DNA of 64,000 bases from a virus (Duplodnaviria; Caudoviricetes): the IMG/VR virus record IMGVR_UViG_3300033121_001133, positions 32,001 through 96,000 of that record; one strand, 5' to 3'. The notes beneath the pieces were generated by a model, which was not told the DNA's origin, ran no database searches, and was given only the letters and a program-made list of their open reading frames with translations. Below are positions 1-64,000 of the stretch, piece after piece (positions within the stretch are counted from its first letter, which is position 1; each line of letters opens with the position of its first letter). A program made the translations under genes and the position numbers.

Positions 1-387
1 ACTCAAAACGTAGGGAATGTCTACATGGGCAACGTATTCTACACTAATGGAATGATGGTGCTGACGTCCAACGTTGCTAAGTACTTCAAGGTGAATCAGG
101 TTGATTTGAGATCGACTCAAACCATCTACCAGACTGAGATTTCATGCACAGTCAATCCTGGTGAGTTCAACCGCAGTGTCAATCGTACACTGCAATATTA
201 CAATCCTAACACCAATCAGTTTGAGTTTAAGCCATTCTCAACAGGTTCAGATTTTAGACCATACGTCACTACGGTGGGTTTATATGACCAAGATCATCAA
301 CTAGTTGCTGTTGCCAAGCTCAGCACCCCAGTACAGCTACCAAATAACATGGACACCACCTTCATCGTGCGATACGATCGATGGTAA
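1..387 (+). CDS. Baseplate/tail-fibre-associated structural protein, C-terminal part (5' end outside window)
   Basis: Frame is open from base 1. The C-terminal PYVTTVGLYD..QLVAVAKLSTP motif resembles phage tail-collar/baseplate domains. Confidence 0.55.
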   Translation, partial: TQNVGNVYMGNVFYTNGMMVLTSNVAKYFKVNQVDLRSTQTIYQTEISCTVNPGEFNRSVNRTLQYYNPNTNQFEFKPFSTGSDFRPYVTTVGLYDQDHQLVAVAKLSTPVQLPNNMDTTFIVRYDRW

Positions 388-400
388 ACCGACAATCGTT

Positions 401-799
401 ATGAAGCGTAAGACAAGAAAGCAGGTACAATTAGTCAAAGGTTTCCGTAGTGGTTTAGAGGAAACCGTACAGCAGCAGCTAGCTAAAGCTGAGGTACCTT
501 TTCAGTATGAGGAGCATAAAATAGAGTACTTCGTTCCGTTGATCAGACGAACCTACACTCCAGATTTTCTATTACCTAATGGGATTTACGTTGAGACTAA
601 AGGGCGATTTGTCATGGAGGATAGGAAGAAGCATCTGCTGATACAGCAGCAGAGGCCAGAACTTGATATTAGGTTTGTGTTCCAAAACTCACGCAACAAG
701 ATCAGAAAGGGCTCAAAAACCACGTACGCCGATTGGTGTATCAAACACGGTTTCAAGTATGCAGATAAGCTAATCCCAGCTAGCTGGTTGTCTGAGTGA
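401..799 (+). CDS. T7-type endonuclease I (Holliday junction resolvase)
   Basis: FRSGLEE, YTPDFLLPNGIYVETKGRF, DIRFVF and TTYADWC..HGF match T7 gp3. ATG at 401 is preferred over the upstream alternative start at 305. Confidence 0.92.
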   Translation: MKRKTRKQVQLVKGFRSGLEETVQQQLAKAEVPFQYEEHKIEYFVPLIRRTYTPDFLLPNGIYVETKGRFVMEDRKKHLLIQQQRPELDIRFVFQNSRNKIRKGSKTTYADWCIKHGFKYADKLIPASWLSE

Positions 800-816
800 C
801 TTTTTTGCCTTATGAT
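788..816 (+). promoter_or_regulatory. Early/host-sigma promoter TTGTCT-N17-TATGAT before primase
   Basis: The same spacing recurs before about 8 non-structural genes. An ATG lies at 824, just downstream. Confidence 0.55.
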
Positions 817-823
817 CAACAGC

Positions 824-1747
824 ATGACTGTAGATATAGCGCGCGTTAAGTCGATTGTAGATAAGCACTTAGGTAATGGTTTAACCCTTAGGCATGGAGA
901 AGTTAGCTACTTTTGTCCATTCTGTAATCATAGGAAGCGGAAACTCCAAGCTAACTTTTTAGTCCAGAAATGGCATTGTTGGGTATGCAATGCTAGTGGT
1001 ATTTCTATCGCCTCTCTACTCAGAAAGAGTAACGCACCAATCGGCCTCTTTAAGGAAGTCAAGGACCTGTATGGTGGCTACAAGTCAAATCACAGTACTA
1101 AGAGCTTTAGCTCTAGCCTAGCTCTACCAGAGGATTACAAACCATTACACATAAAACAGAACACCCCAGCCTACAAGCAAGCCCTTCACTACGCTACTAC
1201 TGTAAGAGGGCTTTCTGCCATTGACATTCTAAGGTATCAGATAGGCTACTGCGAAGAGGGTCCTTATGGTGGTATGCTGATTTTACCATCGTATGATGGG
1301 GATCTTCGATTGAATTTTTTCACTGCTCGAAGCTATTACAGAGAGACTGCAACCCATAAAAATCCACCGGTATCCAAGGATATTGTAGGGTTTGAATCAC
1401 AAATTGACTGGAGTCAGCCAGTAGTGATCGTGGAGGGTGGATTCGATGCGATTGCAGTCAAGCGAAATGCAATACCGCTGTTTGGTAAGGTTATCCAACC
1501 TCGGTTGAAGATGAAGTTAGCGAGTAAGTCCAAGCAAGTTTACCTGGCTCTCGACAAGGATGCCTTTAAGGATTGCATTCCAATCGTAGAGGACTTGCTA
1601 CAGCAAGGATTGAGCGTTAAGTGGGTGGATTTACCAGGTAAAGATCCCAGTGAAGTAGGTTACTGTGAAATGGTTACAGCAGTGGAGCAAGCAAAACCCG
1701 TAGATTTCGCAGGCCTAATCAGGCTTAAACTAGGCCTATGGCGTTGA
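824..1747 (+). CDS. DNA primase (Zn-finger + TOPRIM)
   Basis: CPFC...WHCWVC zinc finger and TOPRIM motifs VEGGFDA, LALDKDA, KDP. Start is 824 or 812. Confidence 0.85.
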   Translation: MTVDIARVKSIVDKHLGNGLTLRHGEVSYFCPFCNHRKRKLQANFLVQKWHCWVCNASGISIASLLRKSNAPIGLFKEVKDLYGGYKSNHSTKSFSSSLALPEDYKPLHIKQNTPAYKQALHYATTVRGLSAIDILRYQIGYCEEGPYGGMLILPSYDGDLRLNFFTARSYYRETATHKNPPVSKDIVGFESQIDWSQPVVIVEGGFDAIAVKRNAIPLFGKVIQPRLKMKLASKSKQVYLALDKDAFKDCIPIVEDLLQQGLSVKWVDLPGKDPSEVGYCEMVTAVEQAKPVDFAGLIRLKLGLWR

Positions 1748-1772
1748 CCTTCTGCTAATAATTTAGTAACTT
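1744..1772 (+). promoter_or_regulatory. Early promoter TTGACC-N17-TAACTT
   Basis: Motif class shared with other replication genes. Confidence 0.5.
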
Positions 1773-1796
1773 GAAAACAAGTAGTGATTGAGGAGA

Positions 1797-4700
1797 ATGA
1801 TAAATCAAATCAATAGTACTCTATCTAAAGTAGACTACATTCTTCACGTAGCAGATATCCATATTCGCAACTGGAAACGCCATCGGGAATATCAAGAGGT
1901 CTTCGACAAGCTATACGCTGCTGTCGACAGCCTACCGGCAAATAGCATTGTGACTGTGGGGGGTGATGTTGCTCACGCCAAGACCGATATGAGTCCTGAG
2001 CTGATTAGCATGATCACCGGTTTTCTCCAGCAGCTAGGAGATCGTAGACCGACGATTCTGATTGCTGGAAATCACGACACTAATCTGAACAACAATCAAC
2101 GGCTAGACGTACTAACTCCGATTGTAGAAGCATTGAAGCATCCTAATGTATTCTATCTTCGCAACTCGGGGACGTATCAAATCGGAGATCTTGACATCGG
2201 AGTGATGTCTCTGCTGGACGACAAGCAGACTTATCCGTTAATTAGCAGTGTTGATCCTACACGCTCTCGTCGACGGATTGCAATGTATCATGGTACTATT
2301 GCTAATAGTAAGGTTGATAGTGGGTTAAACATTGCTCATGGCTTGAACTGGGACGTGTTTGCTGGCTATGATATAGTGCTTCTAGGAGATATCCACAAGA
2401 GACAAGTCCAAAGTCAGTCAGATCCTCTGATGTTCTACCCAGGATCGCTAATCCAGCAGAATTTTGGGGAGTCCTTTGAGGGTCATGGGTTTGCGTTAGT
2501 TGACCTAACTCAACCTGATCCGAAGCTGAGTCTGCATGATATCCCCAACCAATACGGCTTCTTTACTATTGATGTTGTGGATGGAGTGGTACCTCCTAAC
2601 CTTCCTATCAACAGTAGGACTAATGTGCGGATTAAGTCTAAAGGGACTACTCCAAACCAGCTGAAAGAGATCTTACATAATCTGCGAAAGCAGTATGGGG
2701 TAGCTGAGGTGAGTATCAACAACTTGGACGGTTTGGGAAAGACTGGTATCTCCAATCAGGTAGGTGACGGTATTTACCAAGGGGATATTCGCAGTCCCCA
2801 AGTTCAAAGGCAGCTACTAGCTAACTACTACAAGGATAATCCCCTCTCAGACGAGTTAACTGATCAAATACTGCAGCTAAGCGATCAACTAAACTCTCAG
2901 CTGAATCACCCTGAAGTGGCGCGGGGTACAGTGTGGAAGCCTAGGAGATTTGAGTTCTCTAATATGTTCTCGTATGGTGAGAATAATGTGATTGACTTCA
3001 CTAAAATGAAGGGAACTTGTGGATTATTTGCACCTAACCACACTGGCAAATCCTCCATACTCGATGCTCTATGCTTTTGCTTGTTTGACTACACCTCCCG
3101 AGCTGGAAAGGCGGAGCATGTGCTGAATAATAAGAGCGACTGGTTTAGCTGCCAGTTCGAGTTTGAGTTGGAAGGCCTAGTATACACCATCAAAAAGCAA
3201 GCTTCCAGGTACAAGAAAGGACCACTAGCAGGCCGCCTCAGAGTTGATATTGATTTCTGGTATGTTAACGCTGAGGGAGCAACTGTATCTCTAAACGGTG
3301 AACAGAGAAGGGATACTGACAGGATCATTCAAAGCTATATTGGCACCTTCAATGACTTTGTTCTAACGGCATTGTCGATGCAAGGTAACAGCTCGAACTT
3401 TGTTGAGAAGACTCAGGGAGAACGAAAGGAGCTGCTTGCAAACTTCTTGGATCTAGCAACCTTTGATCAGCTGTTTGAACTAGCAAACAGAGAGGTTAAA
3501 ACCTTAGTAGTTCTACTGGAGAATCACCAGAGACAGGACTATTCATCTCAGATCATTGAACTTGAAGCTAAGTTAGATCAACTAGATAGCGATAGGACTA
3601 AGCAACAGGCTGATGTTGATGTTGCACAGGCCGTAGTTGATCAGCTTAATCAGAACCTAAACAATCTCAATAAGGAGCTACTACCTGTTAGGTATCGAGG
3701 ATCTTCAGTCGAAGATCTAAACGATGCAAAGCAGAGACTCAACAGCCAAATTACGGAACGGCAGAGTATGATTGAGAAGTTGCAACAGTTGCTACAAACT
3801 CAATCTTCGCTAGTGAGTCTTCAAGAGTCGGAGCTGGCAGGTGCCAAAAAAGCCTTCAATGTTGAAGCCTACACCAGGCTGGGACAGGACAGACAGCTTC
3901 TAGGATCAATGATGGATCGTCTTAGTAAGATTGACTTGATGATACCCACCATGCAGGCCAAGCTGGATATGCTCCATCAGCATCAATATGATCCAAACTG
4001 CAAGTATTGTGTTGCCAACGCGTTCGTTAAGGATGCGTTGGATACTAAAGCTGCGTTGGAATTAGATCAAGAGCAGAGGAAGCAGTTACTATCTGAGATA
4101 GAAAGTCTACGTCAGCAGATTGAACTTAATGCACCTCTGGAAGATCAGCTAAAGAGTATTCAAGATCTTGACGTGGACTTAACCACTAATCGAAAGCTAT
4201 TAGATGATACTAATAGTCAACTGCACATTGAGCGGCTTAAGCTAAGCTCACTCAATGACAATCTCAGAGAAGTGGGTTTGCAAATCGAGGCCTATCAAGC
4301 TGATAAACTGCAGCTTCTAGCCAATGAGCAGATCAACCTCAAGATCGAAGCAGAGAAGCTGCTTCTCCAGCAGGCTACAGCAAAGTTGACCCAAGCACAG
4401 CAGAAGTACAACAGAGCCTATGCCGACCTCCAGATTGGGATTCACAACCTTTCTAGTCTCAAAAAAGCCTCTAGTGAGGTAGATAATCTACTGAAGAAGC
4501 TAGAGTTATATGAGGCCTATTGTAAGGCCGTTTCCAAAGACGGTATTCCCTATGACCTGATTAGCAAGGCCGTACCCTACATTCAAAATTACGTCAATAA
4601 CATCCTGTCACAGATAGTAGAGTTTCAGGTGACTCTCGAGACCGACGGTAAGAATATCAACGCATTCATCGGATACGATGACCAGAAGTGGCCGCTGGAG

Positions 4701-4976
4701 CTGGCTTCTGGGATGGAGCGATTTGTGTCATCGCTGGCAATCAGAATTGCGCTGATCAAGACTACTAACCTACCTAAACCTGACTTCATTGCGATTGATG
4801 AGGGATTGGGAGTGTTGGACTCTTCAAATCTGAACTCCATGCATACCTTATTCACCTATATGAAGGATGTATTCAAGTTCAGCTTGATTATATCCCACAT
4901 CGATGTAGTACGAGATATGGTGGATAATATCCTAAACATCGATCGCAGGGAGGGTTTTAGCTGCATACGGGTGTGA
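1797..4976 (+). CDS. Fused Mre11/SbcD nuclease - Rad50/SbcC ATPase (gp47-gp46 fusion)
   Basis: Phosphoesterase motifs DIH, GGD, GNHD, YHG, GDIH. Then Walker A APNHTGKS, coiled coil with CKYC zinc hook, signature LASGMER, Walker B IAIDEG and H-loop ISH. Confidence 0.92.
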   Translation: MINQINSTLSKVDYILHVADIHIRNWKRHREYQEVFDKLYAAVDSLPANSIVTVGGDVAHAKTDMSPELISMITGFLQQLGDRRPTILIAGNHDTNLNNNQRLDVLTPIVEALKHPNVFYLRNSGTYQIGDLDIGVMSLLDDKQTYPLISSVDPTRSRRRIAMYHGTIANSKVDSGLNIAHGLNWDVFAGYDIVLLGDIHKRQVQSQSDPLMFYPGSLIQQNFGESFEGHGFALVDLTQPDPKLSLHDIPNQYGFFTIDVVDGVVPPNLPINSRTNVRIKSKGTTPNQLKEILHNLRKQYGVAEVSINNLDGLGKTGISNQVGDGIYQGDIRSPQVQRQLLANYYKDNPLSDELTDQILQLSDQLNSQLNHPEVARGTVWKPRRFEFSNMFSYGENNVIDFTKMKGTCGLFAPNHTGKSSILDALCFCLFDYTSRAGKAEHVLNNKSDWFSCQFEFELEGLVYTIKKQASRYKKGPLAGRLRVDIDFWYVNAEGATVSLNGEQRRDTDRIIQSYIGTFNDFVLTALSMQGNSSNFVEKTQGERKELLANFLDLATFDQLFELANREVKTLVVLLENHQRQDYSSQIIELEAKLDQLDSDRTKQQADVDVAQAVVDQLNQNLNNLNKELLPVRYRGSSVEDLNDAKQRLNSQITERQSMIEKLQQLLQTQSSLVSLQESELAGAKKAFNVEAYTRLGQDRQLLGSMMDRLSKIDLMIPTMQAKLDMLHQHQYDPNCKYCVANAFVKDALDTKAALELDQEQRKQLLSEIESLRQQIELNAPLEDQLKSIQDLDVDLTTNRKLLDDTNSQLHIERLKLSSLNDNLREVGLQIEAYQADKLQLLANEQINLKIEAEKLLLQQATAKLTQAQQKYNRAYADLQIGIHNLSSLKKASSEVDNLLKKLELYEAYCKAVSKDGIPYDLISKAVPYIQNYVNNILSQIVEFQVTLETDGKNINAFIGYDDQKWPLELASGMERFVSSLAIRIALIKTTNLPKPDFIAIDEGLGVLDSSNLNSMHTLFTYMKDVFKFSLIISHIDVVRDMVDNILNIDRREGFSCIRV

Positions 4977-4980
4977 GTGA

Positions 4981-4987
4981 TATTTAT
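4981..4987 (+). promoter_or_regulatory. Late promoter motif TATTTAT
   Basis: One of about 17 TA(T/C)TTAT-like sites just upstream of late genes. Confidence 0.6.
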
Positions 4988-4992
4988 GACTG

Positions 4993-7212
4993 ATGCAAGT
5001 CAGTCTATACAAATATCCGCAACCCCGAGGATACGCTAAAGCTAGGTTCCTAATAGAGGACACCAGTCCGAATTCACCTCTCTACTTTGATGTGGTGCAA
5101 CTACCGCCTACTCTAGGTGGTGGTCGTAGCTCAATTGTGTTAAAGGGTAATGGTGAGGGGCTAGCTCTCAATTCCAGCATTGATGTAGAGATTGTAGATG
5201 CTGCTGGAAAGAATGTGTTTTGTGAGGTGGCTAACTTCATTGACCGATTCAACCAGTACTACATCACGGTTGAGGTGTATGACACCACAGCCCCAGGACC
5301 TGCAACAATCTACCTGGTGGGTAAAGCAGCGATTGATCCACAGGGTCAATCTATTGATCCCAACTATAGACAAAGGAGCTCTCGACTCGATTACCACGAG
5401 GAATTTGATGTCCGTTGGACCGGTACTATGGTGATAGCACCTAGTGAGCGTAACAATGCAGACCTAATCTTCGACGCTCCTCCAAACGTAGGAGTTACCC
5501 AGGTATATGGTCCAGCTCGCTTGCAAACTCAAGCTACCGCAAGTGGGTTTGTATATTCCACACTAACCTCTAGCGCGGATCAACTGACCATCATAAGCTC
5601 AGACTTCACTGGATTTGATCGTGATTTCAGTACCAGTCCGGAGATTCGTGATCCAAGACTGCAGAATCTACTAATCAATCCTAGACAACAGGCTAATACA
5701 GCAAATAGCATTAACACCACCATTCGCAGATGGGATGCTGATGTGATGGGAGGTTATCGAATTAGCTATACTGACCGTTTTAACACCGTAGTTGTAGCTA
5801 GTTCTTCGTTTTTCCGTAAAGAGCACTTAGGAGGATTCTTTGAGTTCCCTGACACGGGAAGTACCCCTCTAAACCTACTTCCACCTCCAATTTCGGGAGT
5901 TTCCGTGTCAGGAAGTATTAGCAATCAGCTTCTAAGCTATGGAGGGAATATAGTAGAGGTGATTAGCGATCGACAAATCGTTGTAGATCAGCCAGTTCAA
6001 GTCACTACAATTGATAGGAGGTTCCCACCTCAGGAGTATATTAGTACTCATCGCTACAAGCAAGTGTCATTATTTACAGGTAGCATAACCTATGCTCCAT
6101 CTGATATAACCTACGCTGAGAGCATCTTCGTATCTCAGTCCTATTTAGAGTTTACCTTCACCAATCTAGTACCCATAAGCGGAGAGGTGTATAGGATTAA
6201 AACCTACACTAAGAGAGGTGCTAGTACAGGGGATTTTAAGCTGCTGAATGATCAGGTAGTTCGACCAACTGAGTACTTGACCGATGCATCATTTCCTAAT
6301 GATACCAGCTACGCAAAACGTGAGTCTGACTATCAGTTGATAGGATATTTCACATCTCAATCTGTCCTCGACTTGTACTGGAATCTATACCAAGAGCTAC
6401 CAAATTCACTTGACCTGATCTCAGGATCAGTCTCCGATGGTGTTTTGATTGATTCGGTTGAGATGCACGCTGCTCACACCCAATCTTGTGTGTTAGCAGC
6501 TCGCTATAACCAGAACTACAACATCAATCAACCATACACCTTAGGGTTAAACCTCACCTTAGATCCTCATACTGAGTTGGAGGTTTACATGAGTAGTACA
6601 CCACTAAACTACAATGTGGTATCTCCTTCACTTTATCCACAAGCCTTTCTGCGTGATCGAGTACAAGACACCAAGTATGCCTCAAGCTCGCTTTGGAATA
6701 GAGAGAGGCGCAATGATAACGAGTATAGTGTGTTTGGCAAGTTGATTGGTAAGGTGGTAAATGACACTCCGTCGCGTAAGTACTACGGCAAAGTCGTGTT
6801 TGATTTTGAAACCGATGGTAGTGGGTTTGGTCGACCGGTATTACGATCTAGGGTGGTGGATGAGACTCCAACCATAAGTGGATCGGCTTATGTGGGAGAG
6901 TTGAGTATTAAGCCATTCCAACTTAATGGATTTACCCCAAGCATCGTGCAATACAGCGTACCACTTACCGTTGAATTAGCAACGTTCTTCTCGGTGATAT
7001 CACAGTCAGTAGATGTTAAGATTGAGTACTTTGACTATACTGGTAGACAGTCCGAATATGTTACCATGTTGGATGATATTACTGTCAACTTGAGGGGAGA
7101 GATACCATCAAACACCTGTCAAACCGAGACTAACCTATTCTCATTCTCCACACAGAATACTGGCACAGTAACTAGAAGGATGATTGCAGATCAGATACTA
7201 ACCTCACGATAG
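4993..7212 (+). CDS. Hypothetical virion structural protein (beta-rich)
   Basis: 739 aa, S/T/V/Y-rich, preceded by the late motif. Confidence 0.55.
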   Translation: MQVSLYKYPQPRGYAKARFLIEDTSPNSPLYFDVVQLPPTLGGGRSSIVLKGNGEGLALNSSIDVEIVDAAGKNVFCEVANFIDRFNQYYITVEVYDTTAPGPATIYLVGKAAIDPQGQSIDPNYRQRSSRLDYHEEFDVRWTGTMVIAPSERNNADLIFDAPPNVGVTQVYGPARLQTQATASGFVYSTLTSSADQLTIISSDFTGFDRDFSTSPEIRDPRLQNLLINPRQQANTANSINTTIRRWDADVMGGYRISYTDRFNTVVVASSSFFRKEHLGGFFEFPDTGSTPLNLLPPPISGVSVSGSISNQLLSYGGNIVEVISDRQIVVDQPVQVTTIDRRFPPQEYISTHRYKQVSLFTGSITYAPSDITYAESIFVSQSYLEFTFTNLVPISGEVYRIKTYTKRGASTGDFKLLNDQVVRPTEYLTDASFPNDTSYAKRESDYQLIGYFTSQSVLDLYWNLYQELPNSLDLISGSVSDGVLIDSVEMHAAHTQSCVLAARYNQNYNINQPYTLGLNLTLDPHTELEVYMSSTPLNYNVVSPSLYPQAFLRDRVQDTKYASSSLWNRERRNDNEYSVFGKLIGKVVNDTPSRKYYGKVVFDFETDGSGFGRPVLRSRVVDETPTISGSAYVGELSIKPFQLNGFTPSIVQYSVPLTVELATFFSVISQSVDVKIEYFDYTGRQSEYVTMLDDITVNLRGEIPSNTCQTETNLFSFSTQNTGTVTRRMIADQILTSR

Positions 7213-7213
7213 T

Positions 7214-8755
7214 ATGGCTTTTGTAACACGCGCATTCAACCAGTTCTACAAACTATTCAATCCGACCAACATTCCGGATCCGAACTGGCATACCGCTAGC
7301 TTCGTGTCAATGGTCACTACTGGTCAATTCAATGCAGGTACCAATTACTCTAGCTCGTATAGAGCTTTATCAGCTTCTTACAGCACATCTGAGAATAAGC
7401 TATGGATGTTTTCAAGCTCATTCATCAATTACCCAGGAGATCCTGTAGTACTTAATAGTAGGGGAGTGATACTACCAGGCTATTCCTATTTAACCACGCG
7501 TTGGATTTCAGCGTCGTTGGCTTTTAGAAACCAAGCCAATCAGCCAGTTTCGATGTCGGCAATACCATGGGGATCTCAAGCGGGGGATTTCTTGTGGAAT
7601 GTGTTAACTCCATCGTGGAGCTTTGTCCAGCAAGGAGGCTACGTCACGTGGATTCCAACCTGGACTTCAAAAAGCTTTCATAGTAGTTTTGCAGCAAATG
7701 GTCACCTGTACGGTATTGGCACATCTAGTGTATATCCTGTAACCAGTAGCTGGAAGGTATTTGATCCTAAGTATTTACCCTTTCAATATGGTACCTCATA
7801 TCCTTCCTCAATCACAGGACCTAGCACGTTTGCTACCCATAGTAGCTGCTACAAGATTCACGTGGATAGTGTAACTGGACGTATAGGAACAGCAGCTGGA
7901 TTGGATCCTATTCGTGATAGGGACTGTTTTAATGAGACCAACAACGCTCCATTTGACCTAGGAGGTGGAGCTGCAATTACTCAACTTGAGGTTTCAGCGA
8001 GCATGGCCGCTCAGCTAGACTTCAGTGCATCAGCCGCACCTTCAGCAATACGAGGTTACGATCAGGCATTGAAGTCCAGGAGGCTATTCTTTCCTATAAC
8101 CTACAGCGGCAGTGGAAACTCACAAGGCTCGGACTACTGGCTAAGGACGTTTACTGGATACAATGCGTCTGATATGTTCAGCGAAAATGGTGGAATCTAC
8201 AGGGTTAGGTTTACACTGAAGCGATGGAATAAGGCATGGGTAGCAAGTGATTCATCATCCTACTCTGGCTCAGCAACTAACTACTACTATAACCCAGCTT
8301 CCAGCTTAACAGAGCTTAATACAGGATCGTGGGATATGTCTACAGCATACCCAGCTGATAATTCGTACATGACCGTTTTCATACACGACGTGCAGTCTAG
8401 GGTTCCTGCACCTTCTGGACGAATTGATGGTGCAGAGGGCTGGTATCCCCCTCAGAACAACATTGTAACCATCGGCAGCGGGTATAGCAATACTCCTGTA
8501 CTTAGTTTTCAGGACGCTCAGTCAGGTTATCTTGAGGAGCAGTTTGAGTTGATACTAGTTCAATATGGTTACCCCGCGCAGCTATGCTTTGAGCCTTCGG
8601 GATCAGGTACATCCTACTGGGGCTGCATCATAGATAATGTTGAGGTGTGTAAGATCGGTGTGACTGAGGACTCACGGTTTATCAAACCTCAATCTGTATC
8701 AACAGCTACATCCCAAAGACGGGGTTATGATTATGAGGCATATGCAAACAAGTAG
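7214..8755 (+). CDS. Hypothetical virion structural protein (Ser/Gly/aromatic-rich)
   Basis: 513 aa ORF coupled to the upstream gene, with fibre/baseplate-like composition. Confidence 0.5.
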   Translation: MAFVTRAFNQFYKLFNPTNIPDPNWHTASFVSMVTTGQFNAGTNYSSSYRALSASYSTSENKLWMFSSSFINYPGDPVVLNSRGVILPGYSYLTTRWISASLAFRNQANQPVSMSAIPWGSQAGDFLWNVLTPSWSFVQQGGYVTWIPTWTSKSFHSSFAANGHLYGIGTSSVYPVTSSWKVFDPKYLPFQYGTSYPSSITGPSTFATHSSCYKIHVDSVTGRIGTAAGLDPIRDRDCFNETNNAPFDLGGGAAITQLEVSASMAAQLDFSASAAPSAIRGYDQALKSRRLFFPITYSGSGNSQGSDYWLRTFTGYNASDMFSENGGIYRVRFTLKRWNKAWVASDSSSYSGSATNYYYNPASSLTELNTGSWDMSTAYPADNSYMTVFIHDVQSRVPAPSGRIDGAEGWYPPQNNIVTIGSGYSNTPVLSFQDAQSGYLEEQFELILVQYGYPAQLCFEPSGSGTSYWGCIIDNVEVCKIGVTEDSRFIKPQSVSTATSQRRGYDYEAYANK

Positions 8756-8757
8756 CC

Positions 8758-9306
8758 ATGATCAGCAATAATGCAATACGAAACTGTCGCACTAACTTTC
8801 CTGTACTGAGCATTATCAGTAATGAGCATGTGATGGGAAAGGTAGAGCTAAAAAACATCTACCAGCTGTGGAATGGTCAAAGCATAGATCAAATCAGACA
8901 GCAGACCGGTAATGCTAATCCATACTCAATTAGGATAGGCTCGCCGGCGACTGATGCAGCTATGAAGACCGATCCTGTGTACTTCATACTTGATTATCTA
9001 TCCTACAATCCCAACACTAAAGATATTGAAACCCGCGATCTGATACCATATCGCAATGTGGATAGGGTATATATTGGTCAGTCGGTAGATGAGGCACGAT
9101 ACCAGGACTATAGGCTATTTGTAGATGGAGCAGCTGTAATGGGGGATTTGTACTTGAAGGATATTCCATCCTTGCGAGATAGCTCCTTAGGACAGCTGTT
9201 GGTTCAATTGGTGTCTAGGGTGGAGAAGTTGCAGCAGGAGGTAGTGACATTAAAACGCCAGATCGATAGGCGACATACTTATCATCAAGATGAGTCTATT
9301 ATCTGA
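8758..9306 (+). CDS. Hypothetical protein with C-terminal coiled coil
   Basis: 182 aa ORF in the operon, ending in a heptad segment. Confidence 0.55.
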   Translation: MISNNAIRNCRTNFPVLSIISNEHVMGKVELKNIYQLWNGQSIDQIRQQTGNANPYSIRIGSPATDAAMKTDPVYFILDYLSYNPNTKDIETRDLIPYRNVDRVYIGQSVDEARYQDYRLFVDGAAVMGDLYLKDIPSLRDSSLGQLLVQLVSRVEKLQQEVVTLKRQIDRRHTYHQDESII

Positions 9307-11143
9307 TTATCTGGCTAGGACCCTATTAGAACAATCTAGTTCAGGAATTGTGGTACTCCTTCCGGGAGGATTCAAGCCACCCCACGCCGGCCACCTAGAC
9401 TTAGTAAAGCGCTACCTGGCGAGACCAGAAGTCAGTCAGGTTAGGATTTTGGTTGGACCAAAGGAGAGGGATGGGATAACTCGTAAGCAAAGTTTGGCTA
9501 TATGGGCTATCCTACTGGCTGGTAACTCAAAGGTGGTAGTAGAATCTGTGCGGGAGGATAATCCTATGTTAGCTGCTTTCAAATACATTGAATCTGCTGA
9601 GCCCGGGACATACGCCCTTGGTTCTAGCGATAAAGGGGATGACTATACGCGCGTCAAGGCTTTCATAGCAAAGCATGCTCCCCGAGGCCCTTACGCTAGG
9701 GCTGGAATTCGTGTAGTCGAGCTGGCAGTATCTGTTAAACCTCTGCTATACAAGAATAGGAAGGACTCACTTTCTGGCAAGCCTATAAGCGCTTCGGTAT
9801 TGCGTGCAGATATTGCATCCAAGGACACTTCAAACATAGCAAGTAATTATCCAGGAGTACCAGCTGAATCTGTTAAGCAAATTACCAAGATACTTCTTAA
9901 TAGGTTGGATGAGGGAGGAGCTGCAGGTCATCTTGCACACCCATACGAGGATATGGATCTGACGTTCTCAGATGTAGAGAATATGATCACAGCTGCACTA
10001 GGTGGGGAAGTAGAGCTTGCGCAGGAGAAGCTGGACGGACAGAACTTAATGGTTTCTTACAGGAATGGTCAGATCGTTGCCGCGCGCAACAAAGGACACG
10101 TTAAGGATTTTGGTGCAAATGCACTCACTCTAACCGAGTTGGAGAGTTTGTTCGCAGGTCGAGGAGCAATTCAGGCAGCGTTTACTGAGGCGATGAGAGA
10201 TTTAGAGCAGGCTATTGGAAAGCTAACCACCTCCCAACGCAGTAAGTTCTTTGGTAATGGTAGAAGGTTCCTCAACTTAGAGGTACTATACCCAGACACT
10301 ACTAACGTAATTCCGTACGGAGCAACTCAACTAAGACTGCATAACATAAGAACCTACGACCAACAAGGTAATGTGGTTTCAGAGAGTCAGGATGAGGCTA
10401 AGATGTTGGATGGGGCGTTAAGACAGGTTCAGGCGGATAATCAGAAGACCTACCAGATAAAGGTTACCAATCCACTAACCATAAAGCGGTCTAAGGACTA
10501 TGAGAACCAGAAGAAGCAACTACTAGATCAGCTAGAGCAGCTTCGCTCCAAGTATCAGTTAACTGCTACCAGTACCCTAGGCGATTACTACACCCAGTGG
10601 TGGTCTGAGAGGATTGATCAACAGGCAGCACAACTAGGTTTTAAGTTGCCATCTAAGCTAAAGAAGGCATTGATTGCGAGGTGGGGATTTGACCGTAAGA
10701 CGGTTGATATTAACACCTTACGTAAGCTGGCTGGGTCAAATGGTGAATTTGTGCAGTGGATCAATAGCATTGAGCAGAGTGTGCGTGATTTACGCAAGCA
10801 AGCTGCTCGCCCTCTAGAAAGTGTGTTTTTGAAGCTAGGTGTGTACACGCTTCAAAATGCAGAGAATCTAATAGCGCTTAATCCTAATCAGAGTCTGAAG
10901 GCTATGAAGCAGCAGCTTAAGAGCACTATTCAAGATATCAAGCGCCTTGCTAGCCAAAGCGAAGATGGAAGTAAGCAGTCGTTGGAGTTTCTCAAGCGTG
11001 AATTAGCTCGATTGAAGGACTTGGGAGGGTTTAGTGCGATTGTTCCTAGTGAGGGATTGGTGTTTAAGTATGACGGCAAACTTTATAAGCTCACCGGATC
11101 TTTCGCACCAGTAAATCAAATTCTAGGTTACCTTAAGTTCTAA
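9290..11143 (+). CDS. Fusion of HIGH-motif nucleotidyltransferase and ATP-dependent RNA-ligase-like (KxDG) domain
   Basis: N-terminal PGGFKPPHAGH and ISASVLR. C-terminal EKLDG, AARNK, NLEV, SEGLVFK, LYKLTG. Late motif TACTTAT at 9276. Confidence 0.7.
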   Translation: MSLLSDYLARTLLEQSSSGIVVLLPGGFKPPHAGHLDLVKRYLARPEVSQVRILVGPKERDGITRKQSLAIWAILLAGNSKVVVESVREDNPMLAAFKYIESAEPGTYALGSSDKGDDYTRVKAFIAKHAPRGPYARAGIRVVELAVSVKPLLYKNRKDSLSGKPISASVLRADIASKDTSNIASNYPGVPAESVKQITKILLNRLDEGGAAGHLAHPYEDMDLTFSDVENMITAALGGEVELAQEKLDGQNLMVSYRNGQIVAARNKGHVKDFGANALTLTELESLFAGRGAIQAAFTEAMRDLEQAIGKLTTSQRSKFFGNGRRFLNLEVLYPDTTNVIPYGATQLRLHNIRTYDQQGNVVSESQDEAKMLDGALRQVQADNQKTYQIKVTNPLTIKRSKDYENQKKQLLDQLEQLRSKYQLTATSTLGDYYTQWWSERIDQQAAQLGFKLPSKLKKALIARWGFDRKTVDINTLRKLAGSNGEFVQWINSIEQSVRDLRKQAARPLESVFLKLGVYTLQNAENLIALNPNQSLKAMKQQLKSTIQDIKRLASQSEDGSKQSLEFLKRELARLKDLGGFSAIVPSEGLVFKYDGKLYKLTGSFAPVNQILGYLKF

Positions 11144-11264
11144 GGGCGATTTAGCCTGTTAGGTATAAGTAAGGACATCCGCAAAGTCTTAAACATATCC
11201 CACCCAACGCTACAGAAATATACGAGGTTACTGAACTAAGTTCTATTTATATCAAAGGCCCAAG

Positions 11265-12164
11265 ATGAAACTGAAGAAACTGCACCAAGAGAGCGTAACC
11301 TTTACCCAGGCTTTAAGGCGAGATTTATCTGCACCTTCTAGTGCAAAACAGAAAGCTTACATTGCAAAAATGCAAGCAGCTAGCGAAGGAAGCTATAGTG
11401 TTGGAGTTCCGGTCAAACTAAGGACTGGAGAAGTTGGTTTGATATCCTTTGTTAAGTCTAACACACTTGAGGTAGAAAAGGTGACAGGAGGAAAGGTAAC
11501 AGTATCCAAAGATCAGATTGAAAAGCTCATCAGCATGGGAGAGTATCTGAGGCTTAGAAGAACAACTCACGAGTCAATGAACCTATCTCAAACCATACGT
11601 AAAATCATTAGAGAAGAGCTGCAGGCCTCCCTCCAGAACAAGGCAAGTAAGGCTAAACCTACCTCTGAAGTGTTTGGGTTGGAGAAGCATGGCCGTGGAG
11701 ACGACCAGATGCTGAGGAAATATCAGAAGGATGCTGAAGCTCAAAGCAAAGCTGGACACGTAGTGCACGTCAATAAGACCGCTGCTGGGTTTGAGTTGTC
11801 TGATATGTACGATGCAGACAGCACCGTTGCTTCCTACGAAAATGGCAAGAAGCTAAACGAGCAGGGTGATGTAGAGAATCTGATGGAGAAGAAGGAGGCA
11901 ATTGCCACCTCTCCTCACACAAACGTTACTCTTCACTTTGATGAAGACTTCAAGCAGGTTGGAGAGAGTGGCGGTCCAGAATCTACTTTCACTATCAGCG
12001 TGTCTTCCACCGGTGGAAAGGAATTCTTCCGATCGGCTGGTGATAGTGAGGAGAGTGCTAAATTAGCACAAGGAGTGCGTCTCGAGTTACGCAGAGCTTT
12101 GAGGCGCTTCGATAAGCACATTGCATTGATTTTACAAAAGTACAAGTATCAATCTCGGTTGTAA
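11265..12164 (+). CDS. Hypothetical protein, probable internal head protein
   Basis: TATTTATA at 11244. Contains MKLKKLHQES, IRKIIREE and LNE motifs. Confidence 0.55.
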   Translation: MKLKKLHQESVTFTQALRRDLSAPSSAKQKAYIAKMQAASEGSYSVGVPVKLRTGEVGLISFVKSNTLEVEKVTGGKVTVSKDQIEKLISMGEYLRLRRTTHESMNLSQTIRKIIREELQASLQNKASKAKPTSEVFGLEKHGRGDDQMLRKYQKDAEAQSKAGHVVHVNKTAAGFELSDMYDADSTVASYENGKKLNEQGDVENLMEKKEAIATSPHTNVTLHFDEDFKQVGESGGPESTFTISVSSTGGKEFFRSAGDSEESAKLAQGVRLELRRALRRFDKHIALILQKYKYQSRL

Positions 12165-12691
12165 TGGGAGATCTGTTTCTCAGCATTGGAAGTTCAGCCC
12201 AAAGCCACAAGGAGGGCGATGTGTGGCAGGAGGGCAGCAAGACGTGGACTATTAAGAATGGGATCAAGCGAACAATCAGCAAATTAGCGAGTGTTCGAGA
12301 GGAACATCTAGTCCCGCTATGCTGTCCTAAGTGCAATGGGACAATGAAAGGCCCAGTTAATGAGATTATGTGGAAGGTGCACAAGTCGTGTATCAACTGC
12401 GTTGTGTTGTTTGAGCATGATCTAATCACCAACGGTCAGTGGGAGGCCTATCAGAGAGCTAAGGTAACTGCAAATGCAGAAGCTTTCTGCCTAGATATGG
12501 AAGGTGCTTTACAGGACTATCTTAGTGGAAGCATAGCTCGGTCTAGAGTAACCGAGGACGGGATTGTGGAGAGGTGGAGAGATCCCAACAAAGCCACACT
12601 ACAGCAAATTGCTGATAATGAGCTTAACCAGCTTCGTAATATGATAGACGAATACAAACAAGAACCCAGTGAAGATACTAAAGGGAGTTGA
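12164..12691 (+). CDS. Hypothetical Zn-binding protein
   Basis: CPKC...CINC. Start overlaps the upstream stop. Confidence 0.6.
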   Translation: MGDLFLSIGSSAQSHKEGDVWQEGSKTWTIKNGIKRTISKLASVREEHLVPLCCPKCNGTMKGPVNEIMWKVHKSCINCVVLFEHDLITNGQWEAYQRAKVTANAEAFCLDMEGALQDYLSGSIARSRVTEDGIVERWRDPNKATLQQIADNELNQLRNMIDEYKQEPSEDTKGS

Positions 12692-12695
12692 TCAC

Positions 12696-12731
12696 GTCCT
12701 GATCCCTATAGACTAGGGATAGGGCTTTTGT
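12696..12731 (+). terminator. Probable intrinsic terminator
   Basis: GTCCT-G-ATCCCTA/TAGGGAT-AGGGC stem followed by TTTTGT. Confidence 0.5.
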
Positions 12732-12756
12732 CTAACCAAAACCGAGTACATGGACG

Positions 12757-12993
12757 GTGATAGTAAAAGGGAGAACGATCAGACAGTGGATTCAAACCAC
12801 ACTACTGATGTCGGGGATGTTCTTCAACCCCCTCGGCTTCGATGCTCTATTCAAGCAGGTTATGGATTGGACCGGCTCCTACTGGACTACGGATGTAATT
12901 TTCTACTGCCTTTCAGCTGTGTGCTTTACATTGTACTACTTATTACAAAGGTCTAAACCTAATGAAACTATCAAAGCTGATTCCAATCCGTGA
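12757..12993 (+). CDS. Small two-helix membrane protein (holin candidate)
   Basis: Two hydrophobic segments in 78 aa. Function is unproven. Confidence 0.45.
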   Translation: MIVKGRTIRQWIQTTLLMSGMFFNPLGFDALFKQVMDWTGSYWTTDVIFYCLSAVCFTLYYLLQRSKPNETIKADSNP

Positions 12994-13633
12994 AGCGGAG
13001 GATGAGGCTAAGTCTAATCCAGATTTAGCTGCAATTCCCTTCTTTCGAGAATTCCACTCAAAACACGGATTTAAGCCGCTCTTCAAGTATATCGGCACCA
13101 AGGGTGGTGAGATGATTTTCATCGCTGATATCGAGGATTTAGGCGCGTTAAACCTGGTAATCAAGGATGCTCAGCTGATTGCGAAAGTTACTGAGAAGGA
13201 GGCCATGTTTGGTGCAGTTTGCACTACAACTGGATTAGACAAATATGACTATCCAATCTGCAAGATGAAGCTGAAGGATGGTCAGATTGAGCATATTTGC
13301 TACGATCCCAAGGATAAAAAGAACTTTGGAGCTGCGGCTACCAAGTTCATGTCTCTCACGGAGACCACAACTGCAGTATCTAGCCAACCAGGATCCTCAA
13401 TTAAGGAAGCCTCAAACAAGGGTCTCTACCCAGTAGATCCTGGGGCAATTGTCAATCTGAAGCGAGCAGTCGCTCAGTTCAACAACTACATAAAGAACAC
13501 CAAGGCCCCTCAACCTGAGTTGTTGGTTCAGTTGGTATTGAATTTGGTGGAGGCAGAGGTTGAGCAGGAGCATGAAGATAATGGTACTAACAAGCGAGGA
13601 GGTAATCCACCTACTCCTTGGGCTGATCTCTAA
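12962..13633 (+). CDS. Hypothetical protein, probable internal head protein
   Basis: MKLSKLIPIRE leader, with LTE and IKE sites. Confidence 0.55.
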   Translation: MKLSKLIPIREAEDEAKSNPDLAAIPFFREFHSKHGFKPLFKYIGTKGGEMIFIADIEDLGALNLVIKDAQLIAKVTEKEAMFGAVCTTTGLDKYDYPICKMKLKDGQIEHICYDPKDKKNFGAAATKFMSLTETTTAVSSQPGSSIKEASNKGLYPVDPGAIVNLKRAVAQFNNYIKNTKAPQPELLVQLVLNLVEAEVEQEHEDNGTNKRGGNPPTPWADL

Positions 13634-13647
13634 AACTGAAAAATAGC

Positions 13648-14433
13648 ATGGATAACAAGAGACAAAAGGCTAAGCAGGCCAAGGATCAGCTGGTGCGAGA
13701 GCTTATTAGAAAGGAGATTGCCAAAATAACTCAGCAGCTAGGCGAAGGATTCTCTCGCATGGATTATGTTCAACACACCACTAAGCTACCATCTTCAGCA
13801 CGCGATCAAATAAAGCAGTTCATTAGTCGTTTGGGTCTAAAAGCTCTAAGGGGATACATAACTCCATCCGGCCGATCGCTCGTTCTAGAGTATGATTCCC
13901 CGCATGTTAGTATGATGGATAGACCTAATAAGGCTGATCGCGAGCGCATCATGCAGATGATTGCTCACGATGTACCTAAGCTGAAAGGTGCAGGAATTGG
14001 ATTTGCACAGAGTGGGCTTAGAGTGGTTTGTACTATCAAGGATACAGGCATTCAGCCCGTCAGTGAGGCATCCACCGACAGGCAGGGATCCATAACGGCA
14101 TCTACACCAAAGCAAGCTGCCAAGTCTGAACCAAGCTCAGCACCCAAGGTATCTGCTCCACCAGCAAAACCGCAACCAAAGGCTGCTCCTAAGCAGCAGC
14201 CTGAAAAGCCTGAGAACAAACCTCAACCTGATCAGCAAGAAAAGCCACAAGACACAGATGCTGAGTTGGCATCGATGACGGCCGGCTTTATTCAGAAGAT
14301 CAAGCATAGTGTGGGAAGTCCTACGCCAGAGAGTCTGACAACTATGATAACCTCACTAATCCAGGCTTGGGGACTTACCAGTGAAGATAAACTTGCAATA
14401 CTAAAAACAGTTCGCAACACCACTGTGCGATAA
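13648..14433 (+). CDS. Hypothetical protein with Pro/Lys/Gln linker, probable internal head protein
   Basis: LVRELIRKEI..LGE leader and a low-complexity linker. Confidence 0.55.
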   Translation: MDNKRQKAKQAKDQLVRELIRKEIAKITQQLGEGFSRMDYVQHTTKLPSSARDQIKQFISRLGLKALRGYITPSGRSLVLEYDSPHVSMMDRPNKADRERIMQMIAHDVPKLKGAGIGFAQSGLRVVCTIKDTGIQPVSEASTDRQGSITASTPKQAAKSEPSSAPKVSAPPAKPQPKAAPKQQPEKPENKPQPDQQEKPQDTDAELASMTAGFIQKIKHSVGSPTPESLTTMITSLIQAWGLTSEDKLAILKTVRNTTVR

Positions 14434-14438
14434 GCTCT

Positions 14439-14801
14439 ATGGAAAAGGGCAAGGTTGATATTGTTACGTTGGTTCTTGTCTGCTTGGTTATTCTGCTAGG
14501 CGGTTACATTATTAGCTCTAGAAGTCATGTTGACTACAATCAATCCAACCACAGACTGGACAGCTTGAACCAAGTAATGTCTAGACTGCAGCGTGAGCAG
14601 CTAGAAAGCGATAGCATACTACGTATGTATGAGATGCGATATCAAGCTATTGAGCTAGAAAAGCAATCTCTAAGTAAAGAACTCGAAGCTACACGACAAT
14701 TCTATGGTAAAGCTATTAGGGATATTGGTAAGCTGTCTACTGCTCAACTTGACAGCTTTTTCACAGACCGGTACGATCGTACTAGATTACAGCACCGCTA
14801 A
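14439..14801 (+). CDS. Membrane-anchored coiled-coil protein (i-spanin-like)
   Basis: N-terminal TM helix followed by a coiled coil. Overlaps the next gene by 98 nt. Confidence 0.55.
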   Translation: MEKGKVDIVTLVLVCLVILLGGYIISSRSHVDYNQSNHRLDSLNQVMSRLQREQLESDSILRMYEMRYQAIELEKQSLSKELEATRQFYGKAIRDIGKLSTAQLDSFFTDRYDRTRLQHR

Positions 14802-15105
14802 ACAGGTCGCAGAAGATTTGCTTAGAGGAGATTCTGCTGCAGCGGAATTGAAAGTTGCTAACAGGACTTTAACGGTACTAGAGACTCAACTAGCCGTTCG
14901 TAATAGTGAGATGGCTGAGATGAGGCGTAAGCAGGACAACTATCTCACTCAATTAGGCACTCTAAACGAAAAGGAGTCAATCTACCTTGGGCTGAATGAT
15001 CAGCTAACAAAGGACAATCGAAGATTGAAGGTTGAGGTCAAGATACTAGGAGCAACGGCTTCAGTTAGCATGGTAATCGCAACTGTTGCATTATTACTAC
15101 GCTAA
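14704..15105 (+). CDS. Exported coiled-coil protein with C-terminal hydrophobic tail (spanin-like)
   Basis: Signal peptide (TAFS|Q, or an LVSC lipobox), coiled coil and C-terminal TM. Confidence 0.5.
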   Translation: MVKLLGILVSCLLLNLTAFSQTGTIVLDYSTAKQVAEDLLRGDSAAAELKVANRTLTVLETQLAVRNSEMAEMRRKQDNYLTQLGTLNEKESIYLGLNDQLTKDNRRLKVEVKILGATASVSMVIATVALLLR

Positions 15106-15106
15106 C

Positions 15107-15952
15107 ATGAGCAATCCCAGCCTCAAGGAGCTAATCAAAAAGGAGTACGTTAAATGTGCTACGTCTCCTGCGTACTTCATGAAGAAGTATTGTATGATTC
15201 AGCATCCAACTAAAGGGAAGATCCCATTCCACCTCTATCAATTCCAGGAGGACACTCTACAAGATTTTACTGAGCATGATAGACTAGTGATTCTGAAGTC
15301 TAGACAGCTAGGAATCTCCACGCTGATCGCTGGATACGCTTTATGGTTGATTTTGTTCCACAGCGATAAGAACTGCCTGGTTGTAGCTATCGATCAAGCA
15401 ACCTCAAAGAACCTAGTAACTAAGGTTCGAGTAATGTATGATTGTCTGCCTAGCTGGCTGCGAATCAAGTTTGTTGAAAGGAACAAGCTATCAATGAGGC
15501 TGTCAAACGGATCACAAATCAAGGCAGTTGCTAGCACAGGTACCTCAGGTCGATCAGAAGCGCTATCTCTAGTAATCATCGATGAAGCAGCGTTCGTAGA
15601 AGGAGCGGAAGATTTGTGGGCATCATTGCAGCAGACTCTATCTACTGGGGGTCAAGGTATTATCCTATCAACTCCTAACGGTACCGGTAACTTCTTCCAC
15701 AAGATGTGGATTAAGGCAGAGAACAATGAGTTCAGTGTGCCTTACAAAGCAATTAGACTACCGTGGACCGTTCACCCAGAACGCGATGCTGCATGGAGAA
15801 TGAGACAGGATCAAGAGCTTGGTCCTCGACTTGCCGCTCAGGAGTGTGACTGCCTCTGGGGTCAGAGCACCATTATCGTACAGGATGAGGACGGAAGAGA
15901 GTTTGAAATCTCTCTAGAAGATCTATACGATCATTTACAAGAGGGCGACTAG
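15107..15952 (+). CDS. terL: Terminase large subunit N-terminal (ATPase) half + split intein N-fragment
   Basis: KSRQLGIST Walker A, IIDEAAF Walker B and STPNG. Ends AQECD|CLWGQSTII...LEDLY. Confidence 0.92.
   Translation: MSNPSLKELIKKEYVKCATSPAYFMKKYCMIQHPTKGKIPFHLYQFQEDTLQDFTEHDRLVILKSRQLGISTLIAGYALWLILFHSDKNCLVVAIDQATSKNLVTKVRVMYDCLPSWLRIKFVERNKLSMRLSNGSQIKAVASTGTSGRSEALSLVIIDEAAFVEGAEDLWASLQQTLSTGGQGIILSTPNGTGNFFHKMWIKAENNEFSVPYKAIRLPWTVHPERDAAWRMRQDQELGPRLAAQECDCLWGQSTIIVQDEDGREFEISLEDLYDHLQEGD
15851..15949 (+). mobile_element. Split intein N-fragment (33 aa)
   Basis: Cys1 block A CLWGQSTIIV, then a stop codon after 33 aa. Confidence 0.85.
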
Positions 15953-15969
15953 TTATAATAAACGCACTC

Positions 15970-16713
15970 ATGTATCCAACTACCTCCAGTATGAGGACCA
16001 AGCAAACTTGGGATAAGGCCAAATCAGGCCTGCGTGAGTTGGAAACTTACACGCTAGCGGACACCATCAAGATGCTTAACCGGGATGATTTACACCTTAA
16101 GCTGCGAGGGAAGGCTAAGAATAGGACACTACTCAAGACCAATCCGATATTGTATAAATCCATACTTGAACACACAAGTCAGTTGGAAAGCTTGTTTCGT
16201 ACACAAGGCGCTTACAGATCAAACTACAATCTATCGCATAGGATCAGATTCCTAGTGGAGCGAAACTGCAATATAGACTCTTTAGTCTGTAAGTGTGGTA
16301 GAAAGTATACCTGGACATCGTATTGCAGACATTGCCCCGACTACAAGCGAAATCAGTTAGGTAAACCTCACACCGAGGAGACTAAGAAGAAGATGAGGAT
16401 ATCTACCCTGCGGTATCTGGCTGGTTTGAAGGGGCAGGTGATTCCACGGTATAATAAAAACAGTATCGCCCTCATAGAGGCGTATGGCCAAAAGCACGGC
16501 TATGTTTTTATGCACGCAGAAAATGGAGGTGAGTATTTTGTCAGGGAGTTGGGGTATTTTTTGGATGGCTATGATCCTATTCACAATGTAGCCATTGAGG
16601 TAGATGAAAGAAGTCACTTCCATAAGGGTGTGCTTTGTGATAGAGACATTCAAAGGCAGAAGCAGATAGAGGCCTTATTAGGATGCACTTTTGTAAGATT
16701 GAAGTATGATTGA
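15970..16713 (+). CDS. Free-standing homing endonuclease (NUMOD3 + Vsr-like/PD-(D/E)xK domain)
   Basis: CKC..CRHC, NUMOD3-like GKPHTEETKKKMR and nuclease core YFLDGYD..NVAIEVDERSH. Lies between the two intein halves. Confidence 0.78.
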   Translation: MYPTTSSMRTKQTWDKAKSGLRELETYTLADTIKMLNRDDLHLKLRGKAKNRTLLKTNPILYKSILEHTSQLESLFRTQGAYRSNYNLSHRIRFLVERNCNIDSLVCKCGRKYTWTSYCRHCPDYKRNQLGKPHTEETKKKMRISTLRYLAGLKGQVIPRYNKNSIALIEAYGQKHGYVFMHAENGGEYFVRELGYFLDGYDPIHNVAIEVDERSHFHKGVLCDRDIQRQKQIEALLGCTFVRLKYD

Positions 16714-17029
16714 GTATCGTAAAAATACCAAGTACTTGGTAAAGACCCCAACAGGCTTCAAGAGCTTTACTGGAGTGAGGCGCACCACTAAGTCCTCTGT
16801 CTTGGAGATACTATTCAAGGACAACACAAAACTTCAATGCTCCCTAGATCACAGGTTTATTATTGGAGGAGAGGAAATCTTAGCGAAAGACCTAACAGTG
16901 GGAAATCAGCTAACCTCGGACAAAACCATCATAGCTATAACAGAGCTAGACAATTCTAGGTTTCTGTATGACTTGGTGGGTGTAGACGATGGTAGTTTGT
17001 ACATAGCAGATGGTATTGTATCACACAAC
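16706..17029 (+). mobile_element. Split intein C-fragment (108 aa)
   Basis: TPTGF, block B CSLDH, block F LYDLVGV, block G IVSHN followed by Cys+1. Confidence 0.87.
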
Positions 17030-17863
17030 TGTGACTTCTCCACCTCTGGTAACACAGTAGTTTCTCCAACTATTATAACCGAGTACGTAAACAAGTATCA
17101 AAGGGACCCTATTGAGAAGACCGGCTTCGATTCCAATCTATGGATCTGGGAACATCCCGACTACAGCAGAGATTACATCGTGTCTGCAGACGTGGCGCGT
17201 GGAGATGGCACTGACTATTCTGCATTTCACGTGATTGATGTGGAGACAGCGCGGCAGGTTGCCTCATATAGAGGACAGTTAACTACCAAGGATTTTGGCA
17301 ACATGCTAGTTGCAATAGCAACTCAGTATAATGACGCACTGCTTTCGATTGAAAACGCTAATGTAGGTTGGGCAGTACTTCAACAGGCGATTGATCGAGG
17401 CTATCGTAATCTGTATTACACTCAAAGGGACGATGCTCTTGATGCAGATCGATACCTTCTTAGAGGCAGCGACTTGACCAGTAAGTCTAATATGGTGGCT
17501 GGATTCACCATGTCTCATAAAGTTAGGCCTCTGGTGATTAGTAGGCTAGAGCTATACATGAGAGAGTTCAGTTGTGAAATTAGGGACAAGAGGCTCTTAG
17601 ATGAGCTATACACTTTTGTCTATCACAACGGACGTCCTGAAGCAGCACAGGGATACAATGACGATATGGTTATGAGTTTTGGTCAGGGGTTGTGGGTAAG
17701 AGACACAGCAATCAAGCTCCGTCAAGCGGGAATGGAGCTTAATAGGTTGGCAATTTCAAACATTCGCTCTAGTACTGGAGTCTATAAGGCAGCTACTCCA
17801 AACAATCCATGGGAAATGCACACTCCCAGCGGTCAAAGGGAGGATCTTAATTGGTTGCTCTGA
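16706..17863 (+). CDS. terL: Split intein C-fragment + terminase large subunit nuclease half
   Basis: Intein ends SHN|C. Then CDFSTSG, ADVARGDGTDYS, IENAN and NDDMVM nuclease motifs. Confidence 0.92.
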   Translation: MIEYRKNTKYLVKTPTGFKSFTGVRRTTKSSVLEILFKDNTKLQCSLDHRFIIGGEEILAKDLTVGNQLTSDKTIIAITELDNSRFLYDLVGVDDGSLYIADGIVSHNCDFSTSGNTVVSPTIITEYVNKYQRDPIEKTGFDSNLWIWEHPDYSRDYIVSADVARGDGTDYSAFHVIDVETARQVASYRGQLTTKDFGNMLVAIATQYNDALLSIENANVGWAVLQQAIDRGYRNLYYTQRDDALDADRYLLRGSDLTSKSNMVAGFTMSHKVRPLVISRLELYMREFSCEIRDKRLLDELYTFVYHNGRPEAAQGYNDDMVMSFGQGLWVRDTAIKLRQAGMELNRLAISNIRSSTGVYKAATPNNPWEMHTPSGQREDLNWLL

Positions 17864-17887
17864 CTATCTATAACAAATAGAGTTTGA

Positions 17888-19723
17888 ATGGCGGATTCTT
17901 CCCTTTTTAGTAGGCTGAAGCGACTCTTCAGTACGGATGTGATTATCCGCAACGTGGGCGGTAATCAGCTTAAGGTTATAGACACTGCTCGAATCCAGTC
18001 TGACGGTAACATCAACACCAACAGACGAGTCGATCGGTTTTCCAGAATGTTCTCAACCAACTCTTCTGGATTCTCCCACTACGCAGGACAGCTTCAGCTA
18101 TACACTCGACTAGAGCTATTCCGAGACTATGAGGCAATGGACTCTGACAGCATTATAGCCTCAGCACTGGACATATATGCCGATGAGTGTACCGTTCAAA
18201 ATGAATTTGGGGATGTGATTGCAATCTCCTCTACTAACGAGAAGGTACACAAGCTGCTACATAATCTATTCTACGATGTGTTAAACATCGAGTTTAATCT
18301 ATGGCCATGGGTGCGCAACACTCTAAAGTACGGGGATTTTTTCCTCAAGTTGAATGTAGCTGAGAAGTTCGGGGTGATCGGGGTAGATCCCATTTCAGCC
18401 TATGAGATGATCCGAGAGGAGAATTACGATCCAGAAAATCCCCAGAAGGTTAGATTCCGTCGAGATCCAACAGCCTTATCTTCCAAATACTCTGCTCAGT
18501 CTGGCGCCCGCGAAGAGGAGGTGTATGACAACTATGAGATTGCACACTTCCGCCTTCTAACCGATACCAACTTTTTACCCTACGGTCGTTCGTTGGTAGA
18601 ACCGGCTCGTAAGGTGTGGAAGCAGTTGACTCTGATGGAGGATGCAATGTTGATTCATAGAATCATGCGTGCTCCAGATAAGAGGATGTTCAAGATTGAC
18701 ATCGGTAACATTCCTCCTAATGAGATTGATGCTTTCATGGAAGCGACAATCACTAAAATGAAGAAGGTACCTTACGTTGATCCCCAGACTGGAGACTACA
18801 ACCTAAAGTACAACATGCAGAACATCCTGGAAGACTTCTACTTCCCGGTCCGCGGTAGTGAAAGTGCAACCACCGTAGAAAACATCTCTGGACTACAATC
18901 AGACGCAATCCAGGATATAGAGTATCTGCGTAATAGGATGCTGGCATCGCTCAAGATTCCAAAAGCCTACATTGGATATGAGGAAGATACCAGCGGTAAG
19001 AGCACTCTAGCCTCCCAGGATTTCCGCTTCGCCCGCACTATTGAGAGAATTCAACGAATCATAGTGTCTGAGCTTCACAAGATTGCAATCGTGCACTTAT
19101 ATGCACAGGGATGCTCAGATGAGGAGTTGGTTGATTTCTCCCTACAGCTAACGGCCCCCTCTACTGTGTATGAAAAGGAGAAGATAGAGTTGTGGCAGAG
19201 CAAGGCAACCTTGGCTGGAGATCTTCTAGAGAAGAAGCTGTGCAGTAGGTACTGGGTGTACAAGGAGGTGTTCAATATGCATGAGGAAGAGTACCTCGAG
19301 GAGCAGAATAGGATCATCATTGATGCCAAGGAGCAGTTCAGAATTGAGCAAATCAAAACAGAGGGCAATGATCCTGTTAAGACAGGACAGTCGTTTGGTA
19401 CACCTCACGATTTAGCTACCCTATACAAGGGAGGAGGAGGGTTGCCAAGAGGATATGATGAGCGAACAGCTGAGATGCCTGAGGGGGGGTGGCCCGGTGC
19501 AGGGCGACCCGAGGAGCCAGGGACTTATGGGACCCACAAACACCCACTAGGATGGGATCCTCTCGGAAATAAGGGTAACAGGAAGGTCTATGAGCAAGCT
19601 ACGGCTGCGAAGTATGGTGGCCTGATTCGAGAGATTAAGAAGAAGGCGGTTACTGAGACGTTTGATTTACGCCCAGAGGAGCCTGAGCCTCCTATGCTCG
19701 ACGAGAACAATCTTTTACCTTAA
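17888..19723 (+). CDS. gp20: Portal protein (T4 gp20-like)
   Basis: MEDAMLIHRIMRAP, FKIDIGNIP, EDFYFPVRG. Follows terL. Confidence 0.93.
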   Translation: MADSSLFSRLKRLFSTDVIIRNVGGNQLKVIDTARIQSDGNINTNRRVDRFSRMFSTNSSGFSHYAGQLQLYTRLELFRDYEAMDSDSIIASALDIYADECTVQNEFGDVIAISSTNEKVHKLLHNLFYDVLNIEFNLWPWVRNTLKYGDFFLKLNVAEKFGVIGVDPISAYEMIREENYDPENPQKVRFRRDPTALSSKYSAQSGAREEEVYDNYEIAHFRLLTDTNFLPYGRSLVEPARKVWKQLTLMEDAMLIHRIMRAPDKRMFKIDIGNIPPNEIDAFMEATITKMKKVPYVDPQTGDYNLKYNMQNILEDFYFPVRGSESATTVENISGLQSDAIQDIEYLRNRMLASLKIPKAYIGYEEDTSGKSTLASQDFRFARTIERIQRIIVSELHKIAIVHLYAQGCSDEELVDFSLQLTAPSTVYEKEKIELWQSKATLAGDLLEKKLCSRYWVYKEVFNMHEEEYLEEQNRIIIDAKEQFRIEQIKTEGNDPVKTGQSFGTPHDLATLYKGGGGLPRGYDERTAEMPEGGWPGAGRPEEPGTYGTHKHPLGWDPLGNKGNRKVYEQATAAKYGGLIREIKKKAVTETFDLRPEEPEPPMLDENNLLP

Positions 19724-19754
19724 GGTTGAGTACAGATCCTATACTTATTGATAG

Positions 19755-20609
19755 ATGAAAAGATCAACACATTCCAAGTTCAGAAATACGGCGATCTTAT
19801 TCGAGTTGCTAACTCGTCAGGTTGCCTCTGATACCATCTGCGGTGTTGAAGCATCTCCCGCATTGGGGATAATTAGGCAGTTCTTTAGTAAGGATAGTGA
19901 GCTATCCAAGGAGCTAACCCTATACAATACTCTACTCAGAGAGAGGTTAACTCAAACCAATCGTGCCGATTACTTAATTAACGCAGTATTGAAGCTGCGC
20001 ACTAAGCTAAATAACAACAAGCTGCGTGAGCAGAAATATGGGTTGATTAGGGAGATCAAGAAGCATTACGATCTTAACAAGTTCTTCAGAACTCCACTAA
20101 GTGAGTATAGACTATGTGCTTCGATCTACAGGTTGTTTGAAGGAGCTACTATTTCCCATGTAGCGGAGGTGGTTAATAGTAGATTCACCATTTTAGAGCA
20201 TCTCACTCGCAGGAGTGGAGTTGTTGCAGAAAGTGGTGTTTCGGTTGAGGGATATCTCAATCAGGATGAGGACGTTCGGCTGCTAGCTTACAAGCTGATG
20301 TTGGATAAATTCAACAGCAAGTATGACGGGCTTTCCGCTAAGCAGAAGAGCATTCTCCGCGAGTACATCAACAACGTGTCGAATACGCCTAAGCTGCGAG
20401 ATTTTGTTGTGGCAGAGTCTGCTCTGATTAAGAAGCAGATCGAGGGGCTTCTCCCTAAGATCGACGACACCGTAACTTCAATCAAGTTGAGAGAGGTTGT
20501 TAAGTTGCTAGATCGCTATACTAAGATTCGTGTAGTTAAGGAGGACCACGTACTATCGCTACTTCTGTATCACGAACTGATAAAGGAGCTGAAGAATGTT
20601 AAGTCCTAA
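19755..20609 (+). CDS. Head-module hypothetical protein
   Basis: 284 aa helical protein between portal and protease. TACTTAT at 19742. Confidence 0.65.
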   Translation: MKRSTHSKFRNTAILFELLTRQVASDTICGVEASPALGIIRQFFSKDSELSKELTLYNTLLRERLTQTNRADYLINAVLKLRTKLNNNKLREQKYGLIREIKKHYDLNKFFRTPLSEYRLCASIYRLFEGATISHVAEVVNSRFTILEHLTRRSGVVAESGVSVEGYLNQDEDVRLLAYKLMLDKFNSKYDGLSAKQKSILREYINNVSNTPKLRDFVVAESALIKKQIEGLLPKIDDTVTSIKLREVVKLLDRYTKIRVVKEDHVLSLLLYHELIKELKNVKS

Positions 20610-21318
20610 GGAGATACTCGAAGTTAAGAGTTTCATCAAGAAGCTTCGCAAAGAGGGCTCTACAACTGCTGGGGTCGGTGGCTTTGCTACACCCAACGCT
20701 TTTGTAGGTAGCTCTTCTGCATCCGGTAGTGCAAAGGCAACGGGAGCAGACAAGACCTATACCATCAAGCCCTCAAAGAAGAAGAGGCACTTTGTCAAAC
20801 TGTCTGAGGCAAGCTACAAGGAGTTCAAGCAAGATGACAGCCTAAGCGAGGTGCAGAAGATCAATCAAAGAATTCTGGCCGCTAATCGGATGCTGAGGGA
20901 GGTATCACGAGCTCTGGATCACAGCTTGAAGCTCAAACAAGAGTCTGCCGTTGACAACTCAGCCTACTGGAAGAGGACTAATGAGTCCATTTTGAAGATG
21001 GTTAAGAGGGTGAGTGAGGTTCGTGGAAAGGTTGCTTCGCTAGCTAACATCAAAGAGTTGGCTGCAGGATCGGTGAAAGATAAACTGGCAAAGCTGCTCA
21101 CCAAAGCGGGACTGCAGGTTGTATCAGCTAATATAAGTCACAACCGATTGGGTAATGAATTGTACGAGTTCGATATCTACATCAATGGTGAACCGATTGC
21201 CATTGATTACAATAATGGGGACCTGATTTACCAAGATGTTGATAAGGAGGTGTATCTAGGCAACATAAACCAGAACGAGCAGGCTCTAATCGCTAACATA
21301 AACAAGGTACTAAAGTAA
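20596..21318 (+). CDS. Hypothetical prohead core-like protein
   Basis: Lies in the head operon and has several L/I-x-E sites. Confidence 0.6.
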   Translation: MLSPKEILEVKSFIKKLRKEGSTTAGVGGFATPNAFVGSSSASGSAKATGADKTYTIKPSKKKRHFVKLSEASYKEFKQDDSLSEVQKINQRILAANRMLREVSRALDHSLKLKQESAVDNSAYWKRTNESILKMVKRVSEVRGKVASLANIKELAAGSVKDKLAKLLTKAGLQVVSANISHNRLGNELYEFDIYINGEPIAIDYNNGDLIYQDVDKEVYLGNINQNEQALIANINKVLK

Positions 21319-21914
21319 TGCAACTACTAGTTGACTACATAGGATCATTAGAGGTTACTCCAGCTCAGATTAACGAGTCTATCAATCGAAATGATGGAAA
21401 GTTGATTGTTTCTGGTATTGCTCAACGCTCTGATTCCTTCAATCAAAACAACCGAAGGTACCCATTCGAGGTCCTGAAGAGGACATCAGACAAATACAAG
21501 CGGACTTTCATTGCTGAGCGTAGAGCAATGGGCGAGTTGGATCACCCAGATTCTGAGGTGGTTAACTTGGCTAATGTATCCCACAACATGCTTGATCTGT
21601 GGTGGGAGGGTAATAACTTAATGTGCAAGTTGGAGATTCTCCCAACTCCATCAGGTAACATCGCAAAGGAGCTGCTAAAAGCTGGCATCCGAGTAGGGCT
21701 AAGCTCTAGGGGAATGGGATCTGTTCGCAATTTGGGAGAGGGTAAGGTTGAGGTCGAAGATGACTTTGACATCGTATGTTGGGACCTTGTCAGCAATCCT
21801 TCCACCCAAGGAGCATTTATGAATCCAACTCTAAACGAGTCTGTTAAGGCCAACAAGGTGCAAAAATATCACACCATCAACAACTTGATTGGTGACATCA
21901 TCTCAATTATGTAA
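21318..21914 (+). CDS. gp21: Prohead protease (T4 gp21-like)
   Basis: GELDHP, GLSSRGMGS and WDLVSNPS motifs. Confidence 0.93.
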   Translation: MQLLVDYIGSLEVTPAQINESINRNDGKLIVSGIAQRSDSFNQNNRRYPFEVLKRTSDKYKRTFIAERRAMGELDHPDSEVVNLANVSHNMLDLWWEGNNLMCKLEILPTPSGNIAKELLKAGIRVGLSSRGMGSVRNLGEGKVEVEDDFDIVCWDLVSNPSTQGAFMNPTLNESVKANKVQKYHTINNLIGDIISIM

Positions 21915-21918
21915 CACC

Positions 21919-22350
21919 ATGAAGCTGAAGAAAATTGTCGAGAGCCTCGATCAAAAGGTCGAATTGAATGAAAAGGCTGCGTTCCTTAAGGAGGTTAGTC
22001 GATTCAACGAGTATGGTCGTTCAATTTACAGGACCGAGGGCCTGAGGCAGGTTGCCGAGGCAATCAACAACCTAATTGAGAAGGCTGAGAGGATCACTTT
22101 ACAGGAGACTGATGAGTGGTTTGATGAGGTTACGGTAAAGCGTAACATGAAAGCTCTACGCTCCAACAACGAGCAATTTCAACGCACTCTCAAAGAGGTG
22201 TCAAAGCTTCAACAGAGATTAGAGTCCTTGTATGAGGAGATTGGCAACGGTCTATCCAGGTACTTTGAGATCCAAGATCCAACGGCTGATAACCCATCCT
22301 CTACGGAGCTAGGGGTGACAGGTATCAAAACCCCCTCTAAAAGACTGTAG
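21919..22350 (+). CDS. Hypothetical prohead core-like coiled-coil protein
   Basis: MKLKKIVES leader, in the head operon. Confidence 0.6.
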   Translation: MKLKKIVESLDQKVELNEKAAFLKEVSRFNEYGRSIYRTEGLRQVAEAINNLIEKAERITLQETDEWFDEVTVKRNMKALRSNNEQFQRTLKEVSKLQQRLESLYEEIGNGLSRYFEIQDPTADNPSSTELGVTGIKTPSKRL

Positions 22351-22353
22351 TCA

Positions 22354-22941
22354 ATGAAACTTAGTCGGGAGATCCCAAATCGTATTAGAGAGTCGTCTAC
22401 TAATTCTGCTCTCAAGCTGGCTCGTAGTTTTCACGACTTGTATGAGTCTCTTGCTCCCTCCTTTGGTTATCAGACTAAGAAGGAGACCAGGCAGTTTGAT
22501 CCTAATACTCCGAACGGTAAGTTGATGGTAGCCGTATGCTCTGAGATCTTAAGGAAATACCCCTCTCTTCAATTGGAGGCTGCCAAAGACGAAGATCCAC
22601 CCCCAGCCGAGGATGCCCCAGCAGATGAAGAGGGTCAAGATCAGTCAGCCACTCCGGATCCAAAAGACTTGACAATCAACTTTAATGGAACTAGAGTTCG
22701 CCAGTACAACAAAGTGTTGTTCAAAAGCAATACTGGACTAGTCAAGAGAGTAACTAAGGATGGACTAGTTGTAACGGTTCAACCGGATCAAGTTGATGTG
22801 TTTGTCAACTTCGCAGATATTGTTGAGCAGAAGATCAGCAGAGGTGCGATTAAAGAGGCTTCAAGTGAGGGTGTAGTCAAAACTGGCCTACTCGAAGATA
22901 TCACCGACTTAGGAAAAAAATTCTTTCGAGACAAGCCCTAA
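22354..22941 (+). CDS. Hypothetical protein, probable internal head protein
   Basis: IRES, QLEA and IKEA sites with an acidic linker. Confidence 0.55.
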   Translation: MKLSREIPNRIRESSTNSALKLARSFHDLYESLAPSFGYQTKKETRQFDPNTPNGKLMVAVCSEILRKYPSLQLEAAKDEDPPPAEDAPADEEGQDQSATPDPKDLTINFNGTRVRQYNKVLFKSNTGLVKRVTKDGLVVTVQPDQVDVFVNFADIVEQKISRGAIKEASSEGVVKTGLLEDITDLGKKFFRDKP

Positions 22942-22966
22942 TCGGCGGTTTTGAACTGGCCCGTGA

Positions 22967-23059
22967 TACTTATGGCAGAATACGCCGTTGGTATTACGGT
23001 GTCCCCAACATTTCAGGGTTGCAACTCTAATAGTTGCAGAGTCAAATCCAACAATTAGG
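22967..23059 (+). promoter_or_regulatory. Late promoter and structured 5' leader of the scaffold-capsid operon
   Basis: TACTTAT at 22967, followed by hairpins ACGCCGT/ACGGTGT and TGCAACT/AGTTGCA. Confidence 0.5.
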
Positions 23060-24115
23060 ATGAATAAGCTATTGAAAGATGCAATCGCCGATGCGAAAGC
23101 TGTGCGCGCTGCTGCATTGGCCCAAGCTAAAGCCACTCTAGAAGAGGCCTTTACGCCCAAGCTTCAGTCCATGCTATCTCATAAGATCAAGGAAGAGCTT
23201 GACGATGAGATGCCTGAAACTGAACTTGAGCCTGAGATGCCTCCTACAGATGAGGCTGAACTAGCAGAAAAAGCCAGGATGAAGCGCCACGCCGGTATTA
23301 TGGGCGAGGAAGAAGATGGTGAAGATGTAACTGATGAGGTTCCAGCAGAAGAGCCTCCAGTAGAAGCGCCAGCTGAAGATGAGGTACCACCGGTAGATGA
23401 CATGGAAGCTCCTCCAGTGTCAGACGAAGAGCCGATGGAAGAACCAATGGAAGAGCCAATGGACGGTGGCGATGAAGGCGAGGAAGTGTCCGATGAGGAA
23501 CTAGCCGAGTTGCTGCGTGAATTGGAAGGAGAAGAGGAGGGAGAAGAGGTGCCCGAGTCTGAGGATCCGGAGATGCCGATGATGGAAAACAGCGAGGAAG
23601 GTGAAGAAGATGAGACCTCTGAAAAGGAGGATTCATTGGAAGAAGAAATCAACCTCGAGGAGATTATCAAGGCGTTGAAGGAAAACGACGATGAGGATGA
23701 GGACGATGAGAAGGATGGTAAGATGGACGAAGCAGCTAAGGCTAAGGCTGAGTTGCATGAGGCCTACACCACCATTAACTTCTTGCGTGCTAAGCTGAAT
23801 GAGGTTAATTTGCTGAATGCAAAGCTGCTATTTGTTAGCAAGCTGTTCAAGAAGAATAACCTTACTGAAGCTCAAAAGGTGAGGGTGATCGAAACCTTCG
23901 ATCGTGCGAAGAGCGTACGCGAAGCTAAGTTGATCTACACTACCTTGGTAGAGTCGGTACGAACAGTGACTGCTGCACCAACACCGAAGCCTACTAAAAA
24001 GAAGATGACCGAGGGACTGGCTTCTGCTCCGCAGAAGAAGACTGTGATCGTTGAAGAGACAAGTGCACAGTTCAATCGTTTCAAGGATCTAGTCAATTTT
24101 AACCGTAACAACTAA
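23060..24115 (+). CDS. Prohead scaffolding/core protein
   Basis: Very acidic, helical at both ends, directly upstream of the major capsid gene. Confidence 0.8.
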   Translation: MNKLLKDAIADAKAVRAAALAQAKATLEEAFTPKLQSMLSHKIKEELDDEMPETELEPEMPPTDEAELAEKARMKRHAGIMGEEEDGEDVTDEVPAEEPPVEAPAEDEVPPVDDMEAPPVSDEEPMEEPMEEPMDGGDEGEEVSDEELAELLRELEGEEEGEEVPESEDPEMPMMENSEEGEEDETSEKEDSLEEEINLEEIIKALKENDDEDEDDEKDGKMDEAAKAKAELHEAYTTINFLRAKLNEVNLLNAKLLFVSKLFKKNNLTEAQKVRVIETFDRAKSVREAKLIYTTLVESVRTVTAAPTPKPTKKKMTEGLASAPQKKTVIVEETSAQFNRFKDLVNFNRNN

Positions 24116-24126
24116 ACCCAACGAAC

Positions 24127-25749
24127 ATGAATCTTTTTGAGAACATGGGTACAGTCAACAGGGCGGACGAGGTCAAGCCGTTGATTACCAAATGGTCGAA
24201 AACCGGCCTGTTGGATGGTCTGAAGACAGCGAACGAGCGTTCAACTGTCGCCATCCTCCTAGAAAACCAAGCTCGACAGCTTGTAAAGGAAGGCTCAGCC
24301 AACTCAGCTGGTGCCGGCACCACAGGTGGTGTTGGTTTCGAGCAGTGGACTGGTGTAGCTCTGCCTCTGATCCGTCGTATTTTCGCTGAAATCTCCTCAA
24401 AGGAGTTTATGAGCGTTCAGCCGATGAATCTGCCAGCAGGTCTGATCTTCTACCTAGACTTTAAGTATGGTAATGACAAGCGTCCTTTCGGCTTCTCGCC
24501 AACCGGCAAGAATCAGACAGGTACCTTGCAAGGTATCACTTCACAAAGTGGTGCACCATCTGACGGTCTGTATGGTGCTGGTCGCTTCGGCTACTCGATT
24601 CCTTACTTCACTTCAACTGTGGCAATTGTCACAGGATCTGTAACAGCTGCTGACGTTTATTTCGACGGTAACTACACAGCTTCTGTTTCAACCCTGAAGA
24701 AAGTGACTTACGCTCTGCCAACCAGCGCAGACGCCGCTGCAGTACGTGCATTCATCCCAGTGTCAGCTTCTACGACTCTGACCGCTGGAACTCACTACTA
24801 CCCAGCATTCACCACTTTCGCTAACGGTTCGGCTTCGTTCATCGTAACTGGCTCAGCTCTGACAGGTACCTTCGGTGGTGCTGTTGCTACAGCTGCTATC
24901 AGCTACTCGATCATGCCTACCAACGATGCTCGTGGTGACTTTGAAGTTGTGACACCTCGTACAACCGACGTGACCAACAACCTAGACACAGACCTGAACA
25001 TCCCAGAGATCGAACTGCAAATGCGCTCGATCCCAGTAACTGCTAAGACTCGTAAGTTGAAGGCAAGCTGGACACCTGAATTCGCTCAGGACTTGAATGC
25101 TTACCACAGCGTTGACGCTGAGGGTGAACTGACTTCGATGCTTTCTGAGTACGTGTCAATGGAAGTTGACCTGGAGAACATCGACATGCTGATCACCGCA
25201 GCTGCTTCGACTGAGTACTGGTCTGCAAGAACTAATCAGATCTGGAACGGATCAACCTTCGCAGCTGATCCTAACGTTTCTGGTAACGCGTACATCCAAG
25301 GTACATGGTTCAGCACTCTAGGTACTAAGCTGCAAAAGGTTAGCAACCAGATCCACGCCAAGACTTTGCGTGGTGGTGCAAACTTCCTAGTTTGTTCGCC
25401 TGACGTGTCAACTATCTTGGAATCAATCCCAGGATATGCTGCTGACACTGACGGTGACAAGGTGAAGTATGCAATGGGCGTACAGAAAGTGGGTTCTCTA
25501 ACCAGCCGTTACAAGGTGTGGAAGAACCCTTACATGCAGGAGAACACCATTCTGATGGGCTTCCGTGGCTCACAGTTCCTGGAAACTGGTGCTGTGTATG
25601 CTCCGTACGTTCCTCTGATGCTGACCCCGCTGGTATACGATCCTAAGAACTTCATCCCACGTAGGGGGGTAATGACTCGCTACGCTAAGGTGGTGACTCG
25701 TCCTGAGTTCTATGGAAAGGTGTACGTTGCTGATCTGAACGCTTACTAA
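24127..25749 (+). CDS. gp23: Major capsid protein (T4 gp23-like)
   Basis: LLENQ, VQPMNLPAGLIF, AKTRKLKASWTPEFAQDL, YAPYVPL, GVMTRY. Strong codon bias. Confidence 0.96.
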   Translation: MNLFENMGTVNRADEVKPLITKWSKTGLLDGLKTANERSTVAILLENQARQLVKEGSANSAGAGTTGGVGFEQWTGVALPLIRRIFAEISSKEFMSVQPMNLPAGLIFYLDFKYGNDKRPFGFSPTGKNQTGTLQGITSQSGAPSDGLYGAGRFGYSIPYFTSTVAIVTGSVTAADVYFDGNYTASVSTLKKVTYALPTSADAAAVRAFIPVSASTTLTAGTHYYPAFTTFANGSASFIVTGSALTGTFGGAVATAAISYSIMPTNDARGDFEVVTPRTTDVTNNLDTDLNIPEIELQMRSIPVTAKTRKLKASWTPEFAQDLNAYHSVDAEGELTSMLSEYVSMEVDLENIDMLITAAASTEYWSARTNQIWNGSTFAADPNVSGNAYIQGTWFSTLGTKLQKVSNQIHAKTLRGGANFLVCSPDVSTILESIPGYAADTDGDKVKYAMGVQKVGSLTSRYKVWKNPYMQENTILMGFRGSQFLETGAVYAPYVPLMLTPLVYDPKNFIPRRGVMTRYAKVVTRPEFYGKVYVADLNAY

Positions 25750-25773
25750 GCGTAGATCAACTAATATAGGAAC

Positions 25774-25804
25774 GGCCCCGCCACAAGCGGGGCTTTTCCT
25801 TTTT
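25774..25804 (+). terminator. Intrinsic terminator after major capsid gene
   Basis: GCCCCGC-cacaa-GCGGGGC followed by a T-rich tract. Confidence 0.88.
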
Positions 25805-25853
25805 AACCAACCTGGTATATTTGTGGGTATAACATACCTGCTAGTGGAATGAG

Positions 25854-26342
25854 ATGTCTGAGGGATCCGACAGATCTCAGGTTAGTCTGGGTTTAACTTA
25901 CTTGGGATCACTGGTTGCTGTAGTTACCTTCAATCCACAGCGACGATCTCTAGGCCATAAAAACAGCACTCCAGGCACTTGGGAGTTAGTTAGATACGCT
26001 ACCAGCAGGCAGGTAGTGGGTGGTGCTAGCAAGCTGATTAGCGCTTTTGTAAAGAAGTACCGGCCTAATCAGATAGTATCGTATGCCGATCGGAGATACA
26101 CAAATCCTAGTAGTAATTTATACAGAGCTTGTGGGTTTCAATTGATAGGGGAGACTCCACCCAGCTACTGGTACATGAGAAACTACAAGGAGAGGTTGCA
26201 TCGGTATGGATTTACTAAAGGGCGCTTGGTGTCTAAATTTGGAGCAAGTCCCAATCTAACCGAGTGGGAGAGCATGCAGTTATTAGGTTATGATAGAGTG
26301 TGGGATTGTGGCTGCTTTAAGTTCAGCAAGACCTATGTATAG
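25854..26342 (+). CDS. GNAT/Mom-like domain as found in Hef-like phage endonuclease genes, possibly N-truncated
   Basis: WELVRYAT...GGASKL...SYADRRY...LYRACGF...YDRVWDCG. Confidence 0.6.
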   Translation: MSEGSDRSQVSLGLTYLGSLVAVVTFNPQRRSLGHKNSTPGTWELVRYATSRQVVGGASKLISAFVKKYRPNQIVSYADRRYTNPSSNLYRACGFQLIGETPPSYWYMRNYKERLHRYGFTKGRLVSKFGASPNLTEWESMQLLGYDRVWDCGCFKFSKTYV

Positions 26343-26378
26343 AAGACAGGCCTATGTTAAATTAACTTAGTAGTTTCA

Positions 26379-28133
26379 ATGGAGCACAGTGGGAAGGTCA
26401 GTAACCTGGAGAAGAGGAAGCCAAAAGGGGATATTAGATTCAAGGTTGAGTTGAATGAGGAGCAAAAGGAGGCCAAACGAATTGTATATGACAATCCAGT
26501 AGTGTTATTAAAGGGTGCAGCCGGGTCAGGCAAGGCCCAGCCTCTGGACAGTCCGGTCTTAACTCCAACAGGGTATAGACCGATGGGTAGTCTGAGAGTA
26601 GGAGATGAGGTTTGTACGCCTGAGGGTGGTAGAGCAACCATTCTCGGCGTATTCCCCCAAGGGCAGAAGGATGTTTATAGAATAACCTTCAGCGACGGTT
26701 CGACCACTCTCTGCTGTAAAGAGCATCTGTGGAATGTACAGCATAGAAGGGATGAACATACTCCTAGTAGGCATAAGGGTTACAAAAACAGTAACCATGA
26801 TAGATGGATCACTAGGTCTGTTGAGCAGCTATTGGAGCAGCCCCTTCAAGATAGTCAAGGTCTGAATAAGTGGTTTATACCCATATCACATCCTGTGCAG
26901 TTTGATTGTCCGTGGATTGAAAATAAGATTGATCCCTATTTGTTGGGGTGCTTACTTGGAGATGGTCATCTAGGTAAGAATTCTGTGGTAATGACTAGCG
27001 CTGATCTTGAGGTGTTGGAGGGGGTAGAACGCGCTGCTGATAAGGTTGGAGTGCTTGTCAGGCATACCAACTACGGATATGACTATAGACTCGTTACAGA
27101 GAAGGGTCAGTCAAACCCTCTACTCACGCATATGCGGGAATTGGGATTAACAGGCACTCGCTCTCAAAACAAGTTCATCCCAAAAAACTACCTACTCCAG
27201 AGTGTTGAGGATAGGCTATCACTACTTCAAGGCCTACTTGATACAGACGGTGGATTGGAGAGCTCCTCTGTGTGTTTTAATACTACTTCCAAGCAGCTAG
27301 CTGAGGATGTTGAGTTTTTGGTACACTCACTTGGTGGAACTACCAATCGCAGACTGAGGGCGAGCAAACTATATGGAAAGGAGACAGGTACAACCTGCTA
27401 CACCATCACTGTCAAGCTTCCAGGTCAGTTTGCAAATCAATACTTTAGGTTGAGTCGCAAGCAGCGTGCAATTGGAGTGAATAAAAAACAGCCCTCGAGG
27501 TCAATTAAAAGCATCGAGCTGCTTGGTAAGCAAGACTGCCAATGCATCTACGTGGACAGCGACAGTCATCTATATCTAACAGATAGTATGATTGTCACTC
27601 ATAATACCCTTGCAGCCTGCCAAGTTGCCTTGGATATGTTCTTCAAGCGGCAGATTGAGAAGATTGTGATCACAAGGCCTACAGTTTCTCGGGAGGAAAT
27701 AGGCTTCTTGCCCGGGGACATGAAGGAGAAGATGGATCCATGGTTAGCACCAATCTATGCCAACCTATACATGCTCTACAGTAGAGATGGGATCGATAAG
27801 ATGGTAGCGGAGGGAGAGATTGAGATTGTTCCTTTTGCGTTTATGAGAGGTCGAACTTTCCCTAATACGTTCGTGTTGGTAGACGAGTGTCAAAACATCA
27901 CTCACAGTCAGACAGAGATGATGTTAGGGCGATTAGGTAAGGGAGGAAAGATGGTATTCTGTGGAGACCTAGCCCAGATAGACTTGAAGACCAAGAAGGA
28001 TTCCGGGATTGGATTCTTTGTTAGGTTGGAGGAGAGAGTGCCAGGTGTACGGATTGTCACATTGAAGACCAACCATAGGCACGAAGTAGTCGAATCAATC
28101 CTACAAGTATACGCAGAGTATCGAGATATCTAG
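26379..28133 (+). CDS. phoH: PhoH-like ATPase containing an intein
   Basis: GAAGSGK|intein|TL, then GFLPGDMKEK, FMRGRTF, DECQN and GDLAQID. Confidence 0.93.
   Translation: MEHSGKVSNLEKRKPKGDIRFKVELNEEQKEAKRIVYDNPVVLLKGAAGSGKAQPLDSPVLTPTGYRPMGSLRVGDEVCTPEGGRATILGVFPQGQKDVYRITFSDGSTTLCCKEHLWNVQHRRDEHTPSRHKGYKNSNHDRWITRSVEQLLEQPLQDSQGLNKWFIPISHPVQFDCPWIENKIDPYLLGCLLGDGHLGKNSVVMTSADLEVLEGVERAADKVGVLVRHTNYGYDYRLVTEKGQSNPLLTHMRELGLTGTRSQNKFIPKNYLLQSVEDRLSLLQGLLDTDGGLESSSVCFNTTSKQLAEDVEFLVHSLGGTTNRRLRASKLYGKETGTTCYTITVKLPGQFANQYFRLSRKQRAIGVNKKQPSRSIKSIELLGKQDCQCIYVDSDSHLYLTDSMIVTHNTLAACQVALDMFFKRQIEKIVITRPTVSREEIGFLPGDMKEKMDPWLAPIYANLYMLYSRDGIDKMVAEGEIEIVPFAFMRGRTFPNTFVLVDECQNITHSQTEMMLGRLGKGGKMVFCGDLAQIDLKTKKDSGIGFFVRLEERVPGVRIVTLKTNHRHEVVESILQVYAEYRDI
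26535..27605 (+). mobile_element. Class 3 (Ala1) intein with LAGLIDADG endonuclease, 357 aa
   Basis: Starts AQPLDS. Has EHLW, LLGCLLGDG, LLQGLLDTDG, CQCI and VTHN|T. Inserted in the P-loop. Confidence 0.9.
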
Positions 28134-28177
28134 TTCACATCACTATTTATTGGTAATGATGGCCAATACAATAGTCG

Positions 28178-31100
28178 ATGCCTGAGTACGTATCTAAAGC
28201 TGGTGGTGTAGGGCTTGCCCTAGTGCTGACTGTCGAGGACATTCCCTCACTGACAGGGTCAATGTCTGGATCAGTTGACACAGGTTCGTTCCTGATCACA
28301 GCTTCGTTTGCTAATCCTTTCTTATCCTTCTCCAAGGGAGATGGTACACAGTTCTATCTCAACCTTGAGACTCTTGTGCCGATTAACGCACAGACAGCGT
28401 CGTTTGTTACGGGTTCCAGTGTATATGGTCCATATGGTTCAAATAGCGTAATATCGTCATCCTGGTCCGCTACGGCGGCTACTGCATCCTATGTCCCACC
28501 CTATGGAGCTGCAGCATCTCCACCGGAGACTTCTGTCCAGTTTAATAGTGGAGGATTTTTTGAGGGGCGGGCTTTCTTCACATACGAGTATGGAACAGAG
28601 AGCTTGCAACAAGGACTCAAAAACGAAGCTCTAGGCTACTACAGCCACGCAGAGGGAGCTGGAACTTGGACTGGTCAATATGGATACTCCGCCAATCGTG
28701 TGGGATACCATATGGTGCTAGATGCAGGTTATGGAGATGTGACTGGTGTGTTCAGTGGAGTTGATGTTGTTGTGATTGATGATCTGTTTTTTTTCAGTTT
28801 TCCCACTACCGTAGGAATACAAATTACAAGCACCAGCTTTGATGGTACAAATACTCTGATCTACTCGGATCAATTTGATCCAAACTGGAGCTACCTCATT
28901 ATAGGAGTCCCGTTTGAAACAAACCCACCGTCAGCTGACCAGCTAATTAGAGGCTGGATAGGTTATGGAGACGCTATTGACGGAAACGCTGCCCACAGCG
29001 AAGGCGACTACACAATCGCAGCTGGTCACCGTTCACACGCAGAAGGTTCAGGCTCACATGCCATCGGAGGATGGTCTCATGCCGAAGGTAAAAAAACTAT
29101 TGCAGCAGGTCTTAATTCACACGCTGAGGGTGAAGATACTTTAGCGCTTAGAGCAGCTGCTCACGCTGAGGGATCTGGATCAAAAGCGCTGGGATTGGGT
29201 TCCCATGCCGAGGGATACAACACTATTGCAACTGGTGCATATTCACATGCTGAGGGATATGCAACCTTCGCTGCCAGCCTTGGTCCTTACCCTGGACACG
29301 CAGAGGGGTCGGATACTGTGGCTGTCCTCGGTTCTTCTAGGGGTATAGGAACAGTGGCCGCTGGATCTGGTGCTCACGCGGAGGGAGCAGAGACTGTTGC
29401 CGGATTTTTAGGATTCTCCGCCTTACAGCAGGCAGCCTTCAACGAGACCGGATCATGGCTAGTACCAATACCCGGGGATCCAATCGTAGATGTTAGTAGT
29501 TTCTTCACGCCTGGCAACAAGCTATTTGGCTACTTCTATGATTTTGGAGGCAATCCAGTAGGCCTACGGGAGTACACGATATCGTCCTCTATCTATACTC
29601 CAGGAGTTGGTACGTTAGTAGGAGTCTACGAGCTGATTCATTCTATCTACGTTAGTTACATACTAGACCTAGACAGCTGGACGCAGAACCCACGTGCATA
29701 TGCCACAGCGTCAGGGATTAGCTATTATATTCCCAATATCAATAATAATGCCCAGTCGTGGTCATTTCACTCGGAAGGTATTTCTACCGCGGCTCTCGGT
29801 CAGGGATCCCATGCGGAGGGAGGTTATACTAGCACACGGGGACTTTACTCTCACACCGAGGGATACTTCACGCTAGCTCTAAATACCGCCTCTCACGCTG
29901 AGGGGTACTATGCCACTTCTTCGGGCGTGTACGCCCATGCAGAGGGCTATTACACCAGAGCACAGGGACTTGCATCTCACGCTGAGGGTAATTTTGCTGC
30001 GACTTTAGGAAGCGCCTCTCATGCAGAGGGAACCTACACATCAGCTTCAGGTAACTACTCACATGCAGAGGGTAGTTCTAGCTTTGCTGCGGGAGAAGCT
30101 TCTCATGCGGAGGGAATAGGCACGAGAGCAGAGGGCGTAGGTGCCCACGCCGAAGGATTAAGGACTAGGGTACCGGGAGATTTTGCACATGCACAGGGAG
30201 AGTTGACAGTTGCCTTTGGAGCAGGATCGCATGCCGAAGGACACTTCACCACAGCATCAGGAGATTACTCCCACGCAGAGGGATATCTAACCATTGTGGA
30301 TGGGGGCTATGGTCATGCCGAGGGATCGCAGACGCTAGTTGGTGTGGATTTTGCACATGCCGAGGGAAGTGCGAGCGTAGCTGCAGGGGTAGCCTCTCAC
30401 GCGGAGGGATTTTACACAACAGCTTCTGGTGAGTTTGCACACGCGGAGGGATATGAAAGTCAGGCAGTAGGGTCTTATTCTCACGCCGAGGGCATAAACA
30501 CCATCTCAATTGGTCACGCTTCTCATGCAGAGGGAGAAAATACCCAAGCGCTTGGAGAGCATTCCCATGCGGAGGGAATTCAAACAGTGGCAACAGGCAT
30601 TAGTGCTCACGCTGAAGGATTTAACACGAATGCTGTTGGAACATACTCTCACGCAGAGGGCAATGGCACTATAGCTTATAGAGTCGGTCAACACGCAAGT
30701 GGTCAATATAACATCGACCTAAACAATCGTGACTTGTTTGTTATAGGAGATGGCACTAATAGCAGTAATAGGCATGATCTGGTAAACGCATCGATAGGAT
30801 GGTTCCGGATCAGTGGATCAGCAGTAGTGTCAAGCAGCTTGATTGTAGTTGGTAGTAGCACTGTTTCAGGCTCAAACACAATTACTGGTTCTTGGCAGTT
30901 GACTGGTGGAGGTCAGGTGACAGGATCACTAATCGTATCGGGTAGTTTGATTGTACAAGGAGCAACTAGCTTAACAGGATCTGTGCTAATCACAGGAAGT
31001 GTTGTGCATCTTGGCAGTCATACGTTAACAGGATCGTTGACTGTTAGTGGATCTCTAATCGCGAACAGGGTTTATCTCACGGGATCGCTAACAGGATCCT

Positions 31101-31855
31101 TCTTTGGTAGTGGTTCAGGTCACTTCAATGGTATATTTTCAGGGTCGTTGTTTGGTACCTCTTCCTGGGCTATAAATGCGATCACAGCATCGTACATTAC
31201 TAGCTCTGGAGTGAATGGACCATATGGCCCAAACAGCATACTATCAGCCTCTTACTCAGTTACCTCAAGCCACTCAGTAACTACTAGACCTGCAGGCGGA
31301 TTGAACGAGATTCAGTTTAATGGTGGATCCGGCTCTCTAGCTGCTAGCAGCAACCTATCATTCACTGAGCTTAACGAGCTTAACATCAGGTCTATCACCG
31401 ATAATGGTTCAGGTAAGTTGCCAACGAATGCTGGAGTTCGTTTGTGTGATCTTAATGAGACATCAAACGTACAGCGGATCAGCGTGCAGCAAGTGTCCAT
31501 CAACAGGTCCGTTGGTGCAACAACCCGCACTAGCGTAATAACAATACCGGTGGAGGCTCCGGAGAGAGTGGGATTCTTGTGCAATTATGTGATCGTCAGC
31601 GTTAGCGGGGATACAAGATGCGGCCAGCTAATTTGCAGCTGGAAGCATATAGCTACTGGCCCCACTACTGCGGACTACTCTCTAGTTGATACCAACAACG
31701 TCGCATCCACACCAGGATCTGAGGTGGGTCTCGTTAGGTTTGATTTAGACTACGACGTTGTAAATAAGCAGGTATCTCTATATGCTGATTGCACTATGTT
31801 AGTTGATAATGTCAACATCGGAGGTATGTATACCATATTCACATATCCATACTAA
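28178..31855 (+). CDS. Tail fibre/adhesin with YadA-head-like repeats
   Basis: About 32 (S/A)HAEG 14-aa repeats and TGSL repeats. TATTTAT at 28144. Confidence 0.8.
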   Translation: MPEYVSKAGGVGLALVLTVEDIPSLTGSMSGSVDTGSFLITASFANPFLSFSKGDGTQFYLNLETLVPINAQTASFVTGSSVYGPYGSNSVISSSWSATAATASYVPPYGAAASPPETSVQFNSGGFFEGRAFFTYEYGTESLQQGLKNEALGYYSHAEGAGTWTGQYGYSANRVGYHMVLDAGYGDVTGVFSGVDVVVIDDLFFFSFPTTVGIQITSTSFDGTNTLIYSDQFDPNWSYLIIGVPFETNPPSADQLIRGWIGYGDAIDGNAAHSEGDYTIAAGHRSHAEGSGSHAIGGWSHAEGKKTIAAGLNSHAEGEDTLALRAAAHAEGSGSKALGLGSHAEGYNTIATGAYSHAEGYATFAASLGPYPGHAEGSDTVAVLGSSRGIGTVAAGSGAHAEGAETVAGFLGFSALQQAAFNETGSWLVPIPGDPIVDVSSFFTPGNKLFGYFYDFGGNPVGLREYTISSSIYTPGVGTLVGVYELIHSIYVSYILDLDSWTQNPRAYATASGISYYIPNINNNAQSWSFHSEGISTAALGQGSHAEGGYTSTRGLYSHTEGYFTLALNTASHAEGYYATSSGVYAHAEGYYTRAQGLASHAEGNFAATLGSASHAEGTYTSASGNYSHAEGSSSFAAGEASHAEGIGTRAEGVGAHAEGLRTRVPGDFAHAQGELTVAFGAGSHAEGHFTTASGDYSHAEGYLTIVDGGYGHAEGSQTLVGVDFAHAEGSASVAAGVASHAEGFYTTASGEFAHAEGYESQAVGSYSHAEGINTISIGHASHAEGENTQALGEHSHAEGIQTVATGISAHAEGFNTNAVGTYSHAEGNGTIAYRVGQHASGQYNIDLNNRDLFVIGDGTNSSNRHDLVNASIGWFRISGSAVVSSSLIVVGSSTVSGSNTITGSWQLTGGGQVTGSLIVSGSLIVQGATSLTGSVLITGSVVHLGSHTLTGSLTVSGSLIANRVYLTGSLTGSFFGSGSGHFNGIFSGSLFGTSSWAINAITASYITSSGVNGPYGPNSILSASYSVTSSHSVTTRPAGGLNEIQFNGGSGSLAASSNLSFTELNELNIRSITDNGSGKLPTNAGVRLCDLNETSNVQRISVQQVSINRSVGATTRTSVITIPVEAPERVGFLCNYVIVSVSGDTRCGQLICSWKHIATGPTTADYSLVDTNNVASTPGSEVGLVRFDLDYDVVNKQVSLYADCTMLVDNVNIGGMYTIFTYPY
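28640..30710 (+). repeat. Degenerate 42-nt coding repeats (xSHAEGxxTxAxGx)
   Basis: Repeats are visible in DNA as recurring CAY-GCN-GAR-GG. The array is interrupted by two insertions. Bounds are approximate. Confidence 0.85.
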
Positions 31856-31856
31856 C

Positions 31857-32237
31857 ATGGCAGCAGGTAGGTATTCATTTGTGATTGAGCAAGGTGCAAC
31901 AGTAGACTTTGAAATCCAATATAAGGACTCCAGCAATCAGCCGATAGACCTATCAGGGTACTCAGGCCGAATGCAGATCAGATCTTCAGTAGAGAGTGGT
32001 GCTGTAATTTTAGCCCTTTCTAGCTCCTTAGCTTTAGATGGTACGGGGCTGAACTTGAGTGGGTCTAGTGGAACAAGACCTCTAAGTTCAGGCTCCATTG
32101 GGGTCTACATATCTGCTGCATCTTCATCAGCGCTGGATTTTACCACCGCAGTTTACGATATAGAGCTCGTTTCGGGTAGTAGAGTGGTTCGGTTGCTGGA
32201 AGGGTCAGTTAAGTTGAGTAAAGAGGTTACTAGGTAA
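31857..32237 (+). CDS. Small Ig-like virion protein
   Basis: IEQGATVDF...IDLSGYSGRMQIR...VYDIEL..RLLEG pattern. Confidence 0.6.
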   Translation: MAAGRYSFVIEQGATVDFEIQYKDSSNQPIDLSGYSGRMQIRSSVESGAVILALSSSLALDGTGLNLSGSSGTRPLSSGSIGVYISAASSSALDFTTAVYDIELVSGSRVVRLLEGSVKLSKEVTR

Positions 32238-33151
32238 TGAGCCGCAATGTCAACGTAATACAAACTTGTGGTTGTGGTCAAGTGGTTGAGTCTACGACTG
32301 TGGTTGTACAAGAGCCTGCGGATAGGGAGATAGTTACTATAGAGCAACCAAACCCCAGTGTGGTTGTGGTCGTTGGAGGCATCTCCCAGCAAGTACCAGC
32401 CCACAATCACAACGACTTATATTACACCGAGCCTGAGGTAGATGACATGCTTAGTGGTGTTGCGGCCATTCAAAATGACGTTGCGAATTTACTAGATGAG
32501 CGGGCAAAGAGCTTAGTTTGGGTATTTTCCACTTCAACAGAGGACAGTGACCCAGGAGCTGGGGTGTTAAGGTTTGACAACTCAGACATAAGCAGCGTTG
32601 GACAGATCTACATCGACAACCGAGACCAGTCTAACTGCGACCAAGCCTCGTGGATTAGTGGATGGGGCGGTCAACTGGTCATACAGGAGCTATACTACCG
32701 AGCAAATTCAAGCATTTGGACCACATCGTCAAATACCATTGTGTTCCGAGTTGATTTGGTGAAAAATGCCAGTGGCTATAAGAAGATTAGGGTCAAGCTA
32801 ATTCAAGGATCTCTTCCACAACCAGACGCCCTACTCCGGGTTGTTGGGGTGAGTAGCCCTCCTCTAATAGATGATGGTTCTGTGGTTGGAACTGCAAGTG
32901 TAGTAGCCATTACGGGGACAACCGACGGCAGTGGTCGTGTGATGGTTGACCTGACAGCGGCAGTAGGCAATCGACCAGCACTCAATTCTGTGCGGTTTTT
33001 GGGAGGGCATGCAGTTGCGGGAGGACCCATAGTAGGTTATCCGACCAATTTAGCGTTATCAACTTTCACCGTCGAGTTCTACGACGTCCAGTCCAGTTCG
33101 TTGGCGTTAAAGCAGCAGGTTGTGCTTGTAGTCGTCGGAGTTGCTGCCTAG
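32237..33151 (+). CDS. Hypothetical fibre-associated protein
   Basis: HNHNDLYY motif typical of fibre proteins. Coupled to the upstream gene. Confidence 0.5.
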   Translation: MSRNVNVIQTCGCGQVVESTTVVVQEPADREIVTIEQPNPSVVVVVGGISQQVPAHNHNDLYYTEPEVDDMLSGVAAIQNDVANLLDERAKSLVWVFSTSTEDSDPGAGVLRFDNSDISSVGQIYIDNRDQSNCDQASWISGWGGQLVIQELYYRANSSIWTTSSNTIVFRVDLVKNASGYKKIRVKLIQGSLPQPDALLRVVGVSSPPLIDDGSVVGTASVVAITGTTDGSGRVMVDLTAAVGNRPALNSVRFLGGHAVAGGPIVGYPTNLALSTFTVEFYDVQSSSLALKQQVVLVVVGVAA

Positions 33152-33227
33152 CATATAGTTATATCGCTTCGGAGGTCCATTATTAGCGCGACTCGTGCTA
33201 CATATATGAGAGTAAATTACACAGCAC

Positions 33228-34367
33228 ATGAACATCCCAATATGGCCAGGTAGCTCATCCTTCTTTCCAGGAGACACGTCATTTGGTTACTATGATAATG
33301 ACCTAGCCTTTCAGCAAGACGCTGACAAGGTAGCAAAGTGGTGTGCTAGGAAGTTGGGATATCCTATGGTGGATGTAGAAATGCAGGCTACTGGATTCTA
33401 TGATGCGTTTGAGGAAGCGGTGACAGAGTTTAGTACGATTGTCAATATGTACAATGCGAAAGACTATATGTCTGTTCTGCTTGGATCATCCACCTCAAAC
33501 GAACTTTCTCAGAGGGTGATTTCTCCCAATATGGGAAGAGTAATTTCAATTGCTCAATCTTATGGCAGTGAGGCTGGATCGGGAGGTAATGTGGATTGGA
33601 AGAAGGGATACATTGACTTGTTGCCCGGAACAGCGAGCTATGATCTAGATGCTTTGTGGGCCGATCCTCAAGAAGCAAGTGCCAGCATCGAGATCAAACG
33701 AGTGTTTCACAATGCGACTCCAGCAATCTCAAGATACTTTGATCCACAAGTTGGTACAGGTGGAGCGACTCAACAGATGTTGGATAGTTTTGGATGGGGA
33801 TCTTACTCACCAGCTGTTAGCTTCTTGGTAATGCCAATGTATGCAGACGTGCTGAGAATGCAGGCAATTGAGCTAAACGATTTGATTCGCAAATCAGGGT
33901 TCAGCTTCACGTTGAGAAACAACAAGCTGCAAATCTCACCAATTCCAACTAGCACATTGAGGATGTGGTTTGAGTATGTGTTGACCGCAGACCGCAACAA
34001 CCCTCTCAAAACACCTTCAGGGTCAATTAGCGATCTAAGCAACGTTCCATACTCGAGGGTTGACTACTCCGATATTAACGACATCGGAAGGCGTTGGATT
34101 CTTCACTACGCTCTGGCTGCCGCAAAGGAGACATTAGGTAACATACGAAACAAGTATGCAACCATTCCTGTTCCGGGAGCAGAGGTGACTCTAAATGGAA
34201 ATGAGCTCATCACTCAAGCTAGAGAGGATAGAGCCAATCTAAGGCAGGAATTAACGGAATTGCTGCAGTCAATGACCAGACAGGGGCAGATGGAGCAGGA
34301 AGCTGCTATTGCAACTGCGGTTCAGGGACAGCTCAAGATGGTACCTACTTACATATACATCGGATAG
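33228..34367 (+). CDS. Neck protein / head-tail adaptor (gp13-like)
   Basis: RKLGYPMVDVE and LGNIRNKY..IPVPG..VTLNG motifs. Confidence 0.8.
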   Translation: MNIPIWPGSSSFFPGDTSFGYYDNDLAFQQDADKVAKWCARKLGYPMVDVEMQATGFYDAFEEAVTEFSTIVNMYNAKDYMSVLLGSSTSNELSQRVISPNMGRVISIAQSYGSEAGSGGNVDWKKGYIDLLPGTASYDLDALWADPQEASASIEIKRVFHNATPAISRYFDPQVGTGGATQQMLDSFGWGSYSPAVSFLVMPMYADVLRMQAIELNDLIRKSGFSFTLRNNKLQISPIPTSTLRMWFEYVLTADRNNPLKTPSGSISDLSNVPYSRVDYSDINDIGRRWILHYALAAAKETLGNIRNKYATIPVPGAEVTLNGNELITQAREDRANLRQELTELLQSMTRQGQMEQEAAIATAVQGQLKMVPTYIYIG

Positions 34368-34368
34368 C

Positions 34369-34872
34369 ATGGCTCTTTACGGTAGTAGCCGAGATATAAG
34401 TCTGTTCGTCCACCTGAACAAGGAGCTACTGAACAACATTATTCAGCAGGAGGTAGATTATTACCAGGTGTATTTGCCTGAGACTGGGGCAGAGGGGATC
34501 GATGACTTATACGGTGAGGCCAGCGGTCAGAGAGCTTATTATGATCCAGTCAGGATAGCCTGTCTGATTGAGCGGCAAGATCTAAATACAATCGTGGAGG
34601 ATCAGACGGGGATGGATAAGACTCAGATCGTATCCTTTCGATTCCTTCGTCCTATGCTAAGGGAATACAATTTAGTTCCACTGGAAGGAGATATTATCGA
34701 AGTTAGAGGTAATTACTATGAGATCAACGCGATCAATCAGAACCAATTTGTCTTAGGTAAGGATGGAGAGTACCCTAAAAACGTAGGAAATGAGTTTGGT
34801 GAGAACTTTTCAATCATCTGTCAGACACATTTGACACGGGTGTCTAAACTACAAGTTGTACCACGACCATGA
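34369..34872 (+). CDS. Neck protein (gp14-like)
   Basis: Position, plus DDLYGEA and PLEGDII motifs. Confidence 0.7.
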   Translation: MALYGSSRDISLFVHLNKELLNNIIQQEVDYYQVYLPETGAEGIDDLYGEASGQRAYYDPVRIACLIERQDLNTIVEDQTGMDKTQIVSFRFLRPMLREYNLVPLEGDIIEVRGNYYEINAINQNQFVLGKDGEYPKNVGNEFGENFSIICQTHLTRVSKLQVVPRP

Positions 34873-35681
34873 CACACGATCAAAAGCGAAAGCCAAAGAG
34901 CCAGTATGAGCTGACTAAAGGAGAGCCTGATCCTAGGTTTCCAAAGAGCGATCAGGTTAGAAGGGATCAAGACACTCTCAAGGAGCTTGTTATAGGGCTG
35001 AGAGACATTGACTACACCATCAAATGGTATTTTGACAATGTGATCAGGCCCCAAATAGAGGAAGCTGGTCAAGTTCGCGCTGTACCGACACTCTATGGAT
35101 CGCCTGAGAGATGGGCAAATGCTGAAAGTCGAGGGTTCCTGCGAGATAAGGAGGGCAAGGTGCAGGTACCTTTAATTATGTACAGGCGCACGGAGATTGT
35201 CAAGAACAAAACTCTCGGGTCAAAGGTAGACGCAAACTATCCACAACTCTACTACTCTAGCCAAGTCAGGTTCAATCAGACCAATCGGTATGATCAATTT
35301 AGTGTGCTGACTAACGCCAAACCCTCTCTAGGATTTACTAACACCGTAATACCGGACTTTGTAGACGCCACCTATGAGGTACTAGTCTGGACTGATTCAA
35401 TTAAGGATATGAATGGCATCCTAGAAGCCGTACTATACTCAGAGGGGTCTTATTGGGGGGAGCCTGATCGGTTTAAGTTTCGTGCCAAGATAGACAACTT
35501 CACTAATGTGACCGATCTTCCTCCTGACGGAGATCGAATTGTCAAGTCCAACTTCAACGTTCAGTTATCAGGGTACATCATCACAGATGCACTTGTGCGC
35601 AGCTTGGCCAAGAGGGACCCATTCATATCTCAGCAGCCAGATTCAATCCAGGTGAACACAACACCATCAGGTTCCTTCTAA
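34869..35681 (+). CDS. Tail terminator / sheath stabiliser (gp15-like)
   Basis: VPTLYGSPERW motif, positioned before the sheath gene. Confidence 0.7.
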   Translation: MTHDQKRKPKSQYELTKGEPDPRFPKSDQVRRDQDTLKELVIGLRDIDYTIKWYFDNVIRPQIEEAGQVRAVPTLYGSPERWANAESRGFLRDKEGKVQVPLIMYRRTEIVKNKTLGSKVDANYPQLYYSSQVRFNQTNRYDQFSVLTNAKPSLGFTNTVIPDFVDATYEVLVWTDSIKDMNGILEAVLYSEGSYWGEPDRFKFRAKIDNFTNVTDLPPDGDRIVKSNFNVQLSGYIITDALVRSLAKRDPFISQQPDSIQVNTTPSGSF

Positions 35682-35691
35682 CCATTACTAG

Positions 35692-36693
35692 ATGCCAATA
35701 TACTCGTCCTACTATAACGTCGTTGGTGACCAGATTTACCTTAAGGGGATAATCGGATCATCCTCCGTGTTTATATCAGGAACCCTGTTCATAACAGGCT
35801 CTCTACAGGCTCCATCAATTACCGGATCTCTTCTAGGCACCTCTTCATGGGCCCTTTCAGCCTCCTATGTCAATTTACTTGCCGGACCTAACATAACCAT
35901 CAACTATCAGCCCAACGGAATAGCTATATCGGGTTCCGGGGGCTCAGGATCACCAGGAGGTCCAACTAACTCGATCCAGTTTAACAATGCTGGCGCATTT
36001 AGTGGATCTTCAAACTTTACGTTTGACGGTGTATCAAACACGGTGATGCTGCAAGGTAGTGCCCAAATCACAGGCTCTTTGTGGGTTAGTGGAGGAGGAA
36101 TCACCGGATCTCTTCTTGGGACCTCTAGTTGGGCAGTAAGCTCTTCACGAGCTATAACTGCATCGTTTGCACTAACTTCTAGCTTGGCAGTAAGCTCTTC
36201 TTATGCATCAAGTTCACTAAGTGCATCATATGCAGCTACCGCGAGCTTCTATAATGACATAGGGTTAATCATAACCTGCTCTCAAGTTGATACAATAGGA
36301 AATCCCTCAAACACTACCCTCATATCTGTAACCGGTACCACAATGTCCCTTTCTCAAGGTGTGTGGCAGATTGTCTATCGAGGTACCTATCACGTACCAG
36401 CAACCACTGTTGGAGCATTATTCACACTAAGTGCGAGCGTGGCACCTAATCTGGTAGCTGGAATAGTCACATATACCGCGGGTATTGGTGACGATGGATC
36501 GTCCCTATTTGGTGTAATGGGAGGTGGCTTGCCTGTAGTATCTTCAAGGGTTACAACCAACAACGGTTTGAATGTACAGGCTATAGTACACACAACAGCT
36601 AGTTTGCCTATACACCTAGTTTTCCGATCAGAGGTGAATAATAGTGCCGTTACAGCTTCTTCAATAACCGGAATAGCGGTTAAGGTGGGATGA
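35692..36693 (+). CDS. Short fibre-like structural protein
   Basis: ITGSLLGTSSWA twice, SIQFNN, Ser-rich. Confidence 0.6.
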   Translation: MPIYSSYYNVVGDQIYLKGIIGSSSVFISGTLFITGSLQAPSITGSLLGTSSWALSASYVNLLAGPNITINYQPNGIAISGSGGSGSPGGPTNSIQFNNAGAFSGSSNFTFDGVSNTVMLQGSAQITGSLWVSGGGITGSLLGTSSWAVSSSRAITASFALTSSLAVSSSYASSSLSASYAATASFYNDIGLIITCSQVDTIGNPSNTTLISVTGTTMSLSQGVWQIVYRGTYHVPATTVGALFTLSASVAPNLVAGIVTYTAGIGDDGSSLFGVMGGGLPVVSSRVTTNNGLNVQAIVHTTASLPIHLVFRSEVNNSAVTASSITGIAVKVG

Positions 36694-36722
36694 GGTCTAT
36701 TTATAGTTAAACCCCCGGTTCC

Positions 36723-37001
36723 ATGAATATCAAGTTTACAGAGGACGAGTTAACGAGTATTAGAACAATCCAGCAGCGGTACAACACTCTAGGGATTCAA
36801 TTGATTCAGCTAGAGGTTAGTCGTAAGGAGATCGAGGATAGGTTGAGTTTGATCAGAGAACAAGAGGCCATACTGCGAGAGCAAATTCACTCAACTAATA
36901 AGGAGGAGAGGGAGTTGGCGAAAACTTTAGATACGAAGTATGGTGTAGGATCTTTAGACTTAGACACCGGGGAATTTACCCCAAAACCTAACCCAAAATA
37001 A
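36723..37001 (+). CDS. Small coiled-coil protein
   Basis: 92 aa ending KYGVGSLDLDTGEF. TATTTATA at 36698. Confidence 0.65.
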   Translation: MNIKFTEDELTSIRTIQQRYNTLGIQLIQLEVSRKEIEDRLSLIREQEAILREQIHSTNKEERELAKTLDTKYGVGSLDLDTGEFTPKPNPK

Positions 37002-37057
37002 GGTTTAGGACCAAGATGTGATATTTATTGGAAACCGATTCTAACACAGGATAAACA

Positions 37058-39460
37058 ATGGCCGACGCGATAATCTCCCCAGGAGTATTCACAAATGTGA
37101 AGGACCTAACCTTCCTTCCTACAGGGATTGCCTCTATTGGGGCTGCAATTATTGGCCCTACCACTAAGGGCCCTGCCTTCGTTCCCACGGTAATTACCAG
37201 TTGGGAAGATTTCAAGGCTCTATATGGTGGAACTAGCGATGATACGTACGTACCTCATGCTGTGAGGTCTTACATTCAATCTGCTGCATCGGTGACAGTG
37301 GTGAGGGTGGTTCAGGAAGGAGGCTATGTGGCTTCCCCTATCATCATCTCCTCTGGTAGCTATGTACTGTCAGTATTGGGATTGACCACAACTGTGGGGC
37401 AGTCAAGTGCTAGCTTGGCCAGTGTTAACTTCCAAGCCATCTCTAGCGTATCGGCCTCATTCAGCGCTTCTGTGGTAATTGCCGGTGATAGCTCTAGCTT
37501 CACAGCCAGCTTGCTACCATCACAACCTAATTCTCTGATCAATCTATTCGGTGCTGGAGTTAATAGCACTAAGGATCTGTATAGCTACATCTGGGCTGGC
37601 GATTACATCACAAGGAATTCCTCAAGCATTACAGGGTTTACTGTTAACAGCAACACTCCTCTATCCTTTACTGGATCGTTTGGACAAGTCCGCGCTGCTG
37701 CAACCCCTTGGATCACCTCTCAGTATATGGAGGGAACCACCGGCACTAACCTATTCAAGGTGCACGCACTATCTGATGGTGATGCTAGCAACAGGTCGGT
37801 TAAAATTAGCATTGTCAATACAGCGTTGCCTGGTCAAATCACCGGTACCGACTACGGCTCATTCAATCTACTAGTCCGCACATTTGACGACACAGACCAG
37901 CGTCCGGTGGTATTGGAGACCTTTGCTAACTTGAACCTCGACCCTAACTCGCCAAATTACATTGCGCGTAGGATTGGAGACAAGCACCGTACAGCTACAA
38001 ACGAGGGACTGGTAACTGCAACCGGGGATTACGACAACGTGTCCAAGTATATCAGAGTGACTGTGCACGCTGACGTTGCTAGTCAGGCAATCACTCCTGC
38101 AGTATATCCTTTCGGATTCCGTGCCGTACTAAATCCTCTGCCAGGTACTTTGTACGTGGTGCCACCTGTAATGGTGACAAACAGCGGATCTGGAGTAGCA
38201 GGCTACATCAGCGCAACTCTGAACAACACTGAGATTAACGGAAGCTATAACAAGAAGGCTTTCTACGGTTGGAGCTACGGTACTGATGACAATGAGAACT
38301 TCCTAAAGGCTATTCCTTCTGCAAGTGCTGCTCACCCATCAGGCGCTTTCAACCTAAGCAGCTGCTACATTCACCCTGACAATACTGCTGTAGGCACAAG
38401 CTCTACCTTCGCAGCTTCGAGAATCATCTCCGCTTCCGTATTCACTGGAGCAGACGTGGCAAATACTCTGAGGTTCACCGTTCCTCTACAGGATGGTTGT
38501 GATGGTATGGATGCAGCTATTCCAAAGAACGTGGGAGCAGACATCACAGGTCAGAATGTATTTGGAATGAACTGCTCTTCAGTAGCAGCTTCAGGATCAG
38601 TGGCATATATCAAGGCGCTGAATGTGTTGAACAATAAGGAGGAGTACGACATCAATCTGATTTCTATGCCAGGTTTGAACGCTAACTCTCACCTTCCAAT
38701 CATTGAGAAGGCAATTGAGGTTGCTGAGGACCGTGGTGATGTGTTCGTAACCATTGATCCAATTGCACTAGGTACCGATAATGGCGTAGCTGATGCAATC
38801 AGCGCAATCGCTAATGGTAATTTTGATGCTAACGTTGCTGCAACTCACTGGCCTTGGATTAAGATCAAGGACGTTGATCGCAATAAGTTCATCTGGGTGC
38901 CCGCATCAGCATGCGCTCCACAGGTATTTGCACAGAATGACACTATTGGATATGAGTGGATGGGTCCTGCTGGTCTGACTCGTGGTGGTATCCTAGGAGC
39001 TGTTGACGTGGAATACAAGCTAACTCAGGCTCAGCGCGATGAACTATATCAAGCACGAATCAATCCAGTGGCAAACTTCCCAGGTCAGGGAGTGACTTTC
39101 TGGGGTCAGAAGACTCTGCAAGCACTTCCATCCGCCTTGGATAGGATCAACGTAGTCCGACTGTTGATTGCTTTGAAGAAGTACATCGCAAGCGCGTCTC
39201 GTTATCTGGTGTTTGAAAACAACACAACTCAGACTCGTGCAAGGTTCGTTAACATTGTAACTCCTTACCTTGAGACTGTTAAAGCTCGCCAAGGTTTGTA
39301 CGCCTACAAGGTTGTAATGGACGAGTCAAACAACCCAGCCAGCGTAATTGATGCTAATGAGTTGAAGGGAGATATCTTCCTGCAACCGGCAAAGGCTGCA
39401 GAATTCATCAGGCTTGACTTCAATGTTCTGCCTACTGGAGCATCTTTTGTTAACGGTTAA
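37058..39460 (+). CDS. gp18: Tail sheath protein
   Basis: ISPGVF, GPTTKGP, PAGLTRG, WGQKTL, DRINV.RL, FENN. Confidence 0.95.
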   Translation: MADAIISPGVFTNVKDLTFLPTGIASIGAAIIGPTTKGPAFVPTVITSWEDFKALYGGTSDDTYVPHAVRSYIQSAASVTVVRVVQEGGYVASPIIISSGSYVLSVLGLTTTVGQSSASLASVNFQAISSVSASFSASVVIAGDSSSFTASLLPSQPNSLINLFGAGVNSTKDLYSYIWAGDYITRNSSSITGFTVNSNTPLSFTGSFGQVRAAATPWITSQYMEGTTGTNLFKVHALSDGDASNRSVKISIVNTALPGQITGTDYGSFNLLVRTFDDTDQRPVVLETFANLNLDPNSPNYIARRIGDKHRTATNEGLVTATGDYDNVSKYIRVTVHADVASQAITPAVYPFGFRAVLNPLPGTLYVVPPVMVTNSGSGVAGYISATLNNTEINGSYNKKAFYGWSYGTDDNENFLKAIPSASAAHPSGAFNLSSCYIHPDNTAVGTSSTFAASRIISASVFTGADVANTLRFTVPLQDGCDGMDAAIPKNVGADITGQNVFGMNCSSVAASGSVAYIKALNVLNNKEEYDINLISMPGLNANSHLPIIEKAIEVAEDRGDVFVTIDPIALGTDNGVADAISAIANGNFDANVAATHWPWIKIKDVDRNKFIWVPASACAPQVFAQNDTIGYEWMGPAGLTRGGILGAVDVEYKLTQAQRDELYQARINPVANFPGQGVTFWGQKTLQALPSALDRINVVRLLIALKKYIASASRYLVFENNTTQTRARFVNIVTPYLETVKARQGLYAYKVVMDESNNPASVIDANELKGDIFLQPAKAAEFIRLDFNVLPTGASFVNG

Positions 39461-39486
39461 TACTTATCCTAAAGAGACCATAACCC

Positions 39487-39975
39487 ATGCCAAACCTAGT
39501 CGATAATAGTGAGATTTTCTTCACTCCCTTTGAACCAAAGGTTCAGAATCGATTCTTCCTCTATCTAGACGGAGTGCCATCCTTCTTGTGTAAGAAAGTG
39601 CAACGTCCAACCATCGATTGTGGTGAGGTTGTTCTGGATCACATCAACGTGCTGCGTAAGCTGAAGGGTAAATGTAAGTGGAGCGACATCAACCTAACCC
39701 TCTACGATGCAATTGTTCCTTCGGGAGCGCAAGCGGTAATGGAGTGGGTGAGAACCTCACATGAGTCTGTAACTGGAAGAGATGGATATGCTGACTTCTA
39801 CAAGAAGAACTTTGACTTGGCAGTATTAGGTCCGGTTGGTGACAAGGTTGAAAATTGGAAGATTGTAGGGGCTTATGTCAAGACTGCAGCGTTCGGTGAT
39901 ATGGATTGGTCAACCGAAACACAGGTGGAGATAGCACTAACCATAGCTATGGACTACTGCATTCTGGAATACTAA
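39487..39975 (+). CDS. gp19: Tail tube protein
   Basis: 162 aa after the sheath gene, with FEPKVQNRF and LGPVGDKVENW. Confidence 0.88.
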   Translation: MPNLVDNSEIFFTPFEPKVQNRFFLYLDGVPSFLCKKVQRPTIDCGEVVLDHINVLRKLKGKCKWSDINLTLYDAIVPSGAQAVMEWVRTSHESVTGRDGYADFYKKNFDLAVLGPVGDKVENWKIVGAYVKTAAFGDMDWSTETQVEIALTIAMDYCILEY

Positions 39976-40036
39976 GAGAATCATATCAAATACACGCTGC
40001 TAATTTAACCTCCCCACTGCTGAACCCAGTGGACTA

Positions 40037-40062
40037 GGAAGCCCCCGCAAGGGGGTTTTCTT
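40037..40062 (+). terminator. Intrinsic terminator
   Basis: GAAGCCCCC-GCAA-GGGGGTTTTC stem with a GNRA loop. A second hairpin CCACTG/CAGTGG lies just upstream. Confidence 0.85.
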
Positions 40063-40127
40063 ATTACCCGGCTAGGTACCTAAAGATTCTTTGCAGGAGA
40101 CTATGTATAGGAAATAGGTTACTAATC

Positions 40128-40991
40128 ATGTCTAAAGTTGTATCCGACGGACCTCCACAAGCAAGAGTTCCAATTTCTGACGAAGAGCTAAAGGCTAAGT
40201 TTCTACAGGAGGCTGCCCAGAATCTGAAACCTTCTCCAGCAAGTGTGCCAACTGAAATAATCGAGCTTCCGTCGCGTGGAATGTTTTATCCCGAAGGCCA
40301 TCCCCTAACTAGTGGGAAGATCGAGATGAGGTATATGACTGCGCGAGATGAGGATATCCTCTCTTCCCAGACCCTAATCAAGCAGGGTTTGGTGGTTGAT
40401 AGGCTGCTGCAAAGCCTGATTGTTACTCCAGTCAATTATGATTCGATTCTATCGATCGACAAAGGAGCAATCTTCATCGCAGCAAGGATACTTGCCTACG
40501 GTAAGGATTATGAGGTGGAGATTACCTGTCCTAATTGCGGGGAGAAGGAGAAGAAAGTGATCGATTTGCAGCAGTTTGATGATAAGCAGGTAGATTGGTC
40601 TGCCTTTACTCAAGGTCAAACTACCCACACTTTCACTCTGCCTACTGGCAAACAGGAACTTACGCTGAAGTTTCTTACTCATGGGGATGAGAAGCGCATT
40701 GAAGCGGATCTTTTAGGTCTGCGAAAGCTGTCTAAACTGACTGGAGTGGATCCTGAGTTAACAACTCGACTGAGGCATATCATCGTTGCCGTCAATGGAG
40801 ATAGCTCTCAGGGAGCAATCACCAAGTGTATAGATGAGATGCTGTCTAGAGATTCTCTAGCTCTTCGTCATCACCTGAAGGCGGTTACTCCTGATCTTGA
40901 TACCAGAATCGATTTCACCTGCTCTAGCTGCGGCCATGAGCAACAAATGAACTTGCCTATCGGCATTTCCTTTTTTTGGCCTGGGGCTTGA
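40128..40991 (+). CDS. Tail/baseplate assembly chaperone (gp26-like)
   Basis: ELPSRGMFY, MTARDEDIL, two CxxC, ends SFFWPGA. Confidence 0.8.
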   Translation: MSKVVSDGPPQARVPISDEELKAKFLQEAAQNLKPSPASVPTEIIELPSRGMFYPEGHPLTSGKIEMRYMTARDEDILSSQTLIKQGLVVDRLLQSLIVTPVNYDSILSIDKGAIFIAARILAYGKDYEVEITCPNCGEKEKKVIDLQQFDDKQVDWSAFTQGQTTHTFTLPTGKQELTLKFLTHGDEKRIEADLLGLRKLSKLTGVDPELTTRLRHIIVAVNGDSSQGAITKCIDEMLSRDSLALRHHLKAVTPDLDTRIDFTCSSCGHEQQMNLPIGISFFWPGA

Positions 40992-41190
40992 GCACCGACG
41001 TGTGCTCCACGACCAGATATTTGACCTGATGTACTATGGCAACATGGGGTGGACTTACTCCGAGCTGTATGATCTACCAACTTACTTGCGTAAGTACTTC
41101 TTACTGAGGTTGGTTGATACTAGAAATAAGGAAGCCGAGGAGGCTAAGAAGAAGGCTAAGCCAACCTCCTCGAAGAGGGTTGTGAGCTAA
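40972..41190 (+). CDS. gp51-like ORF, probably expressed as a frameshift extension of the gp26-like gene
   Basis: The +1 frame is open from 40951 through the T7 run. Contains the WTYSELYDLP.YLR motif and has only a GTG or internal ATG start. Confidence 0.65.
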   Translation, partial: FFGLGLEHRRVLHDQIFDLMYYGNMGWTYSELYDLPTYLRKYFLLRLVDTRNKEAEEAKKKAKPTSSKRVVS

Positions 41191-41233
41191 CTAGGCTTTC
41201 TAACTGCGGTATATTTATAGGAAACTGAGATCT

Positions 41234-41539
41234 ATGTCTCTGCGCAAAATCATACAGAACATGATTAGGGAGGAGTATGATGAGTTGGTCAAGGACAATC
41301 AGATCAAGGAGGGTATAGTGTCTTGGGCAGGTGGAGTTGCTGATAATGTCTTGTATAGCATTATCAACAACTACAAGAGTATCAGGCAGACGGACATATT
41401 TAAGGACCCTAAGATCCGAGGCCTAGCTAGGACCTTGAAGATTAGTCAGAAGGAGTTAGAAGATAGAGTATCTAAGCTAGTTAAGAAGGATAGAGCCTTT
41501 CTTAAAGCCCTCGCCACTCAACGATATACAAAGCGATGA
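41234..41539 (+). CDS. Small hypothetical protein with LRKII..IREE leader
   Basis: TATTTATA at 41212. Confidence 0.6.
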   Translation: MSLRKIIQNMIREEYDELVKDNQIKEGIVSWAGGVADNVLYSIINNYKSIRQTDIFKDPKIRGLARTLKISQKELEDRVSKLVKKDRAFLKALATQRYTKR

Positions 41540-41546
41540 TTGATGG

Positions 41547-44500
41547 ATGGCGGATAAGGAGCAACCACAAGATCCGAATAAGAAGCCGATTCGAGAGGTA
41601 GGGGCTGAGCTGGGTGCGGACTTATCTAGGGCAATGGTCGCTGCCATAAACAAGACCATCGCAGCAACCAAGTTCAACAGCCTCAACAAAGCCCTAATCA
41701 AAGGGCTTGGCACCATTGATGTGTCGAAGGCTCTTGATTTTAGTGGGGTAGAGAAGGCTATGATAGCCGCTCTAAAGGTTGACATGACTGCAGTTGGCGG
41801 TAGCATCAAGGATGCCATCAAGTCTCAGGGACCAATAAACGCTTCGGATCTAATTGATCTATCCGGTCTCCAAGAAGCCGCCCGCAGCGCAGCGAGGGTA
41901 CCCAAGCCACCCACTCCAGATAGGACCTTATCGGGATCTGTGGGGGAGGACTTTAGTGATGCTCTAGTCGATCAGCAACTTCTGGTTCAGCGAGAGTTTT
42001 TAAGCCTGCAGAATGATGTTAAGGCTACCTGGGATCAAATTAGCCAAAAGGTGCAAGCCTATGGTTCCCTATTAGAGGAGTCAGAAGGGCATCAGCTGAA
42101 GACTATCACCAGTTTGAATCGAATTCATGACCTGTCAACCAGGTTAGGTAAGAGTCTGGAGCAGCAGGAGGTTCGTGAGAGGTTGGTAAAACTGAGTCGT
42201 GCCGAACAACTGGCAATATACACTTCAGCGATTAAGCTACAGCGGCAGGAGTGGAGTATGGCTGAGAACTTAGGTGACCTCTACGAGCAAAGGTTGCAGT
42301 TGCAGAATAGGTTTAAGACTGGTCTGACAGGAGCATTTGCTTTACAGGCGACCGAGCTTGGCCTGTTAAAAAGAAAGGGCATCCTAACAGAGGCCGAGTT
42401 TCAAAATGCTCTGAGGCAGCTGAAGACTCAGCAGCAGATCCAGCAGGAGGGGCAGAAGGGATTAGATAAATTGGAGGCTCGAATTGTACGAGAAAGGGAG
42501 CTGAAGGATCTGATTAAGGAGTATAATGCACAGAGTGAGATACGTGAGAAGTTAGGTTCTCATCAGCATCATCTAAGCGAGCAACTTGTTCAGCAGGGTA
42601 TGCAGTATGAGGGTGTACAGAAGGACATTGCAGCTATGCTGGAGCAGGAGGATCAGACTACAGCTGACTTGCTGCTGAAGAAGGTAATGGTTGGTACCGG
42701 GTTAAAGGACCAATATGCTCAGCTACTTACTACCCTAATGCTGGAAAAGCAGATTACTAATCTGCAAGATCCTCGAGTTGCCTCTCTAGTACGGGAGATG
42801 AAGCATAGGCAGCATATCAATGAGCATCTGCAACATCAGGTTGAACTAGAGGAGTCAATGGCTCATTGGCAACTGGAACTGTTGGAAGAACTAGAGGAGT
42901 ATGGTAAGGGTTGGGAGAAGTTGAAGAGTAGGGTGTTAGCGGTCGTTTCTGATCCCAAGTTGCTAAAGAGCTTCCTGACAGTTAAGGGCCTTGAGGCTAT
43001 AAAGGAGAGTCTTGAGGAGACTAAGGAGATTTTCGGTGAGTTCCGCAGCGAAGGTCTGACCTTTGCTCAATCTTTCCATGAAACACAAGTTGCTCTAGGA
43101 TCCATGTTCAGTCTGAGCGGTGCCTCAATGGAGGAGGCCGCTCATATTCAAGGTGCGTTGGTTAAGGAGATGGGTAGCATGGACAACGTGACTAAGGATA
43201 CTGTGGTCAGTGTTGGTAAGCTATCCAAGACTCTAGGGATAAGTGCACAGATGGCAGGACAATTGCAGGGTCAGTTGGCCAGCATGCCATTAGCTACAGC
43301 AGAATCAGCCACAGATACGCTAGAATTTGCAGGTGCCTTGGCCAAAGCAGCTCACGTCGCACCAGGTGCGGTGATGGAGGATATTGCACACAATGCAGAG
43401 GCTACAGCGACCTTCTCTAAAGACGGAAGTAAGAACATCGCAATTGCTGCTGTAGCTGCAAAGAAGCTTGGTGTTGAGTTTGGGTCAATCGTTAAAATGG
43501 CCGATGGACTGTTGAATTTTGAGAACTCGATCAACAAGCAGCTAGAAGCTAGCGTCCTACTAGGCAGAGAGATCAACCTCGATAGAGCTCGCGAACTAGC
43601 CTTGAATGGGGATTTGGTAGGAGCTACTCAAGAAATGCTCGCCAACGTGGGAGGAGAAGCAGAATTCAACCGAATGAATGTGCTTCAAAGAAAGGCTCTG
43701 GCAGATTCAATGGGGGTTTCGGTGCAGGAGCTGTCTAAGATGGTTAAAAACCAGGACAAGCTCAACACATTGACAGAGGATCAGCAGAAGGCCTTGGCCG
43801 AAGGTTCCATGACCTGGGATGAGATCCTAGGTAATGCCCAAGGTGTGGGATCCCGCCTATGGGAGGGAGCCAGTGCCGCTGGAGCTTTGCTGATCAATGT
43901 TCAGGCAATTGGATCTGGTTTGAAAGCATCTGTTGACACAGCCAAGGATATGTGGGCTGGTTTCAAAGAGGGTGCTGGATTGCTTGGTAAGTTGAAGGGC
44001 GCTGTTTCTGGAGCATTTGGCAACACCCCAGAGGTAACCACCCCAGCCAAGAGTATGGAGGGCGTTTCTAAGACAGCCGAGCATACAGCTAAGCTAGGAA
44101 AGGCTGCAGAACAAGGACCAAAAGCTAAATCTGGTCAGGGAGTTAGAGATTTCCTGACCAACCTATCAGCTGGATTGAGGTCTATGGCTGGTGGAGATGT
44201 ACTATTTGGAGCAGCGAACATGATACCAGCTTCTGTAGGTTTGACTGCAATGATCCCAGGTGCTGTTGGAGCTAAGGTATTGGAGATGATTAAGGGGGAG
44301 AAGCTGCAACAAGCCTTGCAAGGATTGGCAACAGGACTGGAGGCAATGAGTAAGGGTAAAGTTGCTCTAGGATCTCTAGTACTACTACCAACCGCACTAG
44401 GATTCGCAGCAATGACTGCAGGAGCTATAGGCTTGGGTGCAGTAGCTCTACTAGGTGCACCAGCTGGATTAGGCCTATCGGCTATATCTACAGGTCTATC

Positions 44501-45362
44501 GGCTCTAGGATCGTCAGGAGCCTTAAAGGGGGTATTGGTATTGGGTTTGATGGGCGCAGCTCTAATTCCAGCTGCATACGCATTCTCACTGTTGAAGGAG
44601 GTGGACGTCGATAAGATGGTTGCTTTCAGCATCGCACTACCTCTGCTAGGATTAGCTGCAGCTGGATTAGGAGCACTTTCCGTTCTAATACTGATGGGCG
44701 CTGTCTCAATAGGAGCGATTGGAGCGTCAATGATTGCGGTTGCTGTTGCGATGATGTTGTTTGAGAAGGCTGAGGGTGGCATCAACGTTCTACGTCAATT
44801 TACCTCCTCCTTGATAGCGGACGCTGCAGCCATACCTCTGATGGGTATGCTAGGAGCTGGTCTGGCTGCGCTTGGAGTTAGTGCGTTATTGGCCGCGCCA
44901 GGCCTTGGATTGCTGAGCTTGGTGCTACCGGGACTTGCCGGATCCGTAGCATTGCTGGGATCCTCCTTCATGGTACTACAGAGTGGTGTAAGTCCGGTCA
45001 TCGATCAGTTGACTTCACTAGTCAGCTTAACTCCAGGCCTGTATGGTGTAGGAGGTGGATTGATGAGCATTGCAGCTGGACTGAGTGCCGTAGCCGCAGC
45101 AGGCTTACTAGCGCTTCCAGCTTTGGTTGGCATTGACAGCATAGCTGATACCTTTATAGGTCTAGGTGGATCAACAGGAGGTGGGTCAAGCACACAATCC
45201 ACCGAAGTTGATACTGAGGCCGTAGAACAGAAGCTAGACCTACTTATCCAGGAGGTACGCACCCTGGTTGAAGTTGCCTCTAAGGGAGGTGTGGTTAATT
45301 TGGATGGCCGAAGAGTGGGTGATGTGCTGCGGTTAGGACTAAACTCTAGTGGAATGAGATAG
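41547..45362 (+). CDS. Tape measure protein
   Basis: 1271 aa, helical, with an Ala/Gly/Leu-rich hydrophobic C-terminal third. Follows the tail chaperones. Confidence 0.85.
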   Translation: MADKEQPQDPNKKPIREVGAELGADLSRAMVAAINKTIAATKFNSLNKALIKGLGTIDVSKALDFSGVEKAMIAALKVDMTAVGGSIKDAIKSQGPINASDLIDLSGLQEAARSAARVPKPPTPDRTLSGSVGEDFSDALVDQQLLVQREFLSLQNDVKATWDQISQKVQAYGSLLEESEGHQLKTITSLNRIHDLSTRLGKSLEQQEVRERLVKLSRAEQLAIYTSAIKLQRQEWSMAENLGDLYEQRLQLQNRFKTGLTGAFALQATELGLLKRKGILTEAEFQNALRQLKTQQQIQQEGQKGLDKLEARIVRERELKDLIKEYNAQSEIREKLGSHQHHLSEQLVQQGMQYEGVQKDIAAMLEQEDQTTADLLLKKVMVGTGLKDQYAQLLTTLMLEKQITNLQDPRVASLVREMKHRQHINEHLQHQVELEESMAHWQLELLEELEEYGKGWEKLKSRVLAVVSDPKLLKSFLTVKGLEAIKESLEETKEIFGEFRSEGLTFAQSFHETQVALGSMFSLSGASMEEAAHIQGALVKEMGSMDNVTKDTVVSVGKLSKTLGISAQMAGQLQGQLASMPLATAESATDTLEFAGALAKAAHVAPGAVMEDIAHNAEATATFSKDGSKNIAIAAVAAKKLGVEFGSIVKMADGLLNFENSINKQLEASVLLGREINLDRARELALNGDLVGATQEMLANVGGEAEFNRMNVLQRKALADSMGVSVQELSKMVKNQDKLNTLTEDQQKALAEGSMTWDEILGNAQGVGSRLWEGASAAGALLINVQAIGSGLKASVDTAKDMWAGFKEGAGLLGKLKGAVSGAFGNTPEVTTPAKSMEGVSKTAEHTAKLGKAAEQGPKAKSGQGVRDFLTNLSAGLRSMAGGDVLFGAANMIPASVGLTAMIPGAVGAKVLEMIKGEKLQQALQGLATGLEAMSKGKVALGSLVLLPTALGFAAMTAGAIGLGAVALLGAPAGLGLSAISTGLSALGSSGALKGVLVLGLMGAALIPAAYAFSLLKEVDVDKMVAFSIALPLLGLAAAGLGALSVLILMGAVSIGAIGASMIAVAVAMMLFEKAEGGINVLRQFTSSLIADAAAIPLMGMLGAGLAALGVSALLAAPGLGLLSLVLPGLAGSVALLGSSFMVLQSGVSPVIDQLTSLVSLTPGLYGVGGGLMSIAAGLSAVAAAGLLALPALVGIDSIADTFIGLGGSTGGGSSTQSTEVDTEAVEQKLDLLIQEVRTLVEVASKGGVVNLDGRRVGDVLRLGLNSSGMR

Positions 45363-45363
45363 A

Positions 45364-46554
45364 ATGCCAGATCAGCAAATACCATATTCACCTCAGCCGT
45401 TCGATTTCCGGCCGGAGTTTACCACCCCAGTACTAAATGTGTTGAGGTATCAGGCTGATGCTTTACTGGCGCTAACCCTTCCTAAGGTTAAACATGGTAC
45501 GGCAGAGCTAATACCGCCTACCTACGCTCAGAATTTCCAATCTGATCAGGGAACAGTGCTAGCATTAAAGCCGTTGATCGGTAGCACAGCATTCTTTCAA
45601 ACGGGTCAGACTCAGATATCTGGTAGAACGTCCTCAATTCAGCTTCTTAGTCCAAAGGCGTCAAAGTCGAGGTGGTCAAGTGCTGGTGGATCTGTCTATC
45701 CGATTGACTACAAGCCTAGCGGTCAGTATGACTCTGAGGGTCGTTCTATTCTCGATAGCTTGAGTGGGGCAGGACGAGGTGGTCAAGATACCAGCCCTCA
45801 GTCAGCAGCGTTGGAAGCCAACACAATAGGTAGATTCAAGCCAATTGGAGATGTAGGCTCTATTGGGCGATATCGCACACTATCCTATGCGGAGCTGCAG
45901 CGCGCCCCCCGTGCAACAGTTAATCCTATAATACACACTGGCACTGTTCAAACTCGTGGAGTTTCTGATGTAGGGCTTGATAAGGACTTTGTTGATCTAG
46001 TCATCAACAACATTCGATTTAGAGCTTACTTAACCAGCTTCACCGACACTTTCAATCCTCAGTGGACTGACTTACAGTATATTGGACGTCAAGACGTTCT
46101 CAAGGTGTTTCGCGGGGTGTCTCGTACAGTGTCTCTAGGCTTTAAGACTGCTGCATTTACTAAGGGGGATCTCAAACTAATGTATAGTAAGATCAACGAT
46201 CTAATCAACACAAGTGTTGTAGGTAAGATTGACCCTCTATTTGTTAGATCCCCATTCAGCCAGATAACTCTAGGCAACTGGTTTATCAAAACCCCTTGTG
46301 CGATCACCAGCATTAAGATAGACAGCCAGCCTTCGGAGTATTCCTGGGATGTAGGGGATGTGCGCAGTAGAGGAGGATCCCTAGGTGAGGCACCCCTACC
46401 AAGCTCAGCCGGCTTAGAGGACGATCAGGCTAATTCCAAACAGATGCCTATGATCTTGGATATAGCGATGGAGTTGGCTATATTAGGGGATGCTAATGGA
46501 AGAGTGTTGGGTGATACCACTAACAATATGTTCAGCGGAATACAACAGCTATGA
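45364..46554 (+). CDS. Baseplate tail-tube initiator-like protein
   Basis: FRAYLTSFTDTF..QW..YIGR tube-fold segment, after the tape measure gene. Confidence 0.65.
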   Translation: MPDQQIPYSPQPFDFRPEFTTPVLNVLRYQADALLALTLPKVKHGTAELIPPTYAQNFQSDQGTVLALKPLIGSTAFFQTGQTQISGRTSSIQLLSPKASKSRWSSAGGSVYPIDYKPSGQYDSEGRSILDSLSGAGRGGQDTSPQSAALEANTIGRFKPIGDVGSIGRYRTLSYAELQRAPRATVNPIIHTGTVQTRGVSDVGLDKDFVDLVINNIRFRAYLTSFTDTFNPQWTDLQYIGRQDVLKVFRGVSRTVSLGFKTAAFTKGDLKLMYSKINDLINTSVVGKIDPLFVRSPFSQITLGNWFIKTPCAITSIKIDSQPSEYSWDVGDVRSRGGSLGEAPLPSSAGLEDDQANSKQMPMILDIAMELAILGDANGRVLGDTTNNMFSGIQQL

Positions 46555-46850
46555 ACCGATATCAGGGAGTAAAAACCAAGCGAGATGGTCAGGGTAGAGT
46601 CCTCCTGAAGACGGTGATTTATCCTGATATCCCAAGGACCTCGGAGGATCTCTGGGTTCAGACTGATTCTGGAGATAGGTTGGACTTGTTAGCTCATCAA
46701 TACTACGGAAACGCTCACTACTGGTGGATATTAGCTCAGGCAAATGGCTTGGGTAAGGGAACCTTAGCAATCGAACCTGGGACCCAACTACGCATTCCCG
46801 CTAACCTTGCTGGGATACTAGAGCAGCATAGAAGGGATAATCAACAATAG
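46551..46850 (+). CDS. LysM-like baseplate wedge protein (gp53/gpX-like)
   Basis: GDRLDLLAHQYYG...WWILAQAN...GTQLRIP. Confidence 0.85.
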   Translation: MNRYQGVKTKRDGQGRVLLKTVIYPDIPRTSEDLWVQTDSGDRLDLLAHQYYGNAHYWWILAQANGLGKGTLAIEPGTQLRIPANLAGILEQHRRDNQQ

Positions 46851-46852
46851 CC

Positions 46853-48814
46853 GTGAGCAGTTACTTTGATCTTAAGCCCGTACCTGAAGGTACTAGACGA
46901 GAGCTTGCTAATCGGATTGGTGCAGCAGGAACAGCGTGGAATGCCACCAAGTTCCCGTGGGTGCATCTTCAAAGCATGTCTTCGGCTGGTCAATATCGAA
47001 TACTGAAGAGCTACGATACTGGCCCGATCAACTCAGTACTATATGAGGCCAATACTCGCCTTAAGCCTATAATAACTTCCGTTAAGGTTAAGAAGCAGGG
47101 GGAGCTTGGTACTACTCGTAGATTTCAAGTCACTGTATTAGCATTTACAGATGAACAGTTGGGTGAACTGCAGCAGTCGTACTTCATACCTGGAATGTCT
47201 GTAAGAGTGCAGTTTGGATGGTCTCGTTCAGCTACCAACCAACCCGCCCCTGCACCATATGAGGATCAAGGGGCTTCTGAGCCTGTAGCTGCTTGTCAGA
47301 TGTTGGCTAAGGCTCAGGCTAGTCCTATCTACGAGGGTTTGCAGGGTACTGTGGCGAATTTCACATACACCCTAACAGCAGATAACTACTGGGAGTGTAC
47401 GGTTGAGGCAGTTAGTGCAGCTGAACCTGTACTTGGCACAAAGCTAACTAATAGTTGCTGTCCCTGCTCCCGCACTGAGAAGACAGCCGAGGGTGATTCT
47501 GTAGTAGTGCAGAAGCCAGTACTACACACATTCTTCTCAGACATTGCCACCAACTTTGCTAATCTAGACGCCTACAAGAGTCGGATTGATGGTCCTACCT
47601 CATTCTTTGGATTTTACAGCTATGAGGGGGAGATACGTAACCCAAATGGCACAGCTCCTACCATCACCGGTGGATTTGGTCAGGCCTGGAAAGCCCTTGT
47701 CAATAAAGTTGCAGAAGAAGCTCAAGAGACCTTTATATCATTTGGAGCGCTAGAGAAGGCTATTGCCGCATACGCCCTTCCCTCTACAGGAGGTGAAAAC
47801 ACCTTAGGTGTACTCGATAGCAGTAACATCATGATCCGGTACCATCCGGATCTGGAATCTGCTGATCCTCGTGTATGTTTGATTGGAGGTACGAAGAGGG
47901 TTCACAGAATACACAAGCTAGTTAAAGGGTCATCCTTGCCAAATGCCATTGATGGGGATAGAGTTAAGCTCTCTCACATCATGCTTAATACTGTGTTCTT
48001 AGCTACGGCTTTTAACACAGCAGGGGACGATCTGAGATCCTTCCTTCAGTATGTGATAGACGGAGTTAATAACGCGTGTGGTAGTTTATGGGAGTTCTCA
48101 GTAGTCAGTACTACTGAGACGGGTTGTGGAACAGAGGCTAGAAAGCAGGTTCCAACCGTGTCTATAACAGACAGTAAGATTGATACAGTGCCAGCACCTT
48201 ATGTAGTACCTTCAAGGCCCTCCAATTCAGTGGTTCGCGATCTTAGGTTGGAGATGAAGATGACTGATGCCATGAAGACTCAGGCGCTCTATTCCAATAG
48301 AACTGGTACATCAGGCAAGCCCTGCTCCAAAGGAGATCACTGCGCAGGAGTAACTCTGAAACCGTTTGGTCTAACTGATGCCGTTACAATCCGTAATACT
48401 GCAGTTGAACCTGTTAACAAGACCGAGCAAGCCTGCGATTGTGCTCAAGTTAAGGATCCAAGCATTGTGTCTGACAAGAAGCTGACTCTGGATGATGCTT
48501 TTGGGTCAGACGGTCTAGCTGAGATGGTGACTAGCGACACGGTACAGAGTGCAATTACCTTACTGGTAGAAGCCTATCGTGGTCCTCAAGTGGAGGAAAA
48601 GGATAGGTGCAAGTATGTTAGTCTCCCTTTGGAGATGAGCTTTACAGTTGATGGAGTTGGTGGTTTTAGGTTTGGTCAGATAGTTAGTTGTGATAGGTTA
48701 CCACCTAACATATCGGATGAGTTCATATACCAGATTACTGCTGTTGAGCATGAGCTGACTAATCAAGACTGGACAACCACAGTAACTACCATCGCAAGGT
48801 GGAATCCAAGATAG
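46853..48814 (+). CDS. Baseplate hub-like protein
   Basis: Position, plus C-terminal ITAVEHEL..QDWTTTV. Confidence 0.6.
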   Translation: MSSYFDLKPVPEGTRRELANRIGAAGTAWNATKFPWVHLQSMSSAGQYRILKSYDTGPINSVLYEANTRLKPIITSVKVKKQGELGTTRRFQVTVLAFTDEQLGELQQSYFIPGMSVRVQFGWSRSATNQPAPAPYEDQGASEPVAACQMLAKAQASPIYEGLQGTVANFTYTLTADNYWECTVEAVSAAEPVLGTKLTNSCCPCSRTEKTAEGDSVVVQKPVLHTFFSDIATNFANLDAYKSRIDGPTSFFGFYSYEGEIRNPNGTAPTITGGFGQAWKALVNKVAEEAQETFISFGALEKAIAAYALPSTGGENTLGVLDSSNIMIRYHPDLESADPRVCLIGGTKRVHRIHKLVKGSSLPNAIDGDRVKLSHIMLNTVFLATAFNTAGDDLRSFLQYVIDGVNNACGSLWEFSVVSTTETGCGTEARKQVPTVSITDSKIDTVPAPYVVPSRPSNSVVRDLRLEMKMTDAMKTQALYSNRTGTSGKPCSKGDHCAGVTLKPFGLTDAVTIRNTAVEPVNKTEQACDCAQVKDPSIVSDKKLTLDDAFGSDGLAEMVTSDTVQSAITLLVEAYRGPQVEEKDRCKYVSLPLEMSFTVDGVGGFRFGQIVSCDRLPPNISDEFIYQITAVEHELTNQDWTTTVTTIARWNPR

Positions 48815-48815
48815 T

Positions 48816-49496
48816 ATGGCAACCAATAAGACCCGCATAAATGGCCTATCACCTAGAGCACAGGACGGGCTCTATCTGCATACTAAAGGAGGAGAGTTTA
48901 GTCTTAACGGTGAGAATTACGTCGGAGAGTATCATCGAGTAGGAGACCAAATACAAACCGGACCTACTCCCTCAAAGAGTGCACAAACTCTAAGGCGTCT
49001 ATATACCCACGGCGATCATTTTGTCTACGACGGCTTATTTCAATTTGAGGTTAGGGCGTTAACGTTCAAAGATCCGGTTCCATACGTCCTAGTTCCAGCT
49101 GAGGTAGATTACGTTAGAGGGTTTCGCCAACGCTACTTCGTTCAAAAGCGGCATACCTTAGATGCCTACCCGATTGAGATAGACCTTCCCCAGTATGAGA
49201 GGTTAGGTAGACAGGATGGTATTGATAATGGGCTGTATGCATACTGCAGTGTAGAGTGGAGGTTGGTAGGCACAAGAGACTCAATAGAGCAGTTTAACCG
49301 ATTGCAACTACTTCAAGGATCTAAAGTTGTGGTAGGGCTACCATACGCTGTTCGCAGTTTGTCTGAGTTTGGTCGTTTCACTGACCTCCCCAATCCCCTA
49401 TTGGATTCGGGTACAGTTAAAGTGCAGCTGGATTTACCAAACCTGGAAGACGTTAGGAGGTCAATTAGGCAGCACTACCTGCGAGATGTTGGTTAG
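48816..49496 (+). CDS. Hypothetical baseplate-region protein
   Basis: 226 aa ORF ending the tail operon. Confidence 0.55.
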   Translation: MATNKTRINGLSPRAQDGLYLHTKGGEFSLNGENYVGEYHRVGDQIQTGPTPSKSAQTLRRLYTHGDHFVYDGLFQFEVRALTFKDPVPYVLVPAEVDYVRGFRQRYFVQKRHTLDAYPIEIDLPQYERLGRQDGIDNGLYAYCSVEWRLVGTRDSIEQFNRLQLLQGSKVVVGLPYAVRSLSEFGRFTDLPNPLLDSGTVKVQLDLPNLEDVRRSIRQHYLRDVG

Positions 49497-49517
49497 AGCT
49501 TGATTTCGCCTTATAGT
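49489..49517 (+). promoter_or_regulatory. Early promoter TTGGTT-N17-TATAGT
   Basis: Shared motif class. ATG lies 5 nt downstream. Confidence 0.55.
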
Positions 49518-49522
49518 AGGGC

Positions 49523-50854
49523 ATGATCTTGGATCACCCTACGCAGTTAACTCAGTTCAGAGGAAGGACTGTATTCTTGTACCCGGTGTATGGGGATCCA
49601 ACGGTGCACCATAGGGAAGTTAGTCTATTAGCGGTAGTCCTCGTCGACGTGAACACCAAAGAGAGCTTCAGCCTAAGTTTCGCCCATCCAGATGGCTTAT
49701 ACCACCATCCGTTAGATCTAAACTTCCTAAACAACAGCGTGGTATACGCCTACGACAAAGACACACTGTGGCATAAGCGACTAGATAAGCCTGAATTGAT
49801 CGACGTGCAGGCTCAGTACTACCTGTACAGTAATCAGGCGTGCAACTTTGAAACTCCACCAATAGTCAGCTATTACGATAGACTATATCCTGCGTGCGGA
49901 TCAATTGGATCCTTGGTTAGTCTGATCAAGCATGAGGAGATCGCTCGCGAGCTGTGTCAGGACACCTTGGTTCGTGATATTCAGCCTGGTCTAAGTTTCT
50001 ATCAAACCACCCTACTACCAGCTTTACGGCAGATTGAGTCAGCTGGCTTGCAAGTGGATCGAGAGTTGTTCAAGCAGCGATTCGATTTGGATTGCCGGCA
50101 AGGAGTCACTTACACTCAATACAATCCGTATACTACCACCGGCCGGCCGAGTAATCGATTCGCTGGAGTTAATTACGCTGCCTTGAACAAGGAGGATGGC
50201 AGTCGTGACTGCTTTATTAGTCGATTCGGAAATCAGGGCAGACTGGTTGAGATTGACTTCAACGCCTACCACCCTAGGTTAATTGGATCACTGGTAGGCT
50301 ACCAGTTTGGAGTAGACAGTGCCTATAGGCAACTGGCTATCAACTACTATGGCAGCAATCCCTCAGCGGATCAGATTGCTGAGATGAAGGAGGCCACCTT
50401 CAGGCAGGTGTATGGGGGAGTGCAGCAGCAGTATCTATCAATTCCGTTTTTCTACGCAGCTGATCAATTATCTAGACACCTATGGGAGCAGTTTGATAGG
50501 TCAGGGTACATAGAGAGTCCAATCTCTGGCCGACATCTACGCAAAAGCTCCTACACAGACATCGACCGAACCCTACTATTCAACTACTTCATTCAGATGT
50601 ATGAGACGGAGGCTAACATGCTCATTCTAAGCAAGCTACTCCCCCTAATACAGCCCATGCAAACCGAGGCTGTATTGTATACCTACGATAGCATACTGTT
50701 TGACGTTCCGAGGCAAGAGCTTCCGGAGCTTGTAGGTAAGATTTTACCACAATGCATTGATCTGCAGACCTTCCCAATCAAAGTCAAGACCGGTGAAAAT
50801 TATGGTAGTATGGAGGTTTACAACCCCAGTACCCTATTTATAGCAAATACATAG
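49523..50854 (+). CDS. polA: Compact family A DNA polymerase
   Basis: TTTGRPS, motif A EIDFNAYHPR, motif B KEATFRQVYG, NYFIQ, motif C YTYDS. Confidence 0.85.
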   Translation: MILDHPTQLTQFRGRTVFLYPVYGDPTVHHREVSLLAVVLVDVNTKESFSLSFAHPDGLYHHPLDLNFLNNSVVYAYDKDTLWHKRLDKPELIDVQAQYYLYSNQACNFETPPIVSYYDRLYPACGSIGSLVSLIKHEEIARELCQDTLVRDIQPGLSFYQTTLLPALRQIESAGLQVDRELFKQRFDLDCRQGVTYTQYNPYTTTGRPSNRFAGVNYAALNKEDGSRDCFISRFGNQGRLVEIDFNAYHPRLIGSLVGYQFGVDSAYRQLAINYYGSNPSADQIAEMKEATFRQVYGGVQQQYLSIPFFYAADQLSRHLWEQFDRSGYIESPISGRHLRKSSYTDIDRTLLFNYFIQMYETEANMLILSKLLPLIQPMQTEAVLYTYDSILFDVPRQELPELVGKILPQCIDLQTFPIKVKTGENYGSMEVYNPSTLFIANT

Positions 50855-50859
50855 TTCCT

Positions 50860-51072
50860 ATGGGAAAGAGGGATAAGATGCAGTTACTTCGTAAACTCAT
50901 ACGAAAGGAGGTACTGGCATATCTTGAGGAGCAGCAAAAGCTGCAAGAGATGACTGCCGATGAGAAGAAGGCCCAAGTAAAGGCTGATCAAGCTAACCTC
51001 GCAGCTCGCAAAGCTGCTCTAGATGCAGCTCAAAAGAAACTGAGAGACACCCAAGCTGCTACCACAGATTAG
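50860..51072 (+). CDS. Small late protein with LRKLIRKEV leader
   Basis: TATTTATA at 50835. LEE and LQE sites. Confidence 0.6.
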   Translation: MGKRDKMQLLRKLIRKEVLAYLEEQQKLQEMTADEKKAQVKADQANLAARKAALDAAQKKLRDTQAATTD

Positions 51073-51074
51073 GA

Positions 51075-51452
51075 ATGAGGTCCCAGTTACTCTGTACATT
51101 CACACACGCCGATCGACTGACCCGATGCATCGATGCTATCGCTGCGTTTTATAGTAGCGGTGTTGCAGATATGGAATGTTATGAGTATGTTCATCAACCA
51201 GACAGCATTGTCTGCATCTACAGCATATCACCATCCTCTAAGAGATTTAGAGATACAATATCAATCAACCAAAAAAGAGAAACGAGCACTTTCTACAGCA
51301 TCAATGCACTCAATGGTCTAATTCGACAACTAAACAGTGGTATCCTCGACCGGTCTTACCGTATCAACTGGCACAACTATGAGAATAGTCTCCTGCTGGC
51401 GGACGGCGATTACGGGTATAAAGCCATCCAAATATCTCGATTGACCCAGTAG
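51075..51452 (+). CDS. Hypothetical protein
   Basis: 125 aa ORF with QLLCTF...YSINALN. Confidence 0.65.
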   Translation: MRSQLLCTFTHADRLTRCIDAIAAFYSSGVADMECYEYVHQPDSIVCIYSISPSSKRFRDTISINQKRETSTFYSINALNGLIRQLNSGILDRSYRINWHNYENSLLLADGDYGYKAIQISRLTQ

Positions 51453-51454
51453 TG

Positions 51455-51484
51455 TTGCAAAGCTCCGTAGAGAGTTCGTATGTT
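51455..51484 (+). promoter_or_regulatory. Early promoter TTGCAA-N18-TATGTT
   Basis: Shared motif class, upstream of the ssb-recA operon. Confidence 0.5.
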
Positions 51485-51515
51485 TAATTCAAGTCAAACA
51501 CAAAAACAGTAAGTC

Positions 51516-52283
51516 ATGCCAATTGATCTAAATGCGTTAAAAGCAAAGTTACAGCAGATGCAACAATCCAGCCAGGGTGGATCCAAAAGTAGCGATTTCA
51601 TCTGGAAACCTCCCGTAGGGAAGTCACAGGTCAGGATTGTTCCCTATGCATTTGATAAGTCTAATCCGTTCATCGAGCTTCATTTCCACTATGAGATTGG
51701 AAAGAGAACGATGCTGTCTCCAATCTCCTTCGGTAAGCCAGATCCAATTGTGGAGTTCGCTGAGAAGTTGAAGCGTACTGGGGATAAGGACGACTGGAAG
51801 ATGGGTAAGAAGATCGAACCTAAGTTCCGAGTGTATGTTCCTGTGATTGTACGAGGACAGGAAAACGAGGGAGTTAAGTTTTGGTCATTTGGTAAGCAGA
51901 TCTACACCGAACTGCTGAGCGTTATTGCTGATCCTGATTATGGTGATATCAGTGATCTGATGTCAGGCCGTGACATCACCATCGAGCACGTTGCTCCAGA
52001 AAAGGAAGGAGCCTATCCCACCTTTACTGTAAGGGTTAAGCCAAACACGACTCCCGCTACAACCGACGAGGCTGTGGCTAAGATGATCACAGACGATCAG
52101 AAGGATGTTAGGACCTTGTTCACCGAATACTCTTATGATGAGCTAAAAGAAGCTCTGACTAAGTGGCTTGAGCCTGGAGCTAGCGATCCTACTCCAACTG
52201 CAGGAGGAGTTGCATCAGCACCAACGGTGTCTAAGACAAGCGACGTCACTGGAGCTTTCGAGCAGCTGTTCAACAAACAGTAA
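51516..52283 (+). CDS. gp32: Single-stranded DNA-binding protein (gp32-like)
   Basis: WKP..GKSQVRIVP, GVKFWSFGKQIY, GRDITI, ends in FEQLF. Confidence 0.82.
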   Translation: MPIDLNALKAKLQQMQQSSQGGSKSSDFIWKPPVGKSQVRIVPYAFDKSNPFIELHFHYEIGKRTMLSPISFGKPDPIVEFAEKLKRTGDKDDWKMGKKIEPKFRVYVPVIVRGQENEGVKFWSFGKQIYTELLSVIADPDYGDISDLMSGRDITIEHVAPEKEGAYPTFTVRVKPNTTPATTDEAVAKMITDDQKDVRTLFTEYSYDELKEALTKWLEPGASDPTPTAGGVASAPTVSKTSDVTGAFEQLFNKQ

Positions 52284-52286
52284 GCA

Positions 52287-53429
52287 ATGGGTAAGAAAGG
52301 AGCGACTATTCCCGAAGAGATTTCGGGAAGGGACGAGCTGGCTGCAGCTCTTGCCGAGAACCTGAACAAACAGTTTAAGGACTTCAAGGCAGCTCACTTT
52401 CTGGACGGTACAGAGGACACCCCTTCCGATTTATCGGATTGGGTGTCCTCCGGTTCCAGTAAGTTGGATCTAGCCATATCAAACAGACCAAACGGAGGAT
52501 TCCCGGTAGGCAGGATTGTGGAATTGCAGGGGATGGAGGCCTCAGGTAAGAGTTTGATCATGGCTCACGCTCTAGCCAACACCCAGAAGAAGGGTGGGCT
52601 TGCGGTTTACATTGACACGGAGAATGCGCTAAGTGATGAGTTTCTGACTGCAATTGGCGTTGATCTGAAGAACATGCTCTATCTTCCTCTGGAAACGGTT
52701 GAGGATATTTTCGAGAGCATCGAAAACATCATTGAGACCGTGCGGAAGAGTTCTCGCGATCGGCTAGTTACAATCGTAGTGGATTCCATTTCCGGAGCTT
52801 CAACTAAGATTGAGCAGGAAGCTGACTATGATAAGGATGGTTGGGCAACGTCCAAAGCCATCTTGATGTCTAAGGCGATGCGAAAGATCACTAGCACGAT
52901 TGGTAAACAGCGAGTGCTTCTACTATTTGCCTCTCAGCTGCGTGAGAAGATGGGGGTTATGTTTGGAGACAAATACACGACCTCCGGCGGAAAGGCTCTT
53001 GGATTCCACGCTAGTGTTCGGGTTAGGCTGAAGAGTCTTGGTAAGATCAAGTCTGGTAAGGGTGCTACTGAGCAAGTAATTGGATCTCAAACAGAGGCGT
53101 CGATTATCAAGAATAGGTGTGGACCGCCCTTCCGTAAGGCTGTGTTTAACATCTACTTCAATTCGGGCATTGATGATGCATCTAGTTGGCTAGAAACTCT
53201 CGTTGACTATGGTATAATCAAACAGTCAGGATCGTACTACACACTAATCAATGAGGACACAGCTGAAGAGATTCGCTTTCAATCTAAAGACTGGGTGGAG
53301 ATCCTCCAGCAGCAGCACAACAAAGACTTCTGCTATAAGAAGCTGTGCGATATCTACGTGATGAAGTATAGATCCCAGGATATGGTAGATAGGGATCAGC
53401 TGACTATAGAGGAAGACAGCGAATACTAA
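52287..53429 (+). CDS. recA: RecA/UvsX recombinase
   Basis: GRIVELQGMEASGKS, YIDTE, VVDS, SGGKALGFHASVR. Confidence 0.95.
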   Translation: MGKKGATIPEEISGRDELAAALAENLNKQFKDFKAAHFLDGTEDTPSDLSDWVSSGSSKLDLAISNRPNGGFPVGRIVELQGMEASGKSLIMAHALANTQKKGGLAVYIDTENALSDEFLTAIGVDLKNMLYLPLETVEDIFESIENIIETVRKSSRDRLVTIVVDSISGASTKIEQEADYDKDGWATSKAILMSKAMRKITSTIGKQRVLLLFASQLREKMGVMFGDKYTTSGGKALGFHASVRVRLKSLGKIKSGKGATEQVIGSQTEASIIKNRCGPPFRKAVFNIYFNSGIDDASSWLETLVDYGIIKQSGSYYTLINEDTAEEIRFQSKDWVEILQQQHNKDFCYKKLCDIYVMKYRSQDMVDRDQLTIEEDSEY

Positions 53430-53474
53430 CATTCTAGTAGGAATCTTACGTGAATTTTGCTATGCTGAAGCAGG

Positions 53475-54533
53475 ATGAAGAATTACCTTGACTTATTTAA
53501 CCGGTTACAAGCCGGCGGACCACAACAAGACGAGCACCCTAATTCCAGGGTGCTCGTTGTTGATGGACTCAACACCTTCATTAGATCGTATTCAGTTAGT
53601 CCGGTGACTAATACCAACGGAGAGCATGTGGGCGGCATAGCTGGATTCCTGCTTAGTGTTGGTCACGCAATCAAGACAATCAATCCCACTAGGGTGGTAG
53701 TTGTGTTCGATGGTAAGGATGGATCAGCCAAGAGGAGGGCTTTATACTCTGAGTACAAGGCTCATCGCAAGCTCAAGGTTCGCTTGAATCGGTCAGACTC
53801 CGTAGATAAGGAGGATAATCAACTCAAGCAGCTGATGAGAGTGCTAGACTACCTCAGCGTGCTTCCCACCACCACCCTGATTGTGGATAGATCGGAGGCC
53901 GATGATGTGATAGCTTATATTGCCAGGTCCTACTTTGAAGGTAAAGACAGTCAGGTATTTATTATGTCGTCAGATAAGGACTTCATGCAGCTAGTTGATC
54001 AGAAGACGTTTGTGTGGAGTCCAACCAAGAAGAAGCTCTTCTTTGCTGAAGACGTGTATACGGAGTTCGGTGTGATCCCAGAAAACTTTGCCCTGTATAG
54101 AGCGTTAACTGGAGATGCAAGCGATAACATTCCCGGAGTTCGTGGATTGGGCGCCAAAACCTTACTCCAGAGGTTTCCGGTGATCGCAGAGCGACAGCCT
54201 ATCCACATCGAGCAATTTTTCGACTACGTTACCGTCACATTAGACAGCAACCCCAAGTCCAAGTTACACTGTAAAGTGTTAGACTCTAAGGACGATGTAA
54301 GGACGTTCTATAAGATCACACAACTCTCTGAGAGTATGATCAGCGGGCAGCTTCGATTGGGGATCGTCGCAAGGCTGAATGAGCCAATTCATAGACTGGC
54401 TAGAGTGTCTTTTCACACCATGCTAATTGAAGATGGTATGACGCAGGCACTGAAAAATGCAGACTTCTGGCTAACTGACATAGCACAGAAACTAGATCGA
54501 TTTGCTTTAATGACCCATCAAGATAATACATAA
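53475..54533 (+). CDS. 5'-3' exonuclease / flap endonuclease (T4 RNase H-like)
   Basis: VDGLN, VFDG, YK.HR, EADD, SSDKDF, GDASDNIPGV.GLG.KT. Confidence 0.93.
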   Translation: MKNYLDLFNRLQAGGPQQDEHPNSRVLVVDGLNTFIRSYSVSPVTNTNGEHVGGIAGFLLSVGHAIKTINPTRVVVVFDGKDGSAKRRALYSEYKAHRKLKVRLNRSDSVDKEDNQLKQLMRVLDYLSVLPTTTLIVDRSEADDVIAYIARSYFEGKDSQVFIMSSDKDFMQLVDQKTFVWSPTKKKLFFAEDVYTEFGVIPENFALYRALTGDASDNIPGVRGLGAKTLLQRFPVIAERQPIHIEQFFDYVTVTLDSNPKSKLHCKVLDSKDDVRTFYKITQLSESMISGQLRLGIVARLNEPIHRLARVSFHTMLIEDGMTQALKNADFWLTDIAQKLDRFALMTHQDNT

Positions 54534-54534
54534 C

Positions 54535-55905
54535 ATGCAACAACAAGACACCCTCCAGCTTTATGGTACGGGGTTTCAGAATAAGGTTATTGTAGGCCTG
54601 CTTCGCAATAAGCAGTTTCTTCAGCAGATACAAGACGTATTAGATCCAAACTTCTTTTCCTCCGGAGGGTTGAAGTGGATTGTTACAGTGATCATGGAAC
54701 ACTTTGCTAAGTACAAGGTGCCTCCAACAATGGACGTATTCCGGATTAAGTACAACGAGGTGGATCAGGAGGTGTTGAAGACGGTGATCATCGATGCGCT
54801 CAAGGACATCTACAAGCTGGAAGAGGTTGAGGATCTGGAGTACATTCAAGATGAGACTATAAGGTTTTGTAGGAATCAAAAGCTCAAGGCAGCTATCTTG
54901 GAGTCAGTAGATCTGCTGCAACAGGGCGAGTATGATAAGATCAAAATCACCATAGATGCAGCACTTAAAGCTGGATCAGATAAGGCCATTGGGCATGAGT
55001 ATACTGTAGATGTCGAGGCTCGATTCACTGAGAATCAGCGTAATTGTATCCCAACTCCGTGGGACGTTATCAACGAGATTACGGGAGGAGGTTTGGGCGC
55101 AGGAGAGATGGCGGTGTTTGTAGCTCCTGCTGGTATTGGTAAGTCGATGGCACTGGTTAACGTTGCCGCCGATGCCGCCCGCCGAGGGTTGAACGTGATC
55201 TACTATACTCTAGAGCTGTCAGAAGCTTACGTTGGAGCTCGATTTGATTCCCACTTCACAGGAATTCCATCAGGCGATCTAAAATTCCATCAAGACGAGG
55301 TGAGAAAGGCAGTTGGCCAGCTTAAGGGAACTCTCACTATTAAGGGATATCCTACCAAGACTGCGACCGTTAACACTCTATCTGCTCACATTGATAAATG
55401 CATAATGCGAGGAATCAAGCCAGATCTAGTGCTTGTGGATTATGCTGACCTTCTTCGAGATGTTGGAGGCCGTTCACGTGATGTGCGAAACGATATCATG
55501 CTAGGAAACATATACGAGGATCTGCGCGGACTAGCAGGATTGTATAACATTCCATTATACACAGCTTCTCAAGCAAACAGATCGGCTTTGGAACAGGATA
55601 TTATTGAGGCTGATAAGATCGCTGAGGCTTATTCCAAGGTGATGGTGGCCGATGTGGTAATATCTCTCTCACGAAAGGTGTCGGATAAGATTAGTGGCAC
55701 CGGTAGATGGCACGTAATTAAGAACCGATTTGGACCCGATGGATTAACCTTCCCAAGCAAGATGAATATGTCAGCAGCTAGCATTAGCATATTTGCAGAG
55801 ACCTCTGTCCAAGGTAAAGAGGTCAAGGGCATGATGCAGAATAACGCCGAGGTGACTAGACAGGCGCTGGCTAATAAGTTTGCTGAATTAGGTGGTATGA
55901 TTTGA
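54535..55905 (+). CDS. dnaB: Replicative DnaB/gp41-like helicase
   Basis: APAGIGKS, YTLE, VDYADL, ASQANR, KNRFG. Confidence 0.93.
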   Translation: MQQQDTLQLYGTGFQNKVIVGLLRNKQFLQQIQDVLDPNFFSSGGLKWIVTVIMEHFAKYKVPPTMDVFRIKYNEVDQEVLKTVIIDALKDIYKLEEVEDLEYIQDETIRFCRNQKLKAAILESVDLLQQGEYDKIKITIDAALKAGSDKAIGHEYTVDVEARFTENQRNCIPTPWDVINEITGGGLGAGEMAVFVAPAGIGKSMALVNVAADAARRGLNVIYYTLELSEAYVGARFDSHFTGIPSGDLKFHQDEVRKAVGQLKGTLTIKGYPTKTATVNTLSAHIDKCIMRGIKPDLVLVDYADLLRDVGGRSRDVRNDIMLGNIYEDLRGLAGLYNIPLYTASQANRSALEQDIIEADKIAEAYSKVMVADVVISLSRKVSDKISGTGRWHVIKNRFGPDGLTFPSKMNMSAASISIFAETSVQGKEVKGMMQNNAEVTRQALANKFAELGGMI

Positions 55906-55942
55906 TGCGTAGCCTATTTATAAACACAACAACCCTCTAGAA

Positions 55943-57799
55943 ATGGAATTATCCAGCCGAATTTTAAGCGATATCACTGTCTTTGCTAAGTATGCCCGCT
56001 ACATTCCCGAGCTAAATAGGCGGGAGACGTGGGATGAGATTGTCTCTAGAAACATGGATATGCATATCAAGCGATATCCTCAGCTAGCTGATGAGATTAG
56101 GCAGGTTTACAGGTTTGTGTATGATAGGAAGGTTCTTCCTTCTATGAGGTCTATGCAATTTGCTGGTAAGCCAATTGAGATTGCCCCTAGTAGGATTTTT
56201 AATTGTGCGTTTGCTCCAGTTGACCATATTAGGGCGTTTAGTGAAATCATGTTCCTACTATTGGGAGGAACAGGTGTAGGGTTTTCAGTACAAAAGCACC
56301 ACATAGAAAATCTACCGGACATCCACAAGCCAACTCCAGGCAAGACTCGACGCTATCTAATCGGTGATAGTATTGAGGGCTGGGCTGATGCTGTTAAGGT
56401 GCTAATCAAGAGCTATTTCTCAGGTGGTCCTAAGATCAACTTCGACTTCTCGGACATTCGACCAAAAGGAGCTCGACTGATCACCTCTGGAGGAAAGGCT
56501 CCTGGCCCTCAGCCTCTTAAGGAATGTTTAGTTAAGATCCAGGGTATTCTGGATACTAAGCAGGATGGGGATAAGTTAAAGTCAATTGAGGTGCATGATA
56601 TCATCTGCCATATTGCTGATGCTGTATTAGCTGGGGGTATTCGTCGTGCCGCTTTGATCAGCCTATTCAGTGCCGATGACGAGGAGATGATAGCGTGTAA
56701 GGCAGGAAATTGGTGGGAAACCAATCCTCAAAGGGGGCGAGCTAACAATTCAGCAGTACTCGTCAGACATAGGCTAACTAAGGGCTTTTTTATGAAGCTG
56801 TGGGAGCGAATTGAGCTGTCTGGTGCCGGGGAGCCTGGAATCTACCTAACCAACAATCAGCAATGGGGAACTAACCCCTGCGCGGAGATTGCTCTGAGGC
56901 CCTATCAATTCTGCAATCTATGTGAGGTCAATGTTAGTGATCTAATCTCTCAAGAGGACTTTGAGCAGCGAGTTAGAGCAGCAGCTTTTATTGGAACTTT
57001 GCAGGCAGGATATACCAATTTCCATTACCTGCGTGAGGTGTGGAAACACACTACAGAAAAGGATGCTCTAATCGGAGTGTCAATGACCGGTATTGGGTCT
57101 GGAGTGGTGCTGAATTACGATATGGAAGCGGCCGCTAAGGTCGTGGTGGAAGAGAACGCTCGCGTGGCTGATCTAATTGGTATCAATCGAGCAGCTAGAA
57201 CTACTACAGTTAAGCCGGCCGGCACCACCTCCCTAACTTTAGGCACCTCCTCAGGAATCCACGCGTGGCACAACGATTATTACGTTCGCAGGCTAAGACT
57301 GGGCAAGAATGAGGCAGTCTACACCTACTTGTCCATCTACCACCCTGAACTACTAGAAGATGACTTCTTCCGTCCGCACGATACCGCAATCGCGTCAATT
57401 CCTCAAAAGGCTCCGGAAGGAGCGATTCTGAGATCGGAATCCCCTCTAGATCTCCTGGAACGAGTTAAAACTGTGTATGAGAAGTGGATCGTTCCAGGGC
57501 ATGTCGACGGAAGCAATACTCACAACGTTTCAGCCACAATCAGCTTAAAGCCGGAGGATTGGGAGCCTGTAGGGCAGTGGATGTGGGAGAATCGGGATAA
57601 GTATAATGGTTTGTCGGTATTGCCGTACAGCGATTCGACCTATGTTCAGATGCCCTTTACCGACTGCACAAAGGAGGAGTACGAGAGGTTGAATGCTACT
57701 TTGAAAGAGGTAGATTTATCAAAGGTAGTTGAGATAGATGATAACACAGAGCTCAAGGAAAATCTAGCATGTGCTGGATCGAGCTGCGAGATTAAATGA
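55943..57799 (+). CDS. nrdJ: Class II (B12-dependent) ribonucleotide reductase
   Basis: FNC, GTNPCAEI, CNLCE, VKPAGT, C-terminal CAGSSC. No small subunit nearby. Confidence 0.92.
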   Translation: MELSSRILSDITVFAKYARYIPELNRRETWDEIVSRNMDMHIKRYPQLADEIRQVYRFVYDRKVLPSMRSMQFAGKPIEIAPSRIFNCAFAPVDHIRAFSEIMFLLLGGTGVGFSVQKHHIENLPDIHKPTPGKTRRYLIGDSIEGWADAVKVLIKSYFSGGPKINFDFSDIRPKGARLITSGGKAPGPQPLKECLVKIQGILDTKQDGDKLKSIEVHDIICHIADAVLAGGIRRAALISLFSADDEEMIACKAGNWWETNPQRGRANNSAVLVRHRLTKGFFMKLWERIELSGAGEPGIYLTNNQQWGTNPCAEIALRPYQFCNLCEVNVSDLISQEDFEQRVRAAAFIGTLQAGYTNFHYLREVWKHTTEKDALIGVSMTGIGSGVVLNYDMEAAAKVVVEENARVADLIGINRAARTTTVKPAGTTSLTLGTSSGIHAWHNDYYVRRLRLGKNEAVYTYLSIYHPELLEDDFFRPHDTAIASIPQKAPEGAILRSESPLDLLERVKTVYEKWIVPGHVDGSNTHNVSATISLKPEDWEPVGQWMWENRDKYNGLSVLPYSDSTYVQMPFTDCTKEEYERLNATLKEVDLSKVVEIDDNTELKENLACAGSSCEIK

Positions 57800-57800
57800 T

Positions 57801-58643
57801 ATGGCTATGTTAGTACAAGGATCACAGGGAAGTAAGGTTATTAAGGTCCAGCAGAGGCTTGGCATACGAGCAGATGGGGATTATGGTCCTCAAACTAAGG
57901 CTACGGTCAAGGCCTGGCAGAAAGCTAATGGGCTACCTCCCACAGGAGTGGTGGATTCAGATACCTGGAATAGGATGTTTGATAGTGTTGCGGACGTGGA
58001 GGTTACACCACAAGCAGCGCCTCCAACGCAGCCTGAGGCAGTCCCGCAGACTCGGACCTTTGACATTATTTTCAAGGACCATCTTCCACCATCCGTAATT
58101 GCAGAGTTGTCTACTATTGTGAAGTTAGGAGGTGATACTAATCTCAAAATGGCACACTTCCTTGCTCAATGTGCACACGAGTCAGGAGACTTCAAGCTAG
58201 TTCAGGAGAATCTGAAATACTCGGCTGCTAGATTGCAGCAAATCTTCCCGAAGTACTTCCCTGGAGACCTTGAAGCTGAGTATGCTGGTAAGCCTGAGAA
58301 GATTGCTTCGCGGGTTTATGCTGATCGATTGGGTAATGGTAACGAGGCTTCGGGAGATGGGTGGAAGTACCGAGGTAGGGGCTATATTCAACTGACTGGC
58401 AAGTCAAACTACCAGGCATTCAGCGCGTTTATTGGAGAGGACTGTGTAGCTAATCCTGACTTAGTTGCAACTAAATACCCACTAGCATCGGCAGGATTCT
58501 TCTTTCAGAGGAACGACTTGTGGGATTTGTGTCTAGATAGATCAGACGCGACTGTTGAGAAAATCACACGAAAGGTTAACGGAGGGACTCACGGTCTGGA
58601 GGATAGGATTGCGAAGTTCCGACACTTCAATTCCTTGCTATGA
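57801..58643 (+). CDS. Endolysin: peptidoglycan-binding domain + GH19 catalytic domain
   Basis: DGDYGPQT..VKAWQ, FLAQCAHES, YRGRGYIQLTG, VNGG.HGL.DR. Confidence 0.92.
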   Translation: MAMLVQGSQGSKVIKVQQRLGIRADGDYGPQTKATVKAWQKANGLPPTGVVDSDTWNRMFDSVADVEVTPQAAPPTQPEAVPQTRTFDIIFKDHLPPSVIAELSTIVKLGGDTNLKMAHFLAQCAHESGDFKLVQENLKYSAARLQQIFPKYFPGDLEAEYAGKPEKIASRVYADRLGNGNEASGDGWKYRGRGYIQLTGKSNYQAFSAFIGEDCVANPDLVATKYPLASAGFFFQRNDLWDLCLDRSDATVEKITRKVNGGTHGLEDRIAKFRHFNSLL

Positions 58644-59065
58644 AAGTTCGATTCAAGTTGCTCAGGCCCGATGCGGTTCTTCCCCAGTATGCAAAGCCCG
58701 GTGATGCGGGAATGGATTTAGTGGCAGTTAGTATACCTACGAACACGACTTTTCAGATTACCTATGGGTTAGGACTTGCTTGTGAGATCCCTGAGGGATT
58801 TGTTGGATTGCTTTTTCCCAGATCCTCGATTAGGAATTATGAGCTGCAGTTAGCTAACTCTGTAGGAGTGATTGACTCCGGTTACCGGGGAGAGTTGCAG
58901 GTGACCTTCAATAAAACCAGTGGGTTAGGCTCTCTCTGTTACAACAGAGGAGATAAGGTGGCTCAGCTAATGATTCTACCTTTCCCTTGCATAGAGGTGG
59001 TGGTTGCTGATCAGTTGAGTATTACTGAGCGTGGCGAAGGAGGATTTGGAAGCACTGGAAGGTGA
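58640..59065 (+). CDS. dut: dUTPase
   Basis: AGMDL, PRSS, GVIDSGYRGE, RGEGGFGSTG. Confidence 0.96.
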   Translation: MKVRFKLLRPDAVLPQYAKPGDAGMDLVAVSIPTNTTFQITYGLGLACEIPEGFVGLLFPRSSIRNYELQLANSVGVIDSGYRGELQVTFNKTSGLGSLCYNRGDKVAQLMILPFPCIEVVVADQLSITERGEGGFGSTGR

Positions 59066-59077
59066 CTACTTATTACC

Positions 59078-60799
59078 ATGCGTACACTAGATCCAGAGAC
59101 TATTGAGGACATCTTACTGGAGTGGAGTTATAGACTTCCCAATGGAATCCCCACCATTGGTGAGGGTGTGATAGGTACCTTTGAGGAGGTGGAGTTACTA
59201 AACCAGATTCTACAGGAGAGGGGTTTAGACCCGATTCCAAACAGCAATCCACCTCAACCAATCGAAGAGGCTGCAGTTTCACTTGGAAGTGATCCAACCG
59301 ACACTAAGGAGGGCCTGGTATGCCTCTTAGTTGATGCAGGGCTGACAGATCCTCAGCTTTTTCAGAGCTATAGAGCTCTGCTAGACAAGAAGCTAGATCC
59401 AAAGACACGCGCTAAAGGAAGTAAGCAGCTAGTAGATAAGCTGAAGTGGACATATAAGCGATATGGTAGTCACTACAAGTCTCCCGGTCTAGTAAATGCG
59501 GCTAGCTGGATAGAGCACACTTTGAGGGATGTTTCTAAGAAGACTGTGGATCTAGTCACATTGAATAATGCAGTAGCCGCCGCCGATGCAATTTGCCTTC
59601 GATTTGGATCACTGGCGAAGCCAGGGCACGTACATAGAGATTCCCTGTTCGGGTCGATTCGAAAAAAAGCAGTCCAGCTGATTGACTCAAACTACCAAAT
59701 CAAAGGCTACTTGCCTGACAACTGGTGTCCTGGAGATATCTACCTAATACTCAATCCAAGTGGGGTGGATGCATCACTGAAGGCTAGTTCACTAAATATA
59801 GGTGCTAAGTCTCTCAATGCTCAGTTTTACGGATCGGACAATAAGAAGGCTCCGATAGTCGCCCTATCCTTAAAGATGGAGAGTGCGCAGGGTGGAAAGG
59901 GGACTACCTTCCTAAAGACTGTGATAGTGCAGGGAGTCTCCAAAGAGGAGATGGTAGGGGGTGCAGCAGAAACCAAATCGTTAATCCTATTCCGCAACGT
60001 TAAGAGGCACCTAACCAAGTATTATCTGCAGTCTGATGCTTGGAGGAAGAGCGATCTGATACTAGATAAGGTGCGAAAGTCGTTGATTGCACTGAAGTTG
60101 CCAGATGCACCAACCAAACCTACGGAGATAGCGAAGCTTAAGGTATACCTCAAGAATAACAAGGATGCGATTACACAGGCAATTACAAAAATTGACCGTA
60201 AGCTGTCAGGGTCCCTAAACGTGGTCTCCACGTTTCAGCAGGCATACACCAACTTCATTAACAACCTAAAGTCGAAGAACATCACTAAGATCAAGGGTAA
60301 TGCTTTAGACTTCATCAAATCAATCGAGCAGGCTAACCGTCAGGCCAATGGTGGAAAGCTGAACTTGGTGCAGTATAATGAGATGTTAGCACAAAAGGCT
60401 GCCACCTACAAGCTAGCGTCTTCCCTAATGGAGAAGTGGACCGATAAGACCAAGAAAGTCTCTCCTGCATTTGCAGAGCACCTGAAGAAGGTTAAGAATC
60501 CCTTCGTAGCAATCACCTTATATGCTATTGCTCAGCACGGCCTTAATCCTAACTTCTTTAAGGTGGTGGGTAAGGATAGTGGTGCTACAGGTAGCTTGGA
60601 TGAGTTCCCATCAAACTCTCAAGTTGATGAGACTATGTCCGCAGACTCCTTGGAGATTAAAGACTCTCCAAGTAGAGCTGGGTTCAACATTGAGTACATG
60701 CTGAATATCAACAGTCACGTCTACAAGACCACTTTATCTTTCCGATTTGCTAGCTCAACGATCCGCGTAGAGGTTAATCGATTGGAGCGTGTTGGTTGA
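59078..60799 (+). CDS. Hypothetical late protein, possible PD-(D/E)xK nuclease-like core
   Basis: TACTTAT at 59067, ILLEWSYR leader, WCPGDIY...LSLK. Confidence 0.55.
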   Translation: MRTLDPETIEDILLEWSYRLPNGIPTIGEGVIGTFEEVELLNQILQERGLDPIPNSNPPQPIEEAAVSLGSDPTDTKEGLVCLLVDAGLTDPQLFQSYRALLDKKLDPKTRAKGSKQLVDKLKWTYKRYGSHYKSPGLVNAASWIEHTLRDVSKKTVDLVTLNNAVAAADAICLRFGSLAKPGHVHRDSLFGSIRKKAVQLIDSNYQIKGYLPDNWCPGDIYLILNPSGVDASLKASSLNIGAKSLNAQFYGSDNKKAPIVALSLKMESAQGGKGTTFLKTVIVQGVSKEEMVGGAAETKSLILFRNVKRHLTKYYLQSDAWRKSDLILDKVRKSLIALKLPDAPTKPTEIAKLKVYLKNNKDAITQAITKIDRKLSGSLNVVSTFQQAYTNFINNLKSKNITKIKGNALDFIKSIEQANRQANGGKLNLVQYNEMLAQKAATYKLASSLMEKWTDKTKKVSPAFAEHLKKVKNPFVAITLYAIAQHGLNPNFFKVVGKDSGATGSLDEFPSNSQVDETMSADSLEIKDSPSRAGFNIEYMLNINSHVYKTTLSFRFASSTIRVEVNRLERVG

Positions 60800-60820
60800 T
60801 TGAAAGGAGATTGTTATATT
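60792..60820 (+). promoter_or_regulatory. Early promoter TTGGTT-N17-TATATT
   Basis: Shared motif class. ATG lies 7 nt downstream. Confidence 0.55.
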
Positions 60821-60827
60821 AGGTGAA

Positions 60828-61118
60828 ATGTATTACCCCACAGTAGCCTTTGAAGGAGGAGTTTACCAGGTGCTTAGAGTATTCCGAGAGCACAAGGACT
60901 TCCCCACTCAGGATATGAGAGAGTACTTAGGAGTATGCGATAAGGTGCTGAGGTTACACGGCAAGTTATACTTCTGCCGCTCGATACCAGAGGTCGAATT
61001 TGAAGAGATTCAGCAAGATGAGCAAGTTCAATTGGTGGAGGAGGGGACACAAGGCCAGACCGAAGTTAACCCCAGCCCAGCTGAAGAAGGGCAGATCCAA
61101 GCTACTGCAGCAGATTGA
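60828..61118 (+). CDS. Hypothetical protein
   Basis: 96 aa ORF after the promoter. Confidence 0.6.
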   Translation: MYYPTVAFEGGVYQVLRVFREHKDFPTQDMREYLGVCDKVLRLHGKLYFCRSIPEVEFEEIQQDEQVQLVEEGTQGQTEVNPSPAEEGQIQATAAD

Positions 61119-61455
61119 GCATGGGGACTTTGAGCTGAGTCCTTATCGCCAGCTAGCTGAGCGCGAGCTTGAAATTGCAGTGCAGCGGAAGGATCAGATA
61201 ACAGCTGGATGGAAGGGAGGTCAGGATAGCTTAAAAGAAAAGCTGTCAGAGGTTGACTTTCTAACTCAGAAGAGGTATAATAGATTGTATGAAGATTTTC
61301 ACACCCAAGAGCAGCGAATGCTAGAGGAGCTTAGGCGTCGATTGATCTCCGAATTCAAGGTTGATATCTGGGATCAAGTCCTACAAGAGCGAGAAGATTT
61401 AAGTACAGTTGAGTTCTATCATAAATACAAGCAATATGCAACACAAGCAGCCTGA
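61018..61455 (+). CDS. Hypothetical protein
   Basis: MSKFNWWRR start, helical. Confidence 0.6.
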   Translation: MSKFNWWRRGHKARPKLTPAQLKKGRSKLLQQIEHGDFELSPYRQLAERELEIAVQRKDQITAGWKGGQDSLKEKLSEVDFLTQKRYNRLYEDFHTQEQRMLEELRRRLISEFKVDIWDQVLQEREDLSTVEFYHKYKQYATQAA

Positions 61456-61600
61456 TCCAAAAGCCCACAAAGTGCTTAGTTTCGTCAAGTCCGGAATTCG
61501 TATTATTGGATGCGCCGTCCTCTCAACGGGAAACCTACCAGCTGCCGCCGGGGCATTCACTCTAGCAGAGGTTGTTGGGATTGTGGAGGAATTGGTGTAA
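61436..61600 (+). CDS. Small membrane protein
   Basis: SFVKSGIRIIG...AEVVGIVEELV. Confidence 0.55.
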   Translation: MQHKQPDPKAHKVLSFVKSGIRIIGCAVLSTGNLPAAAGAFTLAEVVGIVEELV

Positions 61601-61618
61601 GTTTAATATAGTGCATTC

Positions 61619-61849
61619 ATGGATCAGAAAGATATTGACCGGGTACTAGACGTACATAAGGAGTCGCTGAGCAATATGCGGCCAAGTGGTTGCTATGACC
61701 CTGTACTTGGAAATTGTCTGGACATTGCCGGTTTGAGAATCCCTCAGGGGATGTTTCCTACTCAGTACTCTACTATTATGCAAGCGTTTAACGAGATTTT
61801 GGATGAACTCTACGTGCACAAGATCTCACTACAAAAGCCACAGCAGTAA
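61619..61849 (+). CDS. Hypothetical protein
   Basis: 76 aa ORF filling the gap before queE. Confidence 0.5.
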   Translation: MDQKDIDRVLDVHKESLSNMRPSGCYDPVLGNCLDIAGLRIPQGMFPTQYSTIMQAFNEILDELYVHKISLQKPQQ

Positions 61850-62608
61850 ATGCCCCATACACTAATACAACAATGCCCCACCTTTAGTAAAAAGGTATCA
61901 GGTGAGGATAAGCTAGCAATAGCTGAAATGTTCTGTGATACCATTCAAGGAGAGGGTGTCCATGCCGGGTTGCCAGCAACCTTTGTCAGGCTACAAGGAT
62001 GCACTTTGAAGTGTGTCTGGTGCGATACACTGACAGTGTGGCCGTACGGCAATGAGTACTCGTTTGATGAGATCTTTGCATTGTGGGAGGGAGTGGGGTT
62101 GATCAAGAGGCTGGATGAAGGTCAGCACCTAATCCTAACTGGGGGTTCACCACTCAAACAGGAGCAGCGACTGATTCAGTTCATCAACGCGTTCATCAAG
62201 AGATATCACTTCAAGCCTTATATTGAGGTAGAGAATGAAGCTGTGTTAATGCCATCAGCGGAGCTTGAGAAACTTGTGGATTGGTGGAACAACTCACCGA
62301 AGCTGTCTAACTCGGGAATGAAATCCAGGGTTAGGATCAAGCCTGAGGTGATAGATTACATGGCTGCACTACCTAATAGCTCGTTCAAGTTCGTAGTGTC
62401 AGCTCCTCAGGACTGGGATGAGATTGTTAAGGATTACATTGAGCCCTTCTCAATTAGCAAGGATCAGATCATCCTTATGCCTGAGGGTCAGACTCAGGCT
62501 GAGCTTCAGGTTAGTAGACCAGTAGCAGCTCAGATGGCAATTGAGCATCAGGTTAGATTCACTGACCGTCTACACGTGACCATTTGGGATAAAAAGACAG
62601 GCGTCTGA
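61850..62608 (+). CDS. queE: 7-carboxy-7-deazaguanine synthase (radical SAM)
   Basis: EMF.TIQGEG, FVRLQGCTLKCVWCDT, LTGG.P, SPK, RLH. Confidence 0.9.
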   Translation: MPHTLIQQCPTFSKKVSGEDKLAIAEMFCDTIQGEGVHAGLPATFVRLQGCTLKCVWCDTLTVWPYGNEYSFDEIFALWEGVGLIKRLDEGQHLILTGGSPLKQEQRLIQFINAFIKRYHFKPYIEVENEAVLMPSAELEKLVDWWNNSPKLSNSGMKSRVRIKPEVIDYMAALPNSSFKFVVSAPQDWDEIVKDYIEPFSISKDQIILMPEGQTQAELQVSRPVAAQMAIEHQVRFTDRLHVTIWDKKTGV

Positions 62609-62647
62609 TAGTAAGACTGGCGTAGTCAACTTGAGCAATATCACCCT

Positions 62648-62923
62648 ATGAGTAGTACGTATTTTCGAATCAAGGTTGTCTACTATGTAGACGGCTCTGT
62701 TTATGGGTTCAGGATAAAGTACAAGTTGCATCCATTTCAGCTGTTTTGGAGTTACTTTAAGGAGTACCATCCTCATGGCAACGCTCTGTCCCCCAAAACA
62801 TTTGCAAGCCTTAAGACTGCAAATGAGTGGGCATCTAGTATCAAGTCCAGAGCGGACTTGGAGCATTTGATAAACGAGCACTCTAAGTTGGTGATTCGCG
62901 AATACCGAGGAGGTTCAAATTAA
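62648..62923 (+). CDS. Hypothetical protein
   Basis: 91 aa ORF. Confidence 0.5.
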   Translation: MSSTYFRIKVVYYVDGSVYGFRIKYKLHPFQLFWSYFKEYHPHGNALSPKTFASLKTANEWASSIKSRADLEHLINEHSKLVIREYRGGSN

Positions 62924-62931
62924 CTAGGTGA

Positions 62932-63165
62932 ATGAGGATTAAAGTTAAGCACTACTCCACTGAGATTGTAGTCGATGAGGCCGTTGATTCTGGTATGATT
63001 GGTCAGTATGGCTCAAGCTATCCGACTAAAATTAGATTCACAGACGACCATCCCTATGTGATAAAGACATTAGAGAAGATGGTCGAGCAGCTAATCAAAA
63101 TAAGGCAGTCAGATGACAGATCCCAACAACCTCAAGCGCAGCAATCTAGGCAAGACGTTTCTTAG
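62932..63165 (+). CDS. Hypothetical protein
   Basis: 77 aa ORF. Confidence 0.5.
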   Translation: MRIKVKHYSTEIVVDEAVDSGMIGQYGSSYPTKIRFTDDHPYVIKTLEKMVEQLIKIRQSDDRSQQPQAQQSRQDVS

Positions 63166-63234
63166 CTTAGGATGGGATTTTATTCCCAAGAGACTAATCA
63201 CAGTCGATTTTGTAGACAACAACCCAATTAAAAA

Positions 63235-63708
63235 ATGAGATACATAAGTACCAAAATCTTTGATAACTATTCGGTGGCGATTAGACAGTGGAAGGCACAA
63301 CACTCTCACTGCTCGAAGCTGCATGGCTATGCGTTTAAGTTCAAGGTCTGGTTTGCTTCGGTGGAGCCTGAAATTGACAAGCAGCTGGATGACATGAACT
63401 GGGTTCAGGACTTTGGGGGCTTCAAGACTGCGCCTCAAGGCAACGGTCTAAAAGACTGGATGGACCACATGTGGGATCACACTACTCTAATCCAGAAGGA
63501 CGATCCCTATGCTGACATCTTTGTGCAGATGGAACAGATGGGGTTGTGTAAGCTTCACTTACTAGACAAGATGGGAGCTGAGAGCTGTGCTAAGTTGGTG
63601 TTTGACAAGTTTAACGACGTCTTATCAAAGACTGATGCTGGTCGCTGCAAGGTGATTAAGGTGGAGTGCTTTGAGAATGACAACAACAGCTCAATCTATG
63701 AAGAGTAA
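63235..63708 (+). CDS. queD: 6-carboxytetrahydropterin synthase
   Basis: HCSKLHGY, WVQDFG, WDH, GAE, VECFE. Confidence 0.85.
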   Translation: MRYISTKIFDNYSVAIRQWKAQHSHCSKLHGYAFKFKVWFASVEPEIDKQLDDMNWVQDFGGFKTAPQGNGLKDWMDHMWDHTTLIQKDDPYADIFVQMEQMGLCKLHLLDKMGAESCAKLVFDKFNDVLSKTDAGRCKVIKVECFENDNNSSIYEE

Positions 63709-63777
63709 TTTTTGGACCTACAGCACCTCCTGGGGCGATCTAAGCTTTCAGTACGTGTACACACCAACTGTCCAACT

Positions 63778-63933
63778 ATGTGGTCTGTACTAACAATACT
63801 AGCAATTGTGGTAGCGGTTGCTGCTTTAGAGGTTGCCTTGCCGCTGCTTATAGCCTACTTTACCGGAGGGGGACATTCTGATGAGAGCATGCACACTCTG
63901 GACGATGACCCCGACGATTTAACTACACCATAA
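63778..63933 (+). CDS. Small membrane protein
   Basis: N-terminal hydrophobic helix and acidic tail. Confidence 0.4.
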   Translation: MWSVLTILAIVVAVAALEVALPLLIAYFTGGGHSDESMHTLDDDPDDLTTP

Positions 63934-64000
63934 GAACGTGCACGAGTTGTTTCATGTGATAGGAGCTTGTCACGATAGTACAGCTCACGCGGATTTGCTA

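What the first reader, a model, noticed from the sequence alone, without database searches (positions are those of the whole stretch)
15107..17863. Fractured terminase: atypically split intein (33 aa + 108 aa) with a free-standing endonuclease between the halves
Seen: TerL-N ends AQECD|CLWGQSTIIVQDEDGREFEISLEDLYDHLQEGD*, a 33 aa acidic fragment at 15851-15949. After a 247 aa NUMOD3/Vsr-like ORF, a second gene begins with a Lys/Arg-rich 108 aa intein remainder ending SHN|C (16706-17029). Splicing would restore AQECD-CDFSTSG and join the ATPase to the nuclease. A late-type TAGTTATA overlaps the TerL-N stop, so the insert may carry its own promoter. Known: the split point right after block A is that of atypically split TerL inteins (AceL-TerL, GOS-TerL), whose short N-fragments are valued for protein labelling. 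Inference: DNA packaging depends on protein trans-splicing, and this is probably a new usable variant.
Basis: partly seen in the sequence, partly recalled or inferred. Interest (0 to 1): 0.85.

Follow-up and report, generated by a model that had tools for sequence, protein, structure and literature searches.

The report
Split-intein terminase with homing endonuclease
This phage's only DNA-packaging motor gene is cut in two by a selfish nuclease gene and should be rejoined at the protein level by a two-piece intein; both the layout and this intein family are already described, so it is a clean new example of a known kind.

Summary
terL is encoded as TerL-N + 33-aa IntN (15107-15952), a 247-aa endonuclease gene (15970-16713), and 108-aa IntC + TerL-C (16706-17863). 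IntC matches the crystallised consensus atypical TerL intein CatC (PDB 6DSL_B, E 1.9e-16), and IntN matches CatN (E 0.026). All class-1 catalytic residues are present and invariant in relatives. 28 of 80 related viral loci carry an uninterrupted terL reading AQECD|CDFS, which is exactly the predicted spliced junction. The inserted ORF has a Vsr-like nuclease fold (Z 7.1 to I-Bth0305I, 6.5 to Vsr), but its sequence similarity to I-Bth0305I is not significant. No group I intron was found.

Relatives show every stage of the cycle: empty site, intact nuclease gene, nuclease remnants, nuclease deleted, and contiguous intein. In metagenome contigs of three studies the cassette is identical to the window while flanking terL differs by 5-13%, which suggests recent homing.

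The "own promoter" idea is partly supported. TA[CT]TTAT is a genuine upstream box in this phage, but the copy here is a one-mismatch variant created by a Tyr-to-stop change.

Fractured genes (including a terminase) and atypically split TerL inteins (AceL, GOS, Cat) are published. This scan also already holds 93 notes matching these search terms, from other genomes. Verdict: new member of a known kind, low to moderate interest.

The parts
15107..15850 (+). TerL N-extein (248 aa; ATPase part with Walker A SRQLGIST and Walker B LVIIDE), ending AQECD
   Evidence: Pfam Terminase_6N E 2.5e-11 over residues 62-253. PHROG terminase large subunit E 3.3e-39. 57-82% identical to N-exteins of IMG/VR relatives. 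The Walker motif labels are read by eye from the sequence.
15851..15949 (+). IntN, 33 aa, net charge -9, starting with the Cys1 nucleophile (CLWG...)
   Evidence: Aligns to 6DSL_A CatN residues 2-32, E 0.026. Cys1 and Gly4 are invariant in 25 aligned IntN sequences (A2). IntN lengths in relatives are 30-38 aa.
15950..15956 (+). TAG stop of TerL-N inside TAGTTAT, a one-mismatch variant of the phage's upstream box TA[CT]TTAT, 20 nt before the endonuclease ATG
   Evidence: In L001 and L010 the homologous DNA reads GAC TAT TTA TTR TAA, that is Tyr-Leu-Leu-stop with a canonical TATTTAT.
15970..16713 (+). Free-standing putative homing endonuclease, 247 aa: N-terminal helical region, a CxC...CxxC cysteine cluster (putative zinc site) with a NUMOD3-like stretch, and a C-terminal Vsr-like nuclease (about 160-247)
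   Evidence: AlphaFold model has mean pLDDT 92.7. VIA-align Z is 10.6, 10.3 and 9.0 to mitoribosomal protein chains (two T. gondii, one Tetrahymena), 7.3 to the FASTKD4 RAP module, 7.1 to I-Bth0305I (3r3p), and 6.5 to Vsr (1cw0). 90 homologous clusters were found. D199, E210, E213 and D226 are invariant; D212 and H216 are nearly invariant (A1). The cysteine cluster is read by eye.
16706..16713 (+). 8-nt overlap of the endonuclease stop with the IntC start (ATGATTGA)
   Evidence: 11 of 13 distinct endonuclease-bearing relatives overlap by 1-14 nt, 7 of them by 4 nt. Dassa 2009 reports overlaps of 6-69 bp in 15 loci.
16706..17029 (+). IntC, 108 aa, containing block B (SLDH, His49), block F Asp89 and the terminal His107-Asn108
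   Evidence: 6DSL_B CatC E 1.9e-16, query 5-109 to chain 11-113. H49, D89, H107, N108 and C+1 are invariant in 23 sequences (A3).
17030..17863 (+). TerL C-extein (277 aa + stop; end of the ATPase domain plus the nuclease domain), starting with the Cys+1 nucleophile (CDFSTSG)
   Evidence: PHROG terminase hits over residues 108-327 are collinear with the N part. 49.5% identical to Flavobacterium phage immuto TerL over residues 108-385 only.

Best explanation
This is a fractured terL gene of a myovirus whose major capsid protein is of the T4 Gp23 type.

A mobile cassette sits inside the conserved AQECD|CDF motif near the end of the TerL ATPase domain. The cassette consists of a class-1 mini-intein broken about 33 residues in by a free-standing Vsr-like homing-endonuclease gene.

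Three proteins are made from one strand: TerL-N-IntN (281 aa), the endonuclease (247 aa), and IntC-TerL-C (385 aa). The last probably starts by translational coupling at the ATGATTGA overlap.

Proposed steps (all inferred from family chemistry):
1. The acidic IntN docks onto IntC, whose first 31 residues are basic, and completes the HINT fold.
2. Cys1 makes the thioester.
3. Cys+1 takes over the N-extein.
4. Asn108 cyclises.
5. A 525-aa TerL reading ...AQECD-CDFSTSG... is released.

The endonuclease is inferred to cut intein-less terL alleles of co-infecting relatives, so that repair copies the whole cassette plus short flanks.

Shown here: gene anatomy, homology, conserved catalytic residues, empty-site alleles, and an identical cassette in diverged backgrounds. 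Inferred: splicing, cleavage, and coupling.
For: Anatomy.

Intein homology and residues:
- IntC to 6DSL_B CatC, E 1.9e-16. IntN to 6DSL_A CatN, E 0.026.
- Cys1, His49 (block B), Asp89 (block F), His107, Asn108 and Cys+1 are invariant in 25 IntN and 23 IntC sequences.

Related IMG/VR loci (n = 80):
- 28 are intein-less and read AQECD|CDFS at exactly this point.
- 41 are split: 25 with a full endonuclease, 3 with remnants, 13 with none.
- 3 carry a contiguous 148-aa intein.
- 6 are incomplete.
- 2 are odd. One of these, L001, also has IntN + endonuclease + IntC.

Other support:
- There is no second TerL, intein or endonuclease copy in the 137,379-bp genome.
- Endonuclease: model pLDDT 92.7; Vsr/RAP/I-Bth0305I-like fold; conserved acidic and His residues; 90 homologous clusters.

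Mobility:
- In runs X2, X3 and X4 (three studies), contigs with 0 differences cover the cassette. In X2 they tile 15722-17277. The 40 best-supported differences listed (66 more are not shown) include none in X2 between 15415 and 17461.
- Flanking terL contigs differ. X2: 25 of 535 and 39 of 629. X4: 13 of 195 and 19 of 151. X3: 30 of 407.
- On a C-extein tree the window is sister to intein-less L002/L003 (100/98). It sits inside a 21-row clade with 18 intein-less rows.
Against: - No experiment: neither splicing nor cleavage was observed.
- The IntN match to CatN is weak (E 0.026).
- Sequence-level similarity of the endonuclease to I-Bth0305I is not significant, so its family assignment rests on fold and motif order.
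- The mobility evidence comes from short contigs that are not physically linked across the breakpoints. Flank contigs could belong to co-occurring phages.
- The patchy tree distribution could reflect losses rather than gains.
Confidence: 0.88

Rival explanations
1. The interruption is removed at the RNA level (a group I intron carrying the endonuclease ORF) or bypassed in translation. That would give a contiguous cis-splicing intein rather than trans-splicing.
For: IntN and IntC are in the same frame in the window (16706-15851 = 855 = 3 x 285). Vsr-like endonucleases do occur in group I introns (Dassa 2009; I-Bth0305I). A contiguous 148-aa intein exists in L030-L032.
Against: - The Rfam E-value scan of 15500-17300 gave 0 matches up to E 10.
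- Three in-frame stops (TAG, TAA, TAA) follow IntN.
- The frame relation is not conserved in relatives. L010 and L033 have the halves in different frames (coordinates).
- Relatives that lost the endonuclease still keep a stop and a new ATG only 4-21 nt apart, which leaves no room for an intron.
- No predicted stable or conserved structure flanks the ORF.
Confidence: 0.03
2. The gene is broken and not repaired by splicing. Either the halves work as a non-covalent two-chain terminase held together by the intein halves, or the record is a defective phage.
For: Fragmented phage enzymes that assemble without splicing are known (the Aeh1 NrdA case is cited in Dassa 2009; PMC3045599 was seen as a search listing only). 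No splicing data exist for this intein.
Against: Every catalytic residue needed only for splicing chemistry (Cys1, His49, Asp89, His107, Asn108, Cys+1) is invariant across sequences that are only 36-71% identical. That pattern implies selection for splicing. Homologues AceL-TerL, GOS-TerL and Cat splice in vitro according to the review PMC11766414 (passages). The genome is otherwise a complete-looking 137-kb myovirus with portal, protease, capsid and tail genes.
Confidence: 0.06
3. The intein is functional, but the middle ORF is no longer (or never was) a homing nuclease. It could be, for example, a DNA-binding regulator or a decaying passenger, and the cassette is now inherited only vertically.
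For: Profile comparisons to I-Bth0305I are not significant. Only sub-threshold Pfam hits were found for this protein. Relatives show frequent decay and deletion of the ORF: 3 remnants and 13 lost among 41 split loci.
Against: The ORF is full length, and the putative active-site residues are invariant or nearly so in 45 homologues. The model is confident with a Vsr-like fold. The cassette is identical in diverged terL backgrounds in three studies. Its distribution on the extein tree is patchy.
Confidence: 0.12

Closest known systems
Fractured genes (Dassa, London, Stoddard, Schueler-Furman, Pietrokovski 2009, NAR 37:2560, PMC2677866; passages read)
   Same: Two consecutive same-strand genes carry split-intein halves with a free-standing endonuclease gene between them. 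They occur mainly in phages, and one described locus is a gp17-type terminase. The endonuclease 3' end overlaps the IntC start. Promoter-like boxes lie upstream of the endonuclease. Loss of the endonuclease leaves a split intein.
   Different: Here the locus sits in a complete 137-kb genome, not a read assembly. No upstream RNA hairpin was detectable, whereas Dassa found hairpins in 15 of 16 loci. I could not see which endonuclease type their terminase locus carries, because figures are not held.
AceL-TerL, GOS-TerL and the consensus Cat intein (PDB 6DSL); properties taken from the review PMC11766414 (passages). The primary papers were not held.
   Same: The host gene is terL. The split is atypical, with a short IntN (25, 37, 30 aa) and a long IntC (104-115 aa); here they are 33 and 108 aa. 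Cys1/Cys+1 as in AceL and Cat. IntC is clearly homologous to CatC (E 1.9e-16).
   Different: The sequence is distinct from Cat (63.5 bits over about 105 residues). IntN carries a dispensable-looking acidic tail (QEGD), cut short by a Tyr-to-stop change relative to L001 and L010. Identity of the native insertion site with AceL and GOS could not be checked here.
I-Bth0305I / EDxHD (Vsr-like) homing endonucleases (Taylor et al. 2011, PMC3239194; passages; PDB 3r3p)
   Same: Two-part protein with an N-terminal DNA-binding region and a C-terminal Vsr-like nuclease fold (Z 7.1, rmsd 4.0, 74 aligned). The motif order is the same: D...IEV[DN]...H...D. I-Bth0305I D196 aligns to D199 here.
   Different: No significant sequence or profile similarity was found (0.9 bits). 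The N-terminal region shows a different motif (NUMOD3-like and a CxC...CxxC cysteine cluster, against NUMOD2/HTH). It is free-standing inside an intein, not intron-encoded.
Canonical naturally split inteins such as gp41-1 (PDB 6QAZ) and DnaE
   Same: HINT fold, class-1 chemistry, and charge complementarity between the halves. There is weak sequence similarity (E 0.04 and 0.065).
   Different: Those are split at the usual endonuclease-insertion site between blocks B and F, giving a long IntN and a short IntC. Here block B lies in IntC.

Membership tests
Class 1 intein (HINT domain) | Cys/Ser at position 1 and Cys/Ser/Thr at +1 | tested here: met
   Cys1 (CLWG) and Cys+1 (CDF). Both are invariant in A2 (25 sequences) and A3 (23 sequences).
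Class 1 intein (HINT domain) | Block B TxxH His, block F Asp, and penultimate His with terminal Asn | tested here: met
   SLDH (His49), LYD (Asp89) and SHN (His107, Asn108), all invariant columns in A3. The block names are my assignment by eye.
Class 1 intein (HINT domain) | In-frame insertion whose removal restores a collinear host protein | tested here: met
   28 of 80 related loci have N-extein and C-extein directly abutting as AQECD|CDFS.
Class 1 intein (HINT domain) | Protein splicing activity | not testable with these tools
Atypically split TerL inteins (AceL-TerL, GOS-TerL, Cat) | Sequence homology of both halves to a characterised member | tested here: met
   IntC to CatC, E 1.9e-16, nearly end to end. 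IntN to CatN, E 0.026, residues 2-32 of 33 (weak on its own).
Atypically split TerL inteins (AceL-TerL, GOS-TerL, Cat) | Split between block A and block B: short IntN (about 25-37 aa) and long IntC (about 104-115 aa) | tested here: met
   33 aa and 108 aa. Block B lies in IntC. Relatives have 30-38 and 108-115 aa. Reference lengths come from PMC11766414.
Atypically split TerL inteins (AceL-TerL, GOS-TerL, Cat) | Same insertion point in TerL as AceL and GOS | not tested
   Native extein sequences of AceL-TerL and GOS-TerL were not available. The primary papers are not held.
Fractured gene (Dassa 2009) | Host gene in two adjacent same-strand ORFs, each ending or starting with an intein half, with a free-standing endonuclease ORF between | tested here: met
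EDxHD / Vsr-like homing endonucleases (I-Bth0305I) | C-terminal Vsr-like nuclease fold | tested here: met
   VIA-align: Z 7.1 to 3r3p_A (74 aligned, rmsd 4.0), Z 6.5 to 1cw0_A, Z 6.0 to 1vsr, Z 7.3 to the FASTKD4 RAP module, and Z 9.0-10.6 to mitoribosomal protein chains, all over model residues about 135-247. Foldseek to 3r3p_A: probability 0.94, E 0.12. These Z values are in a range where the tool warns that common folds also score.
EDxHD / Vsr-like homing endonucleases (I-Bth0305I) | Conserved E, D, H, D active-site residues | tested here: inconclusive
   D199, E210, E213 and D226 are invariant; D212 and H216 are at least 90% conserved in 45 sequences. A filter-free HMM alignment pairs D199 with I-Bth0305I D196 and IEV with IEV, but scores only 0.9 bits and places the His one residue off.
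EDxHD / Vsr-like homing endonucleases (I-Bth0305I) | Detectable sequence homology to family members | tested here: not met
   The A1 profile found no 3r3p hit in the PDB at E up to 10. It found no match in the whole 0305phi8-36 record. hhalign probability was 1.8%. Indirect links only: MTES_1575 in 6 of 45 members and DUF559 in 1 of 45.
EDxHD / Vsr-like homing endonucleases (I-Bth0305I) | N-terminal NUMOD-type DNA-binding motifs | tested here: inconclusive
   NUMOD3 is at E 0.033, below the cut-off, for this protein. It is significant in 6 of 45 family members, best 8.5e-15.
EDxHD / Vsr-like homing endonucleases (I-Bth0305I) | Site-specific cleavage of the uninterrupted allele | not testable with these tools
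   Needs a cleavage assay.

The most novel reading that the evidence does not exclude
The cassette may be an actively homing unit that carries its own control region: a promoter-like box followed (or preceded) by a copy of the endonuclease's own empty target site.

Evidence in relatives: in 12 of 27 distinct split loci, a copy of that locus's uninterrupted QECD|CD junction lies between the IntN stop and the endonuclease start, with at most 5 mismatches in 18 bases. Only 18 of 4915 background windows score that well.

Possible roles for such a target mimic:
- an operator through which the endonuclease represses its own gene, as I recall (not read here) was reported for I-TevI;
- the pseudo-target inside the intein that let the endonuclease invade there, which would explain why this intein family is split at an atypical position.

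In the window itself the copy is degenerate (QEGD; 8 of 18 mismatches, not above background).
Probability: 0.15. Interest if true: 0.5.

Novelty: new member of a known kind. Interest (0 to 1): 0.25.

Why it matters
The finding confirms that the only terminase of a complete 137-kb myovirus must be assembled from two polypeptides. It also places a new, intact member in the small, biotechnologically used family of atypically split TerL inteins, whose short IntN is accessible by peptide synthesis. The runs that hold the cassette are labelled riverine, soil and wastewater metagenomes. The related loci also give an unusually complete natural series of the homing cycle at one site: empty, invaded, decaying, endonuclease-free split, and contiguous. 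That series could serve as a study set for how split inteins arise. None of this changes current understanding, because the layout, the intein family and the endonuclease type are all published.

Tried and rejected
- Complex prediction for IntC + IntN (alignments A3, A2) was not available.
- Group I intron or other RNA: the Rfam E-value scan of 15500-17300 gave 0 matches.
- Hairpin upstream of the endonuclease, as in Dassa 2009: the MFE z-score was -0.87, and four aligned loci gave no consensus structure. The region around the IntC start had z +0.29.
- Sigma-70-like promoters and terminators over 14400-18400 were at chance level: 9 against 7.9, and 4 against 2.4.
- The exact TAGTTATA was not enriched.
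- Sequence link of the endonuclease to solved structures: the single sequence gave only an E 0.92 lysozyme hit, and the profile gave only GAL4-like cysteine-cluster noise.
- There was no match in Bacillus phage 0305phi8-36, and hhalign to I-Bth0305I gave probability 1.8%.
- No PHROG family matched the endonuclease.
- Cultured phages: no near-identical DNA. No full-length endonuclease homologue was found; 10 records match the C-terminal half at most.
- Papers not held: Bachmann & Mootz 2015 (PMC4661395) and Stevens et al. 2018 (DOI look-up). Thiel et al. 2014 was not looked up. What I say about them comes from the review PMC11766414 or from recall.
- Reads: no contig joint skipping the endonuclease or the whole intein was reported. 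The only joint (17238 to 17348 in X2, side 26) is probably foreign.
- RNA run X20 gave one 195-nt contig at 17233-17427, which shows nothing about transcription.
- Stretches without contig cover in X3 and X4 are not interpreted.
- The distance-to-start column is not specific, because internal starts also count. I rely on the called-gene upstream counts instead.
Full report
**The observation**

- TerL-N runs 15107-15952 and ends AQECD|CLWGQSTIIVQDEDGREFEISLEDLYDHLQEGD*.
- The last 33 residues (15851-15949) have net charge -9.
- A 247-aa ORF follows at 15970-16713.
- A 385-aa ORF at 16706-17863 begins with 108 residues ending SHN, followed by CDFSTSG.
- The second ATG overlaps the middle ORF's stop by 8 nt (ATGATTGA).
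- IntC as a whole is neutral. Only its first 31 residues are basic (8 K/R, 1 E).
- Pfam and PHROGs identify the outer parts as the N and C portions of a large terminase. The profile coordinates are collinear: Terminase_6N E 2.5e-11; phrog_2 positions 260-458 and then 451-589.

**The intein**

- IntC matches chain B of PDB 6DSL, 'Consensus engineered intein CatC', at E 1.9e-16 over residues 5-109.
- The last 38 residues of TerL-N match chain A, CatN, over 31 of its 33 residues at E 0.026.
- According to the review PMC11766414 (passages read), Cat is the consensus of the atypically split AceL-TerL and GOS-TerL inteins. Their fragment lengths are IntN 25, 37 and 30 aa and IntC 104-115 aa.
- Both halves align end to end with the two Cat chains, so the split point is the same atypical one. 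Block B (SLDH) lies in IntC, not IntN.
- In alignments of 25 IntN and 23 IntC sequences from related loci, several residues are invariant although overall identity is only 36-71%: Cys1, His49, Asp89, His107, Asn108 and Cys+1.

**Relatives**

A scan of IMG/VR with the 385-aa protein returned 114 related stretches, of which the best 80 were kept. I mapped the five parts on each locus.

| State | Loci (of 80) |
|---|---|
| No intein; N- and C-exteins abut as AQECD\|CDFS, the predicted spliced junction | 28 |
| Split intein | 41 |
| Contiguous 148-aa intein (L030-L032) | 3 |
| Locus ends before the N-extein (incomplete) | 6 |
| Odd (L001 has IntN + endonuclease + IntC; L070 is aberrant) | 2 |

The 41 split loci break down as follows:
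- 25 have a full-length homologue of the middle ORF;
- 3 have only its remnants (L051, L064, L071);
- 13 have none, with gaps of 4-118 nt between the stop and the new ATG.

Several endonuclease-free split alleles keep the first and last bases of the endonuclease gene: L063 against L053/L054, L048, and L075 against L076. They therefore look like internal deletions. L027 (9-nt gap) and the contiguous intein of L031 are collinear codon for codon and differ by a stop codon. I cannot tell which state is ancestral. A 672-aa TerL with the contiguous intein also exists in the protein collection on 12 contigs (P0113).

**The middle ORF**

- It has 90 homologous clusters (E <= 0.001; best 81% identity). 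Nearly all are unnamed or 'hypothetical', and 84 of 90 have no precomputed Pfam domain.
- It has no PHROG family.
- In a 45-sequence alignment, G195, Y196, D199, Y201, E210, E213, D226, R229, L237 and C239 are invariant. D212 and H216 are nearly so.
- The AlphaFold model is confident (pLDDT 92.7).
- Its C-terminal 90-110 residues align structurally to several entries:
  - mitoribosomal protein chains (two T. gondii, one Tetrahymena), Z 10.6, 10.3 and 9.0;
  - the FASTKD4 RAP module, Z 7.3;
  - the I-Bth0305I catalytic domain, Z 7.1, rmsd 4.0, 74 aligned;
  - a DUF559-like protein, Z 6.7;
  - Vsr, Z 6.5 and 6.0.
- Foldseek gives 3r3p probability 0.94 but E 0.12.
- Sequence methods do not connect it to I-Bth0305I:
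  - the profile found no PDB hit to 3r3p;
  - it found no hit in the whole 0305phi8-36 genome;
  - hhalign probability was 1.8%;
  - a filter-free domain HMM scored 0.9 bits, although it pairs D199 with the experimentally essential D196 and IEV with IEV (D196A/H213A from PMC3239194).
- Across the 45 members, NUMOD3 is significant in 6, MTES_1575 in 6 and DUF559 in 1.
- I therefore call it a Vsr-like, probably EDxHD-type, homing endonuclease on fold and motif order, not on sequence.

**RNA-level alternatives**

- The Rfam scan of 15500-17300 found nothing up to E 10.
- Three in-frame stops follow IntN.
- The in-frame relation of the two halves in the window is not conserved in L010 or L033.
- Relatives without the endonuclease still have stop and start codons a few bases apart.
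- No stable or conserved structure flanks the ORF.

**Is the gene needed?**

The genome is a single 137,379-bp contig of a myovirus. It encodes portal, prohead protease, a Gp23-type capsid protein, sheath, tube and baseplate. tblastn of all five parts against it finds no second TerL, intein or endonuclease. The nearest cultured TerLs are Flavobacterium phage immuto (49.5%, extein only) and Microcystis phage Mel-JY01.

**Mobility**

Contigs of four public runs were laid on 14900-18100.
- X2 (riverine):
  - Five contigs with 0 differences tile 15722-17277.
  - Among the 40 best-supported differences listed (66 more are not shown), none in X2 falls between 15415 and 17461.
  - The flanking contigs differ by 25 of 535 (15175-15709) and 39 of 629 (17261-17889).
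- X4 (wastewater): 15359-15553 and 15563-15713 differ by 13 of 195 and 19 of 151. Contigs from 15728 onward have 1 or 0 differences.
- X3 (soil): cassette contigs have 0 differences, and 17690-18096 has 30 of 407.

These are three studies other than the best holder. The pattern is what homing with short co-conversion tracts would give. However, the contigs are short and not linked across the breakpoints, so this is suggestive, not proof.

A maximum-likelihood tree of the C-extein (56 rows) places the window as sister to intein-less L002/L003 (100/98). It sits inside a well-supported 21-row clade with 18 intein-less rows. The two other cassette-bearing rows (L001, L010) are placed apart. This means either several gains or several losses.

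**The promoter claim**

- The exact 8-mer is not enriched, and sigma-70-type sites are at chance.
- However, TACTTAT and TATTTAT are about 30-fold enriched in the 50 nt upstream of called ORFs: 11 and 10 upstream regions against 0.37 and 0.35 expected, with 132 of 135 ORFs on the + strand.
- In the window, 14 of 16 such boxes lie 11-36 nt before a called start.
- The G variant TAGTTAT occurs 6 times on the + strand. Only the copy at 15950 is within 50 nt of a called start.
- In L001 and L010 the homologous DNA is GAC TAT TTA TTR TAA. That is a canonical box which also encodes Tyr-Leu-Leu-stop.
- The window's TAG is therefore a Tyr-to-stop change that shortened IntN by three codons and weakened the box.
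- Six of 25 distinct split relatives have the canonical box within -15 to +45 of the IntN stop, against 0.036 expected per such interval.
- Dassa et al. already reported late-promoter boxes upstream of such endonucleases.
- The idea is plausible but unproven, and this particular copy is degenerate.

**A family feature I cannot explain**

In 12 of 27 distinct split loci, an 18-base copy of the locus's own uninterrupted junction (QECD|CD) lies between the IntN stop and the endonuclease start, with at most 5 mismatches. It persists in endonuclease-deleted derivatives. Only 18 of 4915 background windows score as well. The window's counterpart, the IntN tail QEGD, has 8 mismatches and is not above background. 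It may be an operator, a pseudo-target that guided the invasion, or a relic.

**Comparison with the literature**

- Dassa et al. 2009 (PMC2677866) described 26 fractured loci, including one gp17-like terminase. They also described the Vsr-like endonuclease family, the endonuclease/IntC overlaps, and a gene-breaking model with later endonuclease loss.
- Atypically split TerL inteins are characterised and engineered tools.
- A word search of this scan's earlier notes returned 93 findings holding the search terms, in at least 80 genomes. The 8 shown are fractured terminases, and at least two of them describe atypically split inteins with a Vsr-like endonuclease.

This instance is therefore a well-supported new member of a known kind.

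Noticed in passing
window 26379-28130 (+): The PhoH-like ATPase gene carries a second, conventional contiguous intein with a nested LAGLIDADG endonuclease. PhoH profile positions resume at residue 409, LAGLIDADG_3 covers 280-329, and Hom_end also hits. By eye the intein starts with Ala right after the Walker A GSGK and ends THN|T. Trp follows the block B His, and a Cys lies in block F. This is the pattern I recall for class 3 inteins.
   Followed up: partly
window 25854-26339 (+): A free-standing 162-aa ORF lies between the major capsid gene and phoH. It matches PHROG homing/HNH endonuclease families (E 1.1e-43 and 3.9e-39) but no Pfam family.
   Followed up: no
window 4981, 9276, 11244, 12937, 19742, 22967, 28144, 36698, 37022, 39461, 41212, 50835, 55915, 59067 (+), and elsewhere in the genome: A recurrent, strand-specific box TA[CT]TTAT lies 11-36 nt upstream of ORF starts. 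It is about 30-fold enriched upstream of genes of both the structural and the replication modules, and is probably the phage's promoter element.
   Followed up: partly
L035, L039, L048, L049, L053, L054, L058, L063, L064, L068, L072, L027 (about 5-40 nt after, or just before, the IntN stop): A copy of the uninterrupted terL junction (QECD|CD, consensus CAAGAATGTGAT TGYGAC) sits at the IntN/endonuclease boundary in 12 of 27 distinct split loci, against 18 of 4915 background windows. Its function is unknown.
   Followed up: partly
L030-L032 versus L027-L029: The contiguous 148-aa intein and a split version with a 9-nt gap are collinear codon for codon. They differ by a stop codon (TTA against TAA) and an ATG three codons later. 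At this site a single substitution separates cis- from trans-splicing forms.
   Followed up: partly
L063 versus L053/L054; L075, L077-L079 versus L076, L080: These are near-identical intein backgrounds with and without the endonuclease gene. The endonuclease-free forms keep its first and/or last bases, so they are internal deletions.
   Followed up: partly
window 1788-4973 (+): A single 1062-aa ORF combines SbcD-like (residues 14-281) and SbcC-like (386-1058) PHROG matches, apparently a fused SbcCD nuclease.
   Followed up: no
window 61850-62605 and 63235-63705 (+): QueE-like and QueD-like genes are present. They suggest a 7-deazaguanine DNA-modification pathway in this phage.
   Followed up: no
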